Source: a virus | IMG/VR virus record: IMGVR_UViG_3300044640_000597 | Location: 21,966-85,965 of that record | Direction: 5' to 3' (one strand) | DNA: 64,000 nucleotides | Position numbers and translations under genes: made by a program | In this document: positions 1-64,000 of the stretch, piece by piece | Layout of the letters: every line of letters begins with the position of its first letter | How positions within the stretch are numbered: the stretch's first letter is position 1 | The notes under the pieces: model-generated | Seen by the model: only the letters and a program-made list of their open reading frames with translations | Databases searched by the model: none | Told to the model about the DNA's origin: nothing

Positions 1-824
1 ATGAGTGTCTCTTTAAGTAATGCTTGAGGATTCATGTCCTCTCCATACTTAAGTGCTACTTGTTCATACAGGTCAGTGTCCTTAACCATATTCATGGCTT
101 GCTTAACCAAAGGGTTATCCTCACCAAGCAAGTCTATAAGGATATGACTGAATTCATGGATGTGGGTATCCTCAGTCATAAGCAATGGGTTGAGGATTAT
201 AGTAGCTGTGTTGTCACTTTTAGTTATAGCCCTCCCTTTAGAGGTAATGGTATCATCATACTCAACATTAATTATAATACCAGCCGCAGCAAATGTGTCT
301 GAAAGGTGTTTAACCTGTTCTGATATACCAGGTACAGATACAAATGGAACATTCTTTCTTTCTACTGGCTTGTATAAAATAGGCTCTTCTACTGCAACCC
401 TTGCTACAGGCATGCTTTTGAAAGCATCTTTGATATCAGCATCTGATACTCTTTGTATATACACCTCCTTAGCAGAAGTCTGTATTGGGGAAAAGAAGTT
501 GTCATTGATAGTAAGTCTGAACGTGTTGTTCCCTACTCTTTTAGCTGTAAGGAACTTGTCAGCCACACCATTAGGCTTGAAGTATCTTGCAATTGTATTG
601 TTTAGAGTATTTATAATATGCTTAGGGTCTTTTAAATTACCCTTAGTTATAAGTTCTCCTTGACTGTCCACTGTAAAGTGTTCAGGGAAACCATCAAGCA
701 GGTTATACTTCAAAGCTTTTTCTTTCTTTGGGGTATCCTGTTCCAGAGTATCAAAAAGCATTTGATATCTTAGTGATGCTTCTGGATGATTATCGTCTGT
801 AAATTCAAATACTCTACAAGCCAT
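1..824 (-). CDS. Large virion cargo/ejection protein, N-terminal part (runs off window), with zincin-like HExxH motif
   Basis: Not in the ORF track. My translation from ATG at 824 is open to base 1: MACRVFEFTDDNHPEAS...TEDTHIHEFSHILIDLLG...QALLKETL. It lies directly after the RNAP gene. Confidence 0.85.
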   Translation of the reverse strand, partial: MACRVFEFTDDNHPEASLRYQMLFDTLEQDTPKKEKALKYNLLDGFPEHFTVDSQGELITKGNLKDPKHIINTLNNTIARYFKPNGVADKFLTAKRVGNNTFRLTINDNFFSPIQTSAKEVYIQRVSDADIKDAFKSMPVARVAVEEPILYKPVERKNVPFVSVPGISEQVKHLSDTFAAAGIIINVEYDDTITSKGRAITKSDNTATIILNPLLMTEDTHIHEFSHILIDLLGEDNPLVKQAMNMVKDTDLYEQVALKYGEDMNPQALLKETL

Positions 825-835
825 TGATTTCTATT

Positions 836-3800
836 TTATAACATACAAATTTGTGTAACATCTGATTGGGCAACCTTCGTAGAAGTTGCATCGTAATAAG
901 CTTGAAGCATGCTCATTATGTTATTAGCATTCTCAGTACTATCCCCAAATGTTCTCTTGTTTAACCAGTCTCCCCCAACGATATGCTTCTTATTGTTAGT
1001 GGTTCCGAACATGCTCAAATATACGGTTTTATCCGTAGTCTCTGTAGGGTTAGCTTTAACATAAACACCAGACTCCCCTTTTGAAGTTCGGAATACCATT
1101 ACACCAGGAGCTTCTTGATTACCCCCGAACTTCTTATTAGATATTTTGTGTACCTTTTCTAGTTTAGTATACTCTGGTCCGAGTGAGTGTCTTTGGAGAA
1201 GGTTTCTTCCTCCTGGACGAATCTCTCCATACACTCTAAAGAATCTAGCTAAGTCCTCAGCATCAAAGTATTTACCTGTCTGCATCTTAGCAGACTCTCC
1301 GTGCATGTAATCAGCTACACTTATTGGCTTCAAAGTCTTACCAGTTATAGCTGTGTTTACTTCTCTGCTCATAGGGTTAAGCCAGAACTGAGGAGGGATC
1401 ATAGACACATAGTTAAATGCAGACTTTCTAAATCCATTAGAGATCAAAGCATGCATGCATAAGTCGAATCCTATCTGTCTAATCTTTTCTACATTCTTCT
1501 TATACTCCTCCAGATTGTCTGTCTTCTTTACATAAGCCTCTGGTTTGTATAGAAGGTTATGTAAGTCATCTTGAATTCTAGACTTTTCCTCTCTTGAGAA
1601 CTGTTGAGTAGCATCGAAGTTAAAAGTCTTGAAGTTTTTAAACTTACTGTTATTCTCATCTTCAGTAAGCTTCATCAAGAACTCGTTACCTGTTAGGTTA
1701 CCAAACTTTGATGCAGCCTCTTCAATCCTTTTCCACAATGTAAGAGCAGGTTTACCCTTCTTAGTCTTTGGATCTATAGTAGCAGGATCTATATAACCTG
1801 GCTTGTACAATCTCTCACTGTACTCTACATTCATGTACTGTGCTATAGGAGATTCTTCTTTAGTTAGGATAGTAAACATGATAGCAGCATTTACGTCTCT
1901 GTGATGATCCGTAGTCATAGCATCAAGACTAGCAGCTGTTCTGATTGCTTCTTTAAACTTAAGAGAAGACTCAGATGTAGTCATAGGGAATAGAACACTG
2001 GATACCCCAGCCATCTCACTTAGCAGATTGTCATATCCTCTTTCAAATCCATAAATAGAATTCTCATCAAAGAATTGAGTAAGTACGTTCTCATCTTTAC
2101 CTCTTCCGTAGAATGCTATCGGGGCATTGTTTAATTTACCACCTTTTGGATTGTCAAACTTTTTCTTCTTTCCCATATGCTCCTGAATTGCTTCAAGTCG
2201 GTTGATACCAGAGGTTGTATCTGGAGAGATAAGTCTGAATGCTTCTTTGAGTTGGCTACCTGCAGTGTACATCTTAAGGAAGTTTTGCAAAGCTCTTTCT
2301 TTATTGACAGTTAATGTCATTATAGATTGACGAGTCATTGCAGTTGTTTCAGAAATGTTCTTGTAGTTAGTAGGAAGGTCTTCACTACCCAATGTAATTC
2401 CGTTCTTATCAGCTACTTCTTTATAAGCTTCATTAATCTTAGACAGGTCATCATTGAACTTGATAGCCATTGTATCTACAAAGTCTCTGATGATAGGCTG
2501 ATTAAGGAAGTGATGTAGAAGCTCTGTATCCCCATAGTATTGTATCCACAAAAGTTCTACAGGGAAAGTAACTGCATTATCATTTACTATATAATGGTAC
2601 GGAGCTTTAGTAGCATCCACAGCTGCGTTAAGATAACGAGACATTATTTTATCTGTAGGTTCTCCAGCATCATATGCGAATCCACTAGATGCAGGAATTA
2701 TTTCTTGCATCTTAGTGTTAATCATCTCCCCTGCAATCTTAACTGCAAACTCAGATTTAAGATTAAAGTTATCAGATACAGTAGCAATGTTTCTTCCAGC
2801 AAGTGCATTTGCCCATAGACCTCTCATCTTGTTTCCAAGCATGTTTCTAACAGCACTGGTAGTTTCATACATACCACCTGTAAACACTTTGCTTGGGGCC
2901 AACTCTCTATTCAATTCAATTATAGAAGTTCTTATATTTTTAAGTACTTCGTTATCCAAAGGTCTAAGTGTTTCTAAGTAATGCTCAGGAGAAGAGAACA
3001 CAGCCTCGATTGTATCAAGTACAATATTGGTCAACTCCTTATCAGATATCTTAGATACATCTTTAGTTTTAGCAAGAGTTTTATAATCAGGTCTTACTTT
3101 AGTACCATCCTCGTTTAGCTCAGGGAATAACAGGAACATTTTATCTACGTCAAAGTCAGATCCCATAAGCTTTACAAGCTGTGGGGGAACTACTATTGCC
3201 TTTTCGTATCCAGCAGGAAGTACAGATTTAATCTTGAAGATAATGGTAGATGCTTTATCCTGGTTAGGGATACGGTAACCAATGATTCTTCTGAGTTCTT
3301 CTGGGATGTTATTAGCATCTAAGTCTGCACCTGGTTCGATTCCAAACTTTCTAAGTACATCCTCTCTGATCATGATCTCAGCATGAGCTAGTCTAGTACC
3401 TCTCCTTTTATTTGTAGGATGGTCCACAACCTCAAGGAATTTCAAAGAACGATCTACTTCGAATCCACCTAGAGCTGCAGTTTGTACAGCTTCGTACCCT
3501 GGTACATATTGTTTAAATACTCTGTTGTTATATACACTAAGCAATGCACTTTGGAAAGCAGTACCGTATACAGGGAAGTCCATTGGTATTGCGAACCTAG
3601 CAATACCAGTAACAGGATCAATAGTTATATCAAGAGCCTTAATGAAGTTATCACTTAACTCTCTTTCTATAGCCTGCTCCTCAATTAGGTTTCTGATATT
3701 CTTAAGTAGTCTGGCTTTTGCTTCTTTAAATTCTTGAGCACCTTTTATAGAGTCAACATTTGGTTTCTCAGACTTAAGTTTGTTTACTACCTTTCTGAAT

Positions 3801-6800
3801 TCTGACAATCCAATCTCATTATTTACACTCTCGAGGTCTCTTCTGAGTCTCTCTTCGATAGCAGCATGGTAAAGAGCAGTCATGTCTGCCCCAGGAATAG
3901 CCGTCTCTCCAGCTATACCTGCATTATAGTAGTATAATTCAGTAGACTTTACGTTAGCAATAGCATTCTTTTTAATCTGTCTTCCTAATATAGTCTCTGA
4001 ATATTCTTTTGCTGCTGGAACAGTCTGTGGGAAACCGAGAGCTGATGTAGAGTTTCTATTGATTTTTACATTTCTAAAGAAGCCTCCTTGAATACGAGAC
4101 CACCCTTTCATATTAAATACATTTAACTGGACACCCTTCTTAGCAGATACGGCACTAGCTGTGTGTATCTTTTTCATTCCTGCATAAGGATTGTTTGCTT
4201 CATTAGGGTTGGCTTCCATCCTCATCCTCATATCATCCATTACAGGGAATGCTTTAGTATACGACTTAAGCAATGGGAAGTAAGCTGTCTTAGTAAGGTC
4301 TACAGCAACAGTTCCTCCTATAGATTTAACTTCTTGTCCAAATGGTTTATAAGGTCTGATAGGGATATCCTGTCCAACCTTTGCTCCTCTTGGAAGATCT
4401 TTTACACCAGCAGGATATACAAACTTTCCTTCTGGATCGTTTTTATAATTATTGTATGCTACCTCATGGTATTGAAACCATTCTCCTTCTCCCTGCATGA
4501 TTTCCCTAAGCCAATCGATGGATATCAAAGTCAAACCATCGTGCTCTTCAAAGCTACCTGCTTTGTACTCATCAGTGAATGCTGCTTCAGCTGCTGTGTA
4601 TCCTGACTTAAGCAACATTTCTTTTGTACGATTGGCCCAATTGTTCATCTCTGTTGCTATGGCTGCAGTAACCTGACCCATAGGATCATCGAATACCATC
4701 TCGTTATATTCAGAGATAGCTCCATAACGCTCATCCATCCAAGGCACATAATTCCCTAATCCATCCTTTTTAGCTAGTGTGTTCTTTTCAGCAAGCTTAG
4801 TACGAGGAGTAGTCAGAAGTCTTTGACGTTTAGTAAAATCTTCAATGTTTTTAAACAAAGCTCTGTTACCTCTAGTCAGTTTAATGATTTCATTTCTCCC
4901 TAAGTCTTCATGTATAAGGAAGTCTTTAAGCAAAGGAATCATAGCCTGTACAAAAGGAGAGTTGCCTTGCTCGTCTTTCTTTCTTTTAGACAAATCTACC
5001 CCTGCGATATCAGCCCACTTCTTAAGCAGTTTAGAATTTACATCATTCTTTCTGTCTGCCTCTTCTATTGTAGCAGCCATCTGCTTAGCTTGACCAGTGT
5101 AAAATAAAGACAGCCCACTAATCATTTCTGTAAGTTCATTTCTAAACTGCTGCAGCTCTTGAGATAATGGAAGATTGCTTTTTGTTTTTCTAATAAACTC
5201 TTCTGCAAGGTCAGACATTCTCATAACCCCTATACTAGAGTTAATAGCTCTGTCTGTTACAATTCTGTTCCCTAGTTCATCTATACCATCAAACTGCATG
5301 AACTCATCACTTAGGCCTCTCATCTGACCAGTATGGTAATCTGGGATAAGAGTAACATTAGGATCTTCTTTAGATGCAGCTATTGTAGCCCTAGCTTGTT
5401 TGATTCTTAAAAGGTCTTGTAGGATTGCATCTCTAAATACATCACTAACACCGTTCTTCTTATTGAACTTAGTATCAAAGTGACCTTTAATCCTAGGCAT
5501 AAGCATCATATCAAAACGAGCTCTATCTGCCTGAGCAGGTACAGCTACGTAATAATATTTCTCATTAAAGTTATTATTGTAGATCTCAAGTCTTGTTAGT
5601 ACAGAGTCTACATTATTGAAGTCTTCATAATCCAAAGCATCATCTCCGTAGTCTCTGATACCTGCCAGTGGGGATGTCTTAAAGTCCCTTAGGAATTCTT
5701 CATTCTGTGTAAGATGGAAGAACAGATGACTAGGCATCATGTCAGGTGGGAAGATAAACTTATCCTTTCTGTACAGAGGTAATGCCTGCTCTTTGTTTGC
5801 AGTTACATCCTTTCTAATTTGGAAAGGAAGTTCAGAAAGAGTTGTAGCCATATTAACAGGATACATTGCTGACCCTGTAGGAGTTACAAAGCTTTCAGCT
5901 ACTCTGCTAGTAAACAATGGAGCTAAGCCTGCAAGGAACTTCATACCTTGCTTTTCTGTGTTGAAGTATAAAACTGGTTTTTCTTTTTTACTTTCTATAC
6001 CTACCCCTTCTCTGCTAGTACTTACATTTGCTATAGCTTCAACCATTTTAGATAACCTAGCTCTTTCAAAGATTGCATCAAAAGCTTCTTTTCCTATAAC
6101 AGTATGGTTTTTTACTTTACCAGCTTCGGTCTTACTTATCTTGAAACCTTTGTTGATCAGATTCTGGACATTAATTATAGTGTCCATTTGATTCACATTG
6201 CTACCAAAGTTAAACCCTAGCTCCCATATGAGACTCCCTAATGCCCATGCAGGAGAATCTATGACAGGTTCTTTATTAAAGAACTCTGCATTTGGATCTT
6301 CATTAGGTTTAAACTGCATCCTATTGAAGCCGTAGGCTTTTTTAAAAGCCTCTTTAATTTTATTAAACTTAGCAGTCTTAACAACAAAGCCTGAAGCTTC
6401 GTCATCTTCTTCTGATAGTGTCTTTGCAAATACAGCTCTACTTGATCCTTCCTCTCCTTCTTCCTGACCATTGATTTCAACCATCTGCCCAGTCCACTGT
6501 TTAACAGCTTTCTGTTCAGTTGTAGAACTATTAGCATTAAGTACCTTACCCTGACTCCCCAGAATTGCCATGTTAAACTCTGCTAGAGTTTGAGCAAATG
6601 TTTTATACAACAAGGCTCTCTCATTACCAGGCATACTCATTATACGTTGGTTAATGGAAGAGTAGTCTGGTCTATACTTAGAAGCCTCTATAAGCTTCTC
6701 TTCCATCTCCTGAAAAGAACCTACGTCTGCCCATAACTCTGAGAGTTGTTTGTAGACATACCTTAAAGACCAGTACTCTGTCTGATCAGTAAAAATGTCA

Positions 6801-8329
6801 TTAGTTACTTGCTTGTATATTATTTTTTTATTGGCTTTATCAAAAGTTGCTTCTACTTTAGGTATGCGTCTTAGAATTGCTTTGGCTTTCTCAGATACTT
6901 TAGTCATTGGGGAATCGGCAAAGTGACTTCTTCCCTTGATATCTTTATCCTCTACCCCAGATTCCATTGCTTCGATCATATCAGCTTCTGCATCCCCTTC
7001 TTCATTTGTAGAAGCAATACTATCTTTTACAATGTTGTATTGATTAGCACGTAGCTCATCAACAATCATTTGCTTCCAAGATGGGACGGTAGTATTCCCT
7101 GTGGCAGAATCTTTCTTACCATTCCAGTTTAATACTACGTGCTTAATGAGTTTACGTTTATTGTTGAGAGTAGCTGCTAGTGCTTTATCTCTAGGGGATG
7201 CATCTGTAGCAACTTTCCTAAAGTTATTAAGAGTGAATCCTTTGCTCTCCCTATAATCTGTAAAGTCTTTTAGTAATTTCTCTACCTCTGGTTTAAATGC
7301 AGCTGCTTCTTTCTTATTAGTTTTGAGTAATGCTGTGTACTTACGAGTAGCATTCTCAAACAATATCTCCATAGTAAGACCCTTCATAAATATAGGGATA
7401 TCTTTCTTGGGATCCATAGGTCTCTTATCCAGGTATTTATATATTTGATACAGCAGCCCATTAACTACTTTACCTCTTGTATTCTTTGTACCTAGAATCT
7501 CTCCTACCAGTGGTGTCTCCCATGCATCAATTTCATTGATAACCATGTTAGTCAATCCCTCTACCATCTTATCTACAGTAGCACTAGGTATACCTTCTAC
7601 AAGTCTGCTAGGATTGTAGGAGCTTTGCATAGCCTCTGGGTTTCTAAATACCCCTCTGCCTAGGAAAGTCTCATTAGACTTTGTGGTCTCCATAAGAGAA
7701 TAGACATCTCTCAATCCAATCTTGTTAGAGATCAAACCTTTTATCCAGCTAAACAAATCTCTAAACCACTTGGCAATGCTAGCTACTATTCCTCTGCTGC
7801 TCTCTTCTTCTGTAAGCATGTGCTCCATGAAACCGTCAGCCATCTTTTCTTCCAGCACCAAGTTGCTAGCCTCTTCATCTCCGATAGCTATATTGTACAG
7901 GTCTACTACTTCTTTCTTAATCTTTTCGATTTCTGCAGTAGTGGGTTTACCAAATTCTTTAGCTGCATCTTTGTACAAGGACTGACGTTGCTCCTCAGAC
8001 AGCATTGTTCTGAACAGCAAGTGGTAAGCTTCGTGGTATTCAGTACCAGTTTCAGCCGATGTCCACATATTGATTGCCCCATTCTCAACGTATCCATGCT
8101 GAGTCTTATTCCCAATCTCTTTGGCAAAATCATAGAAGACCGTTTCCTTTCCAGGAAACAACTTTGACAAATAAGCTGTAGCTTTTTCCTGCCTATCGTT
8201 TGTTTTAGGATAGTAGTACTTACTAGGAACTTCTCCTTTGTACTTATTCCATAATTTATAGGCTCTTTCAGGTTGAGCTTCTTCTAGTGACTTCCATTCA
8301 GGAAGAGATTTATTTGGGCAAAATGTCAT
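836..8329 (-). CDS. Virion-packaged single-chain RNA polymerase (crAss/phi14:2 gp66-like) with N-terminal zincin-like domain
   Basis: 2497 aa. Catalytic GSDFDVDKMF (DxDxD) motif, GYRIPNQ motif, N-terminal HEAYH...EEKMAD, located in the cargo gene cluster. Confidence 0.9.
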   Translation of the reverse strand: MTFCPNKSLPEWKSLEEAQPERAYKLWNKYKGEVPSKYYYPKTNDRQEKATAYLSKLFPGKETVFYDFAKEIGNKTQHGYVENGAINMWTSAETGTEYHEAYHLLFRTMLSEEQRQSLYKDAAKEFGKPTTAEIEKIKKEVVDLYNIAIGDEEASNLVLEEKMADGFMEHMLTEEESSRGIVASIAKWFRDLFSWIKGLISNKIGLRDVYSLMETTKSNETFLGRGVFRNPEAMQSSYNPSRLVEGIPSATVDKMVEGLTNMVINEIDAWETPLVGEILGTKNTRGKVVNGLLYQIYKYLDKRPMDPKKDIPIFMKGLTMEILFENATRKYTALLKTNKKEAAAFKPEVEKLLKDFTDYRESKGFTLNNFRKVATDASPRDKALAATLNNKRKLIKHVVLNWNGKKDSATGNTTVPSWKQMIVDELRANQYNIVKDSIASTNEEGDAEADMIEAMESGVEDKDIKGRSHFADSPMTKVSEKAKAILRRIPKVEATFDKANKKIIYKQVTNDIFTDQTEYWSLRYVYKQLSELWADVGSFQEMEEKLIEASKYRPDYSSINQRIMSMPGNERALLYKTFAQTLAEFNMAILGSQGKVLNANSSTTEQKAVKQWTGQMVEINGQEEGEEGSSRAVFAKTLSEEDDEASGFVVKTAKFNKIKEAFKKAYGFNRMQFKPNEDPNAEFFNKEPVIDSPAWALGSLIWELGFNFGSNVNQMDTIINVQNLINKGFKISKTEAGKVKNHTVIGKEAFDAIFERARLSKMVEAIANVSTSREGVGIESKKEKPVLYFNTEKQGMKFLAGLAPLFTSRVAESFVTPTGSAMYPVNMATTLSELPFQIRKDVTANKEQALPLYRKDKFIFPPDMMPSHLFFHLTQNEEFLRDFKTSPLAGIRDYGDDALDYEDFNNVDSVLTRLEIYNNNFNEKYYYVAVPAQADRARFDMMLMPRIKGHFDTKFNKKNGVSDVFRDAILQDLLRIKQARATIAASKEDPNVTLIPDYHTGQMRGLSDEFMQFDGIDELGNRIVTDRAINSSIGVMRMSDLAEEFIRKTKSNLPLSQELQQFRNELTEMISGLSLFYTGQAKQMAATIEEADRKNDVNSKLLKKWADIAGVDLSKRKKDEQGNSPFVQAMIPLLKDFLIHEDLGRNEIIKLTRGNRALFKNIEDFTKRQRLLTTPRTKLAEKNTLAKKDGLGNYVPWMDERYGAISEYNEMVFDDPMGQVTAAIATEMNNWANRTKEMLLKSGYTAAEAAFTDEYKAGSFEEHDGLTLISIDWLREIMQGEGEWFQYHEVAYNNYKNDPEGKFVYPAGVKDLPRGAKVGQDIPIRPYKPFGQEVKSIGGTVAVDLTKTAYFPLLKSYTKAFPVMDDMRMRMEANPNEANNPYAGMKKIHTASAVSAKKGVQLNVFNMKGWSRIQGGFFRNVKINRNSTSALGFPQTVPAAKEYSETILGRQIKKNAIANVKSTELYYYNAGIAGETAIPGADMTALYHAAIEERLRRDLESVNNEIGLSEFRKVVNKLKSEKPNVDSIKGAQEFKEAKARLLKNIRNLIEEQAIERELSDNFIKALDITIDPVTGIARFAIPMDFPVYGTAFQSALLSVYNNRVFKQYVPGYEAVQTAALGGFEVDRSLKFLEVVDHPTNKRRGTRLAHAEIMIREDVLRKFGIEPGADLDANNIPEELRRIIGYRIPNQDKASTIIFKIKSVLPAGYEKAIVVPPQLVKLMGSDFDVDKMFLLFPELNEDGTKVRPDYKTLAKTKDVSKISDKELTNIVLDTIEAVFSSPEHYLETLRPLDNEVLKNIRTSIIELNRELAPSKVFTGGMYETTSAVRNMLGNKMRGLWANALAGRNIATVSDNFNLKSEFAVKIAGEMINTKMQEIIPASSGFAYDAGEPTDKIMSRYLNAAVDATKAPYHYIVNDNAVTFPVELLWIQYYGDTELLHHFLNQPIIRDFVDTMAIKFNDDLSKINEAYKEVADKNGITLGSEDLPTNYKNISETTAMTRQSIMTLTVNKERALQNFLKMYTAGSQLKEAFRLISPDTTSGINRLEAIQEHMGKKKKFDNPKGGKLNNAPIAFYGRGKDENVLTQFFDENSIYGFERGYDNLLSEMAGVSSVLFPMTTSESSLKFKEAIRTAASLDAMTTDHHRDVNAAIMFTILTKEESPIAQYMNVEYSERLYKPGYIDPATIDPKTKKGKPALTLWKRIEEAASKFGNLTGNEFLMKLTEDENNSKFKNFKTFNFDATQQFSREEKSRIQDDLHNLLYKPEAYVKKTDNLEEYKKNVEKIRQIGFDLCMHALISNGFRKSAFNYVSMIPPQFWLNPMSREVNTAITGKTLKPISVADYMHGESAKMQTGKYFDAEDLARFFRVYGEIRPGGRNLLQRHSLGPEYTKLEKVHKISNKKFGGNQEAPGVMVFRTSKGESGVYVKANPTETTDKTVYLSMFGTTNNKKHIVGGDWLNKRTFGDSTENANNIMSMLQAYYDATSTKVAQSDVTQICML

Positions 8330-8342
8330 TGTCTGTATTTTA

Positions 8343-11300
8343 TTAACAAATTCCTTCTAGCACATTGTTCTGCAGCTTGTCAGATTCTTCTTCTGTGAGG
8401 GTGATGCCGAATGTATCTTTTACTATTTGTATAAACATTGTGTCATCCATTCCTCCAGATTTAGTAATAGACTTTTTAAGGTCTGCTAATTGTTTATCTA
8501 CCCCAGCTGCTGGCCCACCTTTAGATTCTCCAGCATTTAATAAGTCAGATGCTAAAGATTCTTTAGTTACCTTACCCTGTTTCTTAACTCCTTTTTCTTC
8601 CTTATCAACTTCTTTACCTTTAGGGGCTGCGGATTTAGTAGTAGCTTTTGTGCTAGCTTTTTTCTTACCAGCATTATTAATGCTTGGATCTGAGCTGCTA
8701 ACTGTTTTTTTCAGCTCGAAAGATACTTCACCTTTTAGCAACTCTTTAATATTATAACTAAGAGTGAATTTTTTCTCAGCCATTCCTGATACTTTTTCTA
8801 TGTATCCCTCCGTGTTATAACGTATAGGAAGGTACAGTACACTTGCTCCAGCTATGTTAGCAGGCTTAAGTTTACCTACACCAACCAAAGAGTAAGCATA
8901 CATACTAAGTTGAGTACCATGCTGATCTCTTTTACTTTTAGATACTTTTTTAGTCTGAGGATCAGTGTACCCTTTCTCATAGTTAGCAAGTCCACCTTCT
9001 GACCCAGTCTTAATATCGTAGATATAATACTGTGGGCCTACCCCTTGCTTATCCTTTCTCTTAACCAAGATGTCGAACTTGCCTGCATAGTCCCCATAGC
9101 TATCAGTATAAACGATCATCTCTGTAGCAATAACTGTCTCTCCTTTTGATTTAATCAATCTACGGATATCTCCTATTTGGTTGATCAATTCAAGGAATGC
9201 CACACGAGACATCTTATCCCCACGAGTATAATCTGTCTTCCCCATAAGAACAGATTCTACAATATCATGTACTGTATTACCTGCTCTGCTTGATGCTTGT
9301 TTTACTTCCTTAGTTCCATTAAATGGTTCAGAAGATATACTTGTAATTCTTTGGAACTTCTTAGGTTCAGTCTCTCCCTTAGGCTGTATCTTATAGTGAG
9401 TTTCTTCTTTTGTAGCGGGATCTTCAAACATCCCCTTAAACTCATTCTCTTTGATGTCGATAAGTCTGTTGACCAGGGGATCGTTCAATCCTCTGTCTTC
9501 CTCATCCATTTCAGCTACCTTTGGCTCTTCAAACTCATCCTCTTCTTTTTTCTCTTGAGTCTTTGTCCCTCTTGACTTTGCTAAATCTTCAAAGCTTGTA
9601 GTAGAACCAGTTGTTTCATCTTGTGGGGTTTCCTCAATTGTATCCCCCATCATAGTGTCAAACAAGTTCTCATCAACTTGTTCCTGGTCGTCATCATCAT
9701 TAGAGTGCTCATCACTCTCTTCAAACTCTTTAGGGTCAAGCTTAGCTTTAGCAGACTGAGGAGAAGCTGTTGAGTTATTATCATATAAAGGTTTTCCTTC
9801 TACGAGCAGTGGACCATAAGTAATTCCTACGTCAAAGTATGGGCTCCCATCTTGGTTAAGGAACATATCAGATCCAAGTATGCCTGTATGTGACTGTCCA
9901 TCAGAATCTATATCAGGAATAGCATTTGGGTCAGCAAGGTATTCAGTATAGCTATTATACATCTTACCCTTGCCAGTTTCAGGATCTATATAAGGAGATT
10001 CAAATGCTTGATTACTTTGTAAGTTAGCTGCAGATACCTGATGTCTTCTTTGAAGAACAGCTTTCTCAAATGCATCTACAACTCCATTGTATACTTCTTT
10101 TATTTTATACAGTCCTTTTTTATCAGGATCTGGATTAAAGTCTACCCCACCCTTTTCACCTATTTCTGCTTTAACAAATGAGAATTCAAATGTTTGGTTT
10201 GATAAAGCTTTGGCTAATTCAGCACTGCTTATACGTATGTAACTTTCAGCTTGAGGATGGTAAAAGGTATAAACATTTGTTATTGTTGTGTCACCGTTAA
10301 CGTCTGTTCTTTCTAATGCATCTGAAAAGAGCATGTCAGTTTTCTCAAGGTTAACTGCTGCTTTAGCAACCTTATTAAAACCTATGAGCTCATTAAGCAT
10401 CCCTGACCTACCTTGTAAGATAGCAAGTTTTGCAGCCTCTAGTCCACCTTTAGTTATTCTTTTAGTAGTTAGGAATAGATGTCTGAATCCTCCTATCGGA
10501 GTTCTTACAAGCATTGCTACTTTACCCAGCTCACTATCGTAAGAAGTTATAGTAGGGATTACATCTTTTTCTGTAATATTATCCCCTACTAATGCTAATT
10601 GAAATCTAGGGAGACCACTTTCTCTTTCAATAGACGATATCATAAGGGTAGGCATAGCCCCATCCTTAAATGGATTATAGAAGAATGGCTCTCCGTCTAC
10701 AGTTACAGCATTTGCAATATTCTCAGTATTATATCTCTTACCTGCTATCGTGCTAGTTACCCTTTTACCCTTTAAGAAGTTTTCATATATATCCTTACGA
10801 CTCTGGTTAAACTCAGTTTCTTTGTTAGGGTTAAAACTTTCCAGTAACCCAACTCTCTTGTACTTACCATTAGCTTGCTTAATTGCAACAAATATTGGAA
10901 CTGTTTTCCAATGATCACCTGCAGGAATTCCATCTTTATTTTCGTTCCAGAACTTAGTGTCTGTACGAACGTCAAAGAAAATTTCAGTATCATTAGGAGA
11001 TAACAAACTAGATGATAAAAGCTCTGGGAATATTTTTATCAGATCCCCATTACTATCAAGTTGTTTTATTCCTAATTTAGATCCAGGTTGCCCTTTAGGG
11101 ATACCATTACCATAGTAATCCTCATTGATAAGAGGAGTGCCATCTGAAGATACAATTACGTTATCAAAGTTGTCAGTAGTTCTGTATTCGTTCTTAACTA
11201 ATCTGGCATCAATTTCTCCAGCATACTCAGCAGTATTAGCTTTCTCCTCTTCTACTGTTTCTTTTGGAGTTTCTGGGGTGAAGCTATCCTCATCTTCATA

Positions 11301-14300
11301 CTCCTCCTCTTCTTCCTCTTCTGCTGCCTGATAGTCAACCTGAATGGTTGTATCATCTGTACCTGTATCCTCATTCATGAAGTCACTACCTGCAAGACTG
11401 TTAAGAATTGCTTCTTCGTCTCCAGGCTCTCCTTCCATGTTGAGGTCTAGTTCTTCTGCTGAAGATACTTCAGTAGCTCCTTCACTCTGTCCTTGACCTC
11501 CTTGTTCCTCATTAGATCCCGTAGGTTCTTGGGCATTTTGTACATCTTGATCAATTGAATCTGATTTTCTAGCTTCATCTAGTTGTTGTAGTTTAGTTAT
11601 TTGATCTTGAATAAGTCCCTGCTCTGTTTTGGCAAGTCTAAGATTCTCTATATATCTTTTTATCAGGTTAGCAGCTGTAGGATTAGTCTCTGCCTCAGCT
11701 TGAAAGTGCTTCAATAATCTCTCATATCTTTTTATTGTGGATTCTAAAGTGTCGAAATTTGCTTTAAGCTTTCCAATTTCACTAGCAAAGTCAACTCCTT
11801 CCTGTCTATTTACTTCTCCAGGCTTAGCATTAGGATCTCCCTCAGTAGGTATCTTCTCTAGCTCCCGATACATCCTTTGAATCTCTTCTAGCTTCTTGGT
11901 ATACTCTTCATGTAGCTCTCTAGCATCAATATAGTTTTGTAACTTATAGAGAGCTGTAAATTTTATATTACTTCTTTTGTAAGCTTGCTCTAGAATTGTT
12001 CTAACTTGTGAGAGCCCATCAAGAAACTTCTGGAGTTCTTTAGCAGCAATCATGTATATCTGAGGAGTAGGCTCTATTCCCTCTAGATCAATTCTATTAT
12101 CTAAAATTTCCTTCCCCTTCTTTAATACATTAAGGATATCAGCAGCTCTACTTTCACTTTCTTCTAGACTAAGATTTATTGTATCAGCTGTTGCTTCAGC
12201 TACATACCCAATCATCATTATCTCTGCAAGCTCATCTACTAACTGAGGATTATCTTCAGCCTTAAACTTGACAACTTGCCCAGCTTCATTAGTAAGAGTA
12301 ATAGATACTACGGGTACTTTTCCATCAGGTGTAAGCTGAGTCATGTCTGCCTGAATAGCATCCATAATGTTTACCTTATTATTTTTATAAGGTATACCAT
12401 TTACTATAAGGTTTCTGTTATCACTTGTAGTAACTCTGATGTTATTGACATAAGTCTTCCCGTTAGGAGTGTTAGTATCAGAGCCCTTCATGTTATTGAT
12501 AGATGCTTCAGCATCTGCCTTAGCCTTCTTCTGCTCTTCAGTAGGAGTACTGTTAACTCTAGCTTCTTTATCAGCTGTTGTCTCTCCTGCTCTGTCTGCT
12601 ATAACTCGTAATAGAGCTGCAGCTTTTTGTGGATCTGCATCTTTAATCTCATCGATGCCTGCTATCAAATCTTTTAAATGTGCATCAGTAAGTATGTTAA
12701 AGTTCTCTGCATACTTATCTTCTACTTCCTTAAGCTCTTGATACTTCTTCAAAAGCTTTTCACGTAACTCAGGACTTAGAGAGTCATTGTTTATGAAGTG
12801 CTCAAGATCCAAAGTTGATCTAGCTTCATCTATTGTTACAGATGCTTCTTTGTTATCGTTTGTAATCTTGGCTTCTGCTTGAGCACTCTGTCTAGCAAGC
12901 ATTTCGATATCCCTTCTCTCTGGGGATGTAACCAGTTCTTCAAATGCAGCAATAGATTCCTCTCTCATTTGAAGTCCAGTAAACAAGTTCTGCAACTCGT
13001 TATTAAACTTCATTTTATCTATAGGGTTAAGAGTGTCAGCATACCTGATGGCTTTCTCCATCCTGCTGATCATCTTATTATCATCATCATCTTCCTTTTT
13101 CTTTCTCTGTCCTTCAGGAGATTGCTCTTCAGCTTTAGCTTTAGCCTTTGCCTCTTCTGATGCAGTATCACTAAGTGTAGTACTTACTACAGATCTTGGG
13201 AATTGAATCTCTCCTGTTGGGGACACAGTAATCTTATTCTTTTTTACAAGAGCAAGAAGGTCGTCTTTATTAATATTAGCAAAAGAGTCTGGTCCTTCTG
13301 GGGAAAGTCTTCTGAGCTCATCTATACTTTTATTGATTTCCTCATCTCGAGTATCAATGCTAACCATATGACCCATAAGAATATTCTTAAGTCTCTGGTT
13401 ATATAGTCTGTGTGTAGCATCAGCCTGCTTTCTTTCTTTACCCTGCAGCAGACCTGGTAATCCTGATTTGTTAGGATTAACTTGCTGTACAATATCATCT
13501 AAGTCTTTACTTAATTTAGATGCTTTTTTGTATTCTTCTCTGAGGTCTTGAATTACCTGCACATGGCTCTTACCTCCACTTTGCTCAGAGAATGTACTCT
13601 TTAGTGTTCCATCCTGTGTCTTTGTAGTATCATAGCCAGTACGTTTCATGAACTCTTCTTCTGACATCTTTTCAAGATCGTCGAATTCTTCAAGTCCAAG
13701 ATCCTCTGCATCTAATCTCTGCAGTTTGTTTGCTCTTTGAGCAATCAACTGTTTTCTTAATTCATTAGCAAGTTTATAGTTACCAACGTCATTAGCAGCT
13801 GCAATTGCTGCCCCAGTACGTAGTATCTCCTGATTCATTTCTGCATCTGCAGCTAGATTCATGAATGTAGGACTGTTCTTAATAGCTAATAACTGTTCAG
13901 TATTAGCTGCCATGTTCTTTCTCTTAGAAGCTTCTGCCCCGAACGTAGTACTAGTAGCCCCCATACCACCACCAATGAGTGCTCCTAGAAGCATGCTTTC
14001 CATACCATCAGCACTTCCAAAGGTTTCACTCATCCCCTTACTGAAAGCTTGTATAAAGTCTCCACTTCCAGTATCAAACTTATTCTTAAAGTACTCACCT
14101 GCCCCAACACCAATTGCATACTGTGCTCCTTCCTGGAATGATTCATTAAGAGCATTCTTGTATATCGGACTGGTAAACTTATTAACCTTTTGAAGAGTTT
14201 TGCCAAATGCTGTATTAGGGGTTTTAAGAATGTACTTACCTTCTTTCTTAACTATATCTTCTGTGAGATCCTCCCCAATTTTAAATCCTGCAAGTTTCTT

Positions 14301-15377
14301 TGATCCACCGATCATGCTCGCAAACGTGAACAAGTTTGTAGGCATGAGTATCCCCATATTAAGAGCAAACGTAGAATTCTCTACAGCCCTTGCACTGCTT
14401 AGGATTGCTTCCCTTTCTTCAGAAGTCATGTCCTGTTGAACAGACTTACCAGGATTATCTTCCTCCCACTCGTCAAATTTCTCTTGTATGAATTGCTTTG
14501 ACTTCTCTCTAGCTTCCACAGATGACTCAGCAAGAGACATCATAGCTCCTACTTCAAGGTGTTTAACAGCATTAAGACCCCTAGCTATTTTAGCAGTTCT
14601 AGAAACATCATCAGCCAGCTTAGTTCCAGTCTTAATCATCTTAGAAGCTTCATATATCTTCTTAAGCTTTTCACCTGTTGTTGCTACTTTAGCTACTGAT
14701 GCTGCCTCCCCCATAGTGGCAATACCTTTGCCAGCTGCACCTATTCCCTTTGCTATCAGTCCCTCTCCACCAGTTAGCCACACAGTTGCAAGAGAACCTA
14801 ATGAATATCCTAATCCATTAGCAAACTTATCAGTCCAGAAGTTAGCTGTCCCTAAAGATGCAAGGACACTACGGTCTGGATCCATTTCTTTCTGAGTGTA
14901 GTAGTGTGGAAGGTTTTCAGCCATCCACTCATTCATCTCATCTACCGATCTACCTACAGCATTGTCTGCATATGTACCACCAGTAGCTAGAGATGCTAAG
15001 CCAGATACTACCCCAATGGTATTCTCTGCAATAGCACCACCCATTGTGGTTCCCATTTTGAGAAGTCCTCTGCCTATCTTCTCTCCAACACCTTGGTTCT
15101 TTGCACGGATCTCATTCCAGTCTTCACCAAATGGATTATAGCCTATATCATAGTTAGCATAATTTGCAAGAGAATCGCTATATCTATTAGTAACATTTAT
15201 TGTACTAGAGGCCTGCTCCAGTCCAGACATAAATTTGTCTGGGGCAACTTTATATTCTAGAGGCTTCCCAGCATTAATCTGAGCTTGCTTGATATAAGGA
15301 TTATCAGAATCTACAGCTTCTTTAGTAAGACCTGAGTTTTTAGCAATCTGTGCTAGGTATGGGTTTTCTTCAGCCAT
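8343..15377 (-). CDS. Giant virion cargo/ejection protein with N-terminal hydrophobic helices and C-terminal PD-(D/E)xK nuclease domain
   Basis: 2344 aa. Gly/Ala-rich hydrophobic segments near the N-terminus. C-terminal GNTVH...E...GKFDIL...DIKTG...QLSMY matches the RecB/Cas4-like nuclease pattern. Confidence 0.8.
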   Translation of the reverse strand: MAEENPYLAQIAKNSGLTKEAVDSDNPYIKQAQINAGKPLEYKVAPDKFMSGLEQASSTINVTNRYSDSLANYANYDIGYNPFGEDWNEIRAKNQGVGEKIGRGLLKMGTTMGGAIAENTIGVVSGLASLATGGTYADNAVGRSVDEMNEWMAENLPHYYTQKEMDPDRSVLASLGTANFWTDKFANGLGYSLGSLATVWLTGGEGLIAKGIGAAGKGIATMGEAASVAKVATTGEKLKKIYEASKMIKTGTKLADDVSRTAKIARGLNAVKHLEVGAMMSLAESSVEAREKSKQFIQEKFDEWEEDNPGKSVQQDMTSEEREAILSSARAVENSTFALNMGILMPTNLFTFASMIGGSKKLAGFKIGEDLTEDIVKKEGKYILKTPNTAFGKTLQKVNKFTSPIYKNALNESFQEGAQYAIGVGAGEYFKNKFDTGSGDFIQAFSKGMSETFGSADGMESMLLGALIGGGMGATSTTFGAEASKRKNMAANTEQLLAIKNSPTFMNLAADAEMNQEILRTGAAIAAANDVGNYKLANELRKQLIAQRANKLQRLDAEDLGLEEFDDLEKMSEEEFMKRTGYDTTKTQDGTLKSTFSEQSGGKSHVQVIQDLREEYKKASKLSKDLDDIVQQVNPNKSGLPGLLQGKERKQADATHRLYNQRLKNILMGHMVSIDTRDEEINKSIDELRRLSPEGPDSFANINKDDLLALVKKNKITVSPTGEIQFPRSVVSTTLSDTASEEAKAKAKAEEQSPEGQRKKKEDDDDNKMISRMEKAIRYADTLNPIDKMKFNNELQNLFTGLQMREESIAAFEELVTSPERRDIEMLARQSAQAEAKITNDNKEASVTIDEARSTLDLEHFINNDSLSPELREKLLKKYQELKEVEDKYAENFNILTDAHLKDLIAGIDEIKDADPQKAAALLRVIADRAGETTADKEARVNSTPTEEQKKAKADAEASINNMKGSDTNTPNGKTYVNNIRVTTSDNRNLIVNGIPYKNNKVNIMDAIQADMTQLTPDGKVPVVSITLTNEAGQVVKFKAEDNPQLVDELAEIMMIGYVAEATADTINLSLEESESRAADILNVLKKGKEILDNRIDLEGIEPTPQIYMIAAKELQKFLDGLSQVRTILEQAYKRSNIKFTALYKLQNYIDARELHEEYTKKLEEIQRMYRELEKIPTEGDPNAKPGEVNRQEGVDFASEIGKLKANFDTLESTIKRYERLLKHFQAEAETNPTAANLIKRYIENLRLAKTEQGLIQDQITKLQQLDEARKSDSIDQDVQNAQEPTGSNEEQGGQGQSEGATEVSSAEELDLNMEGEPGDEEAILNSLAGSDFMNEDTGTDDTTIQVDYQAAEEEEEEEYEDEDSFTPETPKETVEEEKANTAEYAGEIDARLVKNEYRTTDNFDNVIVSSDGTPLINEDYYGNGIPKGQPGSKLGIKQLDSNGDLIKIFPELLSSSLLSPNDTEIFFDVRTDTKFWNENKDGIPAGDHWKTVPIFVAIKQANGKYKRVGLLESFNPNKETEFNQSRKDIYENFLKGKRVTSTIAGKRYNTENIANAVTVDGEPFFYNPFKDGAMPTLMISSIERESGLPRFQLALVGDNITEKDVIPTITSYDSELGKVAMLVRTPIGGFRHLFLTTKRITKGGLEAAKLAILQGRSGMLNELIGFNKVAKAAVNLEKTDMLFSDALERTDVNGDTTITNVYTFYHPQAESYIRISSAELAKALSNQTFEFSFVKAEIGEKGGVDFNPDPDKKGLYKIKEVYNGVVDAFEKAVLQRRHQVSAANLQSNQAFESPYIDPETGKGKMYNSYTEYLADPNAIPDIDSDGQSHTGILGSDMFLNQDGSPYFDVGITYGPLLVEGKPLYDNNSTASPQSAKAKLDPKEFEESDEHSNDDDDQEQVDENLFDTMMGDTIEETPQDETTGSTTSFEDLAKSRGTKTQEKKEEDEFEEPKVAEMDEEDRGLNDPLVNRLIDIKENEFKGMFEDPATKEETHYKIQPKGETEPKKFQRITSISSEPFNGTKEVKQASSRAGNTVHDIVESVLMGKTDYTRGDKMSRVAFLELINQIGDIRRLIKSKGETVIATEMIVYTDSYGDYAGKFDILVKRKDKQGVGPQYYIYDIKTGSEGGLANYEKGYTDPQTKKVSKSKRDQHGTQLSMYAYSLVGVGKLKPANIAGASVLYLPIRYNTEGYIEKVSGMAEKKFTLSYNIKELLKGEVSFELKKTVSSSDPSINNAGKKKASTKATTKSAAPKGKEVDKEEKGVKKQGKVTKESLASDLLNAGESKGGPAAGVDKQLADLKKSITKSGGMDDTMFIQIVKDTFGITLTEEESDKLQNNVLEGIC

Positions 15378-15397
15378 GCGTTGGTTCTATTCTAAAT

Positions 15398-17695
15398 TTA
15401 AAAGCCTGTTACAAGTCCACTACCAATAAGTCCTTTAATAGCAGGTTCATCTAAGTTATGTTTTGTAGCTGTACCTTTTTCTTTATCAGTTTTTAGGTAA
15501 GGAGTACCATCTGGATACGTGATTGAAATATACGGAGAGTCGTCCCCTCTACTATAGATATTAACCAACACTCTCTCCCCATTAATTTTAATAGTCTCTA
15601 GAGTTCTAGCTATTCCAGGTTGCATTGATCTTTGTTGCATAACTAGAGTACCAAATCTTACTTCAGGATTATTGATAGCGGCATTCAATCCTTCATTCTT
15701 AATTTGATTTCCATCGTATACAGCAGTCATTACTGTTGCCGTATCTCCTTCACCTTTAACTAGATTGAGCTTCCATGAATTGTTTCCTACTCTCCAACCA
15801 GACTCTTTAATTTTATATCCTGCTAGTTCTGGAGAGTTTCCATTAAGTTGTTTAACAGTACCATCTGGCATCATGACTGTTACAATTTCTTCTGGCATCA
15901 CTGGTCTTCCATCTTTACCACCAAAGAAATCTTTTACTGCATTAGTAGTTGCAATATCTGTCTTCTTACCCATACCAGTCTCAATCAATCCCATATTGTA
16001 TGCAGCAGACTCTTTAATCTCTGCATATTTAGTATTGACTTTAGTTTCGAGCTTTTCTCTAAATACTTCTGCAACATTAGTTGTCCCTCTTTGATACTGA
16101 GTAACAGGCCTGTCATATGCCATATTAATCTCTGCACCTCTGTAGTCTGTGGGGGCATTTACTCCTGCATCTCCATATGCACTTACGTATTGTGCAAGAG
16201 CTCCTTGACCATATTGCTTATCAAAAGCTGATTGGAAATTCATATAATCCTGATCACCCGTGTTGTCAAATATTCTTTGGATTTCTGTATAGAGATCTCC
16301 AGTAGTATAGCTAGGGAACATAGCTTTAACTACTCCTGTTATTTTACTATCAACAGCATCAAGATCGGCCATGCTTACAGCTGAGTCAGCAGCTTCTTTA
16401 AGTTGGCTTTGTACTCTAGACTTTTCATTAACAAGAGTATTAAGTGTCATGTTCAGATTACTCTTAACCTCATCAGAGTATTCTGGATGGTCTGCTAATT
16501 CTTTAGTAAGGTTTGCAATCTTTTCATCAGTTGTAGCAAGATACTGCATCTTACTCTTATGGTCAATACCAGATACATCCATATCAGCTCTAACCATATC
16601 GTAGTTATAAAGTGCAACCATTGATGATGCTCCACCTCCACCACTACCACTTCCATCTCCTCCAGCACCAGTAATTCCAGACTCTTCCTTGTAAGTGAAG
16701 AGACCAGCTTTCTTCATTGCATATTCTTCTACTGGGCTAAGTATCTCTGATCTATAACTTTCTCTCATCAAATCACTAGCAAGTGCTGGGTCTTTCATAG
16801 CAGCATCTATCTTAGCACTAGCATCTGTAAGAGCAGTTATAGCAGTTTGGTATTGAGCTTTCTTTGCCTCATCAGTTTCTAATCCAGCTTGAGTTTTTAA
16901 CTCAGCCATCCTATCTTGATACTGCTGTTTTTGAGCTGCAAGAATTACAGGGGTCTGCCCACTCTTATCAGCTTCATAAGTTTTCATATCTGCCATCTGA
17001 GTAAGATAAGCAGCTACATCAGGCTCTTGAATTACAGCATTGTATACCTGCATTACATCTGCTTCTGGTATCTCTTCTGTATATTCCCCTACTTTACGTT
17101 TGTATGTTCCGTTCTCATCTGTAACTACACTACCCTCTTCATAGCCTCTCTTCTTCATTTGAAGAATCTCAAGCCTTTTAGCAACGAGATCCATTATCTT
17201 AGGATCTCTAACAATGGTAGGAGCTGTGAACATTGTTCCACCCTTTACTCTTCCAGTGGCAGGATCTATCTCGTATCCTTTATATCCTTTAGTAATGTAA
17301 GATGCAGCTTTGTTGTACTGTTCAGAGTTAATGTCTCCCTTTTTATACTGCTCATCAATGCTAGTAAGGGCTGCCTGGTATCTTTCGTAGTTTTCTTTTA
17401 TCGGGGAATAAGCTGTAGCAAACTCCTTAGATGCTCTATGAACAGCAAAGCCTAGGTTCTCATAGTCCCCTCTTGTAGATAGACTCTCTAGGGTAGTGTT
17501 AATCTGCTGTTGAAGCTCGTTCTTTTTTTTAACATCGTTCTCAAAAGGAAGAGCAGCTTTCATCTGATCAACAGCTAAAGCTAACTCATCGTTAGCTTTA
17601 AAATTTTCTACAAACCTATTACGTAAAGTCTCAGATATTTTTACTGATTGAGGATCTACGTAAGTACTTACATATTCATTAAATTTGTACGGCAT
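15398..17695 (-). CDS. Virion cargo/ejection protein
   Basis: 765 aa, helical and Cys-free, located between other cargo genes. Confidence 0.6.
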   Translation of the reverse strand: MPYKFNEYVSTYVDPQSVKISETLRNRFVENFKANDELALAVDQMKAALPFENDVKKKNELQQQINTTLESLSTRGDYENLGFAVHRASKEFATAYSPIKENYERYQAALTSIDEQYKKGDINSEQYNKAASYITKGYKGYEIDPATGRVKGGTMFTAPTIVRDPKIMDLVAKRLEILQMKKRGYEEGSVVTDENGTYKRKVGEYTEEIPEADVMQVYNAVIQEPDVAAYLTQMADMKTYEADKSGQTPVILAAQKQQYQDRMAELKTQAGLETDEAKKAQYQTAITALTDASAKIDAAMKDPALASDLMRESYRSEILSPVEEYAMKKAGLFTYKEESGITGAGGDGSGSGGGGASSMVALYNYDMVRADMDVSGIDHKSKMQYLATTDEKIANLTKELADHPEYSDEVKSNLNMTLNTLVNEKSRVQSQLKEAADSAVSMADLDAVDSKITGVVKAMFPSYTTGDLYTEIQRIFDNTGDQDYMNFQSAFDKQYGQGALAQYVSAYGDAGVNAPTDYRGAEINMAYDRPVTQYQRGTTNVAEVFREKLETKVNTKYAEIKESAAYNMGLIETGMGKKTDIATTNAVKDFFGGKDGRPVMPEEIVTVMMPDGTVKQLNGNSPELAGYKIKESGWRVGNNSWKLNLVKGEGDTATVMTAVYDGNQIKNEGLNAAINNPEVRFGTLVMQQRSMQPGIARTLETIKINGERVLVNIYSRGDDSPYISITYPDGTPYLKTDKEKGTATKHNLDEPAIKGLIGSGLVTGF

Positions 17696-17700
17696 ACCTA

Positions 17701-20700
17701 CTAGATATTAAATGTTTTTTTACCTTTTGACAATTGACCTAAACGAGAAGTATACTTTCTAGTTGCTCTAAGTCCTCCAGTTTTTTTAGCAGTACCTATA
17801 TACTGATTATACTGCTCAGCTGCATAGTCCTTAAGTTCTTTATCTGTTTTACCATAGAACTGAGAGTCTTTGTCTTTAGCTTGTTTCTTCAAGTCTTCGT
17901 AATACTGGAATCGTTGGTAAGAACCAGCATCATCCATAGCTTTAGCTAATCTCTCCTGAGCCTTATAAGACCTGTCATCTTTATATATGCCAGCTATTCT
18001 TCCTGCTGCAGTGTCTAGTGCTCCTACAATTTCTTCTCTCTTATATCTCTTTTCATCAATCTTTAGCTTAGCTTCTTGTATACCAGTTTCAAGATTAGCT
18101 TGGTTAACTGCAAGTTGATTTTGCACATTAGCCATGTTAGCTCTTTGAGCCATCTCTGCATTAGCCATAGATGCTTGCATTCCAAGTTTTGCTTCTTCTC
18201 CAGCTAACTCTCTGTTAGCTCGTTGTTCCTGGTTGGCGATATCAAGAGATTGCTGATTTTGTTTTGAGTTAGCAGCTAGCATAGCGGCTATACCTCCAGG
18301 ACCAGCATTAGTATTTTGAATTGCATTTTTAATAGCAACTGTATTTCTTTCAGAAGCTGCTCTTTCAGCATTCATATTAACTCTAGGTAAGATAGCACCT
18401 TTAACACTGGTGGCTCCAACATTACCTGCTCCTTTCATTCTCTCAAGCTTACCCTCAGTCTTGTAACCTTTAAATAATGCGTATCCTACAGGAAGAAGTT
18501 GACCTAACCCTGCAAGTAGAGCACCATTAATATTTCTATTTCTTGGGGGTACTACTTTCTTCTCAGTTTTTTTGAGTCCAGTGTCTTTTGTAAGATCAGC
18601 TTCTACTGTTTTCTTAGTAGGTAGCAATCCAGCTTCTTTACTCTTGATTGGCTCAATAGTCTCACGGTATGGGAATGGTCCTTCTGTTCCTGGGTCTACT
18701 GCTGTACCATCTGCAGCTGGAGTTACAGTAAATGGAGTTGGAGTAAATCCAACAGCTTTTTGAGCAGTAGTATCTGGTGCACCTATATTAAACTGCTTGA
18801 ACATTTGGTTATCTATCGAAGGAGTTTTATTCAACCCAATTGTTCTTCCTTCTACATTGATGTAATTAGGATCAGTGTAGAATGGAGGTTGTCTTACCAG
18901 TCCAGTTTCTGTTTGTGGTCCAACTTTAACTGGAACTGTTGGTTTTGCAGGACCAATGTTGCCAGTGAATCTTCCTACTTCTGTACTAGGTTTAGGTGGC
19001 TCCAATCTTAGTGGACCTCTACCAGCCATGCTAGGTGTAGGGGCGGCTGGTCTTGCAGCTGCTGTATTTGGAGCAGTTGCTGTTCCTGCAAATCCTTCCC
19101 AAGCTCCTCCTATGGCACCTACTAATCCACTAGCTCCACTAGAAATAGCTCTACCGATACCTAATAAGGCATAGTCAATAGGACTCATAGTAGATTCGGC
19201 AGTACCAGGTGCTCTCATCTGAGCATTATATTGAGCTTCAGTTAATGTTCTTCCATCAGCTGTGGTAAACATTTTTTCACCTTTAGACTGTGGAATACTT
19301 GCAGGTTTACCATCATCAGGTGCTACCCCAGGTATTCCTAATTTACCAGATTGGTAATAAGTCTGCAATCTAGCTTGAGAAGTATCAGCATGCTCATTCC
19401 ACTTATTAGTTTCCCAAAGCTGCTTTTCATTTGTAGCAACTTCTACTGCCTTTTGAGCTATCTGTGGATTCTTAGGTCTTAGTACCACAAAGTATCCACT
19501 GTCTGCTAGAATTCCATCTTTTAAAGACTTGCTTCTCTCAGCTACTGTATCAGGAGTATCTGGATTAACATTGTCAGGATCTACGTTACCCCCAATAGCG
19601 TAAACTTTATCTCCGTCTATCTTAGTTACAATGTCTCCATGTGAGAAACCAGAATAAGAATCTTGGCCAAACTTCTGTTTGTTTCCAGATCTGTTGTTTA
19701 CAATAATGTCTCCAGGTTGAAGTTTTGTACTAGCAGGATCTAATTCCTCCCAGTCATCTCTACCTTTTAAGCCAGTTGCATATCCAGTATGTGTTGGGCT
19801 TTTAGGGAAGTTAGGATCTGCATTACTATATACATAGGATATAAATGCCGAACTCCAAGGAGTACTGTCAATGTAGTTTAAAGATTTTGGGGGCAGTTGT
19901 TTTTTACCACCTTTTTCATATTCTCTAACCATACCACTATTAGTAGTACGTTTGCCAGGAGCTGCAGATTGCTGGCTAGATGGAGCATTAGCAGCAGCTT
20001 GATTAACATCTCTAAGTGTTACGTTAGCTGCATCCATGTTAGATTGAGCCATAGCTGATTGTTCTGGTCCAGCCATTTTGTATTGATGAATGCCACCGTA
20101 CTTAGCTATCTGCTCAGGACCTCTATCTTTTTCTCCTTTTTTATTAGCTACAGCTTCTTGCATTTTAGCAAGATCTTGTATTTGCTTCTGGCTTCCACCA
20201 GCTTTTAAAATTTCTTTGTGTCTTCTAGCAAAGGACTTACCACCTAGTTTAAGATAAGATGAGAAGAAGTAATCATTTGGCTTACCACCATTCATCATTA
20301 CTTTATCCATAGTCTCACCACCTTCTACTTCAGTCTGTGGATCAATCTTAATTCCTCCCTCAGAGTGTTTCTTGCCTACAAACTCTACTGCATCAGAACC
20401 TTCGATAGGAACAACTTTCCCCCCTGGAACTCTAACTCCACCAGTCTCTGCATAGAAAGAATTGGTAGGCTGCATGTTCATATTGGTTGATGTATTATAC
20501 CCAAACCCAGTTTGCATACCAGTAAGCCTAGAGTTAGTAAATGCAGTATTATAATTTCTAGCTGCTTGCTGAGCTTGATCTGCAAGTTTAGCTTTACGTA
20601 TTCTTTCTTCTTCTGCAAGTCTAGAGTTTTCAGCAGCATACTCTTCAGAATACTTCTTCATCTCTTTATTCTCTTTCATACCCTTAACTAGACCTACACC

Positions 20701-21660
20701 AAATCCTGCTAATCCTCCAGCAATACCACCTACTACGTTTCCTACTCCAGGTAAGATAGTACCAGCGGTAGATCCCATCCCAAATCCAGTACCTGCACTT
20801 TTAAGTGCATCTCCAAACATATTTTGTCTTCCTTCTTTTTTATCAAACTTAGTTGGGTCAGTGTCCATCTTTCTTTGTACAAGCATTCCTGCTCCTGTTA
20901 ATCCCAATCCAATTCCAGCTGAAGCTAAGCCAGACATGTTAGCTGCCATCAATCCAGTATTAGCAGCAGTGCTTGCTCCTGTTGCAGCTGCACTTCCTAC
21001 ACCAGCTCCTACATTAGCCCCTGTGTTAGCAGCTTGAGGCAATACTACAGCACCTGTATCATCAATCATACTACTAGCTACTCTAGCAGCCTCCATTCCA
21101 GACCCTCTAGCTGCTTGTGCGGTTATTGTTGGGGCTATTCCCTGTGCTACTGTATTTGCTGCACTACCAGAAGCTGCATTTGCCACACTATTTACAGCGG
21201 CAAGTCCTCTGACTGCAGGATTATTAGATCCTTGCTTAACTAGTTGGCTGGCGGCCTCCCCAGTTTCTTTAGCAGCTTTAGCTGCAGCTATTTCTGCCAA
21301 TTTTTGTTTACCCACACTCAAAGCTTCATCCCCAGCTGCCTTTGCAAGCTCTTGAGTGTAAGCTTGAGTTTCTTGTTTCTTTGCTTCTTCTGTTTGAGTA
21401 ATAGCATCTTTCTTAGCTTGCTCTCTTTCTTTAGCAGCTTGTTCAGCTGCGTTATTAGATACAGTAGCATACTCACCAAACCTATTAGCTTGGTCATAGT
21501 AATATCTTCTTTGCTGCTCAGCTTGTTTGGCAAAAGTCTCACCTGCGTAGTAAGGATTCTCTACTTGATTGTACATAGAGAGATTAGATCCAGCAAACTG
21601 ATACTTTTTAAGTAGCGGTTTAGGTGCTGATTTAGATTTAGTTATGGATTTTTTAGCCAT
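17701..21660 (-). CDS. Virion cargo protein with membrane-inserting segments and DUF2272/CHAP-like cell-wall amidase domain
   Basis: 1319 aa. Gly-rich hydrophobic hairpin (GNVVGGIAGGLAGFGVG), H.EGG...EVEGGE motif typical of crAss cargo proteins, and PWSSAFISY...PGDIIV...SHGDIV...IGGNV. Confidence 0.7.
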   Translation of the reverse strand: MAKKSITKSKSAPKPLLKKYQFAGSNLSMYNQVENPYYAGETFAKQAEQQRRYYYDQANRFGEYATVSNNAAEQAAKEREQAKKDAITQTEEAKKQETQAYTQELAKAAGDEALSVGKQKLAEIAAAKAAKETGEAASQLVKQGSNNPAVRGLAAVNSVANAASGSAANTVAQGIAPTITAQAARGSGMEAARVASSMIDDTGAVVLPQAANTGANVGAGVGSAAATGASTAANTGLMAANMSGLASAGIGLGLTGAGMLVQRKMDTDPTKFDKKEGRQNMFGDALKSAGTGFGMGSTAGTILPGVGNVVGGIAGGLAGFGVGLVKGMKENKEMKKYSEEYAAENSRLAEEERIRKAKLADQAQQAARNYNTAFTNSRLTGMQTGFGYNTSTNMNMQPTNSFYAETGGVRVPGGKVVPIEGSDAVEFVGKKHSEGGIKIDPQTEVEGGETMDKVMMNGGKPNDYFFSSYLKLGGKSFARRHKEILKAGGSQKQIQDLAKMQEAVANKKGEKDRGPEQIAKYGGIHQYKMAGPEQSAMAQSNMDAANVTLRDVNQAAANAPSSQQSAAPGKRTTNSGMVREYEKGGKKQLPPKSLNYIDSTPWSSAFISYVYSNADPNFPKSPTHTGYATGLKGRDDWEELDPASTKLQPGDIIVNNRSGNKQKFGQDSYSGFSHGDIVTKIDGDKVYAIGGNVDPDNVNPDTPDTVAERSKSLKDGILADSGYFVVLRPKNPQIAQKAVEVATNEKQLWETNKWNEHADTSQARLQTYYQSGKLGIPGVAPDDGKPASIPQSKGEKMFTTADGRTLTEAQYNAQMRAPGTAESTMSPIDYALLGIGRAISSGASGLVGAIGGAWEGFAGTATAPNTAAARPAAPTPSMAGRGPLRLEPPKPSTEVGRFTGNIGPAKPTVPVKVGPQTETGLVRQPPFYTDPNYINVEGRTIGLNKTPSIDNQMFKQFNIGAPDTTAQKAVGFTPTPFTVTPAADGTAVDPGTEGPFPYRETIEPIKSKEAGLLPTKKTVEADLTKDTGLKKTEKKVVPPRNRNINGALLAGLGQLLPVGYALFKGYKTEGKLERMKGAGNVGATSVKGAILPRVNMNAERAASERNTVAIKNAIQNTNAGPGGIAAMLAANSKQNQQSLDIANQEQRANRELAGEEAKLGMQASMANAEMAQRANMANVQNQLAVNQANLETGIQEAKLKIDEKRYKREEIVGALDTAAGRIAGIYKDDRSYKAQERLAKAMDDAGSYQRFQYYEDLKKQAKDKDSQFYGKTDKELKDYAAEQYNQYIGTAKKTGGLRATRKYTSRLGQLSKGKKTFNI

Positions 21661-21671
21661 TTAGTTAAAGG

Positions 21672-24600
21672 TTATCTAGGTGATACTCTTAGGGCAGCTG
21701 TCACAGTATACAAATTTATCAAATTTCTTGATAAGTTGTTAGCTATTAAACGAATTCCTAAAAATTTATCTACGAACTTTCTCTGTTCGTACCAAGGTTT
21801 GTTAGAGTTTATGTAATTAGAATTTATAATCCCCTCGTATAAGAACATAGGCTCAGTAGAAGTTGAAGCAAATGTACTAGTATAGGGAACTCCTTGCACG
21901 TTAATCTGTCCTACAGCTAACCCAGTATTGTTAGCAATGTTAGATAGGTCTCTAAATGCATTTATATTCCAAGTGTTATCTGTTTTTCTAATGTTGTTTA
22001 GATAAACAAAATCTATTTCTCCAGATATCTGAGTCGTATTATAGACATAGAAACTAGTAAAACCTGGATGGAACTGCTGCTCTACAGGTAAAGAATAATT
22101 TACTTTAGAAAACACATCAGCAGTATACTTAAATGAAGTGTAGATAGCATTTACTGGAGCAGTAAAGATGCAGTCTATTTCGAAGTTGTAAACTGTACCA
22201 TAGAAGTTTCCAGGATTGCTTAAGTCACTGTGCTCGTACATGTAAGTATACTGTCCAACAAATGGAAGTATTTGGGTATCAAAGCTATATAGATACTTAG
22301 AGTTGTATGCATACAGAGGTGGTATGTAGGAGTGTCGGCTAGCCCATATGCTCATTCCATTTGAGAATGAAATTGTCCAGCCACCTCTTTCAAAGTAAAC
22401 CCCTTCCTCAAGAGGAATGAAACTAGAAGTATTTGAATCATAGAATTGGTTTTTCTCATTTTGAAAAAAGATTCTATTTTGTTTAAACTCTTCTACAAAA
22501 TATTGAGTTGGGATAAGCTCTCTTTTTGTAATAATAGTCCGTTTAAATAACGGGTCATAGCTAACAAGGAATCCAAAGTCTGCTGTAGGGGAGTCCACAT
22601 TATAAACGGCCGAATCCATAACTCTCGCTCCGTCTGGATCCCATCCATAAGCTTCTAAAGCAAATGGGATGTTCTCTCTAGCCCAAGCATTTATTCCAAG
22701 TTCTGTAAGATCTACAATTTCGTCTTTAACTAAGAATATTTTTCTAGACTTTCTTGATACAAAAATGTACCCATCTTTGGTAACCAATGATCCCATCTTA
22801 TTATAGAGACCATTGTAACCTTCAGTGCTTTGGATAAATTCATCTGGCTCTTGAGCAAACAAATCCCCTGATCCAATGTAAGCCTGAGTAGCATCTGATA
22901 ACTCAAGGTTTTGCTTACCCTTAGTTCTAAATAAACTCTTCTCAGTGTGAATATAAAGAAGAGCCTTTAGGTTAAAGATGTTAGTAATCTGTCCTCTGTT
23001 TACTGCAAAGTCTTTATACTGTAGTCCGAGGAAGTATCTATAAGTATCATTGAAGTTACCATCTTGTGCTGAAGATCGTATCACTCTATTAGGGAAGAAT
23101 GGAGTGCTAATAGCTTCCTTAGGGAATGGGATTGTAACCCTAATATCTTGTGAAGCTGAGTAGTGGTCCTCGTAGAGAATGTTATCCATCTTGGTTAAAT
23201 CCCCAAGAGGACTTCTCCAAAGAACATCAGCTGCTACGTACTTATCAAAGTACATGCTGTTTAACTCACTAACTCCTGCTTCAGGATCTCCTGCATGTCG
23301 GTAGTTAATGTTGTCGTCAGACTCTACAATAAATTGATAAATAGTACTAAATGCTACATTACCATTCTTACTCCAGTTGTCATCAGTAGTAACAGCAGAT
23401 CTCCTTAATCCTTCAATTTCATCACCACCTTGTGGGTAAGGTCCAGAGCCACCAAATCTTAAAACGTCATAGTCTGATGTAGTTCCAAATATGTTTGTTC
23501 CAAATGATGGAGTTCTACCTTCAGTTAAATCTATAGGAATATCACCAAACAAATAATCGTCTTGTGACCCAGTAGGATTTGAAAAATCTAAGTATCTATT
23601 AACACCTCTATTAAATCTTCCTAGCCCGTATAAGTTAGATGTGGTTCTATAGCTATACTTACATAAGTATGTATCTCCACCAAAGACTGGCTCTGACGAG
23701 GAAGTTGATCCTTGACCATAGTAGTAGTTATCATCCTCAGCATCGTATCCAGTGTCAATATTTACATTCAAAAGACTTTTGTAGTAGCCAGTCCATACTA
23801 GTTTTTGAGAATCGAATGGTTCGTAAACATCTGTTTTAGTAGCACATAAATTTACTAAGTATACATTAGGTCTGGTTCTAGGGTCATTAACTGGGGAGCC
23901 TTCTATTCCTCCTCTAGGATAGAAATTATAGCCATTTATAGGATCTGTAATGAGTATGTTTTCTGTCAGAGTAATTATCCCTCCAGAGGCATCTAGAGAT
24001 TCTATGTATACAGGTCCAGTTGTAGGTAGGTATCCAGCCCCAGATGTTACTAGCATTCCTACAAAAAGATTGTTGATATCTGGATCAAAAGTTGTAATTA
24101 CAGGGAGTCCTGCAGTAGAGCCTCCTGTAATATTAATAGAAGCAGGTACTCCAGATGTATCTGGGGTACGTATTGCATAAGGCTGTCGTAAGCTTCCATG
24201 TCCTCTAGACATTAAACCATACCATTCAGATAAATCAGTTACAAAAGATGCACCTAACCCTCCATCATTTATATTGTTTGCTGGATAGAAGTCTGGGTTG
24301 ATACCACTTATTAAGGGGTATAAAGTTCCTGCTGCGTATATAGGGAGAGACCACATTAGGTTTCCTAATCCTACATAGCTCCACTCATTACTTCTATATC
24401 CACCCAGCATTGGTAGGCCTGACTCTAAGCTAAGAGCAATTGCACTTTCTCCAAAGGTGTTGTGTAAATAAGTAGAACTTTTAAAGCTGTTAGCTGATGT
24501 AGATTTAAGTATGCTAAGACCTGCTAAATATGTAGCACCGTTAGGCTCTATCATAAATATAGACTGAGCATCACTTAACAGATTAGCTTGGTTTGGTAGA

Positions 24601-27362
24601 AATGTAGGTAGCCTAAGTAGACCCCCTAATTGTTCTGTAGAACCTGTAGCAGTATTGGTATAAGTAGACCCTACGTCTATTAGATTTCCAGTAGAATCAA
24701 TTCTTGTTCCTGGGGCTGAATATCTAGAGGCAATGTAAACATTCCCCCAAAGTAGCCTTGGTCCAGGTAAATCCCAGTAAGGATCTTCTTCATCTGCAGC
24801 ATCGAAGTTAATCATGTTACCAAGGTCAGGGTGCACCCAAGAGAATGTATCTTCTCCAACTCCAGATCGAAATTGTCTATAAAATGTATTTATTGCATTG
24901 CCTCCTGTAGTCCCAGGAATGGCACTTGCAAGAGCACCTTTATATCCACCTCTCCAGTTTTCCATCATTACAACGTACTGGATGTCTATGTGAGTAGCTG
25001 TAGCAAGAGTATACTTTTTTCTTAGTAGAGTAAAGTCGTGAAACTTAAGTACAGGGTTTCCCATGTAGTAAGCTTGAGGAGGAGCTGATGGGGGACCGAC
25101 AACTTCGGGGGCCCATAGTGCATTAGCAATCATTAACCCTCCATACTTCTGGTGACCATCCATAGCCCAGATGTTAAAGAATGGTCCAGTACCAGCACTT
25201 TTGTTGGTGTTAATTAAGTTAGATGCTAGATAAGAAGTTCCTGGATGAGCCCCACTTTGTCCTATAATAGTTTTATTTCCCTCAGTTCTTTTGGCATAGT
25301 ATACTCTATATCCTTGTACTTGATTAAGTATAAACTTTGGAATTTTTATATTATTTAGCTGTACTCCTAATATCCTTACAGTCTCTGAGAAATCTCTTGC
25401 ACTTGCTTTAGTCAAGTATACAGAGTCAGCGGTAGATATATCAGGGCTTCCGAAATACGTGTCTCTAACAACGTGGCTAAAAGAAGCGTTGTGGTTAGAT
25501 GGCATTTTATGATGTCTTACAAAATTACTAGCTAATGCATTTCCTAAATATATACTTTGCCCAGAAGAATCCACAGCCCAAGATGTAAAGTCATTGGTGT
25601 CTGGATATCTTTCATTTTGATTTCTCCAGAACCCCATATTGTTAGTCGGATTAATAGTAGACATGTAACTAGTATCCAAATACTGATAAGGTAATGAGTC
25701 TGGTGAATAAGCTAATATTTCATCATACTTAAAAATATCTCCATCAGGACCTATATTGTTTGGCAAGCTTGCCCAGTCTAATTCAAACCTATCTGCTATG
25801 TTCCTCCCAGGTATATGGTAAGCATAACTCTCACTTCCATCTTTTAAGATAAAAGAAATATAAAATGCATAAACTTCTCCACGTCTGTAGCCTTTTCTTT
25901 TAAATAAAATATTAGGATCCCGATAACCAGCTGACGTCCCTCTTTGAATAGGAACAATAACATTACTAATGTAAGCATCAGTTACACCATCCATTCCTTC
26001 CAACTCTGCATACGGTATAGTACCAAATGTTCCTACTGGATACCCCTCAGGGCTGCCACTTAAAGGGGGGTACAGACTTGTATTCGGATCTGGGTAGAAT
26101 AGTTGAGAGTAGCCTTCATTTAAATTGTAGACATCATAGTGCCTAGGATCAAATTGTGTTAGAGTGTCAGTTACAGCTTCTATTACAATTTCATTTGCAA
26201 ATCTTTGATACCCTAGATCTGGTCTGCTAGTAAGATTAGCAGCATACAACTTGTTATCTAGTTGAGTGATTGATTTAGCAGTTAAGTATCTTACTTTGTC
26301 TAGTACAGCTTCTTCAATAGCAGATGCTGCTGATTTTTCTAACCCACTATAAACTACCCCTGCAGTTGTACCTAAGATGTCTAGTTTTTCTAGCTTGTAT
26401 ACAAATCTAGCTTTACCACTATACTGTATTACGTAGGGGATAATGTAAGAGTACTCTCTGTTAATATCAGAGATGTTCCAAACAATAGACTTATTTGTCT
26501 GAGTATTGTTTGGGGCTCCACTAATAGACTCTCTAGGAATTGTAGTGTCGTCTCCTGGAACTATGTATACTGGATTTGATACTGTTAAAACATTTGTCTC
26601 TGTACCGTCTTGATCAGCATATGCTATGCCTATATAGTATGCTCCTGTAACAACCCCACCACCTTTTAGAATTTCAATAGAATCAAATTTAGGTATTCTT
26701 CCTGCATCTAAAAAAATATTTAAGAATTCTACTCTCGAGTTATTTCCGTATAGATTAGAAGGATTTGATGTAGTAGTGAGAGAGTCTAGCTGCTTAGTTA
26801 TGTTAAATACCCTAGGTGGATTGTATCTATTTATGTACTTAATATTACTAGCAGGATCTGTGATAAACTCATAGTTATTATCTGTAAAGTATACAAGTTC
26901 TTCTTGAGCTGGAGATACTCTAAACTCACCAGTAACAGGATGCTCAGTATCAAAATTTAAATGTCCTAGTGGGTTAACTGCTCCAGTTAGAGTATTTTTA
27001 TCTGTAGTATAATATAATACGTCAGCAATTTGAGTAGCTACGTTTACATAGAATATAGCAGAAATGTTTATTACACCATGTACTAAATCTGTATACTGAC
27101 CTGAGCCAAATATGATAAAGTTATCATTTAATAAAGCAATCTGTCCTATTGGAGAAATAGCTACATTTTGAGTACCTCCTCCAGAGATAAGAATGCCTGA
27201 AATATTTAAGGTACCAACTTGTATGTTACCATATTCATTCAATACATTTAATTTCTGATCGTCTACGATAAGATTAACAGCATCTCTATAGCTACCATCA
27301 ATCTGATCCATACGACCAGTATCTTTAATCATCCCCTTTAGAGGCTTAAATGTATCTGCCAT
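21672..27362 (-). CDS. Tail muzzle / tail stabilisation protein (P22 gp10-like)
   Basis: 1896 aa. KGMIKD..., GYRRGEVYAFYISFILKDGSES and WTISFS...WASRHSYIP motifs; position after the ring protein. Confidence 0.75.
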   Translation of the reverse strand: MADTFKPLKGMIKDTGRMDQIDGSYRDAVNLIVDDQKLNVLNEYGNIQVGTLNISGILISGGGTQNVAISPIGQIALLNDNFIIFGSGQYTDLVHGVINISAIFYVNVATQIADVLYYTTDKNTLTGAVNPLGHLNFDTEHPVTGEFRVSPAQEELVYFTDNNYEFITDPASNIKYINRYNPPRVFNITKQLDSLTTTSNPSNLYGNNSRVEFLNIFLDAGRIPKFDSIEILKGGGVVTGAYYIGIAYADQDGTETNVLTVSNPVYIVPGDDTTIPRESISGAPNNTQTNKSIVWNISDINREYSYIIPYVIQYSGKARFVYKLEKLDILGTTAGVVYSGLEKSAASAIEEAVLDKVRYLTAKSITQLDNKLYAANLTSRPDLGYQRFANEIVIEAVTDTLTQFDPRHYDVYNLNEGYSQLFYPDPNTSLYPPLSGSPEGYPVGTFGTIPYAELEGMDGVTDAYISNVIVPIQRGTSAGYRDPNILFKRKGYRRGEVYAFYISFILKDGSESYAYHIPGRNIADRFELDWASLPNNIGPDGDIFKYDEILAYSPDSLPYQYLDTSYMSTINPTNNMGFWRNQNERYPDTNDFTSWAVDSSGQSIYLGNALASNFVRHHKMPSNHNASFSHVVRDTYFGSPDISTADSVYLTKASARDFSETVRILGVQLNNIKIPKFILNQVQGYRVYYAKRTEGNKTIIGQSGAHPGTSYLASNLINTNKSAGTGPFFNIWAMDGHQKYGGLMIANALWAPEVVGPPSAPPQAYYMGNPVLKFHDFTLLRKKYTLATATHIDIQYVVMMENWRGGYKGALASAIPGTTGGNAINTFYRQFRSGVGEDTFSWVHPDLGNMINFDAADEEDPYWDLPGPRLLWGNVYIASRYSAPGTRIDSTGNLIDVGSTYTNTATGSTEQLGGLLRLPTFLPNQANLLSDAQSIFMIEPNGATYLAGLSILKSTSANSFKSSTYLHNTFGESAIALSLESGLPMLGGYRSNEWSYVGLGNLMWSLPIYAAGTLYPLISGINPDFYPANNINDGGLGASFVTDLSEWYGLMSRGHGSLRQPYAIRTPDTSGVPASINITGGSTAGLPVITTFDPDINNLFVGMLVTSGAGYLPTTGPVYIESLDASGGIITLTENILITDPINGYNFYPRGGIEGSPVNDPRTRPNVYLVNLCATKTDVYEPFDSQKLVWTGYYKSLLNVNIDTGYDAEDDNYYYGQGSTSSSEPVFGGDTYLCKYSYRTTSNLYGLGRFNRGVNRYLDFSNPTGSQDDYLFGDIPIDLTEGRTPSFGTNIFGTTSDYDVLRFGGSGPYPQGGDEIEGLRRSAVTTDDNWSKNGNVAFSTIYQFIVESDDNINYRHAGDPEAGVSELNSMYFDKYVAADVLWRSPLGDLTKMDNILYEDHYSASQDIRVTIPFPKEAISTPFFPNRVIRSSAQDGNFNDTYRYFLGLQYKDFAVNRGQITNIFNLKALLYIHTEKSLFRTKGKQNLELSDATQAYIGSGDLFAQEPDEFIQSTEGYNGLYNKMGSLVTKDGYIFVSRKSRKIFLVKDEIVDLTELGINAWARENIPFALEAYGWDPDGARVMDSAVYNVDSPTADFGFLVSYDPLFKRTIITKRELIPTQYFVEEFKQNRIFFQNEKNQFYDSNTSSFIPLEEGVYFERGGWTISFSNGMSIWASRHSYIPPLYAYNSKYLYSFDTQILPFVGQYTYMYEHSDLSNPGNFYGTVYNFEIDCIFTAPVNAIYTSFKYTADVFSKVNYSLPVEQQFHPGFTSFYVYNTTQISGEIDFVYLNNIRKTDNTWNINAFRDLSNIANNTGLAVGQINVQGVPYTSTFASTSTEPMFLYEGIINSNYINSNKPWYEQRKFVDKFLGIRLIANNLSRNLINLYTVTAALRVSPR

Positions 27363-27364
27363 GT

Positions 27365-28261
27365 TTATAGAATTCCGTAGTTAGTGTATCTTCCTCTGTC
27401 TAAAGTCTCTCTTGTACCAAGGTTCTCAAAGAAGTTAGCATGTCTGTTCAGGTTAGGAACAAGACGAACCCACTGGTTCATGAATGACTCGTACTTATCA
27501 ATGCTTGGGAAGTTAGATTGGTTTCTAGCTTGTGAGCAGTAGAACTTCCATTTGTTATCAGCAAAGTCATACCCGATACCGTTCATAGATGGGGTATAGC
27601 CTCCAAGCAACATCTGCTTGTATACATACCAGAATAAAGCTTCTTTAAAGCTAACATCTTCTGGAATCATTGGGTAGCAGTCCTCATCAATTGGGAATGC
27701 AGTGTAGCTTACACATACAGCTCCATCCTCGAATGAAGTCTTAATGTAATCCCCATCAATAATATAGCTAGGTTTAACTACACCGTATAAGTTCTTACAA
27801 TCCTCACAATCTAAGCTGTTAGGGAATGTAGTTGTTCCGTATTGTAGTGGAGTTAGTGGTTGACCTGTATTTAAATAGAGATTCTCGAGTACCACTATTC
27901 TAGCATTCAGTTCTCTTAACTGATTGTTGAATCCTATTTTATCGTTTGGGTTAGATACGATTTGAGCATTCAGAGTTTTAACCTCTTCAAACAAAGCATC
28001 AAGTTCTACAGAAATAGATGGATTAACAGCACTGTTAACCCCAACTTGCTGGATATAGTAAAGGTCCATTGGAAGCAGAGCCCTAAAGTTCTTAATAGGC
28101 AAAACACAGCCCTTCTGACTGAGCTGTGGTGCAGAGCCTATGTGCTCTAATGCTTCCCCCATCCATTCTACAGCATCATCAATCCAGTTATCTCCAGGAG
28201 GTTTTAAGTCCCTCATAACTTTTCTGATAATGACCTTACTTGATATTAGTTTGTACAGCAT
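27365..28261 (-). CDS. Tail ring / tubular protein (P22 gp4-like)
   Basis: 298 aa. IKTSFEDG.V.VSY..FP.DED.YPMIP....FKEAL.WY pattern of crAss ring proteins. Confidence 0.7.
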   Translation of the reverse strand: MLYKLISSKVIIRKVMRDLKPPGDNWIDDAVEWMGEALEHIGSAPQLSQKGCVLPIKNFRALLPMDLYYIQQVGVNSAVNPSISVELDALFEEVKTLNAQIVSNPNDKIGFNNQLRELNARIVVLENLYLNTGQPLTPLQYGTTTFPNSLDCEDCKNLYGVVKPSYIIDGDYIKTSFEDGAVCVSYTAFPIDEDCYPMIPEDVSFKEALFWYVYKQMLLGGYTPSMNGIGYDFADNKWKFYCSQARNQSNFPSIDKYESFMNQWVRLVPNLNRHANFFENLGTRETLDRGRYTNYGIL

Positions 28262-28264
28262 CTT

Positions 28265-28771
28265 TTAATGTTTATGAAACCCAGGTACGTATTTCTTAAA
28301 CCGTAAGTAGGCTAGCTCATCAGTGTGTAAAAGGGCAGTAAGCTTTTCCTTATTGCCCTTTACACCTCTAGTAGCATCAAACCTATATGCGGTTTTATTT
28401 TTAATCTTAGCACGGCTTTTAGTCCAGTGGAATTTACAGTAGAATTTATCTGTATAGTAAATGTGCCACTTTTCCCCTTCCCCTGTTCGGCTATCATAAA
28501 GCTCTACACCTTTGTCAAGTAGTTCCTTTTTGTATTTTGTAGTCTCTCCCCAGTCAATCTGTGGTTTTCTTGGGTCTCTTTCTACTCTTCTAACTGATAC
28601 TGTACCTAGGTTATTCTGCAAATTGAATTCGTATCCGTTCAGTAACTCGTTAAATATTGCAATGTTAAACTCAGAACATATGTCAGCAAATACTCGGTAA
28701 TCTATCTTGTCTTCAGTGTTTTCGTCGTAGTCTTTAAATATAGCTCTAATTGTATGTGATTTGGTTTGCAT
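28265..28771 (-). CDS. IHF/HU-like DNA-binding protein (crAss tail-module type)
   Basis: 168 aa. GYEFNL..NLGTVSVRR...IDWGET...KFHW...YRF pattern; conserved position before the ring and muzzle genes. Confidence 0.55.
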   Translation of the reverse strand: MQTKSHTIRAIFKDYDENTEDKIDYRVFADICSEFNIAIFNELLNGYEFNLQNNLGTVSVRRVERDPRKPQIDWGETTKYKKELLDKGVELYDSRTGEGEKWHIYYTDKFYCKFHWTKSRAKIKNKTAYRFDATRGVKGNKEKLTALLHTDELAYLRFKKYVPGFHKH

Positions 28772-28819
28772 TATTAAATCATTTCAGGCCCTGTACAGTC
28801 TCCACTCCAGCATCCTGTT

Positions 28820-29536
28820 TTACCTTTTCTTTGTCTTCTTCTTGCTTTCCTCCATCATCTCCATACCAGCATCGTTAGAGCTAGTAGAGTCAGACATACC
28901 ACCAAGACCTTTCTTGCCTTTAGCAGCCATTTCTTGGAACTTTTTCTTACCGTACTTATTTCTGCCGATAGTAGCAGCTATTGATTTGGCCGAGTCCTCA
29001 GACTTTCCTTTTTTTTTTAAACCTGCTACCATTGAAGCAAATCTTCCACCACCACCTGGCTCCATAGATTTACCACCAGTTTTCTTTGTCTGTCTGCCTG
29101 GGGTCATCATGTTTTCAATTTTTTCTTTTTTACCCTTAAGTTTTTTAACATAAGAGTCAGAAAGAGTTGATTCTGAAACACCAGATATTTTACTAGCAGC
29201 TTTATTTAGATATTCCTCTGAGTCAAGATTTTTTGAATTAGCAGTAATGTCCTCTATTTTTTTGTTAACTTTGGCAAGCTTTGCTTGATTTCTTTCTGCG
29301 GGAGTTTTAAACTTAAAAGGTTTTCCAGGATCAGCACCCCCAGTTTTTTTCTTAGTGCCTTCCATTCCGTGCATCTTTTTCAATCTAGAGACGTTTTCAG
29401 ATTTTTCAGCAGCAGAGTAAAGTCCACCGTAGCCTTTTTTCATTGGCTTGTTTCCAAAAGTAATTTCTTTTGATTCCTCCATGAAGGAACTTTTCTTCTT
29501 AGAGGCCTTGCCTCCTTTTTTATACATTGGTACCAT
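28820..29536 (-). CDS. Lys-rich low-complexity protein with repeated KKxGG motifs
   Basis: 238-aa ORF in the operon; very basic. Confidence 0.65.
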   Translation of the reverse strand: MVPMYKKGGKASKKKSSFMEESKEITFGNKPMKKGYGGLYSAAEKSENVSRLKKMHGMEGTKKKTGGADPGKPFKFKTPAERNQAKLAKVNKKIEDITANSKNLDSEEYLNKAASKISGVSESTLSDSYVKKLKGKKEKIENMMTPGRQTKKTGGKSMEPGGGGRFASMVAGLKKKGKSEDSAKSIAATIGRNKYGKKKFQEMAAKGKKGLGGMSDSTSSNDAGMEMMEESKKKTKKR

Positions 29537-29547
29537 CTTCTTTGTTA

Positions 29548-30357
29548 TTAACAGTTTTTACCACCCATTTTCTTTTTGCCACCAGTTTTTTTGCCATAGG
29601 TTTTAAGCTTTGACATAAACTCTGTTTTTTGTTCAGGAGTCATAGCAGGTTTTGGGGTTTTTCCAATAGCAGCTTGCCCTTGAGCAGCGGTCATCTTACC
29701 TTGAAACACTTGGCCTACAGCCTCTTTTGTTGACATTGTAGGACCAGCAGTCTGGTATTTTTTAGAAGGTCCACCGAACTTAAGTTCTTTAGATTCTTCT
29801 AACCAGCTAGATTTTTTCTTTCCCCCAGTTTTTTGCATACCAGGTTCAGTTGCATACACTCTTTTAAAGTCGTATTGAACTTCAGGTTTAGGGGCAGTTG
29901 CCTCTTTAAATGCTGCTAAATTTGCTTCTCTTCTAGCTTGTCTATCTGCTTGATTAGCAGCCATTTTAGCTTGACGAGTGTCAATTACAGCTTGGTCTGC
30001 TGCTATTTGTTCTGCACTTTTTTTAACTACTCTATCTGCATATTGCGGTTTAGAGCTAAGACCTGTAGCACCTGCACCAGTATAGTTACTTCCAGATACA
30101 CCAGCATAGCTAGAGCCACCAGCAATTACATCTTTACATCCTGCTCCAACACATTGTTTTCCAGGAGCAGCATTTGCTGACAGTCCTGTAACAGTAAATT
30201 TAGGACCTGCAGTTTGGTATTTTTTAGCTTTTATTTTCTTCTCTTGTTTAAGCATCTCTTTAGTTGGTTCTTTACCAGAGCCTTTGTTAGCTCTTATATT
30301 ATCCCACAGACCTCTTCGACTAGTAGAGCCGTCGGCTCGTTTAAGCATTTTCTTCAT
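29548..30357 (-). CDS. Lys-rich protein with KYQTAGP/KTGG repeats
   Basis: 269 aa. N-terminal GLWDNIRANKGSGK module; overlaps the upstream stop. Confidence 0.65.
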   Translation of the reverse strand: MKKMLKRADGSTSRRGLWDNIRANKGSGKEPTKEMLKQEKKIKAKKYQTAGPKFTVTGLSANAAPGKQCVGAGCKDVIAGGSSYAGVSGSNYTGAGATGLSSKPQYADRVVKKSAEQIAADQAVIDTRQAKMAANQADRQARREANLAAFKEATAPKPEVQYDFKRVYATEPGMQKTGGKKKSSWLEESKELKFGGPSKKYQTAGPTMSTKEAVGQVFQGKMTAAQGQAAIGKTPKPAMTPEQKTEFMSKLKTYGKKTGGKKKMGGKNC

Positions 30358-30571
30358 TGTCTGTAAGTTTTTTATCGTACATGGCTCTCTGCTTTCTTGC
30401 AGTCAAAGCTCGTTCTATGTTAAACCAAATAAGGGTAATTGCCCCTACGATTCCTAGGCCCCAAGTGACTGCATTAGACATCATTGCCCAAGTCCATCCT
30501 GCCCATATTGCATTAAGTCCGATCCATTCAAGTTGGTGAGTCATATTATCGTCAAATTCAAAGTTTTTCAT
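30341..30571 (-). CDS. Small membrane protein (holin-like)
   Basis: Likely start MKNFEF at 30571. One or two hydrophobic segments and a basic C-terminal tail. Confidence 0.5.
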   Translation of the reverse strand: MKNFEFDDNMTHQLEWIGLNAIWAGWTWAMMSNAVTWGLGIVGAITLIWFNIERALTARKQRAMYDKKLTDNEENA

Positions 30572-30575
30572 TAGG

Positions 30576-30842
30576 TTACCAGTTTGAGCAGCTACCGCAT
30601 CTCCAGACACGAAGCGATTTGTTTATTCTTGAATTTGGGTCGTTTGCAGTTTTACTTGATGTCAGCTTGGACTTCATCCCACACATCCTGCTACAGAATG
30701 AGTTACGTCGTTTTCCACCCTTAGGTTGTGGGGCTCCTAGTTTAGATCCAGGGTTAGCGGCACGGTAAGAAGCTCTGCCTTTTGCATTTAAGCCCCCTTT
30801 TGGGTTCTTACCTTCTGATCGTTGCCAAGCTGGTGATGCCAT
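30576..30842 (-). CDS. Small basic phage protein (DUF6321-like)
   Basis: WQRSEGKNPKGGLNAKGRASY...RRNSFCSRM...DPNSRINKSLR.W.C, a motif set I recognise from aquatic phages. Confidence 0.6.
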   Translation of the reverse strand: MASPAWQRSEGKNPKGGLNAKGRASYRAANPGSKLGAPQPKGGKRRNSFCSRMCGMKSKLTSSKTANDPNSRINKSLRVWRCGSCSNW

Positions 30843-30847
30843 CGTTA

Positions 30848-30855
30848 CAAAGTTA
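30848..30855 (-). promoter_or_regulatory. Bacteroidota-type -7 promoter box TAACTTTG
   Basis: Matches TAnnTTTG, 5 nt before the ATG at 30842. Confidence 0.55.
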
Positions 30856-30863
30856 GTTTAAAA

Positions 30864-31586
30864 CTATTGAGGTTGGTTATCGTAGTTAGAATTTTGTTGG
30901 GCAGTTTGCGGAGCTTGAGGAGTGATATCCTGAAGCCTATCTGCAGTGGTATCTGTGAATGTACCAGCAAGTAATCTTAGCTCCCCATTCATCATGCCCT
31001 GGGTAATGGCTTGCACCATGTCCATCGGCATAGGAAACGGGGTGTCATCAGTATAACAAGGCAAGCCATTACAATCACTAAATTTAGAAGCCTCTTCTGG
31101 ATTTTCGAATATCCCTCTGATATTGACATAGTCTGCACCTTTGTTATTTAGAATGTATAAGTAGTCTTCAATCATGTAAGCTTTCATGTTGTTGCCAGTA
31201 TACTTATCGGCAGATATAAAAGCTACTTCGTATGGCTTAATCATTTGTATCCTTCCAGTACCTGTGATATCCCCTACGTAGGTAATGGCTTCTTCAAAGT
31301 TAAACCTAACAGTTCTAGGGAGAGGTTTAATACTTCTCCAGGCTGGACAGTCTATATTTATGTTACAACACTTAGATAAGTCAACTCTCTCAAGTTGAAC
31401 ACATCTTAAGTCTTGTTCTAAATGTCTGGTTACTAAACCATTTCTTGCAAAGTCCCTACGAATGAATACAGCACGGTAATGCTTAATGTTAAACTTGATT
31501 TGCGACAATGAAATATTATCATCGTTCGAGGACCTACCCCCACGAAAGGAATTTAGAAGGTTATATGCAATCTCATCTAAGGTCAT
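30864..31586 (-). CDS. Tail ring protein
   Basis: 240 aa. MTLDEIAYNLL...QIKFNI..YRA..., YVNIRGIFENP, C...D.PFP pattern of crAss ring proteins. Confidence 0.65.
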   Translation of the reverse strand: MTLDEIAYNLLNSFRGGRSSNDDNISLSQIKFNIKHYRAVFIRRDFARNGLVTRHLEQDLRCVQLERVDLSKCCNINIDCPAWRSIKPLPRTVRFNFEEAITYVGDITGTGRIQMIKPYEVAFISADKYTGNNMKAYMIEDYLYILNNKGADYVNIRGIFENPEEASKFSDCNGLPCYTDDTPFPMPMDMVQAITQGMMNGELRLLAGTFTDTTADRLQDITPQAPQTAQQNSNYDNQPQ

Positions 31587-31597
31587 CTATGAATGTA

Positions 31598-31897
31598 TTA
31601 GTTACTTATTTTATTAGTCATCTCTTGCTTAGCTTTTACTAAGTCTATGCATTTCTCGTATTCTTCGTTTTGTTCAAAATAACTTATCATAAGGTCTGCA
31701 ACATTCAAAAAGTCCTCAAGCTTGCTAGGGTTAAATGGAAAGATAACCACAAGCTTTTCAGTAGTTAACTCAGCCAATGTTTTTTTGGCTGTGATTAACT
31801 TATATCCATTATTGTAACAAGCATCAATTGATGCTACTTTATCGAAGAACTCCTCCATATCCTGGTCGAATTCCTCGTCGTATTCATCTTCACTCAT
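31598..31897 (-). CDS. Hypothetical protein
   Basis: 99-aa ORF with ATGA overlap; ends in a YFEQNEEYEKC motif. Confidence 0.6.
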   Translation of the reverse strand: MSEDEYDEEFDQDMEEFFDKVASIDACYNNGYKLITAKKTLAELTTEKLVVIFPFNPSKLEDFLNVADLMISYFEQNEEYEKCIDLVKAKQEMTNKISN

Positions 31898-33045
31898 TTT
31901 ACAATAGTTTGTAGATAACCCTCTAGCCCATTAGTCTTGCTCCATATATAAGCTTGACCTGTCCTAAGAGCTGAGTATCCCATTGTTCTGTGCCAGTCAT
32001 CATTGGCACAAATGGAGGGGATAAATCTTACTTTAATTCCACGGTACTCATTCACCATTTCCTTATGTAAGTGACCACAGTGTACCTCTCTAATCGGGCA
32101 TCTGGCAAACATTTCTGGTTGCTCAGTTGCCATAATCAGCGGCATTTCACTTGGCTTCTCTTTATCCCCGTGAGTAAACATTAACATGTTTACTCCGTAC
32201 TCTACATACTTTCTACTTTCCATGCTGTTATCTACAACGACATTTTTATCGTTACGATACCATCCTTTGATGACATCTCCAGCATAGAACATTCTTTCAA
32301 AATCATGATTCCCTGATACTACTATTACATGCACTGGAGCTTTAGTCTTTAAAAAGTCTATAGCTTTAGTCATCAAGTTGCAGTATCCCTGGAAGCTTTC
32401 TCTCCACCCAACTGCATCATGTTGAAAGGTTCCTTTCGTTGTAGTCAACCTCATCCCCTCGGAATTCATCCCGTCATTCCCGATAGGAAGAATAAACTTC
32501 TCAATATTTAATCCCTTTGCCTTGTCCACTAAATTGTAGACAGTGCTCATGAATTGCTCCTCTACTGCATCCATAGAAAGTTCAGTCAACTTTCCATAGT
32601 GTATATCAGGAAGAGAGATCTCATAGGCTACCCCGTCATCACCATCTTGAAATGGAGCAGACTGCTTGTATACAGTTGGACTGAATATAGCAGCAAACTC
32701 CTCAATCTCTATCTTTATCTCAGCCATTGAGATTCTGTCATTCTTTGTAACTACAGAGAACCGTTGTTCTCCTCCCATTGTCTGCCAGAATTTAACAGAA
32801 GATACATCGTCTCTATTAATTCCGTTCTCTAGTAGATAGCTTTCAAACTCAGTTATTACACTGTCATTATCGTTAGAGTTATCAGCGAGGCCAAGTCTAG
32901 CTTGCTTAAGTAGTTTCTTAGCCTCTCTGATTGCCTCTAATGCTATCTCTTCTTTAACATCGAACGTAGTAGATACTCTGCTAGGACCACTCTTAAGGTA
33001 ACCTGGTTTTAGCTTTAGTATGTCTACCAATTCTTTTAAACTCAC
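31894..33045 (-). CDS. Calcineurin-like metallophosphoesterase
   Basis: PDIHYG, GND, GNHD, HGD and GHLH motifs in the canonical order. Confidence 0.85.
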   Translation of the reverse strand: MSLKELVDILKLKPGYLKSGPSRVSTTFDVKEEIALEAIREAKKLLKQARLGLADNSNDNDSVITEFESYLLENGINRDDVSSVKFWQTMGGEQRFSVVTKNDRISMAEIKIEIEEFAAIFSPTVYKQSAPFQDGDDGVAYEISLPDIHYGKLTELSMDAVEEQFMSTVYNLVDKAKGLNIEKFILPIGNDGMNSEGMRLTTTKGTFQHDAVGWRESFQGYCNLMTKAIDFLKTKAPVHVIVVSGNHDFERMFYAGDVIKGWYRNDKNVVVDNSMESRKYVEYGVNMLMFTHGDKEKPSEMPLIMATEQPEMFARCPIREVHCGHLHKEMVNEYRGIKVRFIPSICANDDWHRTMGYSALRTGQAYIWSKTNGLEGYLQTIVK

Positions 33046-33470
33046 TACTGTACGATTTTTATTAGAGCCTCTAATTGCTCAGCTGATAGATCTTCAGGAA
33101 GCAGCTTTTCGTTAATTGTTTTAAGCTCTAGAGTTGAAGCTGAATCAAGTTTAGCATTAACAGATTCAAGCTGTTCTTTTCTTTTATTGATTACTTCTAT
33201 ATTTTCCTCTTCAAATTTTCTCAATCCTTCTGCATCTTCTGCTTCAATAAACCTTTGAGCTTCTATAGAAAGTTTCATAAACTCTTCTGATGGAATTGCT
33301 TCAGCTTCAATTGGGTCAAGATGGGCCTTTATTACTCCAGTATTTATAATAACTGCTTTAGCATAGGCTACTCCCTTAACCGATCTTGTCTCGTTAAGAG
33401 TTTTGAAAATGTTCAAGAACTCTCTGTTTGTTGCTGTTACGTGTACTCCGTACTTCTCTGCGTTAATCAT
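33045..33470 (-). CDS. Hypothetical helical protein (possible fibre chaperone)
   Basis: 141-aa ORF directly after the fibre gene. Confidence 0.5.
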   Translation of the reverse strand: MINAEKYGVHVTATNREFLNIFKTLNETRSVKGVAYAKAVIINTGVIKAHLDPIEAEAIPSEEFMKLSIEAQRFIEAEDAEGLRKFEEENIEVINKRKEQLESVNAKLDSASTLELKTINEKLLPEDLSAEQLEALIKIVQ

Positions 33471-33495
33471 TTGTATTTGGTTTTAAAAAGTTTGC

Positions 33496-34782
33496 TTATT
33501 CTGCAGTAGCGTATACTCTGATCCAAGCATCCACTCCGTTAATTTTAACTCTAATTGCTCCAGTCTTAGCACCAGCTGATGCTGATGAACTAGATATTGA
33601 GTTAGCACTAGCTGCTCCACTAGTTCCGACAAAGTTAGCAAAAGATTCGTCTGTGTCAAGCTGTTCTATTGTAACTACTGGAATATTTGCAGTTGTGCTG
33701 TTTTGTTTAACATGTAATGGTCCTGATGGAGTATCAGTACCAATACCTACATATCTACTTGCTCCTTTAATAGTTATAATTTTTTGTGCAACTGCTGATG
33801 AACTGTATCCCCAGAAAGTATAATCTCCTGATGAGCCAGTGCCATCATGATTACCTGGATAGAATTCTAGCTCACCACCTGCATTGGCTCCTTGAGAATT
33901 ACCAGCTTTAATGTACAGAGCTCCACCTTTATTAGATGCATTAGCATCTGCTGATTTAAATGTAAGAGCACCAGGGGCAGTAGCAGCAGTTAACACAGAT
34001 CCAATAACTTGAGCTATGTTACCATTGACATAGATATTAGCACCTACGTTTAAGTCTCCAGTAAAGAAAGGAGTTGGAGAGCCACTGCCGATGAAGGTTT
34101 GACCAGTAGTGTTTACTTTAATACCTCTGTTACCAGTATCTCCACTAATCCAGTTTAGTCCATACAAGTTATACCCTGCACCATTTACTGTATTTGTAAA
34201 TGCAGACAATGCAGCTGCAATAGTGATTGAGCCAGGACCATTTGTAATTGTTATATTGGCACCAGCTGTAAGATTAGCAAGTATTGGGGATAAACCAGTT
34301 CTTCCAATTGGAATCTGACCATTGGCCGCTGCTCCTAAAGCAGATAAGGCTGATCCACCATTTCCTATAAGTAGAGAGTTGGCTACCAAAGAAGAAGCCC
34401 CTGTACCACCGTTAGCAACTGGGAGTATACCACTTATATAAGCAGCAGCTAGGTTTACTGCTGAAAGGAAAAGAGATGTTGTATTGTTGCAGTTAGCTAG
34501 ATTGATATTAGCTTCATTAACTTGGAGAGTAATGTTGTTACTTGCAGTAGCAACAGTCAACAAATTATTAAGAGACCTAATACCTTTAAAGTTAAGTGCA
34601 TTCTTATTAGTAATGCTAATAAACAAAGATTCACTCGTAGTCCCTAGAGTATTAACTGTTGGGAACAAGTCTTGAAGCAAAAACTTATTGTTAACAGGAC
34701 CTACTGCATTTGAAGTCAGCAAGTAGTCATTTGCTCCTACACTTGTTTTAGCTAAAGCTGCTAGGCTGGTTATAGTTGCCAT
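33496..34782 (-). CDS. Tail fibre/spike protein
   Basis: 428 aa, Gly/Ala/Thr/Asn-rich. LPVANGGTG, LTAGANITITNG, VGIGT..P and GAIRVKING fibre motifs. Confidence 0.7.
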   Translation of the reverse strand: MATITSLAALAKTSVGANDYLLTSNAVGPVNNKFLLQDLFPTVNTLGTTSESLFISITNKNALNFKGIRSLNNLLTVATASNNITLQVNEANINLANCNNTTSLFLSAVNLAAAYISGILPVANGGTGASSLVANSLLIGNGGSALSALGAAANGQIPIGRTGLSPILANLTAGANITITNGPGSITIAAALSAFTNTVNGAGYNLYGLNWISGDTGNRGIKVNTTGQTFIGSGSPTPFFTGDLNVGANIYVNGNIAQVIGSVLTAATAPGALTFKSADANASNKGGALYIKAGNSQGANAGGELEFYPGNHDGTGSSGDYTFWGYSSSAVAQKIITIKGASRYVGIGTDTPSGPLHVKQNSTTANIPVVTIEQLDTDESFANFVGTSGAASANSISSSSASAGAKTGAIRVKINGVDAWIRVYATAE

Positions 34783-34783
34783 T

Positions 34784-36619
34784 TTATATAATAATTTTTT
34801 GATTAAACTCAGTGGTTAATGGTATTCCTGTTTCTCCTCCAAGTCCACTTGTTCTTAATCCAAGGCTCGGAGTAACAGGAGTAGTAGGAGTTGGAGCTGG
34901 ACCTGTAACTATACAGTCTGCACAGAATCTATTTGCAAAATCTATAAATGTCTTTAAATAAGTATTATCGTTTTCAGATGCAAACTCTACTGCATAGGTA
35001 GCTGCCCCAATAGTTCCAGGCAGTGGATCTTGAATGATAATAGTAGTTTTATTTGTAGTTGCATTATAAACAGCATCTACAATTGTAGTAGTAAAGTCTA
35101 CTGGAATAGTAGAAGCAGTCACTGGTGCATACAATGCCCAAGTTGTACCGTTAGCTACAGTGAATAAAGCAGGAGTACTAATAGTTCCAAATGGAATTAC
35201 TGTGTTATTTAGTGGAGGTCCAGCTTGATTGTAAAGAATATTTGTAACGTAGTTACTACCTGAAGTTGCATAAGAGTCTCCAAGATTGTTAAGCAAGCTA
35301 AAAGTATAACCTGTTATTAGGAATGGTAATCCCCCTGGAGCTATGTAAAATGCTGAAACTGTTGTATTTATTAATACAGACCCTTCAAGTACTGCATAAT
35401 CTGTAACAGCTTCAATATGAAAAATAAAAGTTTCAAATTGAGATAAATCTCCATTTACTACAATTGTGGTTTGCCCTTCAACTAGTACAGGTAGATTACC
35501 AGTAGGAAGATTAGGGTATATAGCAGTAATTATATTTTCTCTATCGTATATGCAATCTAGAGCTCTGTCTTCATTTTTCTGACCTAAAAGCTCAATGATT
35601 AACTTAAGCTTTGAAAGTTCTCTATAATCACACTTAACTCCCCCAATAACTTTGTTATAGAATGTAGTGCCTTTTACTGCTAGACATTCTTGGTATTGTG
35701 ACAGTTTGGTATTGTAGTCAACTCCGTTAACTTGAGCAGGAACCTCAGCTATATCTTTGTACTCAACAGATGGGAGGGGAGAATCTTCTCCAGTAGGGTC
35801 AGTAACAATTGTTGTTTTAACTGCACAGATATTGTCTATAGCCCTTCCCTTACTTCCAGTTATGGTACCGTAGCACTGATTGGGGTCAAATACTTCTACT
35901 TTTAAAGTAGTATTTCCCTCACAAGTAAGCTCTACTTCTAAAAGATTAAAAGCTCCAGAAGTATCATCCAATGGATGTGTATATACTTTCGTACCTGCAT
36001 ATATTTTTATGTAGGCTTGATCAAGTTGTGTTGGTGTACAATATCCTGTTCGAGTACTTGTAGAATAGTCAAGACTTATAGTATAAGTTTCTCCTATAGT
36101 TAATACACTTGCTTGAGATAACGATCCTAAAAGAGCATTATCAAATATTATACATCCACTAAAAGTTCCACTCCAAGCACCATTTGTAACAGTCCATCCA
36201 GTAGAGTTTGAATCAAAAGTACCATTTGATACTGTACATGCACCAGATGGGCCAGGAGCTGTGATGTAATCTACTCCTACACTTGTAAAGTATGCACCAA
36301 AACTTATATCAGACCAACCACTTGTTGGGGGGCAAGAATTGTTATTAACTCCTGTGGCAGAAGATGCCCATACTTTAACGCCATTTGCATCTAGGATTAG
36401 CCAGTTTGGAGCACTGTATACTACTGAAAATGTTTTTCCCCCAAAATCAAAGAGTATATCGTACCCTATTAAAGCTAAGGGATTGTCCTTAGTAACAGCA
36501 GTAGCAGTTTCTGTTCTGCCACCTGCATCAACTAACGTAAAAGTCAACCCCTCACATGGAACGGTAGCTGCTGCTGGGGCTCTTACCCCAGCTTCTATAC
36601 AGTCTTTACAAATTGCCAT
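34784..36619 (-). CDS. Tail hub/structural protein with carbohydrate-binding-like inserts
   Basis: 611 aa. NGTFDSNSTGW...IDNI CBM-like segment and Cys clusters. Confidence 0.5.
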   Translation of the reverse strand: MAICKDCIEAGVRAPAAATVPCEGLTFTLVDAGGRTETATAVTKDNPLALIGYDILFDFGGKTFSVVYSAPNWLILDANGVKVWASSATGVNNNSCPPTSGWSDISFGAYFTSVGVDYITAPGPSGACTVSNGTFDSNSTGWTVTNGAWSGTFSGCIIFDNALLGSLSQASVLTIGETYTISLDYSTSTRTGYCTPTQLDQAYIKIYAGTKVYTHPLDDTSGAFNLLEVELTCEGNTTLKVEVFDPNQCYGTITGSKGRAIDNICAVKTTIVTDPTGEDSPLPSVEYKDIAEVPAQVNGVDYNTKLSQYQECLAVKGTTFYNKVIGGVKCDYRELSKLKLIIELLGQKNEDRALDCIYDRENIITAIYPNLPTGNLPVLVEGQTTIVVNGDLSQFETFIFHIEAVTDYAVLEGSVLINTTVSAFYIAPGGLPFLITGYTFSLLNNLGDSYATSGSNYVTNILYNQAGPPLNNTVIPFGTISTPALFTVANGTTWALYAPVTASTIPVDFTTTIVDAVYNATTNKTTIIIQDPLPGTIGAATYAVEFASENDNTYLKTFIDFANRFCADCIVTGPAPTPTTPVTPSLGLRTSGLGGETGIPLTTEFNQKIII

Positions 36620-36628
36620 TGTATTTTA

Positions 36629-37114
36629 TTAACAACCACATGCACATGTTTCAGTGCAGAAGTCTTTAGCTTTATTGTATTTGTTAATAGCGTCTGTAAT
36701 ATTTGTGTCTGAGTATGCAGAGTGCTGTGCTGATTTAATTAGTAGATCAATCTTTTCGGCCTTTCTTAGGTCTTCATCACATTTATCACAATGGCAGTGA
36801 CAGTCGATGGCTGATTGAACAAGGGCTGCTATACAGCAATAAATCTCAGCAGCTCCTATTGTATAAACTGTAGGTTTAAGAGAGTCGACAGTATCTGTTA
36901 TACTAATAACTCCATTAAATAACTCCCCAGCTGTTTCGTTATCTAATATCCAAGTAACATTCCCAGCTACTGCTGTCAATACCCCACTAGTTACAGTCGT
37001 CTCTGTAATGTAGTTATAGTAGGTAAAGTTAACAGTTGCAGGAACTCCAGATGCTACGACAGTTATCTTCTTGCAGTCAGGAGCTATAGTTACCGAGTTA
37101 ATTACTGTAGCCAT
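36629..37114 (-). CDS. Tail hub protein (Cys-rich C-terminus)
   Basis: Likely start MATVINS at 37114. CC...CHCHCDKC...CTETCACGC. Confidence 0.5.
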   Translation of the reverse strand: MATVINSVTIAPDCKKITVVASGVPATVNFTYYNYITETTVTSGVLTAVAGNVTWILDNETAGELFNGVISITDTVDSLKPTVYTIGAAEIYCCIAALVQSAIDCHCHCDKCDEDLRKAEKIDLLIKSAQHSAYSDTNITDAINKYNKAKDFCTETCACGC

Positions 37115-37137
37115 TAGATAGTTTTTGTAAAGATAAT

Positions 37138-37167
37138 AAAAAGCAGGGGATTTCTCCCCCACTTTTT
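37138..37167 (-). terminator. Intrinsic terminator
   Basis: Minus strand GGGGA-GAAA-TCCCC followed by TGCTTTT, after the 340-aa gene. Confidence 0.7.
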
Positions 37168-37183
37168 AATGATTAATTTTAGA

Positions 37184-38206
37184 TTAGAATATCTGTTCAG
37201 AGTCAGTACCTCCAGTGAATCCAAATACTGTAGCAACCTCAGTACCAGTAGACGCACCAGCATATGATAGTGCAGTGCTGCTACCTCCGAAGAAGATTTG
37301 AACAGTGTTTAGTTCCCCAGCACGAGCAATACCTGTAGATGAAGGCCAGTCGTGTGCGTACTGAATTTCAAGTACATCGTACTTATATCCAGCTTGAGCA
37401 AAAGTTGGGAAAGTAAATGGGAAGTACATACGGTTGAAGTTACCGTAACGTGCACGTTGGCTTTTCTCAGCAGAAAGAGCTTCTACATAATTAGAGGTAG
37501 CATCAGTTCTAGATGCAGTAACTGAACCTACAGGACCTGACTTATCAGAGTACTGAGAGGTAACATCAAACTCAACTCCGTAGTGACGAGCAGTAAGGAC
37601 AAGGCCTGAGGTACCGCTATCTGTAGCAGCAAACAAAGCATTAAAAGTAACATTATTTACAATTGCATTGTAAAGAGCAGTTACCAAGGCAGTTTCAGAA
37701 CCACCATGAACAGATGCTGAAACTTCAATATTAAAGATCATACGACCAGCAGAGAAGTTACCGAGCAATGGGAATTGATATCCACCACCAGACAAATCTA
37801 CTGCAGTACCATCTTGATAGTAGTTTGCATAAGTAGTTGGGGCAGTACGAAGTGCAATTCTGAGCATTACATCTTTAGTAGATGTTGGGGCTCCAGTGTC
37901 AATTGTTTGAGTTGCCCGTGTAGGAACTATTGAAGTCCACTCACGATAGTTAATTCTTTTGATAAGATCAGTATCAATGATTGGAGTAGCAATAGCTTGC
38001 CCAGAAGGCATGTTTTGAACAATTTGAATTCTCTTTTTGTTCCAAGCTCCAGAAGTACGAAGAGCTGTAACAAAGTTTGTAGAGCCATCTACATCCCAAA
38101 CTGACATTGTAGACACGTTAGCAGCTGCATTAGTGCTAAATGCCGTAGTAGAAATCATATCAGGGTTATTTACAACAAATACCTGACTTAAGTTTTGAGG
38201 TGCCAT
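37184..38206 (-). CDS. Auxiliary capsid / capsid-stabilising protein
   Basis: 340 aa with strongly biased codons, followed by a terminator; typical position in the crAss head module. Confidence 0.55.
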   Translation of the reverse strand: MAPQNLSQVFVVNNPDMISTTAFSTNAAANVSTMSVWDVDGSTNFVTALRTSGAWNKKRIQIVQNMPSGQAIATPIIDTDLIKRINYREWTSIVPTRATQTIDTGAPTSTKDVMLRIALRTAPTTYANYYQDGTAVDLSGGGYQFPLLGNFSAGRMIFNIEVSASVHGGSETALVTALYNAIVNNVTFNALFAATDSGTSGLVLTARHYGVEFDVTSQYSDKSGPVGSVTASRTDATSNYVEALSAEKSQRARYGNFNRMYFPFTFPTFAQAGYKYDVLEIQYAHDWPSSTGIARAGELNTVQIFFGGSSTALSYAGASTGTEVATVFGFTGGTDSEQIF

Positions 38207-38242
38207 TTTTATAAAATTTAGGCGTTAAACACATTATTTGAA

Positions 38243-39412
38243 TTATTCACTTTCGAGGTTTTCCATCGATTGCGAGTTATACCTTTGGGATTCGATACCC
38301 TCCAGTATGCTTTTAATAGTCATTTCTACAATTTCTTGGTGAGTATGCTCTGCTAATTCACAGCCTACTCCCCCAGTTATAGAAATAACTTTTGGTTTTC
38401 TTATATAAACAATATGTACCGTAGGTACAACAAATGTGTTGTCTGAGTACAAATTGATGTAATTTTCTTTAATTGAGTATGGAACATAATCGTACCCAGT
38501 TCTGCTAAATGGATCCTTCATTACAGTTGGGATATCATCACTTTGAGCAAACCAACATTGACTCAATCTTTTATCTGCACTTGGAGCAGTTCTTCTAGTT
38601 ACAGAATAAGTTGATTTAATTGTTTCATATACTTGAATAGATGATTCTAATCCAAGAGTTGGTAATATCCATGTAGCTCTAATGAATCCCGCAGTAACAG
38701 GGTCTGCCTGTAGAACTGTAGTAGAATTACTTAAATATATATGGTTACTGTCTACGGGAGGATCTAGTTGAGCTCCAGTATTGTTTAAGTTCTCTAGTAC
38801 ATTAGCATTATAAGAAGGTATGAAACCTCCTAGATAATTAGTAGGTAGTATCAAATCATCACTAGTTATCTGCTGTCCTAATGGAAGGTTTACGGCCGAT
38901 ATCCAGTTTACCCCATCAAAGTATGATATACTTGTAAGTATGTAACCTGGCAATGGCGGGGTAAGACTCATCTTAACCCAATCCGTAGTAGTGACTTCGT
39001 TTACTAACTGAGTATCTACATTTATGGGTCCATTACAATTGTAATGAACTTCAGCTGTAACTGATACTAGAAAAAGATAATCTAACGGAAGAGTAGCTTT
39101 TTCTATGTATATGTTTGTATTGCTAGTATTGTAGATATACCAACCCAAAGCATCTAGTAGAAATCCCCCAGTAGAGAGTGTATTAGAGTTAGTAGTTACT
39201 ACTAAGTTCCTTAGGTCATCTACTCTTTTTTGGGATTGTTCAAACCCTCTACCCTGTCTGTTTGACATTGGATTGTACCGTTGCTTGATGAATCTCATCA
39301 TAGCAATGTTTAACTCAAAGTCTATCTCTTGAGGTAAAAGGATGTCAGCCTGGAAGGATGCAATCTTTTGCACCCCCAGGTTGACAGCTATATGCATTTC
39401 GTTTACGGTCAT
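38243..39412 (-). CDS. Head-tail ring protein with internal insertion
   Basis: MTVNEM...EID..LN.A...FIKQRY...GFEQSQKR.DDLR.LV and YIRKP...CEL.EH.HQEIVE motifs. Confidence 0.7.
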   Translation of the reverse strand: MTVNEMHIAVNLGVQKIASFQADILLPQEIDFELNIAMMRFIKQRYNPMSNRQGRGFEQSQKRVDDLRNLVVTTNSNTLSTGGFLLDALGWYIYNTSNTNIYIEKATLPLDYLFLVSVTAEVHYNCNGPINVDTQLVNEVTTTDWVKMSLTPPLPGYILTSISYFDGVNWISAVNLPLGQQITSDDLILPTNYLGGFIPSYNANVLENLNNTGAQLDPPVDSNHIYLSNSTTVLQADPVTAGFIRATWILPTLGLESSIQVYETIKSTYSVTRRTAPSADKRLSQCWFAQSDDIPTVMKDPFSRTGYDYVPYSIKENYINLYSDNTFVVPTVHIVYIRKPKVISITGGVGCELAEHTHQEIVEMTIKSILEGIESQRYNSQSMENLESE

Positions 39413-39415
39413 CTA

Positions 39416-40222
39416 TTAAGATACTTCTTTGAGCCTTGCTCTCATTGTATTTACTTGACCAGAGTTTTTCTTGTTTTTAAAGTAAACAATTGCATCTTTC
39501 ATATCCTCTCCGATTGTCTCGTCTTGGAAAATCACTTGATTACCAATACGACGGAGAACATCTTTTGCAACCATTTCTTCAATTTCTGCCTGAACTTCTA
39601 AGTTGTCGTCCGTGCAGTATTTCAAGAACTTCTCTGGGCTATTTCCTTTATAATCGTACAAAGTATTCTCGATTTCCATGTCTGAGAGTCTTTCTGGATC
39701 TCCGTCCACAAGAACTCTAAGCAACATTTTCATCTTCTCGATGTTTCCAGTGAGTTTGATAAACTCTTTGTCTGCATCTTTTTTAACTTGTACTTTAGCA
39801 TTCTTTTTAAGAAGATCTTTTTGTGGATCATAGATGTAAAATCTTTTGTTTGCATCCACTTTCATTTCTTCTTCAGACATTGCAACATGTCTGTGCTTTA
39901 AGCACCATTTATAATAGATGTAATCCATTGTATTAATTGGACTACCATCTTCATAAGTGCCGATCTCAAGTTCTGCTCCTTCAAAAGGAACTTTCAAATT
40001 AAGGCTAGCCCAAAAGTCTTTTGTTTTTGCAGGCCATTCTTGGTGACCAGCTGGCACATCAATAAAATTTTTCAAGAGTGTTGCCTCTTCATCTCCATCA
40101 ACTCCTTTGAGTGGGAGGCGATCTACAAACATAGATCCGAGTTTAATCTTTGCTCCAGCTCTGATTTCCTTTGGTAGGTGATTCAGAACCTCTTTGCGTC
40201 TGATAATAACTTTACGTTCCAT
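39416..40222 (-). CDS. Conserved crAss-like head-module protein following MCP
   Basis: 268 aa. P.NTMDYI.YKW and IGEDM.DAI.YFKN..N pattern; synteny. Confidence 0.55.
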   Translation of the reverse strand: MERKVIIRRKEVLNHLPKEIRAGAKIKLGSMFVDRLPLKGVDGDEEATLLKNFIDVPAGHQEWPAKTKDFWASLNLKVPFEGAELEIGTYEDGSPINTMDYIYYKWCLKHRHVAMSEEEMKVDANKRFYIYDPQKDLLKKNAKVQVKKDADKEFIKLTGNIEKMKMLLRVLVDGDPERLSDMEIENTLYDYKGNSPEKFLKYCTDDNLEVQAEIEEMVAKDVLRRIGNQVIFQDETIGEDMKDAIVYFKNKKNSGQVNTMRARLKEVS

Positions 40223-40285
40223 AATTTTAGTTCTTTTTATTAGTTAAGCTTGGGGAAAGAATAACCCAAGGTTTTATATATTTTT

Positions 40286-40312
40286 AAAAGGGGGCTTTGA
40301 CACCCCCTTTTT
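40286..40312 (-). terminator. Intrinsic (possibly bidirectional) terminator after MCP
   Basis: AAAAGGGGG...CCCCCTTTTT inverted repeat just past the MCP stop. Confidence 0.75.
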
Positions 40313-40331
40313 ATTGCAAACCAAACACAAA

Positions 40332-41756
40332 TTACGATGCAACACACTGTAGGTCCAAACTAGTATCAAAACGACGAAGCAAGATACCAGCGGTCTTCAG
40401 CATGTGAACAGATGCACCGTCAATGTCACTTGCACGGGTGTCAGTTTCAGTGAATCCTTTTGGAACCACAGAACCTGCTACACACCAGCGAAGAAGTTCA
40501 CGACCTTTCTTATTTACCATTTGAAGGTTGTTTTCACCATCATAAGTAGACTGGTCAACAAACGTCATACGGTAAGACTCCAAAGGAAGACCAGATACTG
40601 GGTGCTTCTTAGAAGCTTGAGCCACAGGACCGTGATCGAACAAAGGAGACTTAACTACGTTAACTCTGTGTCCATCTACGTGATCATAGCTAGTGAAGTA
40701 ACCAGTAATACCAAGGTTACGACCGCTACCAGTGATGAACGTAGGTTGAGTAGTCTGCAGGTAAGTGTTACCACCATAGTAAGTCTTGAGGGCACGGTCG
40801 AATTCACGAGCACCACCAATACCAGTATAGAGAGTAACTTGTTTGTCAGTAGCATCAGTCATACCATAGAACAAGTCTCCGATAGTTTCTTCAAGCTTAG
40901 CTTGAGTTAACTGAGAGTAAGTGTCTTTGTTGATGATTTGCTCAAACAAACCAGGACCAGAGATTACAGGTTGACCGTTCTCATCGAGCATAGTGCTAAC
41001 ACCATTAGCATCGTGAGTCTTCTGGCCATACCAGTAGTACATTTCACATTCTTCTTTGAACTTAAGCATGTGACGGTACTCTTCGTAATCCATCCACAAC
41101 TTAGTCTTAGAACCCTCTTTCAAAGGCAATTCGAACTGAGCTACATAGTCTTTAGCATTTCCAGAGAAGTGGTAAGACTTACGTACAGTACCAATCTTAG
41201 AACGAACAAGACCTGGAGCAGTCCAGTTAGATGCATTACCACGTGAGAAGTCAATACCCACGTTAGCATACAACATACCCCAAAGAGCACCTGGAGAAGC
41301 ATCTGCAATAGATACTGAAGCAGTATCAGGAGATACAATCTTCAAAGTGTACCTCCAATTTGAACCATCAGCAACTGGCTCACTCATAATACGAGCAAGA
41401 GCACCAGACTGAGATACCAAAGTGTAAGGGAAAATGAACCACTTATCAGGGAAGGTAAGGGTGAATGGAGCACCACCTGCACCAACTACAGCAGCAGGTG
41501 CAGCAGAAACAACAGGACGAACATTGATTTCGTGTGTTTTAACACGATACTCATACTCGAAACGGTCGATAGAACGAGTATTGCCGACACCTTCAGTCAA
41601 GAAGGAGAGTGGGAATTTCTTTTCTTCACGACCTGCCAAGTGAGTGATAATCGGAGATAACTCCGCTGGACGTTCCATAAGTGCATTTGCCAACGAGTTA
41701 CTGTCGGTCATCTGCGAGTCGTTATAGTACGTCTTAAGTACTTGCATTAATGACAT
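40332..41756 (-). CDS. Major capsid protein
   Basis: 474 aa with strongly biased codons. RKSY, E...YWYG, G.GLFEQI, LYTG.GG..EF and P.SG.PLESYRM motifs; portal-scaffold-MCP synteny. Confidence 0.88.
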   Translation of the reverse strand: MSLMQVLKTYYNDSQMTDSNSLANALMERPAELSPIITHLAGREEKKFPLSFLTEGVGNTRSIDRFEYEYRVKTHEINVRPVVSAAPAAVVGAGGAPFTLTFPDKWFIFPYTLVSQSGALARIMSEPVADGSNWRYTLKIVSPDTASVSIADASPGALWGMLYANVGIDFSRGNASNWTAPGLVRSKIGTVRKSYHFSGNAKDYVAQFELPLKEGSKTKLWMDYEEYRHMLKFKEECEMYYWYGQKTHDANGVSTMLDENGQPVISGPGLFEQIINKDTYSQLTQAKLEETIGDLFYGMTDATDKQVTLYTGIGGAREFDRALKTYYGGNTYLQTTQPTFITGSGRNLGITGYFTSYDHVDGHRVNVVKSPLFDHGPVAQASKKHPVSGLPLESYRMTFVDQSTYDGENNLQMVNKKGRELLRWCVAGSVVPKGFTETDTRASDIDGASVHMLKTAGILLRRFDTSLDLQCVAS

Positions 41757-41793
41757 GATTCTATAATTTTAAAAGTTAATTGTTGTTTAAATA

Positions 41794-42936
41794 TTATTCA
41801 AACAGCTTCTTCATATCCAGTTGATCTGGATCAAATTTCTTAGCTCTGTTCTTTTCTACTTTTCCGTAGTTCTTAACTCTTTCTTCGTTACGTTGGATCT
41901 TATCTCTCAAGCTCTTTACACTTTCGGTCTTAGCCTTAGTAGTAATGATATCTTGAAGATTCATTCCTTTGTACATCAAGTAGTCAATAGCCAGTTTAAC
42001 GTCGAGCTCTGAATTAGAATAATCCATATCTCTACGTGTTCTGCCTGATTTATCTACAGGTGCGGAAATATAATCAAAGAACTTAGCTTTCTCTTTTTCA
42101 GGAATTCTAATCCCAGCAAATTCTTTTCCTTGGTCAATTGTAGAGGCTACATTCTCCCAAAATTCTTCCTGAGCTTTTTCTTGTTCCTGCTTTTCACGTT
42201 TCTGTTGCTCTACTATTTGCTCTCTTTCTTTAGACTGAATAGTAGCCAATTGTTTTTGGGCCACTACTGCTTTGTCGTAAAGTTTACCAGAGTCTTCATA
42301 GTCTTCGAGCATATCTTTAATGAACTCTTCATCGTGCCCTTTACTTTTAAAGTATTCAGATACAAATGCTTTTTGAGTTCTGCTATCATTCTGGTCAATC
42401 TCGTATTGAGAATAATCCAAATTTGGATTGTAAGCTTGAAAGAACTTTTCAGAATCTCCACCTGCAAGTACAAAGTCAAGATGCTTTTGTACTAGTGGGA
42501 ATTGTTGGAATAGTTCGTTAAGCTGATCTTCTGCAATATTCTGAGCAATGTCTTTGGTAAATTCTACCAGACCTTCCTCAGTGTCAGCATAGTCATTCTC
42601 AATATCGTAACCCAGTGCCTTTGCAATGGATTCTGCTACAGACCCAGACTCTTCCGAATCTTCTTCATCAGATTCATCATCGTCTTCTTCGTCTTCTTTA
42701 GCATACTTTTTGGATTGGAGTTCTTCGTCATCGTCGTCGTCTTCGTCTGAACTGGGTTTTCTACCACTGGACTCGGACTCGGATTCTGAATCGTTTGACT
42801 CTTCTTCTGATTCTTCTTCATTTTCTAATTCGTCTTTAGGTTTTGTCTCTTGTTCATCAAGAGTGTTGAGACCATCACCTATAAAATCGTCGAAGGTGAT
42901 ATCTGCAATGTTCAATTTTTGTTCTTTGGTTGCCAT
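41794..42936 (-). CDS. Acidic scaffold-like protein
   Basis: 380 aa with a very acidic N-terminal half and coiled coil, directly upstream of MCP. Confidence 0.7.
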   Translation of the reverse strand: MATKEQKLNIADITFDDFIGDGLNTLDEQETKPKDELENEEESEEESNDSESESESSGRKPSSDEDDDDDEELQSKKYAKEDEEDDDESDEEDSEESGSVAESIAKALGYDIENDYADTEEGLVEFTKDIAQNIAEDQLNELFQQFPLVQKHLDFVLAGGDSEKFFQAYNPNLDYSQYEIDQNDSRTQKAFVSEYFKSKGHDEEFIKDMLEDYEDSGKLYDKAVVAQKQLATIQSKEREQIVEQQKREKQEQEKAQEEFWENVASTIDQGKEFAGIRIPEKEKAKFFDYISAPVDKSGRTRRDMDYSNSELDVKLAIDYLMYKGMNLQDIITTKAKTESVKSLRDKIQRNEERVKNYGKVEKNRAKKFDPDQLDMKKLFE

Positions 42937-42941
42937 ATTTA

Positions 42942-42949
42942 CAAAGGTA
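42942..42949 (-). promoter_or_regulatory. -7 promoter box TACCTTTG
   Basis: TAnnTTTG, 5 nt before the scaffold ATG. Confidence 0.6.
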
Positions 42950-42979
42950 TTGGTTTACTTATAGTTAAAAAGTATAAAT

Positions 42980-44095
42980 TTATCTTTTATACTTAGCTTT
43001 ATTGTATAGCACTCTGTTCTTTAATCCCCCTATAATGTACCTCTTTCTAGAGTTTTCTGGGAGTCCAGATTTCCATTCGTACATTGAGATTTCCTGGTTG
43101 GTTTGATATGAACCTCCCATTTGCAGTTTGCTGATATAACTGTTAATATACTTTCTTTGGGTATCTAACTCTGTCTCATAGTTAGGGTTAGATGCATATC
43201 TTTTTCCTGCAGTATTTACAAATGCATTAGCTTTTAGCAAATCTTCGGGACTTTTTTGGCCCTTTGCTAAATAGTCATTGTACATCAGATCCATGTAATT
43301 ACGTACAGAATCCTTTGGGGAGGGAAAATCTTTGGTAGCCCCACTGTCTGTATTTCCTACATTGAAATAGTTATGTTGGCTTTTTAGAGTCTTACCAAGT
43401 TTAGTCTCCATCTGACCTTGAGTAAGTAGTAAGTCTAGTGGATACTCGTAGTTAGTAGCCCCGTAAAAATCTTTAGCAGCATCAGCAATATCTGTAGCTG
43501 TTAGAGTAGTTCCTTTAAATATAGGTCTGGACAAGTACTTATTAGCTCTATCATAGTACCCCTGATAGTCAAATTCTGATCCTGATGGCGCTGTAGGATT
43601 AGCTTCTTGATAATTGGTAAGATTTATTGCTCTTACTGGAGGGTTAATTTTTACGGCTGTTGCATCTTGTGCAGCACCCCCCGTTTGCATCCTAGCAGGA
43701 GATTCGATAACTGTCCCCTTGTACGGACCAGTGGGAAGATTAGCTATTCCAGGAGGGACGGCTTTAAATGACTCTACTAAGTTACCTGTAGCATCGACCT
43801 TATCTATGTTAATAGGAACTTTCATTCCCACAGTGCTAAAACTCTGCCCAGGTTGCACATCAGGGAAAGCCATAGATTGGTTTGTTTGCCCTTGTTCATG
43901 ATACGGGCGTAATCCTTGCCCTTGTTCTTCAGGGGTCTGTGCAACTTGCATTGGGGGCTGCATTTGTTGCTGTTGTACAAACTCCCCAATTAAATCTCTA
44001 CCTTGATCGTAGGCAGTAAAAGCTTCTAGAATGCTACCAGGATATCCAGTAGATCTAGCTTTATCTAATAACTGCCTTCTAGTAGAGTTATCCAT
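42980..44095 (-). CDS. Protein with GH73/FlgJ-like glucosaminidase domain
   Basis: LLTQGQMETKLG...HNYFNVG...F.SPKDSV..Y...RYASNPNY pattern. Confidence 0.7.
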   Translation of the reverse strand: MDNSTRRQLLDKARSTGYPGSILEAFTAYDQGRDLIGEFVQQQQMQPPMQVAQTPEEQGQGLRPYHEQGQTNQSMAFPDVQPGQSFSTVGMKVPINIDKVDATGNLVESFKAVPPGIANLPTGPYKGTVIESPARMQTGGAAQDATAVKINPPVRAINLTNYQEANPTAPSGSEFDYQGYYDRANKYLSRPIFKGTTLTATDIADAAKDFYGATNYEYPLDLLLTQGQMETKLGKTLKSQHNYFNVGNTDSGATKDFPSPKDSVRNYMDLMYNDYLAKGQKSPEDLLKANAFVNTAGKRYASNPNYETELDTQRKYINSYISKLQMGGSYQTNQEISMYEWKSGLPENSRKRYIIGGLKNRVLYNKAKYKR

Positions 44096-44523
44096 TAAGA
44101 TAAGAACTTAAGTTTATATTTAGCAGAATTAAGAGTAGACTTAATGGTGTCTAAGTCATTTACTATCTCAGAGAATTCACAGCCATCTTGCACTCTAGCT
44201 ATTTTAGCATAAAGTTGATCAATATAGCTGATAGCTTCTTTAACAGTAAACATTGTTGGGGCACATACACTTGGGGGCATATCTACAGGGTACTTTGGGA
44301 TTTCCCCAGTAGCTCCTTGAAAGCCTTCTGCAATAGTATCTGCATGATCTGGCAATGCATCGTATAATTCATTAAGGGCTTTGTGGGCTGCAAATGAGCC
44401 TGGGCCTATGATGGTTAAGTGAAGCACGTGGAATTTAAGTGCTGCATCCATTAACTCTACAACCAATGCTGGGATAGATTCTTTTTTAGATGCCTTGTCT
44501 TTCATTTTGTCAATATAGCTCAT
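44095..44523 (-). CDS. Ferritin/Dps-like four-helix protein
   Basis: H..H.....SFAAHKAL.ELYD.....D..AE..QG...KYKL.FL. Confidence 0.7.
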   Translation of the reverse strand: MSYIDKMKDKASKKESIPALVVELMDAALKFHVLHLTIIGPGSFAAHKALNELYDALPDHADTIAEGFQGATGEIPKYPVDMPPSVCAPTMFTVKEAISYIDQLYAKIARVQDGCEFSEIVNDLDTIKSTLNSAKYKLKFLS

Positions 44524-46727
44524 TCTGCGAGATTTTGACTAGCCTTCATGTCAATTTCTTTTTCCTTAAGGGCTAGCTGTTGTTGTTTAATTTGAAAGTC
44601 TTGCATCATCTTTTCAAGGTTATTGTTAGATGATTTATCTTGTGCTTCAGCTGCAATCAAAGCTTTCTCAATCTCTAACTGTCTATCCTTCTCTTTATCC
44701 AAAGCTGCCTGCTCAATAGCTTGCTGTTTAACTTGTAGTTCTGCTTGAGCTTGCTCTTGCTGTGCTTGCTCTTGGGCCTTTCTCAAGTCATCAGCTTGCT
44801 TTTCAGCTTGCTTAATTTTATCTTTAATTTGAGAGAAGCTATCACTTTCAAATATAGATACAATTGTTGACATTGGCATACCGTTCTGTACAGCTGCTTG
44901 AGCCAAGCCTTCAATTTTCTGTTTCTTCTCTGCATCTTTACCTGCATCAGAAACAAAGATTCCATACTCTGCCTCCATGTGAGTAACTGGATCAACATCA
45001 ATGTTGTCCATGCTACCATCAGGCATTACGTACATAGCCTTCTTTCCATTGAGCCAAGCCTCTTTTGAGTAATCCAAAAGTCCTTGGAGTTCTCTTCTTT
45101 CGAAGTGAGCAAATTTTCTAAAGATATCCTCTGTAATGTGAGAAGACTGCACAATGCTCTGCTGCGACGTGGCTTTTCCTTCATACGAACTCATTTGGCC
45201 CTGTCTCTGTCTAGTCACTCCACTCACCTTCTCCCATTCGACCATAATAGACTCTAGCAAGGTAAGGTATTGAGATATTGTCTTAATGGACATATCTAAT
45301 ACTGACTGATGCTGAGGAGACAATTGAATTCCTTCTTTGTTGTAGTCTACCCAAGCTATACCTGTACCTTCTACAAAATACATAAACTTATCCATGTCCC
45401 AGTTCTTAGGGATCATGTTAATGTCGAACTGAGCAATAATGTCTTTGCTTCGTGCAATAGCTAGTTCAAGACGGTATTTGTAAATATTGTAATTGAGCTG
45501 ATAAGCTATTCCTAAGCTTACCAAAGAAACACTCTGAGAGTTAATGTCAGAGTACTTTCTTCCATTGATTGGAAGTTTACATCTAGAAGGATTGTCTAAG
45601 CTGTTACGTTGGTTCTTGTATGGACGGATGTTTACAAAGAATCTTCTATCAATTCTAGTTCCCTCCCATACTTCGTTTACCCACTCCCATTCCATCTTAG
45701 CATTAAGATCTTTGAGTTCCTGAGGCAACTTGTATCCCTCTTCTACGTCAAACATCTCAGTATTCCCCGTATTAGGATCGTCATAAGTCACAAATCCAAT
45801 ACGTTTCCTACTCTTCCAGTAAACTGTTATTATCTCAATTAATCTATTACGATAGATGTTATCATCTGCCCCACTTGCTTCTGCCCTATATAAGAGGTAA
45901 GCTTCTGCTGATGTATGTGTTGGGGATTCTAGCTCGAGAACCTGCTCATCAGATAGATATTCCCCGAATATGTCAATAATGGTAGATGCATGAGAATATT
46001 TTCTAATGATGGCCCAATCGGCATCCTCAACAAAATCGATATCAGGATCTTTGTCATAATCTACATCTAATGGATTAACTACATCGTAAAATACTTCATC
46101 TCTTCTTACCCCTTTATGTGAGTATGTTTCCCCAGTTACAAGGAAGTGGAAAAACAACTTTTGAAACGTATCATAAACTTCATTGTAGTACATGATATAG
46201 TTCACAGCTGCTTGCCCCATTACTGCTCTGTGATCTACATAACTTCTTTCGAATTCTTCTGCTACTTGCTTTGGGAGAGGTGGTTCCTGGTCTTGTGGGA
46301 GCTCTACCTGTTGCTGTTTAGCTAGCTCGGCTAAGAACTTATTCTTAAGATTAGCCAACATTAAGTTCTTAAGTGCCTCTTCTTTCAAACTGATCGAGTC
46401 AGCATTCTGCACAGTAACTGTGTACTCTAAAGGACGTTTAGCTTTCTCCCCAAGCAACAGATCGATGATCGGCTTAATGATCGGATAGTTACGGAGCTTC
46501 GAAGGAAAGTGGCTTCGGGTTTTGCCATAAGGTTTAAGGACATAGTTGTAGTCCTCCTCGTCGATTACCCCGTTATAGTAATCATACAGAGATTTCAGGT
46601 AACTGCGTCTCTCACTAATACCAAACTTTGACAGATTGATAAAGGCATTGACACAGTCTTCTTTCCACTTGTCATCTTTCTGAGAGAAGGGAATTCGTTG
46701 CTTGGGGATTGTAGCTTGTCCGAACAT
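44520..46727 (-). CDS. Portal protein
   Basis: 735 aa. YPII.P.IDLL.GE..KRP, W.W.NEVWEG and SGVTRQRQG motifs; follows TerL. Confidence 0.9.
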   Translation of the reverse strand: MFGQATIPKQRIPFSQKDDKWKEDCVNAFINLSKFGISERRSYLKSLYDYYNGVIDEEDYNYVLKPYGKTRSHFPSKLRNYPIIKPIIDLLLGEKAKRPLEYTVTVQNADSISLKEEALKNLMLANLKNKFLAELAKQQQVELPQDQEPPLPKQVAEEFERSYVDHRAVMGQAAVNYIMYYNEVYDTFQKLFFHFLVTGETYSHKGVRRDEVFYDVVNPLDVDYDKDPDIDFVEDADWAIIRKYSHASTIIDIFGEYLSDEQVLELESPTHTSAEAYLLYRAEASGADDNIYRNRLIEIITVYWKSRKRIGFVTYDDPNTGNTEMFDVEEGYKLPQELKDLNAKMEWEWVNEVWEGTRIDRRFFVNIRPYKNQRNSLDNPSRCKLPINGRKYSDINSQSVSLVSLGIAYQLNYNIYKYRLELAIARSKDIIAQFDINMIPKNWDMDKFMYFVEGTGIAWVDYNKEGIQLSPQHQSVLDMSIKTISQYLTLLESIMVEWEKVSGVTRQRQGQMSSYEGKATSQQSIVQSSHITEDIFRKFAHFERRELQGLLDYSKEAWLNGKKAMYVMPDGSMDNIDVDPVTHMEAEYGIFVSDAGKDAEKKQKIEGLAQAAVQNGMPMSTIVSIFESDSFSQIKDKIKQAEKQADDLRKAQEQAQQEQAQAELQVKQQAIEQAALDKEKDRQLEIEKALIAAEAQDKSSNNNLEKMMQDFQIKQQQLALKEKEIDMKASQNLAE

Positions 46728-46732
46728 TAATA

Positions 46733-46740
46733 CAAAAGTA
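46733..46740 (-). promoter_or_regulatory. -7 promoter box TACTTTTG
   Basis: TAnnTTTG, 5 nt before the portal ATG. Confidence 0.6.
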
Positions 46741-46804
46741 GGTTTGTTTTACAGCAGGTCTTTAAAATAAGTTGATTTGTGGGATTGTTTATTGTATCAC
46801 ACTC

Positions 46805-48772
46805 TTACTTATAAATCTTATCAAACCAATCATTGCTTGAGTTATCAGTATCATTAAAGCTTAACTCCTTGTTATATAACTCTCTAGTGTGGTACATGCC
46901 CACCATCAAGGCCATAACACGGTCAAAGTTACCCTTCCTGTTAAACTTGATTAACTCTTGCAACAATGCAAGGTCATAAATCTTCTGCAAGTTAAGGGTA
47001 ATATTGCCTTCTTCGTCAGCCCCTCTCCCAGAAATTAACCAGTCTCTGATATAAAGTTCTCCCTGAGACTTTCTCTGCTCGGTCATGTGCATACCAAACT
47101 GACGTTTAACATTCTTACTTCGAAGCTCTTTTTTATCCAACATCTCAAATTCTTCTTGCAGCAGGTGCATTTTACGGAATCTCTTAGCATAAGCTATGAC
47201 TTCTCCTCGGTCATTCTCGAATCCTATCTTAGCATTGTAGTATTCTGCTAGCATAAATAGTGTTCGGTTGTATTCATCCTGAGTTTGAGGACGGCCTACG
47301 TAAGATGCTACAATTAAGTCATCTGGCTTAGACATATTGTTAGGCACCTTAAGAACATAAGCTGCTCCTAGAGAGCTAGAGCTTTCTGCTTTTCCCTGCG
47401 CATATGGGTCATGACAAATAACGTACAGGTTCTTTGGGGTTACTTCTTCTACTTCTGTTTTAAACGGGGTTTCGTATATTACTACAGCTCCAGTTAAGTT
47501 GTCATCCTTTCTGTGTGGGAATTTAGATATTGCTCTAAGATTGCTGTTAGGGGCAAAATCAGCCTTCCCTTTAGTGTTGTAGTACATCTCCCCTACCACG
47601 CCAATTGTATCCAAGTTGCCAGATATTACTCTATTATACTGTTCTTTTAACGAGTTAACGTCGAATGTGTTTGCCGTGACTTGCAAGGTTGCTTCCTGCG
47701 GAGTAAAGGGATGTTCAGCTATATACTGATCGTAGGACTTTGGGTCATTCCCTTTCTTCTTTTTCTCTCTTTGCTCTTCTTCGTACTCAACTGCTTCGTT
47801 AATTAAACTATTTCCATTCTCATCTATGAATCCATCTAGATTCTTGTAGATTGGGACGAAGTATCCACAGATTGTTCCCATAGCCCCTGCATCCCAATCG
47901 TTCTCAAACCCTAAACAGTTGTAAGCCTCAGGGTGATAGAACAGTTCTTCCAGTCCTTCGAATCCAGGGCCCTCTTCTCCACCAGTTCCAAAGGCAATCA
48001 TGGTACCTAACGTCTTAGAACCCTGTCTCATTGTAGGCATAGCTACCTCCCAAGCCTTAAGCAAGCCTGAGAATGAACCTGATTCTTCGAAGAATATCAA
48101 CTCCCCTGCTTTACCACGTATCTTATCTGGATCGTCTTTTAGAGAGACCCCAATTATCTGTGACTTAAACCCTAGAGTTACGTCAGCCCCATTTACGTTC
48201 TTCTTATAGCCTGATTGCTTGTGCATCTCACGGTCAATTAAACGAGGTTGTGTCCAAGCTGTGTTATCGTCTATAAAAGATATGATATCCCAAGCTTTAG
48301 ATAGTATTCCATCTCCAGTTAGGTACTGCTTATCCGATGCAAACACGAGGTTCTTACTGTTTCTAAGGTGAAAGTAGTTCCTACATAGCATAGCTGCAGC
48401 TTTGTAAGAGAAACCCTTACGTCTAGCCTTGAGTACAACCATGTGTTTGTTCTCCCTTCTGGCCTTATCTACAGCATTAAAGTACTCAAAATCCCCATCA
48501 TAAAAGGCTGGGAAACTTCGATCTCTTCGTGATATTACCTCCCCATCTGGCTGCTCTTCATCGATAATTCTATCAATTGGGCAGTAGTTAAGGTAGAAAT
48601 AGTGGAATCCTGATATCTTAACCCCATTTATCTCATGCCCATGCATGCATTTAAACTGCTCACTATCCCAATAGTCGTAGTATTGCTTGGTTCCAGGTAG
48701 GGCATCAGTGTAGTGCCCATACTCGATGTAGTGTTTAGCTACTGCAGAGAATAGATGGGTATCTTTTAGCAT
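46805..48772 (-). CDS. terL: Terminase large subunit
   Basis: Walker A variant LKARRKGFSY, Walker B FFEESG, GTGG coupling motif, nuclease HDPY and GNFDRV. Confidence 0.92.
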   Translation of the reverse strand: MLKDTHLFSAVAKHYIEYGHYTDALPGTKQYYDYWDSEQFKCMHGHEINGVKISGFHYFYLNYCPIDRIIDEEQPDGEVISRRDRSFPAFYDGDFEYFNAVDKARRENKHMVVLKARRKGFSYKAAAMLCRNYFHLRNSKNLVFASDKQYLTGDGILSKAWDIISFIDDNTAWTQPRLIDREMHKQSGYKKNVNGADVTLGFKSQIIGVSLKDDPDKIRGKAGELIFFEESGSFSGLLKAWEVAMPTMRQGSKTLGTMIAFGTGGEEGPGFEGLEELFYHPEAYNCLGFENDWDAGAMGTICGYFVPIYKNLDGFIDENGNSLINEAVEYEEEQREKKKKGNDPKSYDQYIAEHPFTPQEATLQVTANTFDVNSLKEQYNRVISGNLDTIGVVGEMYYNTKGKADFAPNSNLRAISKFPHRKDDNLTGAVVIYETPFKTEVEEVTPKNLYVICHDPYAQGKAESSSSLGAAYVLKVPNNMSKPDDLIVASYVGRPQTQDEYNRTLFMLAEYYNAKIGFENDRGEVIAYAKRFRKMHLLQEEFEMLDKKELRSKNVKRQFGMHMTEQRKSQGELYIRDWLISGRGADEEGNITLNLQKIYDLALLQELIKFNRKGNFDRVMALMVGMYHTRELYNKELSFNDTDNSSNDWFDKIYK

Positions 48773-49269
48773 TATTCACTGTATTTGTTAGTCTTAACCC
48801 CTGCTCTGTTAGGGTTATCCTTAGCCTGCTGCTTCTGTACTAGCTCTTCTAGTCTATCTAAGCCTTCGATTACCTCCCCAATCTTAGATAGGTTAGCAAC
48901 TAGGTCTTTTGCTTGGTAGAGAAGCTTACCGTTCTCATCCATAGCTGTAAGATCGATGTCTTTGAAGTACTTTTCTAGCTTATTAACTGCAGACCTAGCT
49001 GACTTAAGTAGTTTTACAGCATGTGTATCGGACAACTCCCTGTACTTATTCAACCCTGCATGTAAGTTAGGGGTTGACTTGACCTTTAAGTCCTCCATTA
49101 GCTTATCTTTCCTCTCATTCTCGTCATAAGCTGCATAGCTGGACCTATGATCTGCAAAAAAGTAGATAAATGCTAACTCTTTAGTAGTTAACTTCTCGAA
49201 TTCTGGGATAGTCAAAGCATACGGAGATGGGATGACTATGTTATTATTTACTGTTAGCAAGTCTTTCAT
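48772..49269 (-). CDS. Conserved protein upstream of TerL (possible terminase small subunit)
   Basis: 165 aa, helical, translationally coupled to TerL. Confidence 0.45.
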   Translation of the reverse strand: MKDLLTVNNNIVIPSPYALTIPEFEKLTTKELAFIYFFADHRSSYAAYDENERKDKLMEDLKVKSTPNLHAGLNKYRELSDTHAVKLLKSARSAVNKLEKYFKDIDLTAMDENGKLLYQAKDLVANLSKIGEVIEGLDRLEELVQKQQAKDNPNRAGVKTNKYSE

Positions 49270-49480
49270 TTTTGCGCCTGGTTTTCTCGTTTAGATGGGC
49301 TATCCTTTCTGCTTTAGCTGAGAATGCCCCAAAATATGGGAGTCTGATTGTAGCAAACCCCCCTTCTTTCATGATTTTAGCTACATACTTAAACTGATAG
49401 TAGATAATCTCCTCTACTTTTTGTAGCGGGAGGTTATGTTTAGTAGCTAACTTCTGAATGATTACTTTTTCCTTGTTCAT
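49244..49480 (-). CDS. Small HU/IHF-like protein
   Basis: IRLPYFGAF motif after a helical N-terminus. Confidence 0.55.
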   Translation of the reverse strand: MNKEKVIIQKLATKHNLPLQKVEEIIYYQFKYVAKIMKEGGFATIRLPYFGAFSAKAERIAHLNEKTRRKNERLANSK

Positions 49481-49767
49481 TTCCGAAGGTTAATCGGTTT
49501 TCCCGACTTTCCAATCTGAATAGGTTCCCACCTAGATGGCTCATCAGGGCATTTAGCTGTTTGCCAGCTGGCTTTCTGCTCAATATAGCACCCACACAAG
49601 CCACACTGTTTAGTTTCCTCTTGCAAATTAGGACATTTGAGACATGTCTCTATTCTTTCCTCGTACTCTTCTTGAGTTACAGAGGGCATTCCAGCTGCAA
49701 TATACTCTGCTGATGCTTTTGCAAAGTTTGCAATCATTTTAAGAAATGATGGGGTCTTTTTACTCAT
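49477..49767 (-). CDS. Small Cys-rich (Zn-binding) protein
   Basis: R...C..CP......C..CGC....K.......CP...W pattern. Confidence 0.65.
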   Translation of the reverse strand: MSKKTPSFLKMIANFAKASAEYIAAGMPSVTQEEYEERIETCLKCPNLQEETKQCGLCGCYIEQKASWQTAKCPDEPSRWEPIQIGKSGKPINLRK

Positions 49768-49910
49768 GCTTCTTCGATGTTTGGTTCTATTAATTCTGTT
49801 AAATGAAGTCCTTCTACGTTTCCATACCCATCTTGTATCACCATTAGTGAGTAAAACCCTATATAAAAGAAGGTGAGTACTTTAGTTGGGGGGATAAATA
49901 CTGGGTTCAT
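49764..49910 (-). CDS. 48-aa hypothetical protein (not in ORF track)
   Basis: MNPVFIPPTKVLTFFYIGFYSLMVIQDGYGNVEGLHLTELIEPNIEEA. It fills the gap exactly, with ATGA overlaps at both ends. Confidence 0.55.
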   Translation of the reverse strand: MNPVFIPPTKVLTFFYIGFYSLMVIQDGYGNVEGLHLTELIEPNIEEA

Positions 49911-50236
49911 ACTGGGAGGATGTGTATTTCTACTGGCTCTCTTTTCAATATAGTAGCTAGTTCATACCCGTTCTTAGTTTGCGTGATTGCTCCCTTATCT
50001 TTCAATCTTTTCACGTAGTTATTAAGGGTATTGTGGTCCTTAATTCCTAGCTTTTCCGATATCTTCTTCTTATTTGCTGGGGAGCATAAGTTAACAGTCT
50101 CGCTTGAATCAATGAATTCAGCTAAGACTTTAAGCTCTGTGTCTGTTAGCTCTAGTATCCCGTTAAATATCTGGAGAAATTTCTGGGTCGTATCCGTCTT
50201 GATTACGATCCTCCGTACTTTCTGTTGATTCTTCAT
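49907..50236 (-). CDS. Winged-HTH DNA-binding protein
   Basis: LTDTELKVL...KKISEKLGI...TLNNYVKRLKDKGAI. Confidence 0.6.
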   Translation of the reverse strand: MKNQQKVRRIVIKTDTTQKFLQIFNGILELTDTELKVLAEFIDSSETVNLCSPANKKKISEKLGIKDHNTLNNYVKRLKDKGAITQTKNGYELATILKREPVEIHILPV

Positions 50237-50468
50237 TTGTAATTTGGATTTTAGCTCGTCCTTCGACTATCTTAATCTTGCATCTCTTAGAGTAACTGTT
50301 AAACTCTTCTACATGATCGTCTATATTCTCTCTAGTTATTAGAAAAGAGAGAAATACCTCCAATTCCTTGGCGGCTTTTACGATCTCATCCGTTACCTTA
50401 CTCCCTGAGTCTGCTTGTTTACGAAGGGAGTCAAAGTCAGCTAGGGATATTGTTACTGTCCCTACCAT
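50163..50468 (-). CDS. Hypothetical protein
   Basis: 101-aa ORF after groES; TVTISL.DFD.LR start. Confidence 0.55.
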   Translation of the reverse strand: MVGTVTISLADFDSLRKQADSGSKVTDEIVKAAKELEVFLSFLITRENIDDHVEEFNSYSKRCKIKIVEGRAKIQITNEESTESTEDRNQDGYDPEISPDI

Positions 50469-50470
50469 TT

Positions 50471-50740
50471 TTATTTGTTAATTACCCCAAGAAGCATGAA
50501 TTCGTTTACCATTACATACTGAGTTCCCTCAACATCGATGATTACGCCTTCCGTGTGCGGGTGCACGTATACGGTGTCTCCCTCTTTAACCTGTTTACAT
50601 TCAGGTCCAACTTTAATGGCTTCGAGGATGTTAGACTTTAGTGAATTAGCAGCTTCGTCTGATAGAAGGATTCCGCTGTCTGTTACTTTCTTGTGTGGGA
50701 TTGGGAGTACTACCCAATCTCTGGTCGGATTAAAGTTCAT
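50471..50740 (-). CDS. groES: GroES/Cpn10 co-chaperonin
   Basis: P..DWVV......TDSGILL......VGP....VKEGDTV......YVMV.E..LLG. Likely ATG at 50740. Confidence 0.85.
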   Translation of the reverse strand: MNFNPTRDWVVLPIPHKKVTDSGILLSDEAANSLKSNILEAIKVGPECKQVKEGDTVYVHPHTEGVIIDVEGTQYVMVNEFMLLGVINK

Positions 50741-50758
50741 ATTACGTTTGGTTTTATG

Positions 50759-50766
50759 CAAATGTA
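50759..50766 (-). promoter_or_regulatory. -7 promoter box TACATTTG upstream of the groES-TerL operon
   Basis: TAnnTTTG, intergenic. Confidence 0.5.
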
Positions 50767-50796
50767 ATAGGAATCTTTATATAGTCAATACTTTTA

Positions 50797-51258
50797 TTAA
50801 AAAATAGCAAAATAAGCTGTAGTCAAGGCTAGACCCCCTACTCCGATTGTTAGGATGGTGTTCTTTAGCTTAAGGACTTTGACTTGCTTTTTAAGATCGT
50901 TAACTTTATTCTCATTTTCAGTCTTAAGCTTAGTCTCTATTGCTATTTTATTCTCATAAACTACCTGCAGGTCTTGGATACTAGTAGCTTGTACCCCAGT
51001 TATCTTTGAGTAATAGTCTAGTTTCTCTTTCTGAATATTGTACAATCTCTCCATCCTGGTAGCGGCATCGTACCAGTACATCATAGAACTAAAGTTAAGG
51101 TTAATTAAGCTCGTTTGGTATGTTGATAGTACGGGAAAAGAATCCTGCTTTAAGGAGGGAGTCCGAAACTTTAAGGACTTCTGCGAGCTTGCGGTTAGCA
51201 CCACGAGCATCAGCATTGAGGATATTATAAACCTCTTGATTGTAGTATTCATTGACAA
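50797..51258 (-). CDS. Spanin-like envelope protein
   Basis: Signal peptide, coiled coil and C-terminal hydrophobic stretch; overlaps the upstream membrane gene in the lysis cassette. Confidence 0.45.
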   Translation of the reverse strand: MSMNTTIKRFIISSMLMLVVLTASSQKSLKFRTPSLKQDSFPVLSTYQTSLINLNFSSMMYWYDAATRMERLYNIQKEKLDYYSKITGVQATSIQDLQVVYENKIAIETKLKTENENKVNDLKKQVKVLKLKNTILTIGVGGLALTTAYFAIF

Positions 51259-51502
51259 TGGATTGTTTGTTAATTATCGTATCTGACATAATATCTAACG
51301 AATCTATCTTAAGGTATAGAGAATCAATTTTAATTGAGTTCTCCATTACCTCTTTCATTAGACTATCATTTATCTGCTCTAGTCTATCTTGCAGTGGGTC
51401 ACTATTCTCCATTCTGCAAGTCTTAATTGTAATAGCTATCCCTATAAGCAACAGTATAGCTGATATTACTTGGATTATTTTAACTGCTACGCTTTTTTCC
51501 AT
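51101..51502 (-). CDS. Spanin-like membrane-anchored coiled-coil protein
   Basis: N-terminal TM segment with Cys, then coiled coil with DS repeats; directly after the endolysin. Confidence 0.5.
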   Translation of the reverse strand: MEKSVAVKIIQVISAILLLIGIAITIKTCRMENSDPLQDRLEQINDSLMKEVMENSIKIDSLYLKIDSLDIMSDTIINKQSIVNEYYNQEVYNILNADARGANRKLAEVLKVSDSLLKAGFFSRTINIPNELN

Positions 51503-52056
51503 CTTGTTATGTGTAAGTTTCTTGATAATGGACGTACCTTTCTAAATACTCCATCTCCTGTTCTTGAATCTCTAGTCCCTCTTTCGTTAGTATTTCCTTC
51601 TATGGTTCTAACTGAGTGCTTCCCTATAAGCTCTACTACGCCTGTGTGCCCGATACCTTTGTATCTAGTTCTATCATAACCATAGCTTAAGGTCATGATT
51701 AACACGTCCCCTGGGGAGTAACTCTTTTGGAATTTACCACTGTCGTAGATTACATCTTTCCTGTTGTATGCAGTAGGTGCCCACCCAGTTATAGTATTTG
51801 GGATATCGCATTCATCTAGTACCCCCATGACAAAGAAGGAACACCAAGCATAGCCTGGTTTCCAACCTTGCTTCTCCATTAGCTTACGAAAGTACTTATC
51901 AGTAAAGCCTTTGTTGTTGCCTCCTTTCTCGCTTATCCCTATGAAAGATTCTGCAGTAACTTTTACGCAGTAGCCGTCATTACTAACCAAAGGATTAGTA
52001 GGAAAGAGAAGAGCAATCCAAAGTAAACCCACAAGTATAATTTTATTCTTTGCCAT
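51487..52056 (-). CDS. CHAP-domain endolysin with N-terminal signal/anchor
   Basis: AWCSFFV, PGDV, GHTGVV, TIEGNT; hydrophobic N-terminus. Confidence 0.85.
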   Translation of the reverse strand: MAKNKIILVGLLWIALLFPTNPLVSNDGYCVKVTAESFIGISEKGGNNKGFTDKYFRKLMEKQGWKPGYAWCSFFVMGVLDECDIPNTITGWAPTAYNRKDVIYDSGKFQKSYSPGDVLIMTLSYGYDRTRYKGIGHTGVVELIGKHSVRTIEGNTNERGTRDSRTGDGVFRKVRPLSRNLHITRWKKA

Positions 52057-52343
52057 GCGGTTAGTTTGTTTCTAGTTTCTACCTTAATTTCTCTAGAGTA
52101 AAAGTATTTTTGCAATCCTCTAAAGTTAAAGTACCCCCCAAGGAATGCTACAAAGTTAGCAAACACAAGGATTAATCCTGCTAAGAGGACCTGTTGTAAG
52201 TACTCCATAGAGATTAGTGGGTCCCCAAAGTAAGTAGAGCTTACATACCCGAAGTAAGTAAACGCTACAAACGCAAGTGGTACAGACCACAGCCCGTCAA
52301 AGAGCTGTAGTCTATACTTGATTGATTTTAATATTGTTCTCAT
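51963..52343 (-). CDS. Holin-like protein (3 TM)
   Basis: Three hydrophobic segments; adjacent to the endolysin. Confidence 0.6.
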   Translation of the reverse strand: MRTILKSIKYRLQLFDGLWSVPLAFVAFTYFGYVSSTYFGDPLISMEYLQQVLLAGLILVFANFVAFLGGYFNFRGLQKYFYSREIKVETRNKLTAWQRIKLYLWVYFGLLFSFLLILWLVMTATA

Positions 52344-53446
52344 CCAAAGAATTCTTTAGTCATTGTATCTAGGTCGATAGTAGTTCCGTTTGTCTCATTC
52401 TTTCCCTGCGCAGGAAGGAATTCGTAGTCAAATATCAGTCTGCTATTTGGAGGGTAAGTCAATGTGTTAGTAGTAGCATTGTAAGATACTGTATCACCCT
52501 TTTGCAAATTTAAAGTCGTATCTTGAGTTGAAGACATTGTTCTATTCCAAGCAGTTCCGTATACGTTGTCTCCAGGGGTTGTAAACTCATCATTATACAA
52601 CTTATATCTACAAACAAAGTCAGGTAGATTCTTAAAGTAAGAGCTAATTAGTGTAGTGTAAGGTATATCCTTAGACAAGATGCCATTAATGTACGCTTCC
52701 CCTTTAATTGTATCCGCATCTACTATTACAATATCACTTGCAATGTTTAGGCAGTGAGTATCATGACTCTTAAATTCTACTTTCCAAGTAGTACCATATG
52801 CTTCTGCCAGTTGACGGTCCGTGAATCCAGTCTTTCTCTTAAGCTCAGCAATTGTGTACTTAGGGTAAGACTTAGTGAATCTAGTTGGGTTAGGGGTAGA
52901 GCTAGTTTTAAGGTAAGTTCTACGTACAACTGATCTCCACATAATGTTTTCATCGTGTGGGAAGTGTACGCCAAACGATACGTTATTACCTTGCTCGTAG
53001 TAGAAGTTGTAATCATACCCAGTTGCTGTTGGAACAATGTTAATTTCAGCCCATCCAACCCAACTCTTCTGTCCTGAACCAGGAGGAAGATTTAACAGTT
53101 GTCCGTTAGCATCTAAAACAGTATCAATAGTAAACTCCTTGTAAGGCTTGTACAATACAAATGTATTATTGTCCATACTTACGATGTCCATATCAGTTGA
53201 GTGTAAGTGCCCAGCTACAAGATTCAATGGATACATACCAAACAAAGATTCAGTAGAGTCAACTTGGTAGGTGAAAGTAGTAGTAGGTTCAAACTTTCCA
53301 GTTGTAGGATTCTTGACCATCTTAGTGAAATCCATGAAGCAGTTCTCAATTAGAGACTTTGTAACTCTCTTATTGATCTGTCCGTTAATCGCCCCAAACT
53401 CTGTTGGGAGGTTAAGCAATCGAAGTGTTTTCTCTAAATTTTGCAT
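52340..53446 (-). CDS. Hypothetical protein
   Basis: Likely start MQNLEK at 53446, with TATATTTG box upstream at 53463-53470. Confidence 0.65.
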   Translation of the reverse strand: MQNLEKTLRLLNLPTEFGAINGQINKRVTKSLIENCFMDFTKMVKNPTTGKFEPTTTFTYQVDSTESLFGMYPLNLVAGHLHSTDMDIVSMDNNTFVLYKPYKEFTIDTVLDANGQLLNLPPGSGQKSWVGWAEINIVPTATGYDYNFYYEQGNNVSFGVHFPHDENIMWRSVVRRTYLKTSSTPNPTRFTKSYPKYTIAELKRKTGFTDRQLAEAYGTTWKVEFKSHDTHCLNIASDIVIVDADTIKGEAYINGILSKDIPYTTLISSYFKNLPDFVCRYKLYNDEFTTPGDNVYGTAWNRTMSSTQDTTLNLQKGDTVSYNATTNTLTYPPNSRLIFDYEFLPAQGKNETNGTTIDLDTMTKEFFG

Positions 53447-53472
53447 AGCTGTATTATTTGTACAAATATAAT

Positions 53473-54102
53473 CTAAGAAAATGATATTGAACTTACTGTA
53501 GGTGGTTGTGTAACCATTACATACCAATTTGATGAGGTAGTTACAGTTCCTTTATAAGTCCATATGGTGCAGGCAGCAGAGCTATCTATATCTGTAACAT
53601 TAAGATAATCAACATATTGGTATGTTAATCCATTATTCAAAAGGTTAAAAATTCTTGGTGTACCAGGAGAAGATGATACTAAATTTATAAAACCAGCAGG
53701 AGTTCCTAGCGCAACAAAAGTAGAACTAAGGGTAAGCGTGTCAGCCAACTGTATTGTAGTGTTTATAGTAGAAAATCTTAGACCACACCCTATAGTTGCT
53801 CCTGCTGATGTTATTATAGAATTTGTACTTATGGTTATTTCAGCCGCCCCGCTTATATTGTTAGAAGAAGATAAGGTTACGTTGCCCCCAACCGTAAGCC
53901 TAGCGTTGACAATTAAGTTTCCTGTGTATCCTGTAGTAACTAATGAAAGAAGAGTATTTGTAACAGCTGCTACAGTACACTGCCCGTTATTGGTTCCTGT
54001 AAATACTACATCATCTCCAGCTGCTGGAACACCTGCTGGAGACCAACTTCCTGCCGTTGCCCAAGTAGATGCTGTATTTGATATCCAGGTTTTAGTAGGC
54101 AT
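53473..54102 (-). CDS. Beta-helix/adhesin-like tail protein (short paralogue)
   Basis: W.TAGSW...VP...DDVVF start; Thr/Gly/Ser-rich. Confidence 0.55.
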   Translation of the reverse strand: MPTKTWISNTASTWATAGSWSPAGVPAAGDDVVFTGTNNGQCTVAAVTNTLLSLVTTGYTGNLIVNARLTVGGNVTLSSSNNISGAAEITISTNSIITSAGATIGCGLRFSTINTTIQLADTLTLSSTFVALGTPAGFINLVSSSPGTPRIFNLLNNGLTYQYVDYLNVTDIDSSAACTIWTYKGTVTTSSNWYVMVTQPPTVSSISFS

Positions 54103-55916
54103 TAGTTAGATACAAATGTAGAATGTCTAGTTCTAGGGTAATCCCATAATTTCCAGTTTTGTGTGAATGTAGATATAGATCCTCCTCTTGTGTAAATTGT
54201 CTGCCCATTGGAACTATTAACATCAGTTCCACCACCAGACCCTGCACTAATGTAGTACATGTCTTGATATGCACCTGGAAGAAGAGTAAATATAGTGCTT
54301 CCAGTAAAAGCAGGATCTGTTGCTACCGCTAATCCATTACCAGATACATTTGCCCAAGACAACATTATTAAACTCATTCTTACTTTATACTCTTTTGACG
54401 GAAGCAATCTAAGAACAGATCCAGTAGATGATGGTTGAAGAGAGCATGATAAACTATCACAGTCCCATCCTATAGTTCCTTTGTGAGTAAAGGTATAGTT
54501 TATGGTTGCTCCCGTTAAGGTAAAAGTTATTATCCTAAATGGTACTGTATCATAAAAATATAGTAGTGTCCCAAAAGTAGTGCCAGGGGCACTTGTATTG
54601 TGTTCAATTGCAGGTATTGTAATTCCCGCAGAGGCCAGACCGTAAAATGCGGCAGACTGACCTGCTAATATACTTGCCCCAGGACTGAAGGTTACTGTTC
54701 CAGCAGTGTATGTTAATGAACCAGCATCTCTAAATCCAATAATAGTTGAAATTGTTACTGAACCAGTTGTATTTATTTGAACCTGCCAAGCTATTCCCCA
54801 AGGAATAAAAGCTGTGCTAGCGTTTACTTCTGAATAAGTTACGGAAGTTCCCTGCAACACAAGAACTGTACTAGTTCCCGCCCTCATTCCAGCAGTATGG
54901 GTAAAGTTACCATTTAAATATATTGTACCCCCTGATGTGTAAAGTGGACCTTTAGTAGCAACTGTAGGTGCTGTGGATAAATTTCCAACAACACAGATGT
55001 TACCTACTATATTTATAGTCTGTGCGCCAGATATACCAGCTGTTCTAATTTCTAAGTTGTTAAAGTTTACTCCTGTCGGATTAGTTGTTGTAGCTGAGGT
55101 AGAACTACTTCCGTTTAAGTTTACGGTATATGCTGGTGCAGTTTGAATATTTGTATATAAGTAAAAAGTTCCAGTACATACAACTGTTCCTGCAACATAT
55201 GAAAATGTAGACCCCGAAACTGCACCAAGCCCACCATATCCAGAATTACCCGCAAGGGTAACGGTTTGACCTGGGGCGTCTATTATTAGGTTTAACCCGA
55301 AGCCTCCATTGTTAACGATATTAGACCAAGAGTAAGTTCCAGTACCAGTCATCCTTATAGTTGATATAGATCCAGCTGTAGCAACTATTCTAGCAGCTCC
55401 TCCAGATATCTGTATAGTGACACTTGCTCCAGCATTTATTGTAAACGCGCCAGAAAATGTAACAATAGGAGTTCCACCTGGGGCAATAAATAAGTTTCCA
55501 CTTATTGTCCAGTTATCAAGCAAAGTGACGGAGGGGTTTGTAAATACTGCAACATTGGCTATACCAAAAGCATTTGGCCATACTCTTCCATTACTTCTAA
55601 GGGCCGTGTTACCATTTGCTCTTGTGGATATGGCACCAGTCCCAGTAATTCCCATAGTGGGAGAAAGAGTAACAGTATGACCAGGAAAAGCAGCACTTAT
55701 AGAACCTACTATTATAGTATTAGTCATGGTTATAGTGTTAGTATAACCAGTGAAGTTTAAGTTCCTACAAACACCAGGCACATTTAAAGTACAGTTGGGA
55801 GAAGATGCATTAAATATAGCGTCTGACCCTGCACCTGTAGCAGAGGGTAGTACCCCAGTATCCCAGTTACCAGCAGTACCCCAGTTACTATTTACAGCTC
55901 CTGTAAAAATTGGCAT
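54102..55916 (-). CDS. Beta-helix/adhesin-like tail protein (long paralogue)
   Basis: W.TAGNW...LP...DAIF start; G/T/S-rich beta repeats. Confidence 0.6.
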   Translation of the reverse strand: MPIFTGAVNSNWGTAGNWDTGVLPSATGAGSDAIFNASSPNCTLNVPGVCRNLNFTGYTNTITMTNTIIVGSISAAFPGHTVTLSPTMGITGTGAISTRANGNTALRSNGRVWPNAFGIANVAVFTNPSVTLLDNWTISGNLFIAPGGTPIVTFSGAFTINAGASVTIQISGGAARIVATAGSISTIRMTGTGTYSWSNIVNNGGFGLNLIIDAPGQTVTLAGNSGYGGLGAVSGSTFSYVAGTVVCTGTFYLYTNIQTAPAYTVNLNGSSSTSATTTNPTGVNFNNLEIRTAGISGAQTINIVGNICVVGNLSTAPTVATKGPLYTSGGTIYLNGNFTHTAGMRAGTSTVLVLQGTSVTYSEVNASTAFIPWGIAWQVQINTTGSVTISTIIGFRDAGSLTYTAGTVTFSPGASILAGQSAAFYGLASAGITIPAIEHNTSAPGTTFGTLLYFYDTVPFRIITFTLTGATINYTFTHKGTIGWDCDSLSCSLQPSSTGSVLRLLPSKEYKVRMSLIMLSWANVSGNGLAVATDPAFTGSTIFTLLPGAYQDMYYISAGSGGGTDVNSSNGQTIYTRGGSISTFTQNWKLWDYPRTRHSTFVSN

Positions 55917-55917
55917 A

Positions 55918-56154
55918 CTACAACTGATTTAGTACCTGTTCAGTTACCTGACGGGCTAAGATTTTATCTTTCTCTGTAACTATTCTGTTTTCTATATTAC
56001 CTTCTACCTCCTCCACACTTTGTGGTAGGAAGTGATAAATTGCAACATCAACTAGATCCGTGATGTCACCAGCAAATTGAATAGACACGTCTGTTACAAG
56101 AGCATCTCCTTCTAGATACTTATTATTAATTGTGTAGGTATGAGTTATTGCCAT
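55918..56154 (-). CDS. Small acidic protein (possible fibre chaperone)
   Basis: Likely start MAITHT at 56154, between fibre genes. Confidence 0.5.
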   Translation of the reverse strand: MAITHTYTINNKYLEGDALVTDVSIQFAGDITDLVDVAIYHFLPQSVEEVEGNIENRIVTEKDKILARQVTEQVLNQL

Positions 56155-56159
56155 TGTTA

Positions 56160-57920
56160 TTAGATTTTGGTTACAAATATCTGAAGGATAACCCAAGATA
56201 CAGTAGTAGCTGAGTTTACGTTAAAACCTATAATATCATTAGCTGCTACAGATGTTGTCCATCCAGTTAAAGTACTAGATGTAGCTGTTTGTTGAGATGA
56301 TAAAGTAGGTTTAGCTGAAGCAGTAATTACATTAGCAACTGTTGGGATTGTTGGTGCCGCTGTTTTCCATATATCCACAACTATAGATCCTGCTGCATTA
56401 GCTATCAATCTCCATCCCGTAATTGTGCAAGCATATGGGATCTGAACGTACCCCTTCTGACCAACTGTAATTGTTCCCCCTGATCCATCTATTGTAGTAC
56501 CTATAGTAGATGGACCTGAAAGATTGGGGATACTTTTTGTCTTCCATTGTGTTGCACTTAAATCATAATACAGGGTGTCATTATTAGCAGGAGACTGTGC
56601 CTGAACATTGTGAAGCTCATCTAGCTCAAATCCATTCTGTGGCTTGACATAGATTTGCCCGTTACCTGCATTTGCCCTTTCTACTATACCTATGTATACA
56701 AGGTGGTTAGGGGCATGAGGTTTAGTAGCTGTCAATGTTCCCGCAGTGGCACCCAAATACAACTGATCTCCAGGAGAGTATGCTGCAGTATTTACCCCAG
56801 ATATAACCCCCTGAGTAATTACAAATCCTCTTTGGTTAGGAGCAATAGATGTGGAGAATACAACTCCAACAGTCTGAGCTGATGTAGTATCTGATGTATT
56901 GAAAGCAAGTTTAACACTCATCCTGTTACCAGCTGCACCAAATGCATATACAGGCTGACCTTTAGTTATAGTAACTGAATCATCATTAGTTACATAAGTA
57001 AAGAGTTGGTTAGGGGCTACTCCAATAGTTTGGAAGTTAGTACCATCGTAGATGATAATCAAATCTTGCCCTGATACAATATCTCCCCCAGTAAGCTGAA
57101 CATCAAACTCTTTAACTAATGTTTTAACTCCTAAGCTATTAATGTTGATATCAGAGTCATCATCATTACCGTTAGTAAAGCTTATTATGTAAGCATCCCC
57201 AGCTGTGTAACCTGTTACTCCTGAGATAGTTACAGTGTAGTTGTTTGTCCCTGAAGCTATTCCATATGACAATCCCCCTCCCCCCGTAGGAGCGGTGTCC
57301 CACTTCAATCCAGTAGGGGTTGTACTATCGGCATAAAGGATTTGCCCGTTTGTCCCAACAGGTAATCGTGCGTTAACTGAAGTAAATGTGTATAAGTCCC
57401 CTTTAGTTGTCAATGGGGATGCCCCCGTTACTGTCCAAGATCTATTTGCCGATAGATCAAAAGTTACCCCATTGATTGTTAGGGTTCTAGTAGGTGGGAC
57501 CTTATTATTAAATGTAGTCCAATCTATAGCTGTAAGATACCCGTTTACAGATCCCGTTGCTGCAGGTATAGCAATAGTTCTATCTGCAGATAAATCCCCA
57601 CCTCCTGTTAATGGGGCTGTAGTAAATATATTTCTAGTTGTTGGGACTCCCCCACTTCCTCCACCTGTAGCCGATATTGTTAGTATCCCATCTAAACTAG
57701 TAATAGTCACCCCGCTACCAGCTACAATAAGGTCAGTCAGATACTTGAATCTAAATACATCCTGTCTGTACTTGTTAGTCCCCGAGATAAGAATTTGGTT
57801 ATCCCGAATGTTATCAAGTCTTTTATTAAACAGCGCATTAGTAGTATCTACATCTATCAGCTGTTTAAGGCTAATACCTACCTTTTTTATTTGGTTCTGT
57901 TTGTAGTACTGCGGCTCCAT
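56160..57920 (-). CDS. Tail fibre protein
   Basis: Mosaic fibre modules: LTGGGDLSADRT, RTLTING.TFDLSANRSW, SPLTTKGDLY, ITKGQPVY, GSIVVDIWK. Confidence 0.75.
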   Translation of the reverse strand: MEPQYYKQNQIKKVGISLKQLIDVDTTNALFNKRLDNIRDNQILISGTNKYRQDVFRFKYLTDLIVAGSGVTITSLDGILTISATGGGSGGVPTTRNIFTTAPLTGGGDLSADRTIAIPAATGSVNGYLTAIDWTTFNNKVPPTRTLTINGVTFDLSANRSWTVTGASPLTTKGDLYTFTSVNARLPVGTNGQILYADSTTPTGLKWDTAPTGGGGLSYGIASGTNNYTVTISGVTGYTAGDAYIISFTNGNDDDSDININSLGVKTLVKEFDVQLTGGDIVSGQDLIIIYDGTNFQTIGVAPNQLFTYVTNDDSVTITKGQPVYAFGAAGNRMSVKLAFNTSDTTSAQTVGVVFSTSIAPNQRGFVITQGVISGVNTAAYSPGDQLYLGATAGTLTATKPHAPNHLVYIGIVERANAGNGQIYVKPQNGFELDELHNVQAQSPANNDTLYYDLSATQWKTKSIPNLSGPSTIGTTIDGSGGTITVGQKGYVQIPYACTITGWRLIANAAGSIVVDIWKTAAPTIPTVANVITASAKPTLSSQQTATSSTLTGWTTSVAANDIIGFNVNSATTVSWVILQIFVTKI

Positions 57921-58150
57921 TAATTTTTCTTAACTTGGGCTTGTATTCTAAAGTGAGTCTTTTCTTGTTCTGCAGCTAAGATAGCCATGATTCCCCTGAG
58001 TTCCTCATAACTAAACTGACATACAAACTTGTCCTCGTCATCTAGAAACTGCACAACCATCTCATCTATATAGACAACAAGTTGAGTAGTGTTCTCATCC
58101 CCTGTAGTAAACGGGGGTTGGTAAATCCCTGCTTTGATGGTAGTTGGCAT
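57920..58150 (-). CDS. Hypothetical protein
   Basis: 76-aa ORF coupled to the fibre gene. Confidence 0.6.
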   Translation of the reverse strand: MPTTIKAGIYQPPFTTGDENTTQLVVYIDEMVVQFLDDEDKFVCQFSYEELRGIMAILAAEQEKTHFRIQAQVKKN

Positions 58151-58199
58151 ATGAGAAAATTTTCTTTAAAGGTACGGATAATTTCCCAATTGGGCACAC

Positions 58200-58448
58200 C
58201 TATCCCCTTAGAGATTTTTTTGTTTAAAATTGAGTTTCAGTTCTGCCGTCTTTAGCCTTCGGTGGGACATTCCATTCTTCCCTATAGTCGTAATCCACCC
58301 CAGAACCTTATATCAATTCCATTTCAGCAACTATCGGGGACAACTTTCATACTCTATGTAATTGAAAGTGAGTATGATAGAACCCAACGTCTGACCCCTT
58401 ACTTACCTTCTGGCCCTCAGGGGTGATCATCTTAATAGATGGTTGCTA
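58200..58448 (-). ncRNA. Candidate structured ncRNA (~250 nt)
   Basis: ORF-free, multiple nested helices, and TACATTTG promoter box immediately upstream at 58453-58460. Confidence 0.5.
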
Positions 58449-58465
58449 TTTGCAAATGTATACAA

Positions 58466-58600
58466 TTATCCTTGCCCCTTGCTAACTTTCTTGTAAAGTT
58501 TTGAACTTTTAAGTTTAGAGTGCTTTTTCTTAGAATGAACCCCTGGACGTTTCTTTCTAGGGTTTGGGGACCAGGAGTTTACGGAGTTTATTTTTGCCAT
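58466..58600 (-). CDS. 44-aa highly basic protein (not in ORF track)
   Basis: MAKINSVNSWSPNPRKKRPGVHSKKKHSKLKSSKLYKKVSKGQG; A-rich leader and TAAATTTG box at 58618-58625. Confidence 0.65.
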   Translation of the reverse strand: MAKINSVNSWSPNPRKKRPGVHSKKKHSKLKSSKLYKKVSKGQG

Positions 58601-58685
58601 TTTTGTTTATTTTGTAACAAATTTACTATGAAAAATGTTACGAACTTTTACTATCTTCGTGCCTTACAATTTAAATCCAAATATC

Positions 58686-59006
58686 ATGTTCCCAATTTCA
58701 TCAACCAACGAAGAGAAAGTACTCGTATCCATCAACCCAACAACTGCTGCTGGTAACCCTGCAACTGTTGACGGAGTTCCTGTTTGGACAGTAGTATCTG
58801 GTGATTGCACTGTAGAACCATCTGCTGACGGTCTATCTTGCTACATCATTTCAGGTCAACCTAATGTAGCTAACTTGATTGAAGTTTCAGCTGATGCTGA
58901 TCTTGATGCTGAGGAAGTTCGTACTATTACTGAGACTATCGTTTACACAGTAGTAGCTGCTGAAGCTCAAGCTCTCGGAATTGTATCTGCTGTTGAACCT
59001 AAGTAA
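58686..59006 (+). CDS. Ig-like beta protein (possible virion decoration)
   Basis: Start MFPISS at 58686; V/T-rich beta pattern (GNPA.VDG.P.W.V); strongly biased codons. Confidence 0.55.
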   Translation: MFPISSTNEEKVLVSINPTTAAGNPATVDGVPVWTVVSGDCTVEPSADGLSCYIISGQPNVANLIEVSADADLDAEEVRTITETIVYTVVAAEAQALGIVSAVEPK

Positions 59007-59018
59007 TCTTAATCTAAG

Positions 59019-59324
59019 ATGAAACTTAACGTATACTTCGACAATGCTTCTGTTTTTAACTTTGAGAAACTCGACGTTATCGTTGGGGAGAAGTTTAAAG
59101 TAGAGGCTACCGAAGCTCCTGAAAATGTTGCATGGTTCTTCGATAACGATCCAGTTGTACAAGCTGAGGCCATGGGGAACCAAGCAATTATCACAGCAGC
59201 TCAAGAGGGGATGACTAACGTACTATTTGTAGTTAACAATAGTCAAGTTATTCACAAGTTTACTATTAACGTAGTAAATCCCGTAAATTTGAACCCTGTA
59301 GTTCTAAACGTAGAGCTAAAATAA
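59019..59324 (+). CDS. Ig-like (Big_2-like) small protein
   Basis: V.WF.DN..V.......A.ITA...G.T.V pattern. Confidence 0.55.
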   Translation: MKLNVYFDNASVFNFEKLDVIVGEKFKVEATEAPENVAWFFDNDPVVQAEAMGNQAIITAAQEGMTNVLFVVNNSQVIHKFTINVVNPVNLNPVVLNVELK

Positions 59325-59346
59325 ACCCCGTCTTAACCTAAGAACT

Positions 59347-59374
59347 AGCCTCCTTATTGGGGGCTTTTTCTTTT
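59347..59374 (+). terminator. Intrinsic terminator
   Basis: AGCCTCC-TTATT-GGGGGCT followed by TTTTCTTTT. Confidence 0.75.
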
Positions 59375-59432
59375 ATACCCTATGAGGTATAATTTTAATG
59401 ACAACTCATGTATTATACCTTATTGGGTGTAA
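59373..59432. repeat. Two 20-nt imperfect palindromes, 40 bp apart
   Basis: TTATACC-CTATGA-GGTATAA (59373-59392) and TTATACC-TTATTG-GGTGTAA (59413-59432). Confidence 0.7.
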
Positions 59433-59601
59433 TTGGGTGTGTTATCGGTCAAGTTAACTGCGTAAAAACTTGACATAAAATTTTTTTTAGGGAAATTTTC
59501 TGAGAGTGTTGTCCTACGTATTCAAAGACCCCCGCTAAGTTTTGGAGGATAAGTATATCCCCCATAATAATTTATTCGTAAACTTCATAAATCTAAACAC
59601 A

Positions 59602-59901
59602 ATGGCTAACACCACAATGTTCACACCTAGCACAGCAAAGCTTTGTGCTCGTAAGAAAGACAACGTAGTTTTCTCTCTTTACTTATCTAATAGTGTAAAG
59701 GCTAGCGCCAATTACAATATTAAGAAAGTAAAAGGTAAATTGCACTTCGAAATCGAAGCTCAGAACACATCTAAAGAAGATGACAAAGTTCTGATGACTG
59801 CATTCGTCTATAAAGACGATGCCAAGTGGAATGAGATTCTCACTTGGTGTGTGCAGGAAGGTCTTCTCGGAGAAGACGAAGCACAAGCTGAGATGAACTA
59901 A
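59602..59901 (+). CDS. First early-region hypothetical protein
   Basis: Start MANTT at 59602 with A-rich leader; followed by a terminator. Confidence 0.65.
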   Translation: MANTTMFTPSTAKLCARKKDNVVFSLYLSNSVKASANYNIKKVKGKLHFEIEAQNTSKEDDKVLMTAFVYKDDAKWNEILTWCVQEGLLGEDEAQAEMN

Positions 59902-59915
59902 GAAGCTTGAAAATT

Positions 59916-59939
59916 GGGGGACATTCGTCCCCCTTTTTT
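59916..59939 (+). terminator. Intrinsic terminator
   Basis: GGGGGAC-ATTC-GTCCCCC-TTTTTT. Confidence 0.8.
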
Positions 59940-59949
59940 GGTTTATTTT

Positions 59950-60697
59950 TATGTCGATACTCGTTACTAAGCTCGTTACTAATAAATTATTATGTGTGTT
60001 GGAGAGATTGATTGCCAATACTCTCACACTCATTAAGTGTGGTATCATGATGACTATCTAACTAGTTGTATAACATGGTATCACACTTTATCCTCTTGTG
60101 TCTGATTAACAGAGACACAGATAGGGTATGACTGTAACCCATAGCAATACAGTTATTATACATTCTAGTTATAACTTTAACTGGTAAAACTTGTACTGAT
60201 ATACAGGTAATCCTATACTAGATAGGTTCTTGGTTCCGTGGCTTGACATCCATTGTTAAAACAAGTTGTTATATGATACCTTAAATTAAACCTGGAATAT
60301 GGTTGCACCGCTTGTAGGTCATGGTGTGTAAAAGTAAAACAGCCTTCTAATAATCCTAAGTGGATAGCTTCTCACTGATGCTTAAAGTGTTCTTTTTATT
60401 TAATTACTTATTTATTTATTTTCCTTAATTAATGGGTGGGATTAATGTAGTTAATATCCTATACCCAAAAACCTAAGAAATGCAGAATATGTGTTGATAC
60501 TTACTTAAACACTATTCCACCTATCAGTACTCTAAAAGAGAGGTTGTTAAACTGATATTAAAAGGTGTAAGACAATCCTATTTAGTCCTAAGCATGACAC
60601 TAAACTGCTTATTCATAGTATCGTTACTCTTTCTTTAACCGAGTATCTATCCAGTAAGCTGCTGGCGTTTGTGGGTGTCCAGATAACCCTCATATTT
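59950..60697 (+). ncRNA. Candidate large structured ncRNA (~740 nt)
   Basis: No plausible ORF; nested long-range helices and many hairpins (see findings); ends at a predicted ribozyme cleavage site. Confidence 0.45.
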
Positions 60698-60872
60698 AAT
60701 GCACCATAACTATCTTCCCAAGGGATAGCAGTTGTAATAACTAATGATATTGTAATAGGGTCTCAACAATACTGTTGCAACAGGTTGAGTAGGAATGCAC
60801 AATTCCCTAAATATCAAGACAGCTATGTTTGTCATTAGTATTAGTTGTTACAACTGAGTGCAGAGGGGATAT
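60692..60872 (+). ncRNA. Twister-like ribozyme (type P1) with large P5 insertion
   Basis: P1 ATATT/GATAT, UAA, P2 TGCA/TGCA, P4 CTATC/GATAG with loop TTCCCAAGG, pseudoknots CC:GG and CCC:GGG, conserved GA, 17-bp P5 stem. Confidence 0.65.
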
Positions 60873-60918
60873 TAAATTAGTAATCAATAACTTAAATCAT
60901 ACTCAAACACTTAACATC

Positions 60919-61155
60919 ATGAAACAAGCTGTTAAATTCTTATCAAAGATTGCTCAATTAGTACTAATAGCATGTGTAGTATTCGTTACTCCTGCTATTG
61001 TACACTGTATTGTTACCTTTACGTTCAGTCATTACATCAATGACTTGAGCTCGACTATTTACTGTGGTCTTATGAGTTTCATCTCATTGATTGTTACTGT
61101 ATTCTACATTGCTATTGAAGCTGAACGTATTGAAGATAAACCTTCTAACTTCTAA
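60919..61155 (+). CDS. Small two-TM membrane protein
   Basis: Start MKQAVK at 60919; two hydrophobic segments. Confidence 0.6.
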   Translation: MKQAVKFLSKIAQLVLIACVVFVTPAIVHCIVTFTFSHYINDLSSTIYCGLMSFISLIVTVFYIAIEAERIEDKPSNF

Positions 61156-61167
61156 TACTATAGCACT

Positions 61168-61359
61168 ATGAGTAACAAGACTAAATTTGCTGAGGATATG
61201 ACAGCCTTCGGGTTGTCTATCCTTATCATTATCCTTATTGTGATAATGATGACATCATGCTCTACATCTAGAGAGTATGGATATCAAGACCATCTAAGAT
61301 CTACTCACCACAAGAACTTTATCTCTAAAGATAATGGTGGTTGTGGGTGGAATAAGTAA
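61168..61359 (+). CDS. Small putative lipoprotein
   Basis: Hydrophobic stretch ending in a lipobox-like MTSC. Confidence 0.55.
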   Translation: MSNKTKFAEDMTAFGLSILIIILIVIMMTSCSTSREYGYQDHLRSTHHKNFISKDNGGCGWNK

Positions 61360-61455
61360 GGACTTTACCTATTGGACTTCATACAATAGCAGCTTAACGG
61401 TGAGGCTTAAACCGTTCCTTTTAATCTGTAATCAATAACAAACACATATAAAATC

Positions 61456-62094
61456 ATGACACAGTTAAAACAAACAGCGGTCGAATGGGTATTCGACAAG
61501 ATGAGTAATGTATTAGCTGGTAATTCCAGTGTAACTACTCAAGAAATACTAGAGCAAGGACTAGCAATGCATCAAGAACAAATTGAACAAGCTTGGATGG
61601 ATGCAGAAGATAATCTGCTAACCGAAGAGTCAGCTAAGTTCTTTGCAGAGAAATACTACAACAAAACATATAAAGTAGTAGAGGAGGAAGTAGTGGATGA
61701 CGAAGGTGATGGCACTATTCCTCAAGCTGAAGACTGGTTCATTGATATGGTCAATGAAGATGCTCATCCAGATGATGACTCAGAGTATCGTCAGTATCGT
61801 GAACGTGCTGATGTACCAGAATACATCATTGCATCTATTAGTCTTGATGCTTACGAGACATATGTATTCGAAGCTACTGCTGATGGTAACATAGTAACCT
61901 TCGATGAGTATGGTGGATTAGCAGCGAGATGGGGTGATGCTAGATGGTGGGATGCTGAAGCTGCTGTTAAATCATGTATGAGAAACAGCTATGATTTAGT
62001 ATCTGTTAAAGGTAATCACTATCTATTCAAGCTAGTTAAACCTGATGAGCTCACTCATTTCGATGGTGATGAATCAGATAGAATCAGCTATTAA
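61456..62094 (+). CDS. Hypothetical early protein (KQTAVEW N-terminal module plus acidic domain)
   Basis: 212-aa ORF with A-rich leader. Confidence 0.65.
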   Translation: MTQLKQTAVEWVFDKMSNVLAGNSSVTTQEILEQGLAMHQEQIEQAWMDAEDNLLTEESAKFFAEKYYNKTYKVVEEEVVDDEGDGTIPQAEDWFIDMVNEDAHPDDDSEYRQYRERADVPEYIIASISLDAYETYVFEATADGNIVTFDEYGGLAARWGDARWWDAEAAVKSCMRNSYDLVSVKGNHYLFKLVKPDELTHFDGDESDRISY

Positions 62095-62095
62095 T

Positions 62096-62464
62096 ATGAA
62101 GACACTTACCTACATCAAGAGAGTTGAGATAGAAGAAACAATACCGTTTCCTATCATCACATTTGTTGCTGAGAAAGTGCGAGTTAGTACAGGAGATAGC
62201 TCATGGTTTGACATGGGCTATACTCCTAGACTCGATGGTCTGACAGTACATCAGTATCGTAAACTCCATAATGCTTGGGATAGAGATATCGATATAGCCT
62301 TAGAAGAATATGTAAAGACTACATATAATCTACGTAGTGGATGGGGTCAAGTAGACTACCATGTCTATTCAGCTAAACAACTTGGTATGCCTGAGCTTAC
62401 TAAAGTTGATCCAAAGTTTAACGATGATCATGCTGATCTAGTTAGAATGTTTACAGGGGCTTAG
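62096..62464 (+). CDS. Hypothetical early protein
   Basis: Likely start MKTLTY at 62096, 1 nt after the upstream stop. Confidence 0.6.
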   Translation: MKTLTYIKRVEIEETIPFPIITFVAEKVRVSTGDSSWFDMGYTPRLDGLTVHQYRKLHNAWDRDIDIALEEYVKTTYNLRSGWGQVDYHVYSAKQLGMPELTKVDPKFNDDHADLVRMFTGA

Positions 62465-62469
62465 TCCCC

Positions 62470-62532
62470 TTTTACTAATGCAGCCAGTGTAACAACTGAA
62501 GGTCACAAGCCCTTTAATGCAGAGTGGTAAAA
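62470..62532 (+). ncRNA. Twister self-cleaving ribozyme (type P1)
   Basis: P1 TTTTAC/GTAAAA, UAA, P2 TGCA/TGCA, P3 CAGT/ACTG, P4 AAGG/CCTT, loop TCACAAGC, pseudoknots GC:GC and CAC:GTG, catalytic GA. Confidence 0.9.
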
Positions 62533-62572
62533 TCAATTCATTCATTTAATTTATTATTTAATCATCAAAATC

Positions 62573-63178
62573 ATGATGAACAACACAATCAACAGTGGCT
62601 CGTTGCAGGGATTGCAAGCGGGTCAAACCCTTTTACTCCAAGCTCGTAAGGTTAATGGAGGTAAGATTCAATTGGAATTTGCTGAGATTGTCAAAACACA
62701 GTCTACTGCAGCAAACCCACTTGCTATCTTTAACAAGTCAGACGACCGTTTCTCACAAGGCAATGGTGCTCGTCGTGCTTGGCTTACTGCTGAAGCTAAG
62801 GATGCTTCGGTTTATCTCAACATCAACCTGATGGATGATGCTGATTGGGAGGTTGACCAAATGGGACGTGAGATACTCCCATTGAATGTCATCAATCCAA
62901 TTGCTATCATCAATGCGGAAGCATTCCCATTGAAGGTGCAAGTTGAGGAGACTGTTACTCCTACAGATTGGCAGGCAAGCAACGTCGAAACTGCGGCTAA
63001 GCGTCGTGGTAAAGATGGGGACTTCATCACTCACCAAGGTATGTACATCTTTGCTAACACTCGTGTAGTGTTTAACAAAGCTAATCACATCTTCCTTGAA
63101 GTGGATGCTGCTAAGTCAAATGTATCTACTGGCATTCCTGCAAGTGGTAGCTTTGACTCAAGTCCGTTCTTCAGCTAA
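62573..63178 (+). CDS. Hypothetical early protein (possibly ssDNA-binding)
   Basis: 201 aa, beta-rich, C-terminal ...DSSPFFS tail; lies before the DNA polymerase. Confidence 0.5.
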   Translation: MMNNTINSGSLQGLQAGQTLLLQARKVNGGKIQLEFAEIVKTQSTAANPLAIFNKSDDRFSQGNGARRAWLTAEAKDASVYLNINLMDDADWEVDQMGREILPLNVINPIAIINAEAFPLKVQVEETVTPTDWQASNVETAAKRRGKDGDFITHQGMYIFANTRVVFNKANHIFLEVDAAKSNVSTGIPASGSFDSSPFFS

Positions 63179-63191
63179 TTATAGCTGAGTA

Positions 63192-63272
63192 AATCAGGTA
63201 GCTCAACTGGTAGAGCACTGCAAGTTCTGTTGAACTCTTGCATGGATATGGGTTCGAATCCCATCCTGATTT
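63192..63272 (+). tRNA. tRNA-like RNA with aberrant, elongated anticodon arm (no assignable anticodon)
   Basis: Acceptor AATCAGG/CCTGATT, D arm GCTC-AACTGGTA-GAGC and T arm ATGGG-TTCGAAT-CCCAT are all canonical. The anticodon arm is ~25 nt. Confidence 0.7.
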
Positions 63273-63436
63273 CAAAAACCCTCTCATTGTGTACTACGAA
63301 TAACCATTGAATAGACTATAGCAGGTTTGGGGTTGCCTGCTGTCTGTTCTCTGGCATATAAGCAAGAGAAAACAAGGGACACCGTTCGTTTGTTACTAGT
63401 TACGAAACAATTTAATTTAATCTAAATCAATAACTT

Positions 63437-63670
63437 ATGTCAAGAATGAAATTAGTATTAGACTTGATGGAGTCTGGGACTTATCAAGCGTTTGAACTAC
63501 AAGCTATGATGGCTAGCCAACGTGGAGAAAGACAATTCCAGTTTGGTAATGCATCGTATGATGTAGAGTTTGCTGCCAATGTGATGGCTTATATTTACCA
63601 CAAAATTGCACAACAACACCATGAACAACATTTTCTTTATCAGCAAGAACCAGGCACTGATAGCGAGTAG
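63437..63670 (+). CDS. Hypothetical protein
   Basis: 77-aa ORF with A-rich leader; overlaps the polymerase start. Confidence 0.55.
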   Translation: MSRMKLVLDLMESGTYQAFELQAMMASQRGERQFQFGNASYDVEFAANVMAYIYHKIAQQHHEQHFLYQQEPGTDSE

Positions 63671-64000
63671 TTTCAAGACATGTACAATCGAAGAAGCTGT
63701 TGAAGATCTACTAACTAGTAAGATACTAGGTGTGGATACAGAGACAGAAGGATTTGATTTCACATGTAAGAAACTGCTAATGCTGCAGATCGGTGATGCA
63801 GAGCGTCAGTATGTAATTGATTGTAGAGATCTAACTTATGCAGATCAAGTGCAATTGAACAGGGTATTAAACAATGAGGATATCGTCAAGATATTCCACA
63901 ATGCAAAGTTTGATTACAAGTTCATTAAGCACTATCTTAAGATAGATACTGTAAACATTCATGATACATACCTATGTGAGAAAATATTACACTGTGGGAA
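63621..64000 (+). CDS. Family A DNA polymerase, N-terminal 3'-5' exonuclease domain (runs off window)
   Basis: My translation: MNNIFFISKN...ILGVDTETEG...LQIGD...IFHNAKFD...IHDTYLCE, giving ExoI/ExoII motifs. The polymerase domain itself is outside the window. Confidence 0.8.
   Translation, partial: MNNIFFISKNQALIASSFKTCTIEEAVEDLLTSKILGVDTETEGFDFTCKKLLMLQIGDAERQYVIDCRDLTYADQVQLNRVLNNEDIVKIFHNAKFDYKFIKHYLKIDTVNIHDTYLCEKILHCG

Follow-up and report, generated by a model that had tools for sequence, protein, structure and literature searches.

Predicted twister ribozymes and a tRNA-like element in series between genes of a crAss-like phage

Two predicted twister ribozymes and a tRNA-shaped element occupy intergenic gaps, in the sense orientation, of a single co-directional gene block in an uncultured lake (freshwater) crAss-like phage with an 86-kb genome. 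There they probably cut a long transcript into segments, at a probability of about 0.6, and would thereby uncouple the stability and translation of neighboring genes. Segmentation by RNA-encoded cuts is the most economical reading because the elements are real and conserved, lie in sense orientation between ORFs and follow a hairpin, and because twister pairs share a strand; across viral contigs, 30/30 adjacent twister pairs point the same way, the median distance between partners being 1.1 kb. That the gene block is “early” is an assumption made by analogy.

The gene block and its structured RNAs

A preliminary description of the window (the whole 64,000-nt stretch of DNA analysed) had reported structured RNAs in series between ORFs, and all of them are present on the + strand where it had placed them. 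Their order is an ORF-free stretch, twister #1, four ORFs, twister #2, one ORF, the tRNA-like element and the polymerase genes. The features of the block are as follows.

59916-59942, + strand: intrinsic terminator (terminator-like site detected at 59916-59933)
59945-60690, + strand: ORF-free, structured, modular stretch of ~750 nt, with the terminator upstream and twister #1 downstream
60153-60365, + strand: module A, a conserved non-coding RNA of ~210 nt with no Rfam family
60608-60696, + strand: module B, a pair of conserved hairpins together with a small GGGU/ACCC stem-loop, the latter just 5' of twister #1
60692-60872, + strand: twister #1, type P1 with expanded P5; predicted cut U60697/A60698
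60919-61155, + strand: ORF of 78 aa, one of four between the twisters
61168-61359, + strand: ORF of 63 aa, one of the four
61396-61424, + strand: terminator-like hairpin in the gap 61360-61455, stem 61396-61401/61411-61416, U-rich tail
61456-62094, + strand: ORF of 212 aa, one of the four
62045-62464, + strand: ORF of 139 aa, last of the four, directly upstream of twister #2
62456-62469, + strand: P0 hairpin (GGGG/CCCC) holding the stop codon of the upstream ORF; terminator-like site (62456-62473)
62472-62530, + strand: twister #2, type P1 with P0 and P3 (Rfam RF03160); predicted cut U62476/A62477 by alignment
62573-63178, + strand: ORF of 201 aa between twister #2 and the tRNA mimic
63171-63188, + strand: stop-codon hairpin, -9.0 kcal/mol, ending 3 nt 5' of the tRNA mimic
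63192-63272, + strand: tRNA-like element (Rfam tRNA RF00005, 52 bits against a gathering score of 29)
63318-63343, + strand: terminator-like hairpin of 9 pairs in the 165-nt gap preceding the next ORF
63437-64000, + strand: 77-aa ORF, then the 5' part of the DNA polymerase gene, which leaves the window

Searches of PHROGs and Pfam gave no family above threshold for the four ORFs at 60919-62464. Family searches with the 201-aa ORF, including PHROGs and Pfam, likewise gave none; its relatives occur in 11 viral contigs at 56-94% identity. The start of the DNA polymerase matches PHROG 17 (E 2.8e-11).

Two twister subtypes

Both sites had been described as twisters or twister-like, and comparison with the Rfam twister models recognized one of them. 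Twister #2 aligns to the full length of RF03160 (twister-P1) at 52.1 bits (E 7.5e-10), whereas twister #1 has no match at E up to 10. The score of twister #2 lies below the gathering score of 67.2 bits, an annotation cut-off and not a structural requirement, and the element is absent from a gathering-threshold scan. Its parts are:

62472-75/62527-30, + strand: P1
62479-82/62518-21, + strand: P2
62483-84 (GC) with 62509-10 (GC), + strand: pseudoknot T2
62485-98, + strand: P3
62499-501/62512-14, + strand: P4
62504-06 (CAC) with 62524-26 (GUG), + strand: pseudoknot T1

The catalytic nucleotides are in place (U62476-A62477 and G62522-A62523). Twisters cleave at an N-A step in which the A acts as general acid and the G of the L1 GA as general base (PMC11662667, PMC5408937). 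The survey of related phages bore out the assignment, with twister #2 kept in 9/11 related loci at 40.7-59.4 bits. Compensatory changes affect P3, P4 and pseudoknot T2; the last of these is AC:GU in one relative (L010). In a wider set of 78 distinct sequences, every pair of the stem forms in 54 for P1 (41 helix types), in 72 for P3 and in 71 for P4, all above shuffles; P2 was fixed by the search pattern. A hairpin upstream of the twister averages -11.4 kcal/mol across 78-80 distinct relatives and mostly ends 0-5 nt 5' of the cleavage-site U. The P0 hairpin of twister #2 itself is followed by UUUU, which continues into P1. Given that P0-bearing twisters averaged only 40% cleavage in a high-throughput assay (PMC11662667), cutting at twister #2 may be partial.

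Twister #1 belongs to a different subtype. Its parts, the helices and pseudoknots placed by reading the sequence, are:

60692-96/60868-72, + strand: P1
60700-03/60859-62, + strand: P2
60704-05 (CC) with 60722-23 (GG), + strand: pseudoknot T2
60710-14/60724-28, + strand: P4
60715-23, + strand: loop L4, UUCCCAAGG
60717-19 (CCC) with 60865-67 (GGG), + strand: pseudoknot T1
60729-60856, + strand: P5 domain of 128 nt, a long basal helix around a branched insert

An unconstrained minimum free energy (MFE) fold recovers P1, P2, P4 and P5 (z -2.9), and the catalytic nucleotides are again in place (U60697-A60698 and G60863-A60864, with G60863 the presumed general base). The element also belongs to a family with at least 111 distinct members among viral contigs. 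In 106/111 copies all pairs of P4 can form, 24 helix sequences being represented (shuffles average 3.6 of 5 pairs), and the 9-bp base of P5 has at least 8/9 positions paired in 103/111 copies, in 42 types. This base is conserved in sequence, and the sequence that it encloses is hypervariable, at 18-288 nt. Pairing in P1 is weak (3.25 of 5 pairs against 2.48 in shuffles). The search pattern fixed P2 and both pseudoknots, so that no covariation is possible there; the strands of T1 (CCC:GGG) and T2 (CC:GG) can pair, and where the subtypes differ here, they do so on both strands in a way that keeps the pairing, with CC:GG against GC:GC in T2 and CCC:GGG against CAC:GUG in T1. Homologs with covarying P4 occur in related loci L003/L004 and L011. 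A relaxed twister descriptor found both sites, yet it also gave ~3.6 chance matches per shuffled genome, so the case rests on consensus loop sequences and conservation, not on the descriptor alone. Judged by sequence, then, both elements are genuine twister RNAs, conserved and covarying, with self-cleavage predicted.

Type-P1 twisters may carry optional P0, P3 and P5 stems (Roth et al. 2014, as reviewed in PMC5408937). Like type-P1 twisters (RF03160), the elements described here have a P1-P2-P4 core, a U/A cleavage step, GA in the 3' strand of L1 and a location near phage genes, with P0 and P3 in twister #2 and P5 in twister #1. An L4 reading YCNCAAG and a pair of pseudoknots are further common traits, in twister #1 as predicted elements. 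Unlike the type-P1 twisters of Rfam, twister #2 falls under the gathering score, and twister #1 is missed together with its whole subfamily. Twister #1 further differs in lacking P3, in having CC:GG and not GC:GC in T2, a 4-nt linker before P4, AG and not UAAA before the 3' strand of P2, and a 128-nt P5 with a conserved base. The Rfam type-P1 model alignment has no visible P5 position, and family members with a short P5 likewise have no Rfam match. Since a large expanded-P5 subfamily is invisible to Rfam, counts of phage ribozymes based on Rfam are underestimates.

The distribution of twister #1 bears on whether the twisters serve the phage at all. Twister #1 occurs in only 3 distinct relatives among 11 and is thus dispensable at this site; in other relatives its slot holds different hairpins or a bare P5-like helix. 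This patchiness, the near-identical cores in more than 100 otherwise unrelated contigs and the tolerance of P5 for inserts of 18-288 nt would be expected if the twisters were mobile or selfish passengers, or neutral relics, in permissive intergenic slots, bringing no benefit to gene expression. Such an origin is improbable given the strict sense orientation of the 30/30 pairs, a hairpin adjoining the cut site, and the maintenance of the catalytic nucleotides and both predicted pseudoknots. Copies are also placed with some precision: 102/110 members of the twister #1 family are intergenic, 30/100 lie no more than 60 nt from a same-strand ATG, and they often stand at a fixed 30-50 nt before it.

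The upstream non-coding stretch and the tRNA-like element

The stretch at 59945-60690 has no + strand ORF of 60 aa or more and is more stably folded than its shuffles (MFE -180.6 kcal/mol against -158.4 +/- 7.6, z -2.9). Its modules recur beside twisters in other phages. Copies of module A, 72-78% identical, adjoin twisters at four loci, and RNAalifold on five sequences gave 39 pairs, 7 of them with double-sided changes. Module B is found 5' of twisters at six loci; its first hairpin has the loop UUYCUUUAACC and compensatory changes in 5/7 pairs, and its second is CCAGUA-AGC-UGCUGG. These observations raise the tentative possibility, which overlaps in part with segmentation, that twister #1 serves mainly to form the 3' terminus of a stable non-coding RNA of ~750 nt (59945-60697), with effects on mRNA secondary. 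A long structured and modular region immediately 5' of the twister is consistent with this role, as is the median upstream ORF-free distance of 272 nt across the twister #1 family. In three contigs, GOLLD-like RNAs end 9-10 nt 5' of a family member, which suggests that twisters of this type also lie at the 3' ends of non-coding RNAs. In the crAss-like phage phi14:2, long intergenic regions give rise to long non-coding RNAs that are early and abundant (bioRxiv 10.1101/2020.03.07.982082). Conservation of the stretch is nevertheless only partial: 60410-60580 is unique and AT-rich, and 59946-60160 is conserved only in close relatives, which include some that keep it yet lack twister #1. An Rfam scan of the stretch also matched no known RNA family.

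The element at 63192-63272 has a 7-bp acceptor stem and D and T arms, and CCA is not encoded. In place of the anticodon arm there is a 7-bp stem whose loop has 12 nt. ARAGORN reports “tRNA-???” with no anticodon, and for relatives mostly odd “anticodons” of two or four bases. A decoding tRNA was rejected at this position, as the 5-bp anticodon stem and 7-nt loop are absent. The acceptor, D and T arms covary, as does the long middle stem among relatives, where its loop ranges from 6 to 22 nt. Every relative has a stop-codon hairpin at the position of 63171-63188, different in sequence and at -8.2 to -9.7 kcal/mol. Because the acceptor/T-arm stack and the D/T elbow are intact, the mimic is probably a substrate of RNase P and RNase Z. 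It could instead be a working RNA and not a processing signal, such as one that serves a tRNA-binding enzyme of the host or the phage as decoy or cofactor. The arms kept perfect by covariation and the conserved length of the middle stem despite variable loops would fit such a role, as would the three further odd tRNA-shaped genes elsewhere in the genome, with a similar family at genome positions 2694-3281. The idea is rather doubtful, since nothing indicates a specific partner and a position between ORFs, right after a stop-codon hairpin, suits processing equally well; the two roles are compatible.

Processing of a long transcript and its precedents

Under the segmentation model, the block would presumably be co-transcribed, and each twister would fold during transcription and cut itself 5' of the conserved A, at 60697/60698 and 62476/62477. 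In vitro, cleavage is seen with most predicted twisters (PMC11662667). Host RNase P would cut the 5' end of the tRNA mimic (~63191/63192), and the 3' end would be trimmed. A hairpin ends 2-6 nt 5' of each of the three cut sites, and at twister #2 and the mimic it contains the upstream stop codon; the upstream piece would therefore end in a protective hairpin, and also in a 2',3'-cyclic phosphate where a twister made the cut. On the downstream piece, the 5'-OH would be followed by the compactly folded ribozyme, and the next start codon lies 42-46 nt further on. The expected products are a non-coding RNA of ~750 nt, two mRNAs carrying four genes and one gene, respectively, the tRNA mimic and the message for the polymerase, with an effect on stability presumed. 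Strong terminators at 59365 and 59933 and the terminator-like hairpins at 61396-61424 and 62456-62473 mean that the block may not be one transcript.

In phage T7, host RNase III cuts a long early message between genes to give stable, hairpin-ended mRNAs. The T7 cutter is a host protein nuclease acting on double-stranded sites, whereas here the RNA itself would make two of the three cuts. Mitochondrial tRNA punctuation, MALAT1-mascRNA and the tRNA-miRNA units of MHV68 all use a tRNA fold to bring RNase P and RNase Z to a longer transcript. Those systems are eukaryotic or organellar, whereas the mimic of this locus stands between phage ORFs and does not decode.

The idea of ribozyme-punctuated phage messages dates back to Perreault et al. 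2011, who suggested that hammerheads process long phage transcripts and may give rise to circles (PMC3088659). Clustered prophage hammerheads cut native transcripts of ~2 kb in vitro and in vivo, an experimental result, whereas twister cleavage is here a prediction. Both systems have several self-cleaving ribozymes on one strand flanking single genes or short gene blocks; the present locus differs from the prophage hammerheads in its ribozyme class, in having a tRNA-like element in series and in the hairpin before each cut (PMC3088659). Further parallels came from HDV-like theta ribozymes, which adjoin tRNAs in gut phages and are tied to suppressor tRNA maturation and recoding (PMC10879173). 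In those phages small self-cleaving ribozymes and tRNA genes share transcripts, but the twisters of this locus flank protein-coding segments and its tRNA-like element cannot decode.

RNA-encoded processing, as first proposed from the sequence, fits elements that are conserved, covarying, sense, intergenic and hairpin-preceded; the accompanying suggestion of a ~1.78-kb circular mRNA fared poorly. Host RtcB would have to join the ends of the fragment 60698-62476, whose 5'-OH and 2',3'-cyclic phosphate suit the established enzymology of RtcB (cited in PMC8782182). Such a circle is very unlikely. The phage genome was searched for RtcB and has none, no pairing that would bring the ends together was noticed by eye, and Perreault et al., who had raised the same idea, could not detect circles (PMC3088659). 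Moreover, the 5' end of the fragment retains all of twister #1 except the 5' strand of P1, and P1 is dispensable (PMC11662667), so a ligated U-A junction would be re-cut, a problem reported for adapters ligated to ribozyme 3' fragments (PMC8782182).

Relative to the segmentation already proposed for hammerheads, the new points are that the phage is crAss-like, that a tRNA mimic accompanies the ribozymes and that these elements have a hairpin-then-cut layout in common. The role of bacterial and phage twisters is still termed speculative (PMC5408937, PMC6765202), and this locus, from the order Crassvirales, whose phages have unusual early transcription, is a compact test case that lines up twisters of two subtypes and a tRNA mimic, all of them preceded by hairpins. 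It is conceivable, as a tentative extension, that such phages share a general code in which a stem-loop, often containing a stop codon, is followed, a few nt on, by a twister or tRNA mimic. Every read-through transcript would then be cut in two, the upstream RNA ending in a hairpin and the downstream RNA starting with a 5'-OH and a ribozyme cap. Large structured non-coding RNAs would be set free by the same means (the 750-nt modular RNA here, GOLLD elsewhere). A code of this kind would give a function to the so far unexplained P0 stem and would explain why different elements are interchangeable in the same intergenic slots. The twisters at the 3' ends of GOLLD-like RNAs in three contigs offer a lead on how the ends of giant RNAs form.

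Twisters of two subtypes

Evidence for self-cleaving ribozymes came from model searches, comparison of relatives and folding. The elements concerned are as follows.

59945-60690, ORF-free stretch
60153-60365, Module A, a recurring part of this stretch
60608-60696, Module B, a second recurring part
60692-60872 (+), twister #1, predicted cut 60697/60698
62472-62530 (+), twister #2, predicted cut 62476/62477
62573-63178 (+), 201-aa ORF
63192-63272 (+), tRNA-like element, here called the tRNA mimic

At gathering thresholds, an Rfam scan of the window found a tRNA alone and neither twister. At permissive thresholds, twister #2 matched the type-P1 twister model end-to-end (52.1 bits, E 7.5e-10, gathering score 67.2), and by this alignment the cut would fall between U62476 and A62477, the position proposed in the preliminary description. 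In 11 related loci, retrieved via the 201-aa ORF, the element is kept in nine, with compensatory changes among relatives in P3 (CAGU/ACUG to CAUC/GAUG), P4 (AAG/CUU to AGAG/CUCU) and pseudoknot T2 (GC:GC to AC:GU). Searching for the exact pattern located this subtype on at least 103 viral contigs. Of 78 distinct copies, 54 have a fully paired P1, 72 a fully paired P3 and 71 a fully paired P4, each count well over shuffled controls. A relaxed twister descriptor recovers both window sites, with a chance background of ~3.6 hits per genome.

Rfam models recognise only one of the two ribozymes claimed earlier: at permissive thresholds no family matches at twister #1 (60600-60900), nor do short-P5 members of its family match. 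All core elements of twister #1 are legible: P1 (AUAUU/GAUAU), with the cut site read from the sequence as U60697/A60698; P2 (UGCA/UGCA), with CC complementary to GG of the L4 loop; and P4 (CUAUC/GAUAG), which closes the loop UUCCCAAGG, whose CCC is complementary to GGG in GAGGG, just 3' of the P2 3' strand. P4 and P2 are separated by a P5 of 128 nt. The unconstrained minimum free energy fold recovers P1, P2, P4 and P5 (-50 kcal/mol, z -2.9). Same-site homologs in L003/L004 and L011 have a compensated P4 (CUCAU/GUGAG), and their P5 contents are unrelated. At least 119 viral contigs carry the 5' core pattern, amounting to 111-117 distinct copies, depending on parsing, and in nearly all copies UGCAGAGGG follows it by 60-355 nt. 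Across 111 copies, 106 have a P4 without unpaired positions, in 24 helix variants, and 103 keep the 9 bp at the base of P5 paired; what P5 encloses is hypervariable (18-288 nt). The two subtypes show matched differences in both pseudoknots. P0, P3 and P5 are optional twister stems (PMC11662667, PMC5408937), and twisters tolerate all but pseudoknot and catalytic-residue defects (PMC11662667). Given the core elements, the fold, the pairing kept across the family, the matched pseudoknot changes and this published tolerance, we accept twister #1, called twister-like in the preliminary description, on sequence criteria as a twister of a subfamily missed by Rfam.

The P5 base of the twister #1 family (CAGUUGUAAUA/UAUUACAACUG; viral contigs L014-L132) is much more conserved in sequence than P4. 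At two related loci (L007:~2181-2281 and L009:~3184-3325), the slot of twister #1 holds only a P5-like helix, GUUGUAAUA...UAUUACAAC, enclosing unrelated sequence and lacking a twister core. The P5 base, conserved in sequence, may stand as an independent module or be a relic. A role for the window's own P5 insert as an antisense guide was considered and rejected as unconvincing, the best genome complement being 14 nt (E 0.025). Riverine metatranscriptome assemblies X19 and X20 have in common a contig that matches from 60716 on, with unrelated sequence upstream; it is a relative with a different twister 5' half.

Hairpins ahead of the predicted cuts and the proposed segmentation of the transcript

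A stem-loop ends 2-6 nt upstream of each predicted cut, and at twister #2 and the tRNA mimic this stem-loop contains the upstream stop codon. Of the twister #2-subtype copies, 91% have the P0 hairpin (mean -11.4 kcal/mol); the upstream hairpin of the twister #1 subtype is weaker, yet enriched (37% vs 1% of shuffles). The next ATG lies 42-46 nt from the twister ends. Across the twister #1 family, 102 of 110 copies are intergenic, and 30 of 100 have a same-strand ATG less than 60 nt away. Where adjacent twisters share a contig, all 30 pairs are co-oriented, with a spacing of ~1.1 kb. Three contigs have a GOLLD-like RNA, scoring 100.8 bits (E 2e-25; gathering score 150, not reached), whose end lies 9-10 nt upstream of a #1-type cut site; this placement suggests that 3' ends of giant GOLLD-like RNAs are made by a ribozyme.

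GOLLD-like RNAs (Rfam RF02032) with an adjoining P5-type twister
L053:4367-4836
L065:274-807
L098 ~5260-5648 plus twister, minus strand

The predicted cuts would leave an upstream RNA, either a message or a non-coding RNA, with a hairpin at its 3' end, and a downstream RNA with a 5'-OH and a folded leader. The hairpins, spacing, orientation and GOLLD placement are, as sequence features, consistent with RNA-encoded cutting. The segmentation of an early transcript put forward in the preliminary description fits these hairpins, the co-orientation and the placement of the elements, and its circular-mRNA part is unsupported. Terminator-like hairpins occur inside the plus-strand block; co-transcription of the block is therefore an assumption. 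RNA data consisted of assembled contigs of relatives from four metatranscriptomes, which are uninformative on RNA ends; they mostly span the ORF at 62573-63178 and part of twister #1, with 62399-62517 uncovered. Among the contigs listed, none had a 62476->60698 junction, and this set weighs neither way on cleavage or circles.

The circular product would be a ~1.78-kb mRNA spanning 60698-62476. A search of the phage genome for RtcB (PF01139), the ligase gene suggested for this step, found none. No pairing between the fragment ends was noticed when the sequence was read by eye. The 5' end of the fragment comprises the entire twister #1 minus the P1 5' strand. Since this near-complete ribozyme stays on the fragment and twister P1 is dispensable (PMC11662667), the ligated U-A junction should be re-cleaved; re-cleavage has been reported for adapters joined to ribozyme 3' fragments (PMC8782182).

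Perreault et al. (2011; PMC3088659) reported prophages in which genes are flanked by clusters of ribozymes. They proposed that transcripts are processed into mRNAs of gene length, and considered circles, for which their search was unsuccessful. The polycistronic-processing idea has been repeated for twisters in reviews (PMC5408937). Given that the processing idea had already been put forward, the locus is a new and tidy example of a known arrangement. We found no description of a tRNA mimic in series with ribozymes, of the hairpin-then-cut placement common to these elements, or of a P5-expanded twister subfamily invisible to Rfam.

The tRNA mimic and the ORF-free stretch

The tRNA-like element of the preliminary description was borne out by a tRNA model match of 52 bits, for which ARAGORN names no anticodon, and by covariation in two stems. 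Among relatives the acceptor stem varies (AAUCAGG, AACCAAG, GACUAAA) with matching complements, and neither the D arm nor the T arm changes. In the middle arm, a fully compensated 7-bp stem (CUGCAAG/CUUGCAG vs UAACGAG/CUCGUUA) carries a loop of 6-22 nt. The mimic cannot decode; we infer that it retains features recognised by RNase P and 3' processing enzymes. A pattern scan of viral contigs returned the same close relatives only, plus two ordinary long-arm tRNAs. Outside the window, the same genome carries three more tRNA-shaped elements (C1:2694-3361), whose middle arms are long or odd. They adjoin a normal tRNA-Arg(UCU), with a hairpin ahead of the first; one matches the tRNA model across 108 nt and one is tRNA-Leu according to ARAGORN.

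The ORF-free stretch lies downstream of a strong terminator. Its folding is more stable than that of shuffles (z -2.9), in keeping with the large structured domain described earlier, and it is modular. The part at 59946-60160 is common only to close relatives. Module A (~210 nt) recurs adjoining twisters in four unrelated contigs (L069, L100, L117, L081), with double-sided changes in 7 of 39 predicted pairs. Six other contigs have copies of Module B upstream of twisters; the first hairpin of this module has a conserved loop, UUYCUUUAACC, on a compensated stem, and its second has a conserved CCAGUA-AGC-UGCUGG. Neither module matches an Rfam family.

Genome setting

The window makes up the final 64 kb of one viral contig of 85,965 bp. 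Large minus-strand genes, including those for proteins of 2,497 and 2,344 aa, occupy 1-57,920, and a plus-strand block begins near 58,500 and leads into a DNA polymerase gene that continues past the window end. Gene layout and comparison with Cellulophaga phage phi14:2 suggest a crAss-like phage. Near-identical DNA is present in many lake-water metagenomes. A blastn search of GenBank phages gave no match to the region and only chance-level matches to twister halves, and PHROGs, Pfam and a protein atlas gave no function for its ORFs.

Calling the plus-strand block "early" is an assumption drawn from the comparison with phi14:2, in which long non-coding RNAs from the early region are abundant (bioRxiv 10.1101/2020.03.07.982082). 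The first 9 kb of phi14:2 (L235) contained no twister; the sole match was tmRNA-like (4031-4502; 46 bits vs a gathering score of 47, E 6.8e-16), located where the annotation has only tiny ORFs, and it may be one of the long non-coding RNAs reported for that phage.

The A/U-rich leader motif AAUCAAUAAC, in many cases with UUAAAUCA after it, occurs at 60880-60900, 61428-61442 and 63415-63433. In the window and in relatives it is placed 10-40 nt upstream of start codons, and it may serve in translation initiation or as a promoter element.

Follow-up and report, generated by a model that had tools for sequence, protein, structure and literature searches.

A covariation-supported two-hairpin RNA element heading a gene-free gap, probably a modular early leader, in freshwater crAss-like phages

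The largest gap between genes in the analysed DNA of a freshwater crAss-like phage is, in our best reading, the leader of an early transcription unit, long, non-coding and modular, which begins with a new 5′ RNA element, and we give this reading a probability of roughly 55%. The element, M1 (59990–60092, ~100 nt), was the sole part of the gap present in all 22 related freshwater phage contigs, and its two hairpins (59994–60088) showed covariation; M1 is a previously undescribed conserved RNA element of this lake crAss-like phage group. The DNA behind M1 was found to be a mosaic that includes, towards its downstream end, a twister-like ribozyme predicted by comparison with relatives. Early-gene control in crAss-like phages is largely unknown, and M1, a small RNA supported by covariation that always heads one early operon in an uncultured clade of lake crAss-like phages, offers a clonable ~100-nt candidate for the control of early transcripts.

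The window, i.e., the whole stretch of 64,000 nt that was analysed, contains the gene-free gap at 59902–60918 (1017 nt), bounded by the stop codon at 59901 of a 99-aa gene (59602–59901) and by the ATG at 60919 of a gene for a 78-aa membrane protein (P0004). The initial annotation had described an ORF-free region of ~740 nt (59950–60697) as the largest gap in the genome; both statements were borne out, the actual gap being longer than described and exceeding all others in the 64-kb window. On the + strand, no ORF of at least 40 aa was found under any of four genetic codes (table 11, table 4, TAG=Q and TAA=Q), and a hidden gene accessible by recoding (TAG=Q, table 4 or TAA=Q) was ruled out, as no plausible gene opened in the gap. 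A decayed gene was likewise rejected: tblastn with the small ORFs that relatives carry at the same place matched shared non-coding DNA only, in several frames and on both strands. A leader peptide of 13–14 aa overlapping hairpin 1 of M1 was rejected on inspection by eye as non-conserved, because its frame is broken in two of the relatives (L007 and L009).

Relatives were gathered with the 201-aa downstream protein as query; the 99-aa upstream protein, used as query, retrieved none. PHROGs and Pfam searches with the neighbouring small proteins were uninformative except for a DNA polymerase exonuclease domain (63606 onward). The gap stands at the head of a + strand block, which starts past a strand switch at ~58.2–58.6 kb and runs into the DNA polymerase gene. 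Terminators were predicted on the + strand at 59347, 59916 and 62456; the one at 59916 is the intrinsic terminator that closes the preceding transcription unit, and its stem (59916–59933) with the T-run behind it, kept in close relatives (A1), agrees with the strong terminator reported earlier ahead of the region. The features of the gap were as follows.

59916–59941, + strand: intrinsic terminator of the 99-aa gene (7-bp stem with 6 G-C pairs, then a T-run)
59956–59995, + strand: promoter-like region (GTTACTAA repeats, then an AT-rich box up to hairpin 1)
59994–60029, + strand: M1 hairpin 1 (MFE structure; GAGAG 60002–06 paired with CUCUC 60021–25, extended by UGUG/CACA)
60035–60088, + strand: M1 hairpin 2, in all 23 distinct sequences including the window
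60096–60160, + strand: M2, two hairpins (hairpin 3, 60097–60103/60113–60119; hairpin 4, ~60124–60154, pairing ambiguous)
60168–60366, + strand: M3, lineage-specific (z +0.5), matched only in L034, a 1.7-kb metagenome contig
60367–60391, + strand: M4, a 25-nt block 100% identical in L006, L042 and L049 and also found in L004 and L034
60392–60432, + strand: AT-rich tract, within 60392–60646
60411–60584, + strand: M5, unique to this genome and covered by no relative
60585–60646, + strand: M6, matching L002 and L035 only over 26–27 nt (60585–60612)
60647–60691, + strand: M7a, 5′ flank of the twister module (45 nt; putative small hairpins CCAG...CUGG and GGGU...ACCC)
60692–60873, + strand: twister-like ribozyme of type-P1 layout, predicted from an alignment with relatives (z −3.9)
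60872–60918, + strand: M8, A/U-rich leader of P0004, in essentially all relatives (10–17 loci over 60872–60914)

A blastn comparison with the 22 relatives showed the mosaic make-up of the gap: M1 was present in all of them, M3 in 1, M5 in none and the twister module in 4. M2 was common to about 5–6 relatives, including L002, L004, L006, L042 and L049, and its hairpin 3 showed 2 compensatory pairs. In three relatives (L004, L049 and L042) M4 directly adjoins the gene leader M8; this perfectly conserved 25-mer is left unexplained by the modular-leader reading. Gap length in close relatives ranged from 351 to 1017 nt. Exact-word searches in IMG/VR with 22 nt of M3 (60229–60250) and with 20 nt of the 60392–60646 segment (60430–60449) gave no other match, and a blastn search against 50,697 GenBank phage records gave none. 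Two stretches, 60152–60252 and 60612–60740, showed 93–98% identity to single relatives, which could reflect constraint rather than recent exchange. The DNA behind M1 is a hot spot for the exchange of tiny genes, ribozymes and RNA modules. DNA sequencing runs from lakes in which the phage is abundant contained 54–100% of the stretch. Over 58000–64000, metatranscriptome contigs (four runs) gave near-nil cover at 59809–60612 (depth at most ~1, in one run), which speaks neither way because contigs show no RNA ends or strand.

Within M1, hairpin 2 was of constant length (52 nt between GUG and CACUU); its 12-bp outer stem is separated by a 3/7-nt internal loop from an inner stem of 5 bp, which is capped by a 6-nt loop. 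RNAalifold predicted 20 pairs in it, of which 8 had changed on both sides; the two helices were 100% and 96% paired, and the z-score was −4.7 on the + strand vs. −3.0 on the − strand. The form of hairpin 1 seen in the window was confined to the window and its closest relatives, the majority form in relatives being AGAUG-GAAG-[variable stem-loop]-CCAAC-N-CAUCU, with compensatory changes in 3/5 pairs of its stem a. In the M1 alignment of 16 sequences, 98.1% of cells were paired and 11/26 pairs had changed on both sides, a level reached by 0/500 shuffles (slid controls were 32–49% paired), although the independent events are fewer than these counts suggest because much of the covariation splits two clades only. 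An M1 covariance model found the element as a single copy in the genome (67.7 bits), the match covering hairpin 1 of the window. A second match at 25641–25738 (23 bits, E 0.004) was taken as chance because it lies within a coding region and has no inner hairpin. By eye, CUGAUG- and GUAUA-type motifs prompted the idea of a hammerhead, pistol, hatchet or hairpin ribozyme in M1 or M4; this was rejected, as there was no Rfam match and the core nucleotides did not fit.

One G.U pair of the outer stem of hairpin 2 was invariant in 21/21 aligned sequences and further wobble pairs occur; M1 therefore points to a + strand RNA, as the opposite strand would have A.C mismatches. This bears on the proposal that the region acts as DNA, in single-stranded or extruded form, which we regard as improbable; it might then be a hairpin promoter of the kind that the virion RNA polymerase of N4 uses, an origin, a signal for priming or a site close to a genome end. 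N4-type promoter hairpins belong to the template strand, whereas the invariant G.U and the other wobbles are found on the + strand only, the non-template strand for the flanking genes, and pairing kept by compensatory changes over a 52-nt hairpin with conserved loops is typical of RNA. The GTTACTAA repeats are iteron-like and 60392–60432 is very AT-rich, which speaks for such an element, but repeat number varies from 1 to 3 and the cumulative GC-skew minimum lies outside the gap, near 58.7–59.0 kb. The place of the region at the head of the block leading into the DNA polymerase gene would suit such an element, and so would the ends of several related contigs, which lie no more than a few kb away. 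In phi14:2, the virion polymerase assay used denatured DNA, and the early transcripts of that phage had no upstream motif in common (10.1101/2020.03.07.982082), which is also in keeping with a DNA-level signal.

The position of M1 was the same in all loci: it lies 90–170 nt past the upstream gene and its terminator, always after a terminator and an AT-rich box, and always heads the operon of the small membrane-protein gene, 49–830 nt upstream of that gene. The first downstream ORF follows after 22–830 nt, and its identity varies by locus. The promoter-like region ahead of M1 contains the tandem repeat noted earlier at 59960–59982, with copies of CTCGTTACTAA found at 59960 and 59972; relatives have 1 to 3 copies of the GTTACTAA repeat and an AT-rich WWTTAK box 2–4 nt ahead of M1. 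From its sequence this region (59956–59995) may act as a promoter. The conserved box was not in agreement with a sigma-70 scan of the window DNA, and it does not exactly match the Bacteroidota promoter motif TAnnTTTG.

Alternatively, M1 might be a stand-alone gene of ~110 nt for a trans-acting small RNA (a protein decoy or antisense RNA), with hairpin 2 and a U-rich tract as terminator and all DNA past it being a separate unit or read-through. We hold this to be unlikely. UUU follows hairpin 2 in nearly all sequences and UUUCUUUU in about a third (L009, L024 and L032–L035), and both its loops and its internal loop keep their sequence to a degree that a stem alone would by no means require; a second AT-rich promoter-like box at ~60420–60432 resembles, by eye, the one before M1. 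However, the tail is U-poor in the window and many relatives (UUUAUCC or UUUAUAAC), and in several loci an ORF begins 22–33 nt after hairpin 2, too close for a promoter of its own to fit in between; the analysis found neither a target nor a partner protein. A Y RNA/Ro (TROVE) ribonucleoprotein was also considered and rejected: PF05731 was unmatched in the 85,965-bp genome and was detected in control genomes. A TROVE-domain protein has been reported for the early genes of crAss001 (PMC8375218).

Folding statistics confined the structured part of the RNA to the 5′ end of the region. The stretch 59990–60170, where all excess folding was located, had a z-score of −5.0 (0/200 shuffles), and 60171–60690 folded like shuffled sequence (z +0.16, 53/100 shuffles; for 60392–60646, z −0.3). 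The whole region reached only −2.1 (20 shuffles), coding controls from the same window giving −1.3 to −2.3. Against shuffles, then, the excess folding expected for the region was present in its first part and absent from the remainder, and the single heavily paired RNA of ~740 nt that the initial annotation had proposed was not upheld, as the middle ~520 nt had neither excess folding nor conservation. The proposed conserved RNA structure stood for the 5′ part, on the + strand and with covariation in M1, and failed for the region as a unit. The preference for the plus strand was confirmed by a better fold of the + strand (−180.6 kcal/mol) than of the − strand (−158.5 kcal/mol).

All complementary segments that had been listed as helices were present at their positions, but such short complements were not above chance: 59950–60697 contained 31, 6 and 1 perfect complements of 7, 8 and 9 nt, compared to 34.7, 9.4 and 2.5 in dinucleotide shuffles. 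Since perfect complements were no commoner than in shuffles, the 8-bp helix said to close the region (59956–63/60640–47, its 3′ half being CGAGTATC in M6) is what chance would give; moreover, it is missing from the other twister-bearing relatives, whose similarity starts at 60647, just past it. A second long helix, 60041–55/60264–80, in which the 5′ arm of hairpin 2 was proposed to pair over a long distance with ATGATACC of M3 (60273–80), is not conserved and competes with the covariation-supported hairpin 2, and was not supported. The GACTGTA/TACAGTT hairpin is kept in the window and L002 only; relatives favour another register.

These results weigh on the proposal of one globally folded phage ncRNA of ~700 nt, functional throughout from ~59950 to a ribozyme-made end at 60697 and of the ROOL, GOLLD or phi14:2-lncRNA kind, which we consider a poor candidate. 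It would account for an ORF-free stretch that folds better on the + strand and for the defined 3′ end that the predicted twister-like ribozyme would give at 60697; transcription starting at ~59995 without termination would release a leader fragment of ~700 nt, and abundant long ncRNAs come from the equivalent genome place in phi14:2. Against it stand, besides the shuffled-like folding of 60171–60690 and the two failed helices, the lack of any counterpart of 60411–60584 among the relatives, the presence of 60168–60366 in one contig only, and the joining of the same ends by as little as 49 nt in relatives. Membership of the ROOL/GOLLD class was not supported, with unrelated linkers of 49 to 830 nt in relatives and no Rfam match to GOLLD, ROOL or any other family. 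With gathering thresholds, cmscan gave a tRNA-like match only in the entire window, and a permissive scan of 59300–61200 (E up to 10) assigned the region to no family, with GOLLD, ROOL, HEARO, OLE and raiA among those unmatched. No tmRNA was found in the window by ARAGORN or Rfam, and the same tools detected the tmRNA of phi14:2.

An end made by a ribozyme at 60697 had been claimed earlier, and this fits well with the twister-like element, in which the alignment with relatives places the following parts.

60692–96/60868–72, + strand: P1
U60697/A60698, + strand: predicted cut
60700–03/60859–62, + strand: P2
60710–14/60724–28, + strand: P4, with L4 at 60715–23
60730–60855, + strand: P5, with a large insert in it

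Support for the ribozyme prediction at 60692–60873 comes from P4 and the pseudoknots T1 and T2, all three of which show compensatory changes. P4 occurred in three compensatory variants among six variant sequences (CUAUC/GAUAG, CUAAC/GUUAG and CUCAC/GUGAG); T1 was CC:GG in the variant, GC:GC in a canonical twister copy and AC:GU in canonical copies of the L009 type, and T2 was CCC:GGG in the variant vs. CAC:GUG in the canonical copy. The length of P5 ranged from 8 nt to ~126 nt. The core (UAA, P2, P4 with its UCCCAAG-type loop, and GAGGG) was found, by comparison with the Rfam consensus, in the window, L002, L010, L030, L041 and L047. The variant went unmatched by RF03160 both in the window (E up to 10) and in these five relatives (E up to 1). 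The canonical copy lies at ~62470–62532, 1.8 kb downstream of the variant, and canonical copies in relatives scored 40–52 bits against RF03160, whose gathering score is 67.2 bits. A twister-like sequence directly after hairpin 2 in L039 was not counted as a ribozyme because the GGG of pseudoknot T2 is missing. M7a travels with the twister module and was 95–98% identical in L002, L030, L041 and L047, compared to only 70–87% identity for the neighbouring genes.

In the favoured reading of the gap as a modular leader, transcription most probably begins anew past the terminator at 59916–59941, from the AT-rich box at ~59980–59995, and the first ~100 nt of the RNA would fold into M1, followed in this lineage by two extra hairpins, to ~60160. 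What follows M1 varies and can be the membrane-protein gene, a small ORF, a twister or other RNA modules; as the sole part kept everywhere and always at the operon head, M1 may therefore be a portable cis-acting "operon-head" RNA. The stretch 60168–60691 (~600 nt), in which no structure or conservation was detected, would be inserted lineage-specific sequence, and the predicted twister cut at 60697/60698 would detach the leader from the mRNA for the 78-aa protein.

As to what M1 does within such a leader, we would tentatively place first a 5′ structure that stabilises the early transcript or directs its processing. A twister downstream would cut a 5′ stabiliser off the mRNA and therefore counts against that role in the phages that carry one. 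A somewhat less probable second choice, drawn from the analogy with HK022 put, is a factor-independent antiterminator that would carry transcription through the terminator-rich early region; a small RNA of ~110 nt, with hairpin 2 and its U-rich tail as terminator, comes third and seems doubtful. We also see a small chance that M1 represents a new class of RNA that binds and reprograms RNA polymerase or another host factor. It would then be a factor-independent antiterminator heading the early operon in crAss-like phages that infect Bacteroidota, and the twister would release it, together with its cargo, as a stable early ncRNA, the counterpart of the early lncRNAs of phi14:2; the host of the present phage is probably a member of the Bacteroidota.

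Comparison with known systems showed partial likenesses. In the Cellulophaga crAss-like phage phi14:2, the intergenic regions g004-g005 and g005-g006 give abundant early ncRNAs, whose function is unexplained (Drobysheva et al., 10.1101/2020.03.07.982082). The phi14:2 record contains ORF-free gaps at 1279–1983 and 2905–4601, and both phages are crAss-like with long ORF-free stretches among the first small early genes, on the same strand as these genes. However, one phi14:2 gap scores as a tmRNA, which the present window does not contain. The M1 model R1 matched nothing within the first 9 kb of phi14:2, with no similarity in sequence or structure. ROOL and GOLLD RNAs are likewise phage-associated, ORF-free, several hundred nt long and often near tRNA-like genes, but the present stretch is not conserved as a unit, its middle has no excess folding and its conserved part measures 100–180 nt.

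More generally, a long stretch of AT-rich phage DNA that lacks ORFs and is rich in hairpins does not have to be a single large structured RNA. The put RNA of HK022 is a factor-independent antiterminator with two adjacent stem-loops just past an early promoter. M1 may be likened to it in layout only, as a two-hairpin head of a terminator-containing operon; there is no sequence relationship, and M1 has ~100 nt vs. ~70 nt in put, with a conserved linker of ~10 nt. In the early region of T7, RNase III processing hairpins (e.g., R1.1) lie between the early genes of a polycistronic transcript that is processed. Like R1.1, M1 has a hairpin of ~50–60 nt in which an asymmetric internal loop divides a lower from an upper stem, conserved among related phages; in contrast to the T7 hairpins, which are found between each gene pair, it occurs once, at the operon head. 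The predicted ribozyme departs from twister RF03160 in having CC:GG rather than GC:GC in T1, an L4 of 9 nt rather than 8, no P3 and a P5 insert of up to ~126 nt, whereas the order of its parts at 60692–60873 (P1, UAA, P2, P4 with a UCCCAAG-type loop, P2′, GAGGG and P1′) is that of RF03160, and both pseudoknots are possible.

The window, the final 64 kb of an 85,965-bp IMG/VR virus contig, encodes giant proteins (1,319–2,497 aa) and a dense minus-strand block of structural genes. The genes switch strand at ~58.2–58.6 kb, and from 58635 onward small plus-strand genes without known function follow until, at 63606, a DNA polymerase exonuclease domain is reached. This plus-strand block matches the end of crAss-like genomes that carries the 'early genes', as described in Cellulophaga phage phi14:2 (Drobysheva et al., bioRxiv 10.1101/2020.03.07.982082) and crAss001 (PMC8375218). 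The gap of 1017 nt that separates a 99-aa gene (stop at 59901) from the gene for a 78-aa membrane protein (ATG at 60919) was confirmed to be the largest in the window and ORF-free, no frame being open under table 4 or with TAG or TAA read as Q; it is a real non-coding region. The strong terminator reported ahead of it was also found, as one of three plus-strand terminators in a 3-kb part of the window (59347, 59916, and 62456). Sequencing runs containing the gap stretch came from lake and freshwater metagenomes. The leader 5′ of the 99-aa gene (59452–59604) showed 90% identity to the related locus L004, where tblastn nevertheless detected no counterpart of the 99-aa protein; lying 3′ of the terminator at 59347–59365, it may represent another non-coding leader that is conserved.

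Relatives were collected through the downstream 201-aa protein (62573–63178; 11 IMG/VR loci) and then through a degenerate pattern of the conserved hairpin (more loci, from IMG/VR and JGI/ENA metagenomes), giving 23 distinct sequences, window included. BLASTn comparison showed the gap to be a mosaic of modules.

Features of the gap and their occurrence in relatives (blastn)
59907–59940, plus strand: terminator, common to close relatives
59990–60092: M1, two-hairpin element, in all relatives
60096–60167: M2, in six loci
60168–60366: M3, in one short contig (L034)
60367–60391: M4, in five loci, identical in three
60411–60584: M5, in no relative
60585–60646: M6, in L002 and L035, 26–27 nt only (60585–60612)
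60647–60740 and 60844–60879: M7, twister core with 45-nt 5′ flank, in four loci (95–98% identity)
60872–60918: M8, gene leader, in nearly all relatives

The first downstream ORF lies 22–830 nt beyond the end of M1, depending on the locus, and is either the membrane-protein gene itself (49 nt away in L028) or an unrelated ORF of 51 or 78 aa. M4 directly adjoins the gene leader in L004, L042, and L049; thus, the window has an extra ~470 nt (60411–60871), twister module included. The 25 nt of M4 (GCTTCTCACTGATGCTTAAAGTG-like) are 100% identical in the otherwise diverged L006, L042, and L049, occur also in L004 and L034, and showed no obvious stable fold or Rfam match. Another non-coding module of ~135 nt, with an 11-bp closing helix (CTATCTATGTC / GACATAGATAG), was found between the twister and the membrane-protein gene in L030 (+165 to +300 after hairpin 2 of M1, oriented) and L047. 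Between M1 and the gene leader lies a hot spot of RNA modules and tiny ORFs (51 aa, 78 aa), and the stretch is a composite, not one unit.

The initial annotation had proposed these heavily paired ~740 nt as a candidate large RNA. The CTCGTTACTAA repeat and all helix arms it listed were located again. These helices are weak evidence for a large folded RNA, because perfect complements of 7, 8, and 9 nt (31, 6, and 1) were, if anything, rarer than in dinucleotide shuffles (34.7, 9.4, and 2.5), and the whole-region z (−2.1) was no different from that of coding segments in the window (−1.3 to −2.3). The split of the region is decisive: excess folding over shuffles was confined to 59990–60170 (z −5.0; 0 of 200 shuffles folding as well), with none at 60171–60690 (z +0.16; 53 of 100). 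The helix supposed to close the whole region (GATACTCG/CGAGTATC) is present in the window and L002 only, and similarity in L030, L041, and L047 begins directly beyond it, at 60647. A second long helix (60041–60055 with 60264–60280) occupies the 5′ arm of hairpin 2, and its partner in M3 is common only to L034, with poorer pairing there. One large functional RNA across the stretch is accordingly improbable.

Hairpin 2 (60035–60088) has a constant length in all sequences, GUG to CACUU spanning 52 nt. A 3/7-nt internal loop separates its outer stem (12 bp) from its inner stem (5 bp), which is capped by a 6-nt loop in which AA is conserved. RNAalifold gave 20 pairs, 8 of them changed on both sides, and one G·U pair invariant in 21/21 sequences. 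In most relatives, the sequence of hairpin 1 is AGAUG-GAAG-(variable stem-loop)-CCAAC-N-CAUCU, with outer-stem variants AGAGU/ACUCU, AUAGU/ACUAU, and AGAGG/CCUCU; in the window and the four relatives closest to it, this hairpin has another shape (GAGAG/CUCUC) and is invariant. When both hairpins were scored together on the 16 sequences that have the common form, 98.1% of cells were paired and 11/26 pairs were changed on both sides, although independent events are fewer than cell counts imply, since three outer-stem changes divide only two clades. This level was reached by 0/500 shuffles, and controls with partners slid by 1–3 columns reached 32–49% paired cells and no more than 3 pairs with both sides changed. 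Wobble pairs and better folding (−36.8 vs. −26.2 kcal/mol for the minus strand) place the structure on the plus strand, in sense orientation to the flanking genes, in agreement with the G-U preference seen initially. Searched with a covariance model derived from these sequences, the genome gave a single copy (67.7 bits), and cmscan against Rfam gave no family matching M1. M2 adds two further hairpins in part of the relatives, hairpin 3 (60097–60119) having two compensatory pairs; the previously listed GACTGTA/TACAGTT hairpin is preserved in the window and L002 only.

M1 always follows, at 90–170 nt, a small gene with its terminator hairpin, and an AT-rich box terminates 2–4 nt 5′ of it. From this placement, a transcription unit would begin just 5′ of M1, which would form its 5′ end. 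As M1 is kept whatever comes after, it appears to behave like an operon-head element that is portable. Unpaired nucleotides are conserved as well (GGAAG, CCAAC, and those of the linker and the internal loop), which suggests that a protein or RNA polymerase recognises M1 and that stability is not their only purpose; the genome holds no TROVE/Ro protein gene, and no M1 partner was found. We read the gap, with a probability of roughly 0.55, as a leader. It starts with a covariation-supported 5′ RNA element that is new and restricted to this clade (about 100 nt, or about 170 nt when M2 is counted in), followed by lineage-specific sequence in which neither structure nor constraint is apparent and, after that, by a twister-like ribozyme. 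Within the leader reading, M1 might tentatively be a stabilising or processing structure, somewhat less readily an antiterminator, and only doubtfully a small RNA. A stand-alone small RNA is unlikely, and an element acting as DNA is slightly less likely still.

At 60692–60873 the parts occur in twister order, the core being common to five relatives. P5 varies from 8 nt (L030) to ~126 nt (window), P4 shows three compensatory variants, and the pseudoknots have CC:GG for GC:GC and CCC:GGG for CAC:GUG of the canonical twister (~62470–62532, 5′ of the 201-aa gene), both changes being compensatory. Canonical copies scored 40–52 bits against Rfam twister-P1 (E 1e-8 to 1e-5; gathering score 67.2), whereas the variant gave no score at all. 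By analogy, a cut is predicted between U60697 and A60698, so that the ribozyme-made 3′ end proposed at 60697 has comparative support. The candidate ribozyme would detach the leader from the mRNA. The stretch 60612–60740 is 97.7% identical to L002 4327–4456, the flanking genes of both phages being 72–87% identical, which suggests that the twister module was recently exchanged horizontally. Further downstream (62456–62532), a terminator-like hairpin (62456–62468) lies just 5′ of the canonical twister and overlaps its P1; termination and ribozyme folding may compete, because the U-tract doubles as the 5′ strand of P1. This arrangement is kept in L002, L006, L007, L011, and L047. A tRNA-shaped gene at 63192–63273 (Rfam tRNA, 52 bits) was reported by ARAGORN as 'tRNA-???', with no normal anticodon loop assigned; relatives have 81–91-nt versions at the same site, just 3′ of the 201-aa gene.

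In each of six metatranscriptome runs, 6–10% of the words of 59300–61500 were present. Contigs from four runs, from which RNA ends, strand, or absence cannot be read, cover the neighbouring coding regions and 60716–60867, and barely 59809–60612. The stretch 60716–60867 (P4–P5 part of the variant twister with a ~100-nt insert) was found in contigs of three runs (2/152 nt differing, depth ≤30), joined to different sequence 5′ of 60716, and another contig omits 60741–60842. The ~100-nt insert seems to travel as a separate module.

The layout of M1 resembles that of HK022 put RNA and of T7 RNase III sites. The ROOL/GOLLD class, to which the size had pointed, did not hold: the stretch showed no model match, is not conserved as a unit, and has a folding excess that does not extend over its whole length. 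In phi14:2, the first early genes are interspersed with long intergenic regions whose early transcripts stay abundant and have unknown function, g005–g006 being one of two 'long non-coding RNAs of unknown function' (10.1101/2020.03.07.982082). This intergenic region (NC_021806, 4031–4502) matched Rfam tmRNA (46 bits, E 7e-16; gathering score 47), likewise a tmRNA by ARAGORN (tag peptide GSSVQKLAMVA*), and the GenBank record has no tmRNA feature there. Although the M1 model detected no homology in the first 9 kb of phi14:2, this phage is the closest precedent, its layout agreeing with that of the gap.

Follow-up and report, generated by a model that had tools for sequence, protein, structure and literature searches.

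The element at positions 62470-62532 (plus strand) of the DNA analysed here is, as far as its sequence can tell, a genuine type-P1 twister ribozyme. The window, by which we mean the whole stretch that was analysed, is the last 64 kb of an IMG/VR record of 85,965 bp rated complete by CheckV, and the element lies in it directly upstream of a gene coding for a protein of 201 amino acids (aa). The original prediction had named it a twister from the letters alone, an identity now carried by a significant match to the Rfam family RF03160, by its retention in nine of eleven related contigs, by compensatory changes among these relatives and by covariation in a wider set of phage twisters. Together with an optional hairpin, P0, the ribozyme would extend over 62456-62532 on the plus strand. 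We regard it as probably a functional type-P1 twister with the optional stems P0 and P3, one that processes a polycistronic message and so uncouples the 201-aa gene from its upstream neighbours.

Structure of the twister core

Twister ribozymes are built from the essential helices P1, P2 and P4 and from a double pseudoknot in which loop L4 pairs with L1 (T1) and with L2 (T2) (PMC5408937). The stems P0, P3 and P5 are optional (PMC5408937, PMC6154101), P0 being found in 21% and P3 in 78% of twisters (PMC6154101). The type-P1 form (RF03160) goes back to Roth et al. 2014 and has been reviewed since (PMC5408937, PMC6154101). The cleavage chemistry is established for the twister family; in the twister of O. 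sativa, G45 is the catalytic nucleotide and A7 the cleavage-site partner (PMC6154101).

A complete type-P1 core, with P1, P2, P3, P4, T1 and T2, is recognised at 62470-62532 from the RF03160 match, the predicted fold and covariation. P1 pairs 62470-62475 (UUUUAC) with 62527-62532 (GUAAAA) through six AU-rich pairs, and the predicted cut follows it between U62476 and A62477, the next base being A62478. P2 consists of four pairs between 62479-62482 (UGCA) and 62518-62521 (UGCA). The optional P3 spans 62485-62498, with CAGU (62485-62488) and ACUG (62495-62498) closing a 6-nt loop, and P4 joins AAGG (62499-62502) to CCUU (62511-62514) in four pairs around the 8-nt loop L4, UCACAAGC. Two stretches of complementarity would form the pseudoknots: the three pairs of T1 between 62504-62506 (CAC) and 62524-62526 (GUG), and T2 between G62483 C62484 and G62509 C62510. 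The conserved active-site nucleotides AAGC are present as A62507, A62508, G62509 and C62510, and G62522, directly 3' of P2, is the equivalent of O. sativa G45 (PMC6154101) and hence the putative catalytic guanosine. Pairing is perfect in every helix and wholly Watson-Crick in P1, P2 and P4.

All the parts that the original prediction had listed, namely P1 to P4, both pseudoknots, the U/AA cleavage site and the catalytic G, with perfect pairing, are thus recovered. The word "textbook" that it attached to them fits these elements but not the details, as T1 is CAC/GUG where the consensus has CCC/GGG, the linker between P4 and P2 (UAA) is shorter than in the consensus, the model score stays below the curated cut-off and the ribozyme appears to extend into P0. 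The element is an ordinary member of a known ribozyme kind. It shares with other type-P1 twisters the helices P1, P2 and P4, the optional P0 and P3, both pseudoknots, the U-A step followed by A, the AAGC of L4 and the G 3' of P2; it differs from them by its T1 variant, its shorter linker, its AU-rich P1 and a score 15 bits under the cut-off.

A search with the twister-P1 covariance model, the check proposed with the original prediction, gave a full-length match over 62472-62530 (model positions 1-68 of 68) with 52.1 bits, which is significant (E 3e-11 when 201 nt were searched; 9.5e-9 when the search covered the 64-kb window on both strands and all 4,227 families) but below the gathering score of 67.2. 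The twister is consequently seen at E-value thresholds only, and Rfam applied at its gathering threshold gives no twister match in the window. It is the sole RF03160 match of the 86-kb genome. A model of the local family, hereafter R1, scores the window copy at 88.3 bits. Minimum-energy folding of the 71-nt element returns P1 to P4 with an energy no better than that of shuffled sequences (z -0.57), as is expected of short AU-rich helices held by tertiary contacts.

Conservation and covariation among related phages

The related set comprised 11 viral contigs encoding relatives of the 201-aa protein with 56-94% identity. Full-length twister-P1 matches (40.7-59.4 bits) stand at the same place in nine of them. 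The two others, L010 and L012, are more distant relatives that carry the 201-aa gene without a twister at the junction; in L012 the junction (1030-1195) holds a long hairpin that matches no Rfam family at E values up to 10. The existence of the gene without the ribozyme in these two contigs indicates that the twister is helpful, not essential, for the 201-aa gene.

U62476, A62477, A62478, the AAGC of A62507-C62510 and G62522 are invariant in all eight aligned relatives, even though the flanking proteins of the relatives with this invariant core are only 69-94% identical. The helices change in a compensatory way. In L009 the first pair of P1 has gone from U-A to G-C and a T2 pair from G-C to A-U, and in L008 a P3 pair has gone from G-C to U-A, with GAAA as the loop, and two pairs of P4 are swapped. 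Double-sided changes affect five pairs among five distinct sequences, a count reached by none of 500 shuffles, and no slid register came close. T1 is constant in the related set; its support comes from the complementarity of its strands and from the fact that both strands depart from the CCC/GGG consensus. Compensatory changes that keep the fold point to selection on the RNA fold and not merely on the DNA sequence.

A probable processed leader for the 201-aa gene

The twister and its flanking genes have the same orientation. The upstream open reading frame (ORF), of 139 aa, occupies 62045-62464 on the plus strand, and the downstream ORF, also on the plus strand, runs from 62573 to 63178; its length of 201 aa in the ORF list agrees with the original prediction. 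So does the distance between them and the ribozyme on the downstream side, the core ending at 62532 and the ATG standing at 62573, so that an AU-rich spacer of 40 nt (62533-62572, plus strand) separates the two. Neither protein belongs to a known family in Pfam or PHROGs, and the ESM Atlas gave no usable lead on the flanking proteins, the 201-aa one included.

Comparison of gene order among the relatives links the ribozyme to one of these neighbours. In L002, L004, L006 and L007 the twister is preceded by homologues of the 139-aa ORF and of a 212-aa ORF, as in the window. The 139-aa ORF is absent or truncated in three others: it is lost in L011, and both it and the 212-aa ORF are missing in L008 and L009, whose upstream genes are homologues of ORFs located further upstream in the window. 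Six relatives have a spacer of 40-41 nt between ribozyme and ATG, L009 has one of 44 nt, and the P0-twister unit (in L009 the twister alone) keeps its place 40-44 nt before the 201-aa start codon even where the upstream genes differ. Since the twister and its constant spacing track the 201-aa gene and not the upstream genes, the ribozyme would belong to the downstream leader, and the arrangement fits a role as the processed leader of the 201-aa gene. The claim of the original prediction that this gene would receive a structured 5'-OH leader and be separated from upstream genes is supported to this extent: it follows from known twister chemistry and fits the synteny.

No sigma-70-like promoter was found between the ribozyme and the ATG, where scan counts did not exceed those of shuffled sequences, and no TAnnTTTG box of the Bacteroidota type occurs on the plus strand in 61182-63148. 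On this strand, the closest candidate that has a TTTG at -33 is found at 58563/58589, at the front of the plus-strand block; there, at 58563-58596 (plus strand), a TTTG box is followed 22 nt on by TATTTTTG, a candidate Bacteroidota-type promoter for the ribozyme-containing transcript. Because no promoter motif separates ribozyme and ATG, read-through from upstream is the simplest source of the message. We hold this view weakly, as promoters of the phage's own polymerase may differ from the motifs scanned. Small shares of the sequence words of the stretch are contained in 22 freshwater or river RNA runs, and the contigs assembled from four RNA runs are short and cover parts of the 139-aa and 201-aa ORFs, with a coverage gap at 62324-62554 that takes in the ribozyme; they show neither transcript starts nor transcript ends.

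From these data and from what is known of twister chemistry, the following course of events can be proposed for the replication-gene arm of this 86-kb, apparently freshwater, crAss-like phage. Transcription would probably be polycistronic and directed towards the DNA polymerase gene. Once transcribed, the element would adopt the double-pseudoknot twister fold and cut itself between U62476 and A62477. The 5' product would carry a 2',3'-cyclic phosphate at its end, seven bases past the P0 hairpin. The 3' product would begin with a 5'-OH and keep P2, P3, P4 and both pseudoknots, having lost the partner strand of P1, which should free GUAAAA together with the AU-rich, unstructured 40-nt spacer before the ATG. 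The likely effect would be to uncouple the 201-aa gene from its upstream neighbours and to give it a constant, protected leader, from which a gain in stability or translation might be expected.

The P0 hairpin and the upstream message

Immediately before P1 and abutting it, the sequence of 62456-62469 (plus strand) can form a stem-loop, GGGG-CUUAGU-CCCC. The TAG stop codon of the upstream ORF (62462-62464) sits inside its loop. The hairpin is kept in L002, L004, L006, L007, L008 and L011; its loop differs in L008. It stays with the ribozyme in L008 despite a different upstream gene and in L011 despite the deletion of the 139-aa ORF. Of 91 distinct phage twisters, 50 have a GC-rich hairpin whose end lies 2-8 nt ahead of the cleavage U, as compared with 6 and 13 of 91 in two controls; a stricter hairpin criterion gave 41 of 95 twisters, against 4 and 8 in the controls. 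What comes after the hairpin in GC-rich phages is a P1 strand rich in C and G, with no U-run. A consensus terminator scan lists 62456-62468 with the tail CTTTTACTAA, a call that arises because P1 begins with UUUU.

A hairpin that travels with the ribozyme, is enriched before phage twisters and lacks a U-run in GC-rich phages has the properties of the optional P0 stem of a twister. The segment 62456-62469 is best read as such; on this reading the full ribozyme is 62456-62532, and its 5' part coincides with the end of the upstream ORF. This bears on two positional claims of the original prediction. The start six nucleotides after a stop codon holds for the core, which begins at the sixth base after the TAG, but with P0 included the start moves back to 62456; likewise, the placement between two putatively early genes describes the core alone, P0 overlapping the stop codon of the upstream ORF.

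The hairpin also invites an explanation in which the element serves above all to form the 3' end of the upstream mRNA: the hairpin and its U-run would act as a leaky intrinsic terminator, the twister would cut the transcripts that read through it, so that this mRNA would in every case stop right behind a protective hairpin, and whatever happens to the 201-aa gene would be a by-product. We consider this unlikely. It would account for the terminator-like score of 62456-62468 with its tail CUUUUAC, for the equivalent junction of L010, which holds only a hairpin with a U-run, for the hairpin and U-run that L009 has some 15 nt before its twister, and for the fact that P0 would remain on the 5' product after cleavage; yet when gene content changes the twister tracks the 201-aa gene and not the upstream gene, and termination is not the conserved property of the hairpin, given the GC-rich phages without U-runs and, in the window, a stem of merely 4-5 pairs followed by a run of four U. 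Within the preferred reading, that of a twister leader with a P0 stem, the hairpin may also have weak terminator activity in this AT-rich phage.

In L002, L006, L007 and L011, three further A-U pairs (AAAGGGG...CCCCUUU) can lengthen P0 so that it reaches into the 5' strand of P1, over the equivalent of 62453-62473 of the window, and such a stem would be a competitor of P1. At this place the window reads ACA, not AAA, which leaves one extra P0 pair at most.

A wider subclass of phage twisters

A pattern search with the T1 variant of the window returned at least 114 stretches of IMG/VR, and R1 found 110 copies in 80 of the pattern-matched loci together with the relatives. The subclass is present in at least 80 other phage contigs. 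In an alignment of 89 distinct phage twisters, 93.7% of cells are paired, double changes occur in 15 of 16 pairs and P2 covaries, although the alignment was fitted to the structure of R1 itself and the pair counts are biased towards that structure. The covariation score of these 89 sequences is 0.635, as against 0.149 for shuffles. Many twisters of the wider set are flanked by co-oriented ORFs, with a stop codon and a start codon each no more than about 40 nt away.

None of the subclass matches in 20 other phage loci reaches the RF03160 gathering score. The twister-P1 cut-off of Rfam therefore overlooks a phage subclass defined by T1 CAC/GUG, P2 UGCA and a frequent P0; as this subclass is abundant in viral metagenome contigs, routine annotation under-counts such ribozymes.

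The spread of a near-identical subclass through at least 80 otherwise unrelated phage contigs, often with two or three copies per contig, is also what would be seen if the twister were mainly a selfish element or a module boundary, at which cassettes are exchanged or lost by recombination, its cleavage being of little consequence here. The loss of the 212-aa and 139-aa ORFs in L008 and L009 and the deletion of one of them in L011, with the breakpoint at the P0-twister unit, agree with a boundary. It is harder to reconcile with such a role that every helix and pseudoknot is kept by compensatory changes, the mark of selection on the RNA fold, and that the constant 40-44 nt to the ATG suggest a role in the message; we judge this explanation more improbable still than that of a terminator. 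That the likeness arose by chance, or that the element is a decayed relic without activity, is hardly credible: the score below the Rfam gathering cut-off and the ordinary folding energy might be cited for it, but against it stand the E value in the window, the intact catalytic and pseudoknot positions, and a core that is invariant and helices that covary across relatives whose flanking proteins have diverged. The twister reading of 62456-62532, as a processing element in front of the 201-aa gene, is the one that we retain.

Many of the unrelated contigs carry more than one twister of the subclass. Two each were found in L016, L017, L018, L019, L028, L034, L045, L049, L050, L053, L054, L089 and L092 and three each in L014 and L056; the copies share one strand at distances of 0.3-1.8 kb, as though single genes were enclosed between them. 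Hammerhead ribozymes and RAGATH RNAs scored above the Rfam cut-offs in sister loci: Hammerhead_II in L013, L019, L024, L028 and L032, a RAGATH-1 hammerhead at L031:1158-1234, RAGATH-24 at L026:6243-6443, and RAGATH-28 at L018:5131-5216 and L028:3365-3449. The presence of hammerheads and RAGATH RNAs beside sister twisters is the known ribozyme-rich neighbourhood of phages.

Relation to known ribozymes

Engineered insulators of the RiboJ type place a self-cleaving ribozyme in the 5' leader, where its cleavage strips off the variable RNA before it, so that what remains is a fixed leader, structured and with a 5'-OH end. Like them, the window element, a putative self-cleaving ribozyme, stands right in front of a coding sequence; RiboJ-type insulators are synthetic, hammerhead-based parts used in E. 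coli, whereas the window element is a natural phage twister.

In bacteria and metagenomes, twister, hammerhead and RAGATH RNAs have been reported close to phage genes (PMC6765202, PMC8782182), and one preprint places hatchet ribozymes largely in Crassvirales. The role of twisters in bacteria and phages is unproven, the processing of polycistronic messages being one role that has been discussed (PMC6765202, PMC5408937). Like the phage-associated ribozymes described earlier (PMC6765202, PMC8782182), the window copy is intergenic and co-oriented with small genes of unknown function; unlike them, it stands in the genome of a crAss-like phage and is stably tied to the leader of one conserved gene. 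Our search of the literature found no paper on twisters in crAss-like phages.

Twisters have been known near phage genes since 2014, with a purpose that is unproven, and the window copy adds little that is new in kind. Its interest is that of a clean test case: a single canonical twister in a complete 86-kb genome, at a fixed distance from one conserved gene and behind upstream genes that vary.

Genome context

Among the proteins encoded by the window are a major capsid protein of the crAss type (PF23898, E 4.6e-83) and a large terminase subunit, and its minus strand codes for giant proteins of 1,300-2,500 aa. At its right end, the plus-strand block leads into a gene for a family-A DNA polymerase, which starts at 63606 (seen over 63606-63998) and is continued at the first bases of the record (L127:2-1678). 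The division of this gene between both ends indicates that the record is a permuted circle, has joined ends or was cut inside the gene. The RNA runs that contain pieces of the window stretch are river, lake and freshwater metatranscriptomes, and these habitats, though the shares are small, suggest a freshwater crAss-like phage. Its host is presumably a member of the Bacteroidota, as for other crAss-like phages. A blastn search of 61400-64000 against GenBank phages gave no match, and Rfam revealed no other ribozyme in the window or in the first 22 kb of the genome.

Neighbouring RNA elements

At 63192-63272 (plus strand), 13 nt past the 201-aa ORF, lies a tRNA-shaped RNA (RF00005, 52 bits) in which a long hairpin replaces the anticodon arm and 16 nt stand where 7 are expected. 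ARAGORN found no usable anticodon in it, and most copies lack one. The RNA is kept in 8 of the 11 relatives with a total length of 72-92 nt; its middle varies in length and sequence. Its conserved parts are the acceptor, D and T arms, and the relatives show compensatory changes in the acceptor. RNase P may cut at this RNA, which would set the 3' end of the 201-aa message.

A second twister-like candidate, at 60692-60872 (plus strand), lies 1.78 kb upstream of the ribozyme and was recognised from its sequence and fold. It has an insert of about 130 nt in P5, CC/GG in place of the GC/GC of T2, an L4 of 9 nt and no P3; folding yields P1, P2, P4 and P5 (z -2.9). Its core is identical in L002 (913-1035) and in L125, where the P5 insert is unrelated, and it matches no Rfam family at E values up to 10. 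A seemingly similar twister-like core with a shorter insert occurs at L010:31-140.

Taken together, the twister and the tRNA-shaped RNA raise the idea that the 201-aa message is cut from a long transcript by RNA-based processing, its 5' end at 62477 made by the twister and its 3' end at 63192 by RNase P, with P0 serving as a 3' stabiliser of the upstream fragment. We put this forward tentatively and regard it as doubtful. If it were true, the replication arm, with the candidate at 60692-60872 included, would be segmented by ribozymes and tRNA mimics and not by promoters and terminators.

Near the start of the genome, three tRNA matches lie side by side at L127:2694-2801, 3014-3106 and 3287-3360, two over-long ones (93 and 108 nt, 37-40 bits) adjoining one normal tRNA (71 bits). 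The over-long matches are probably further tRNA-shaped RNAs with inserts.
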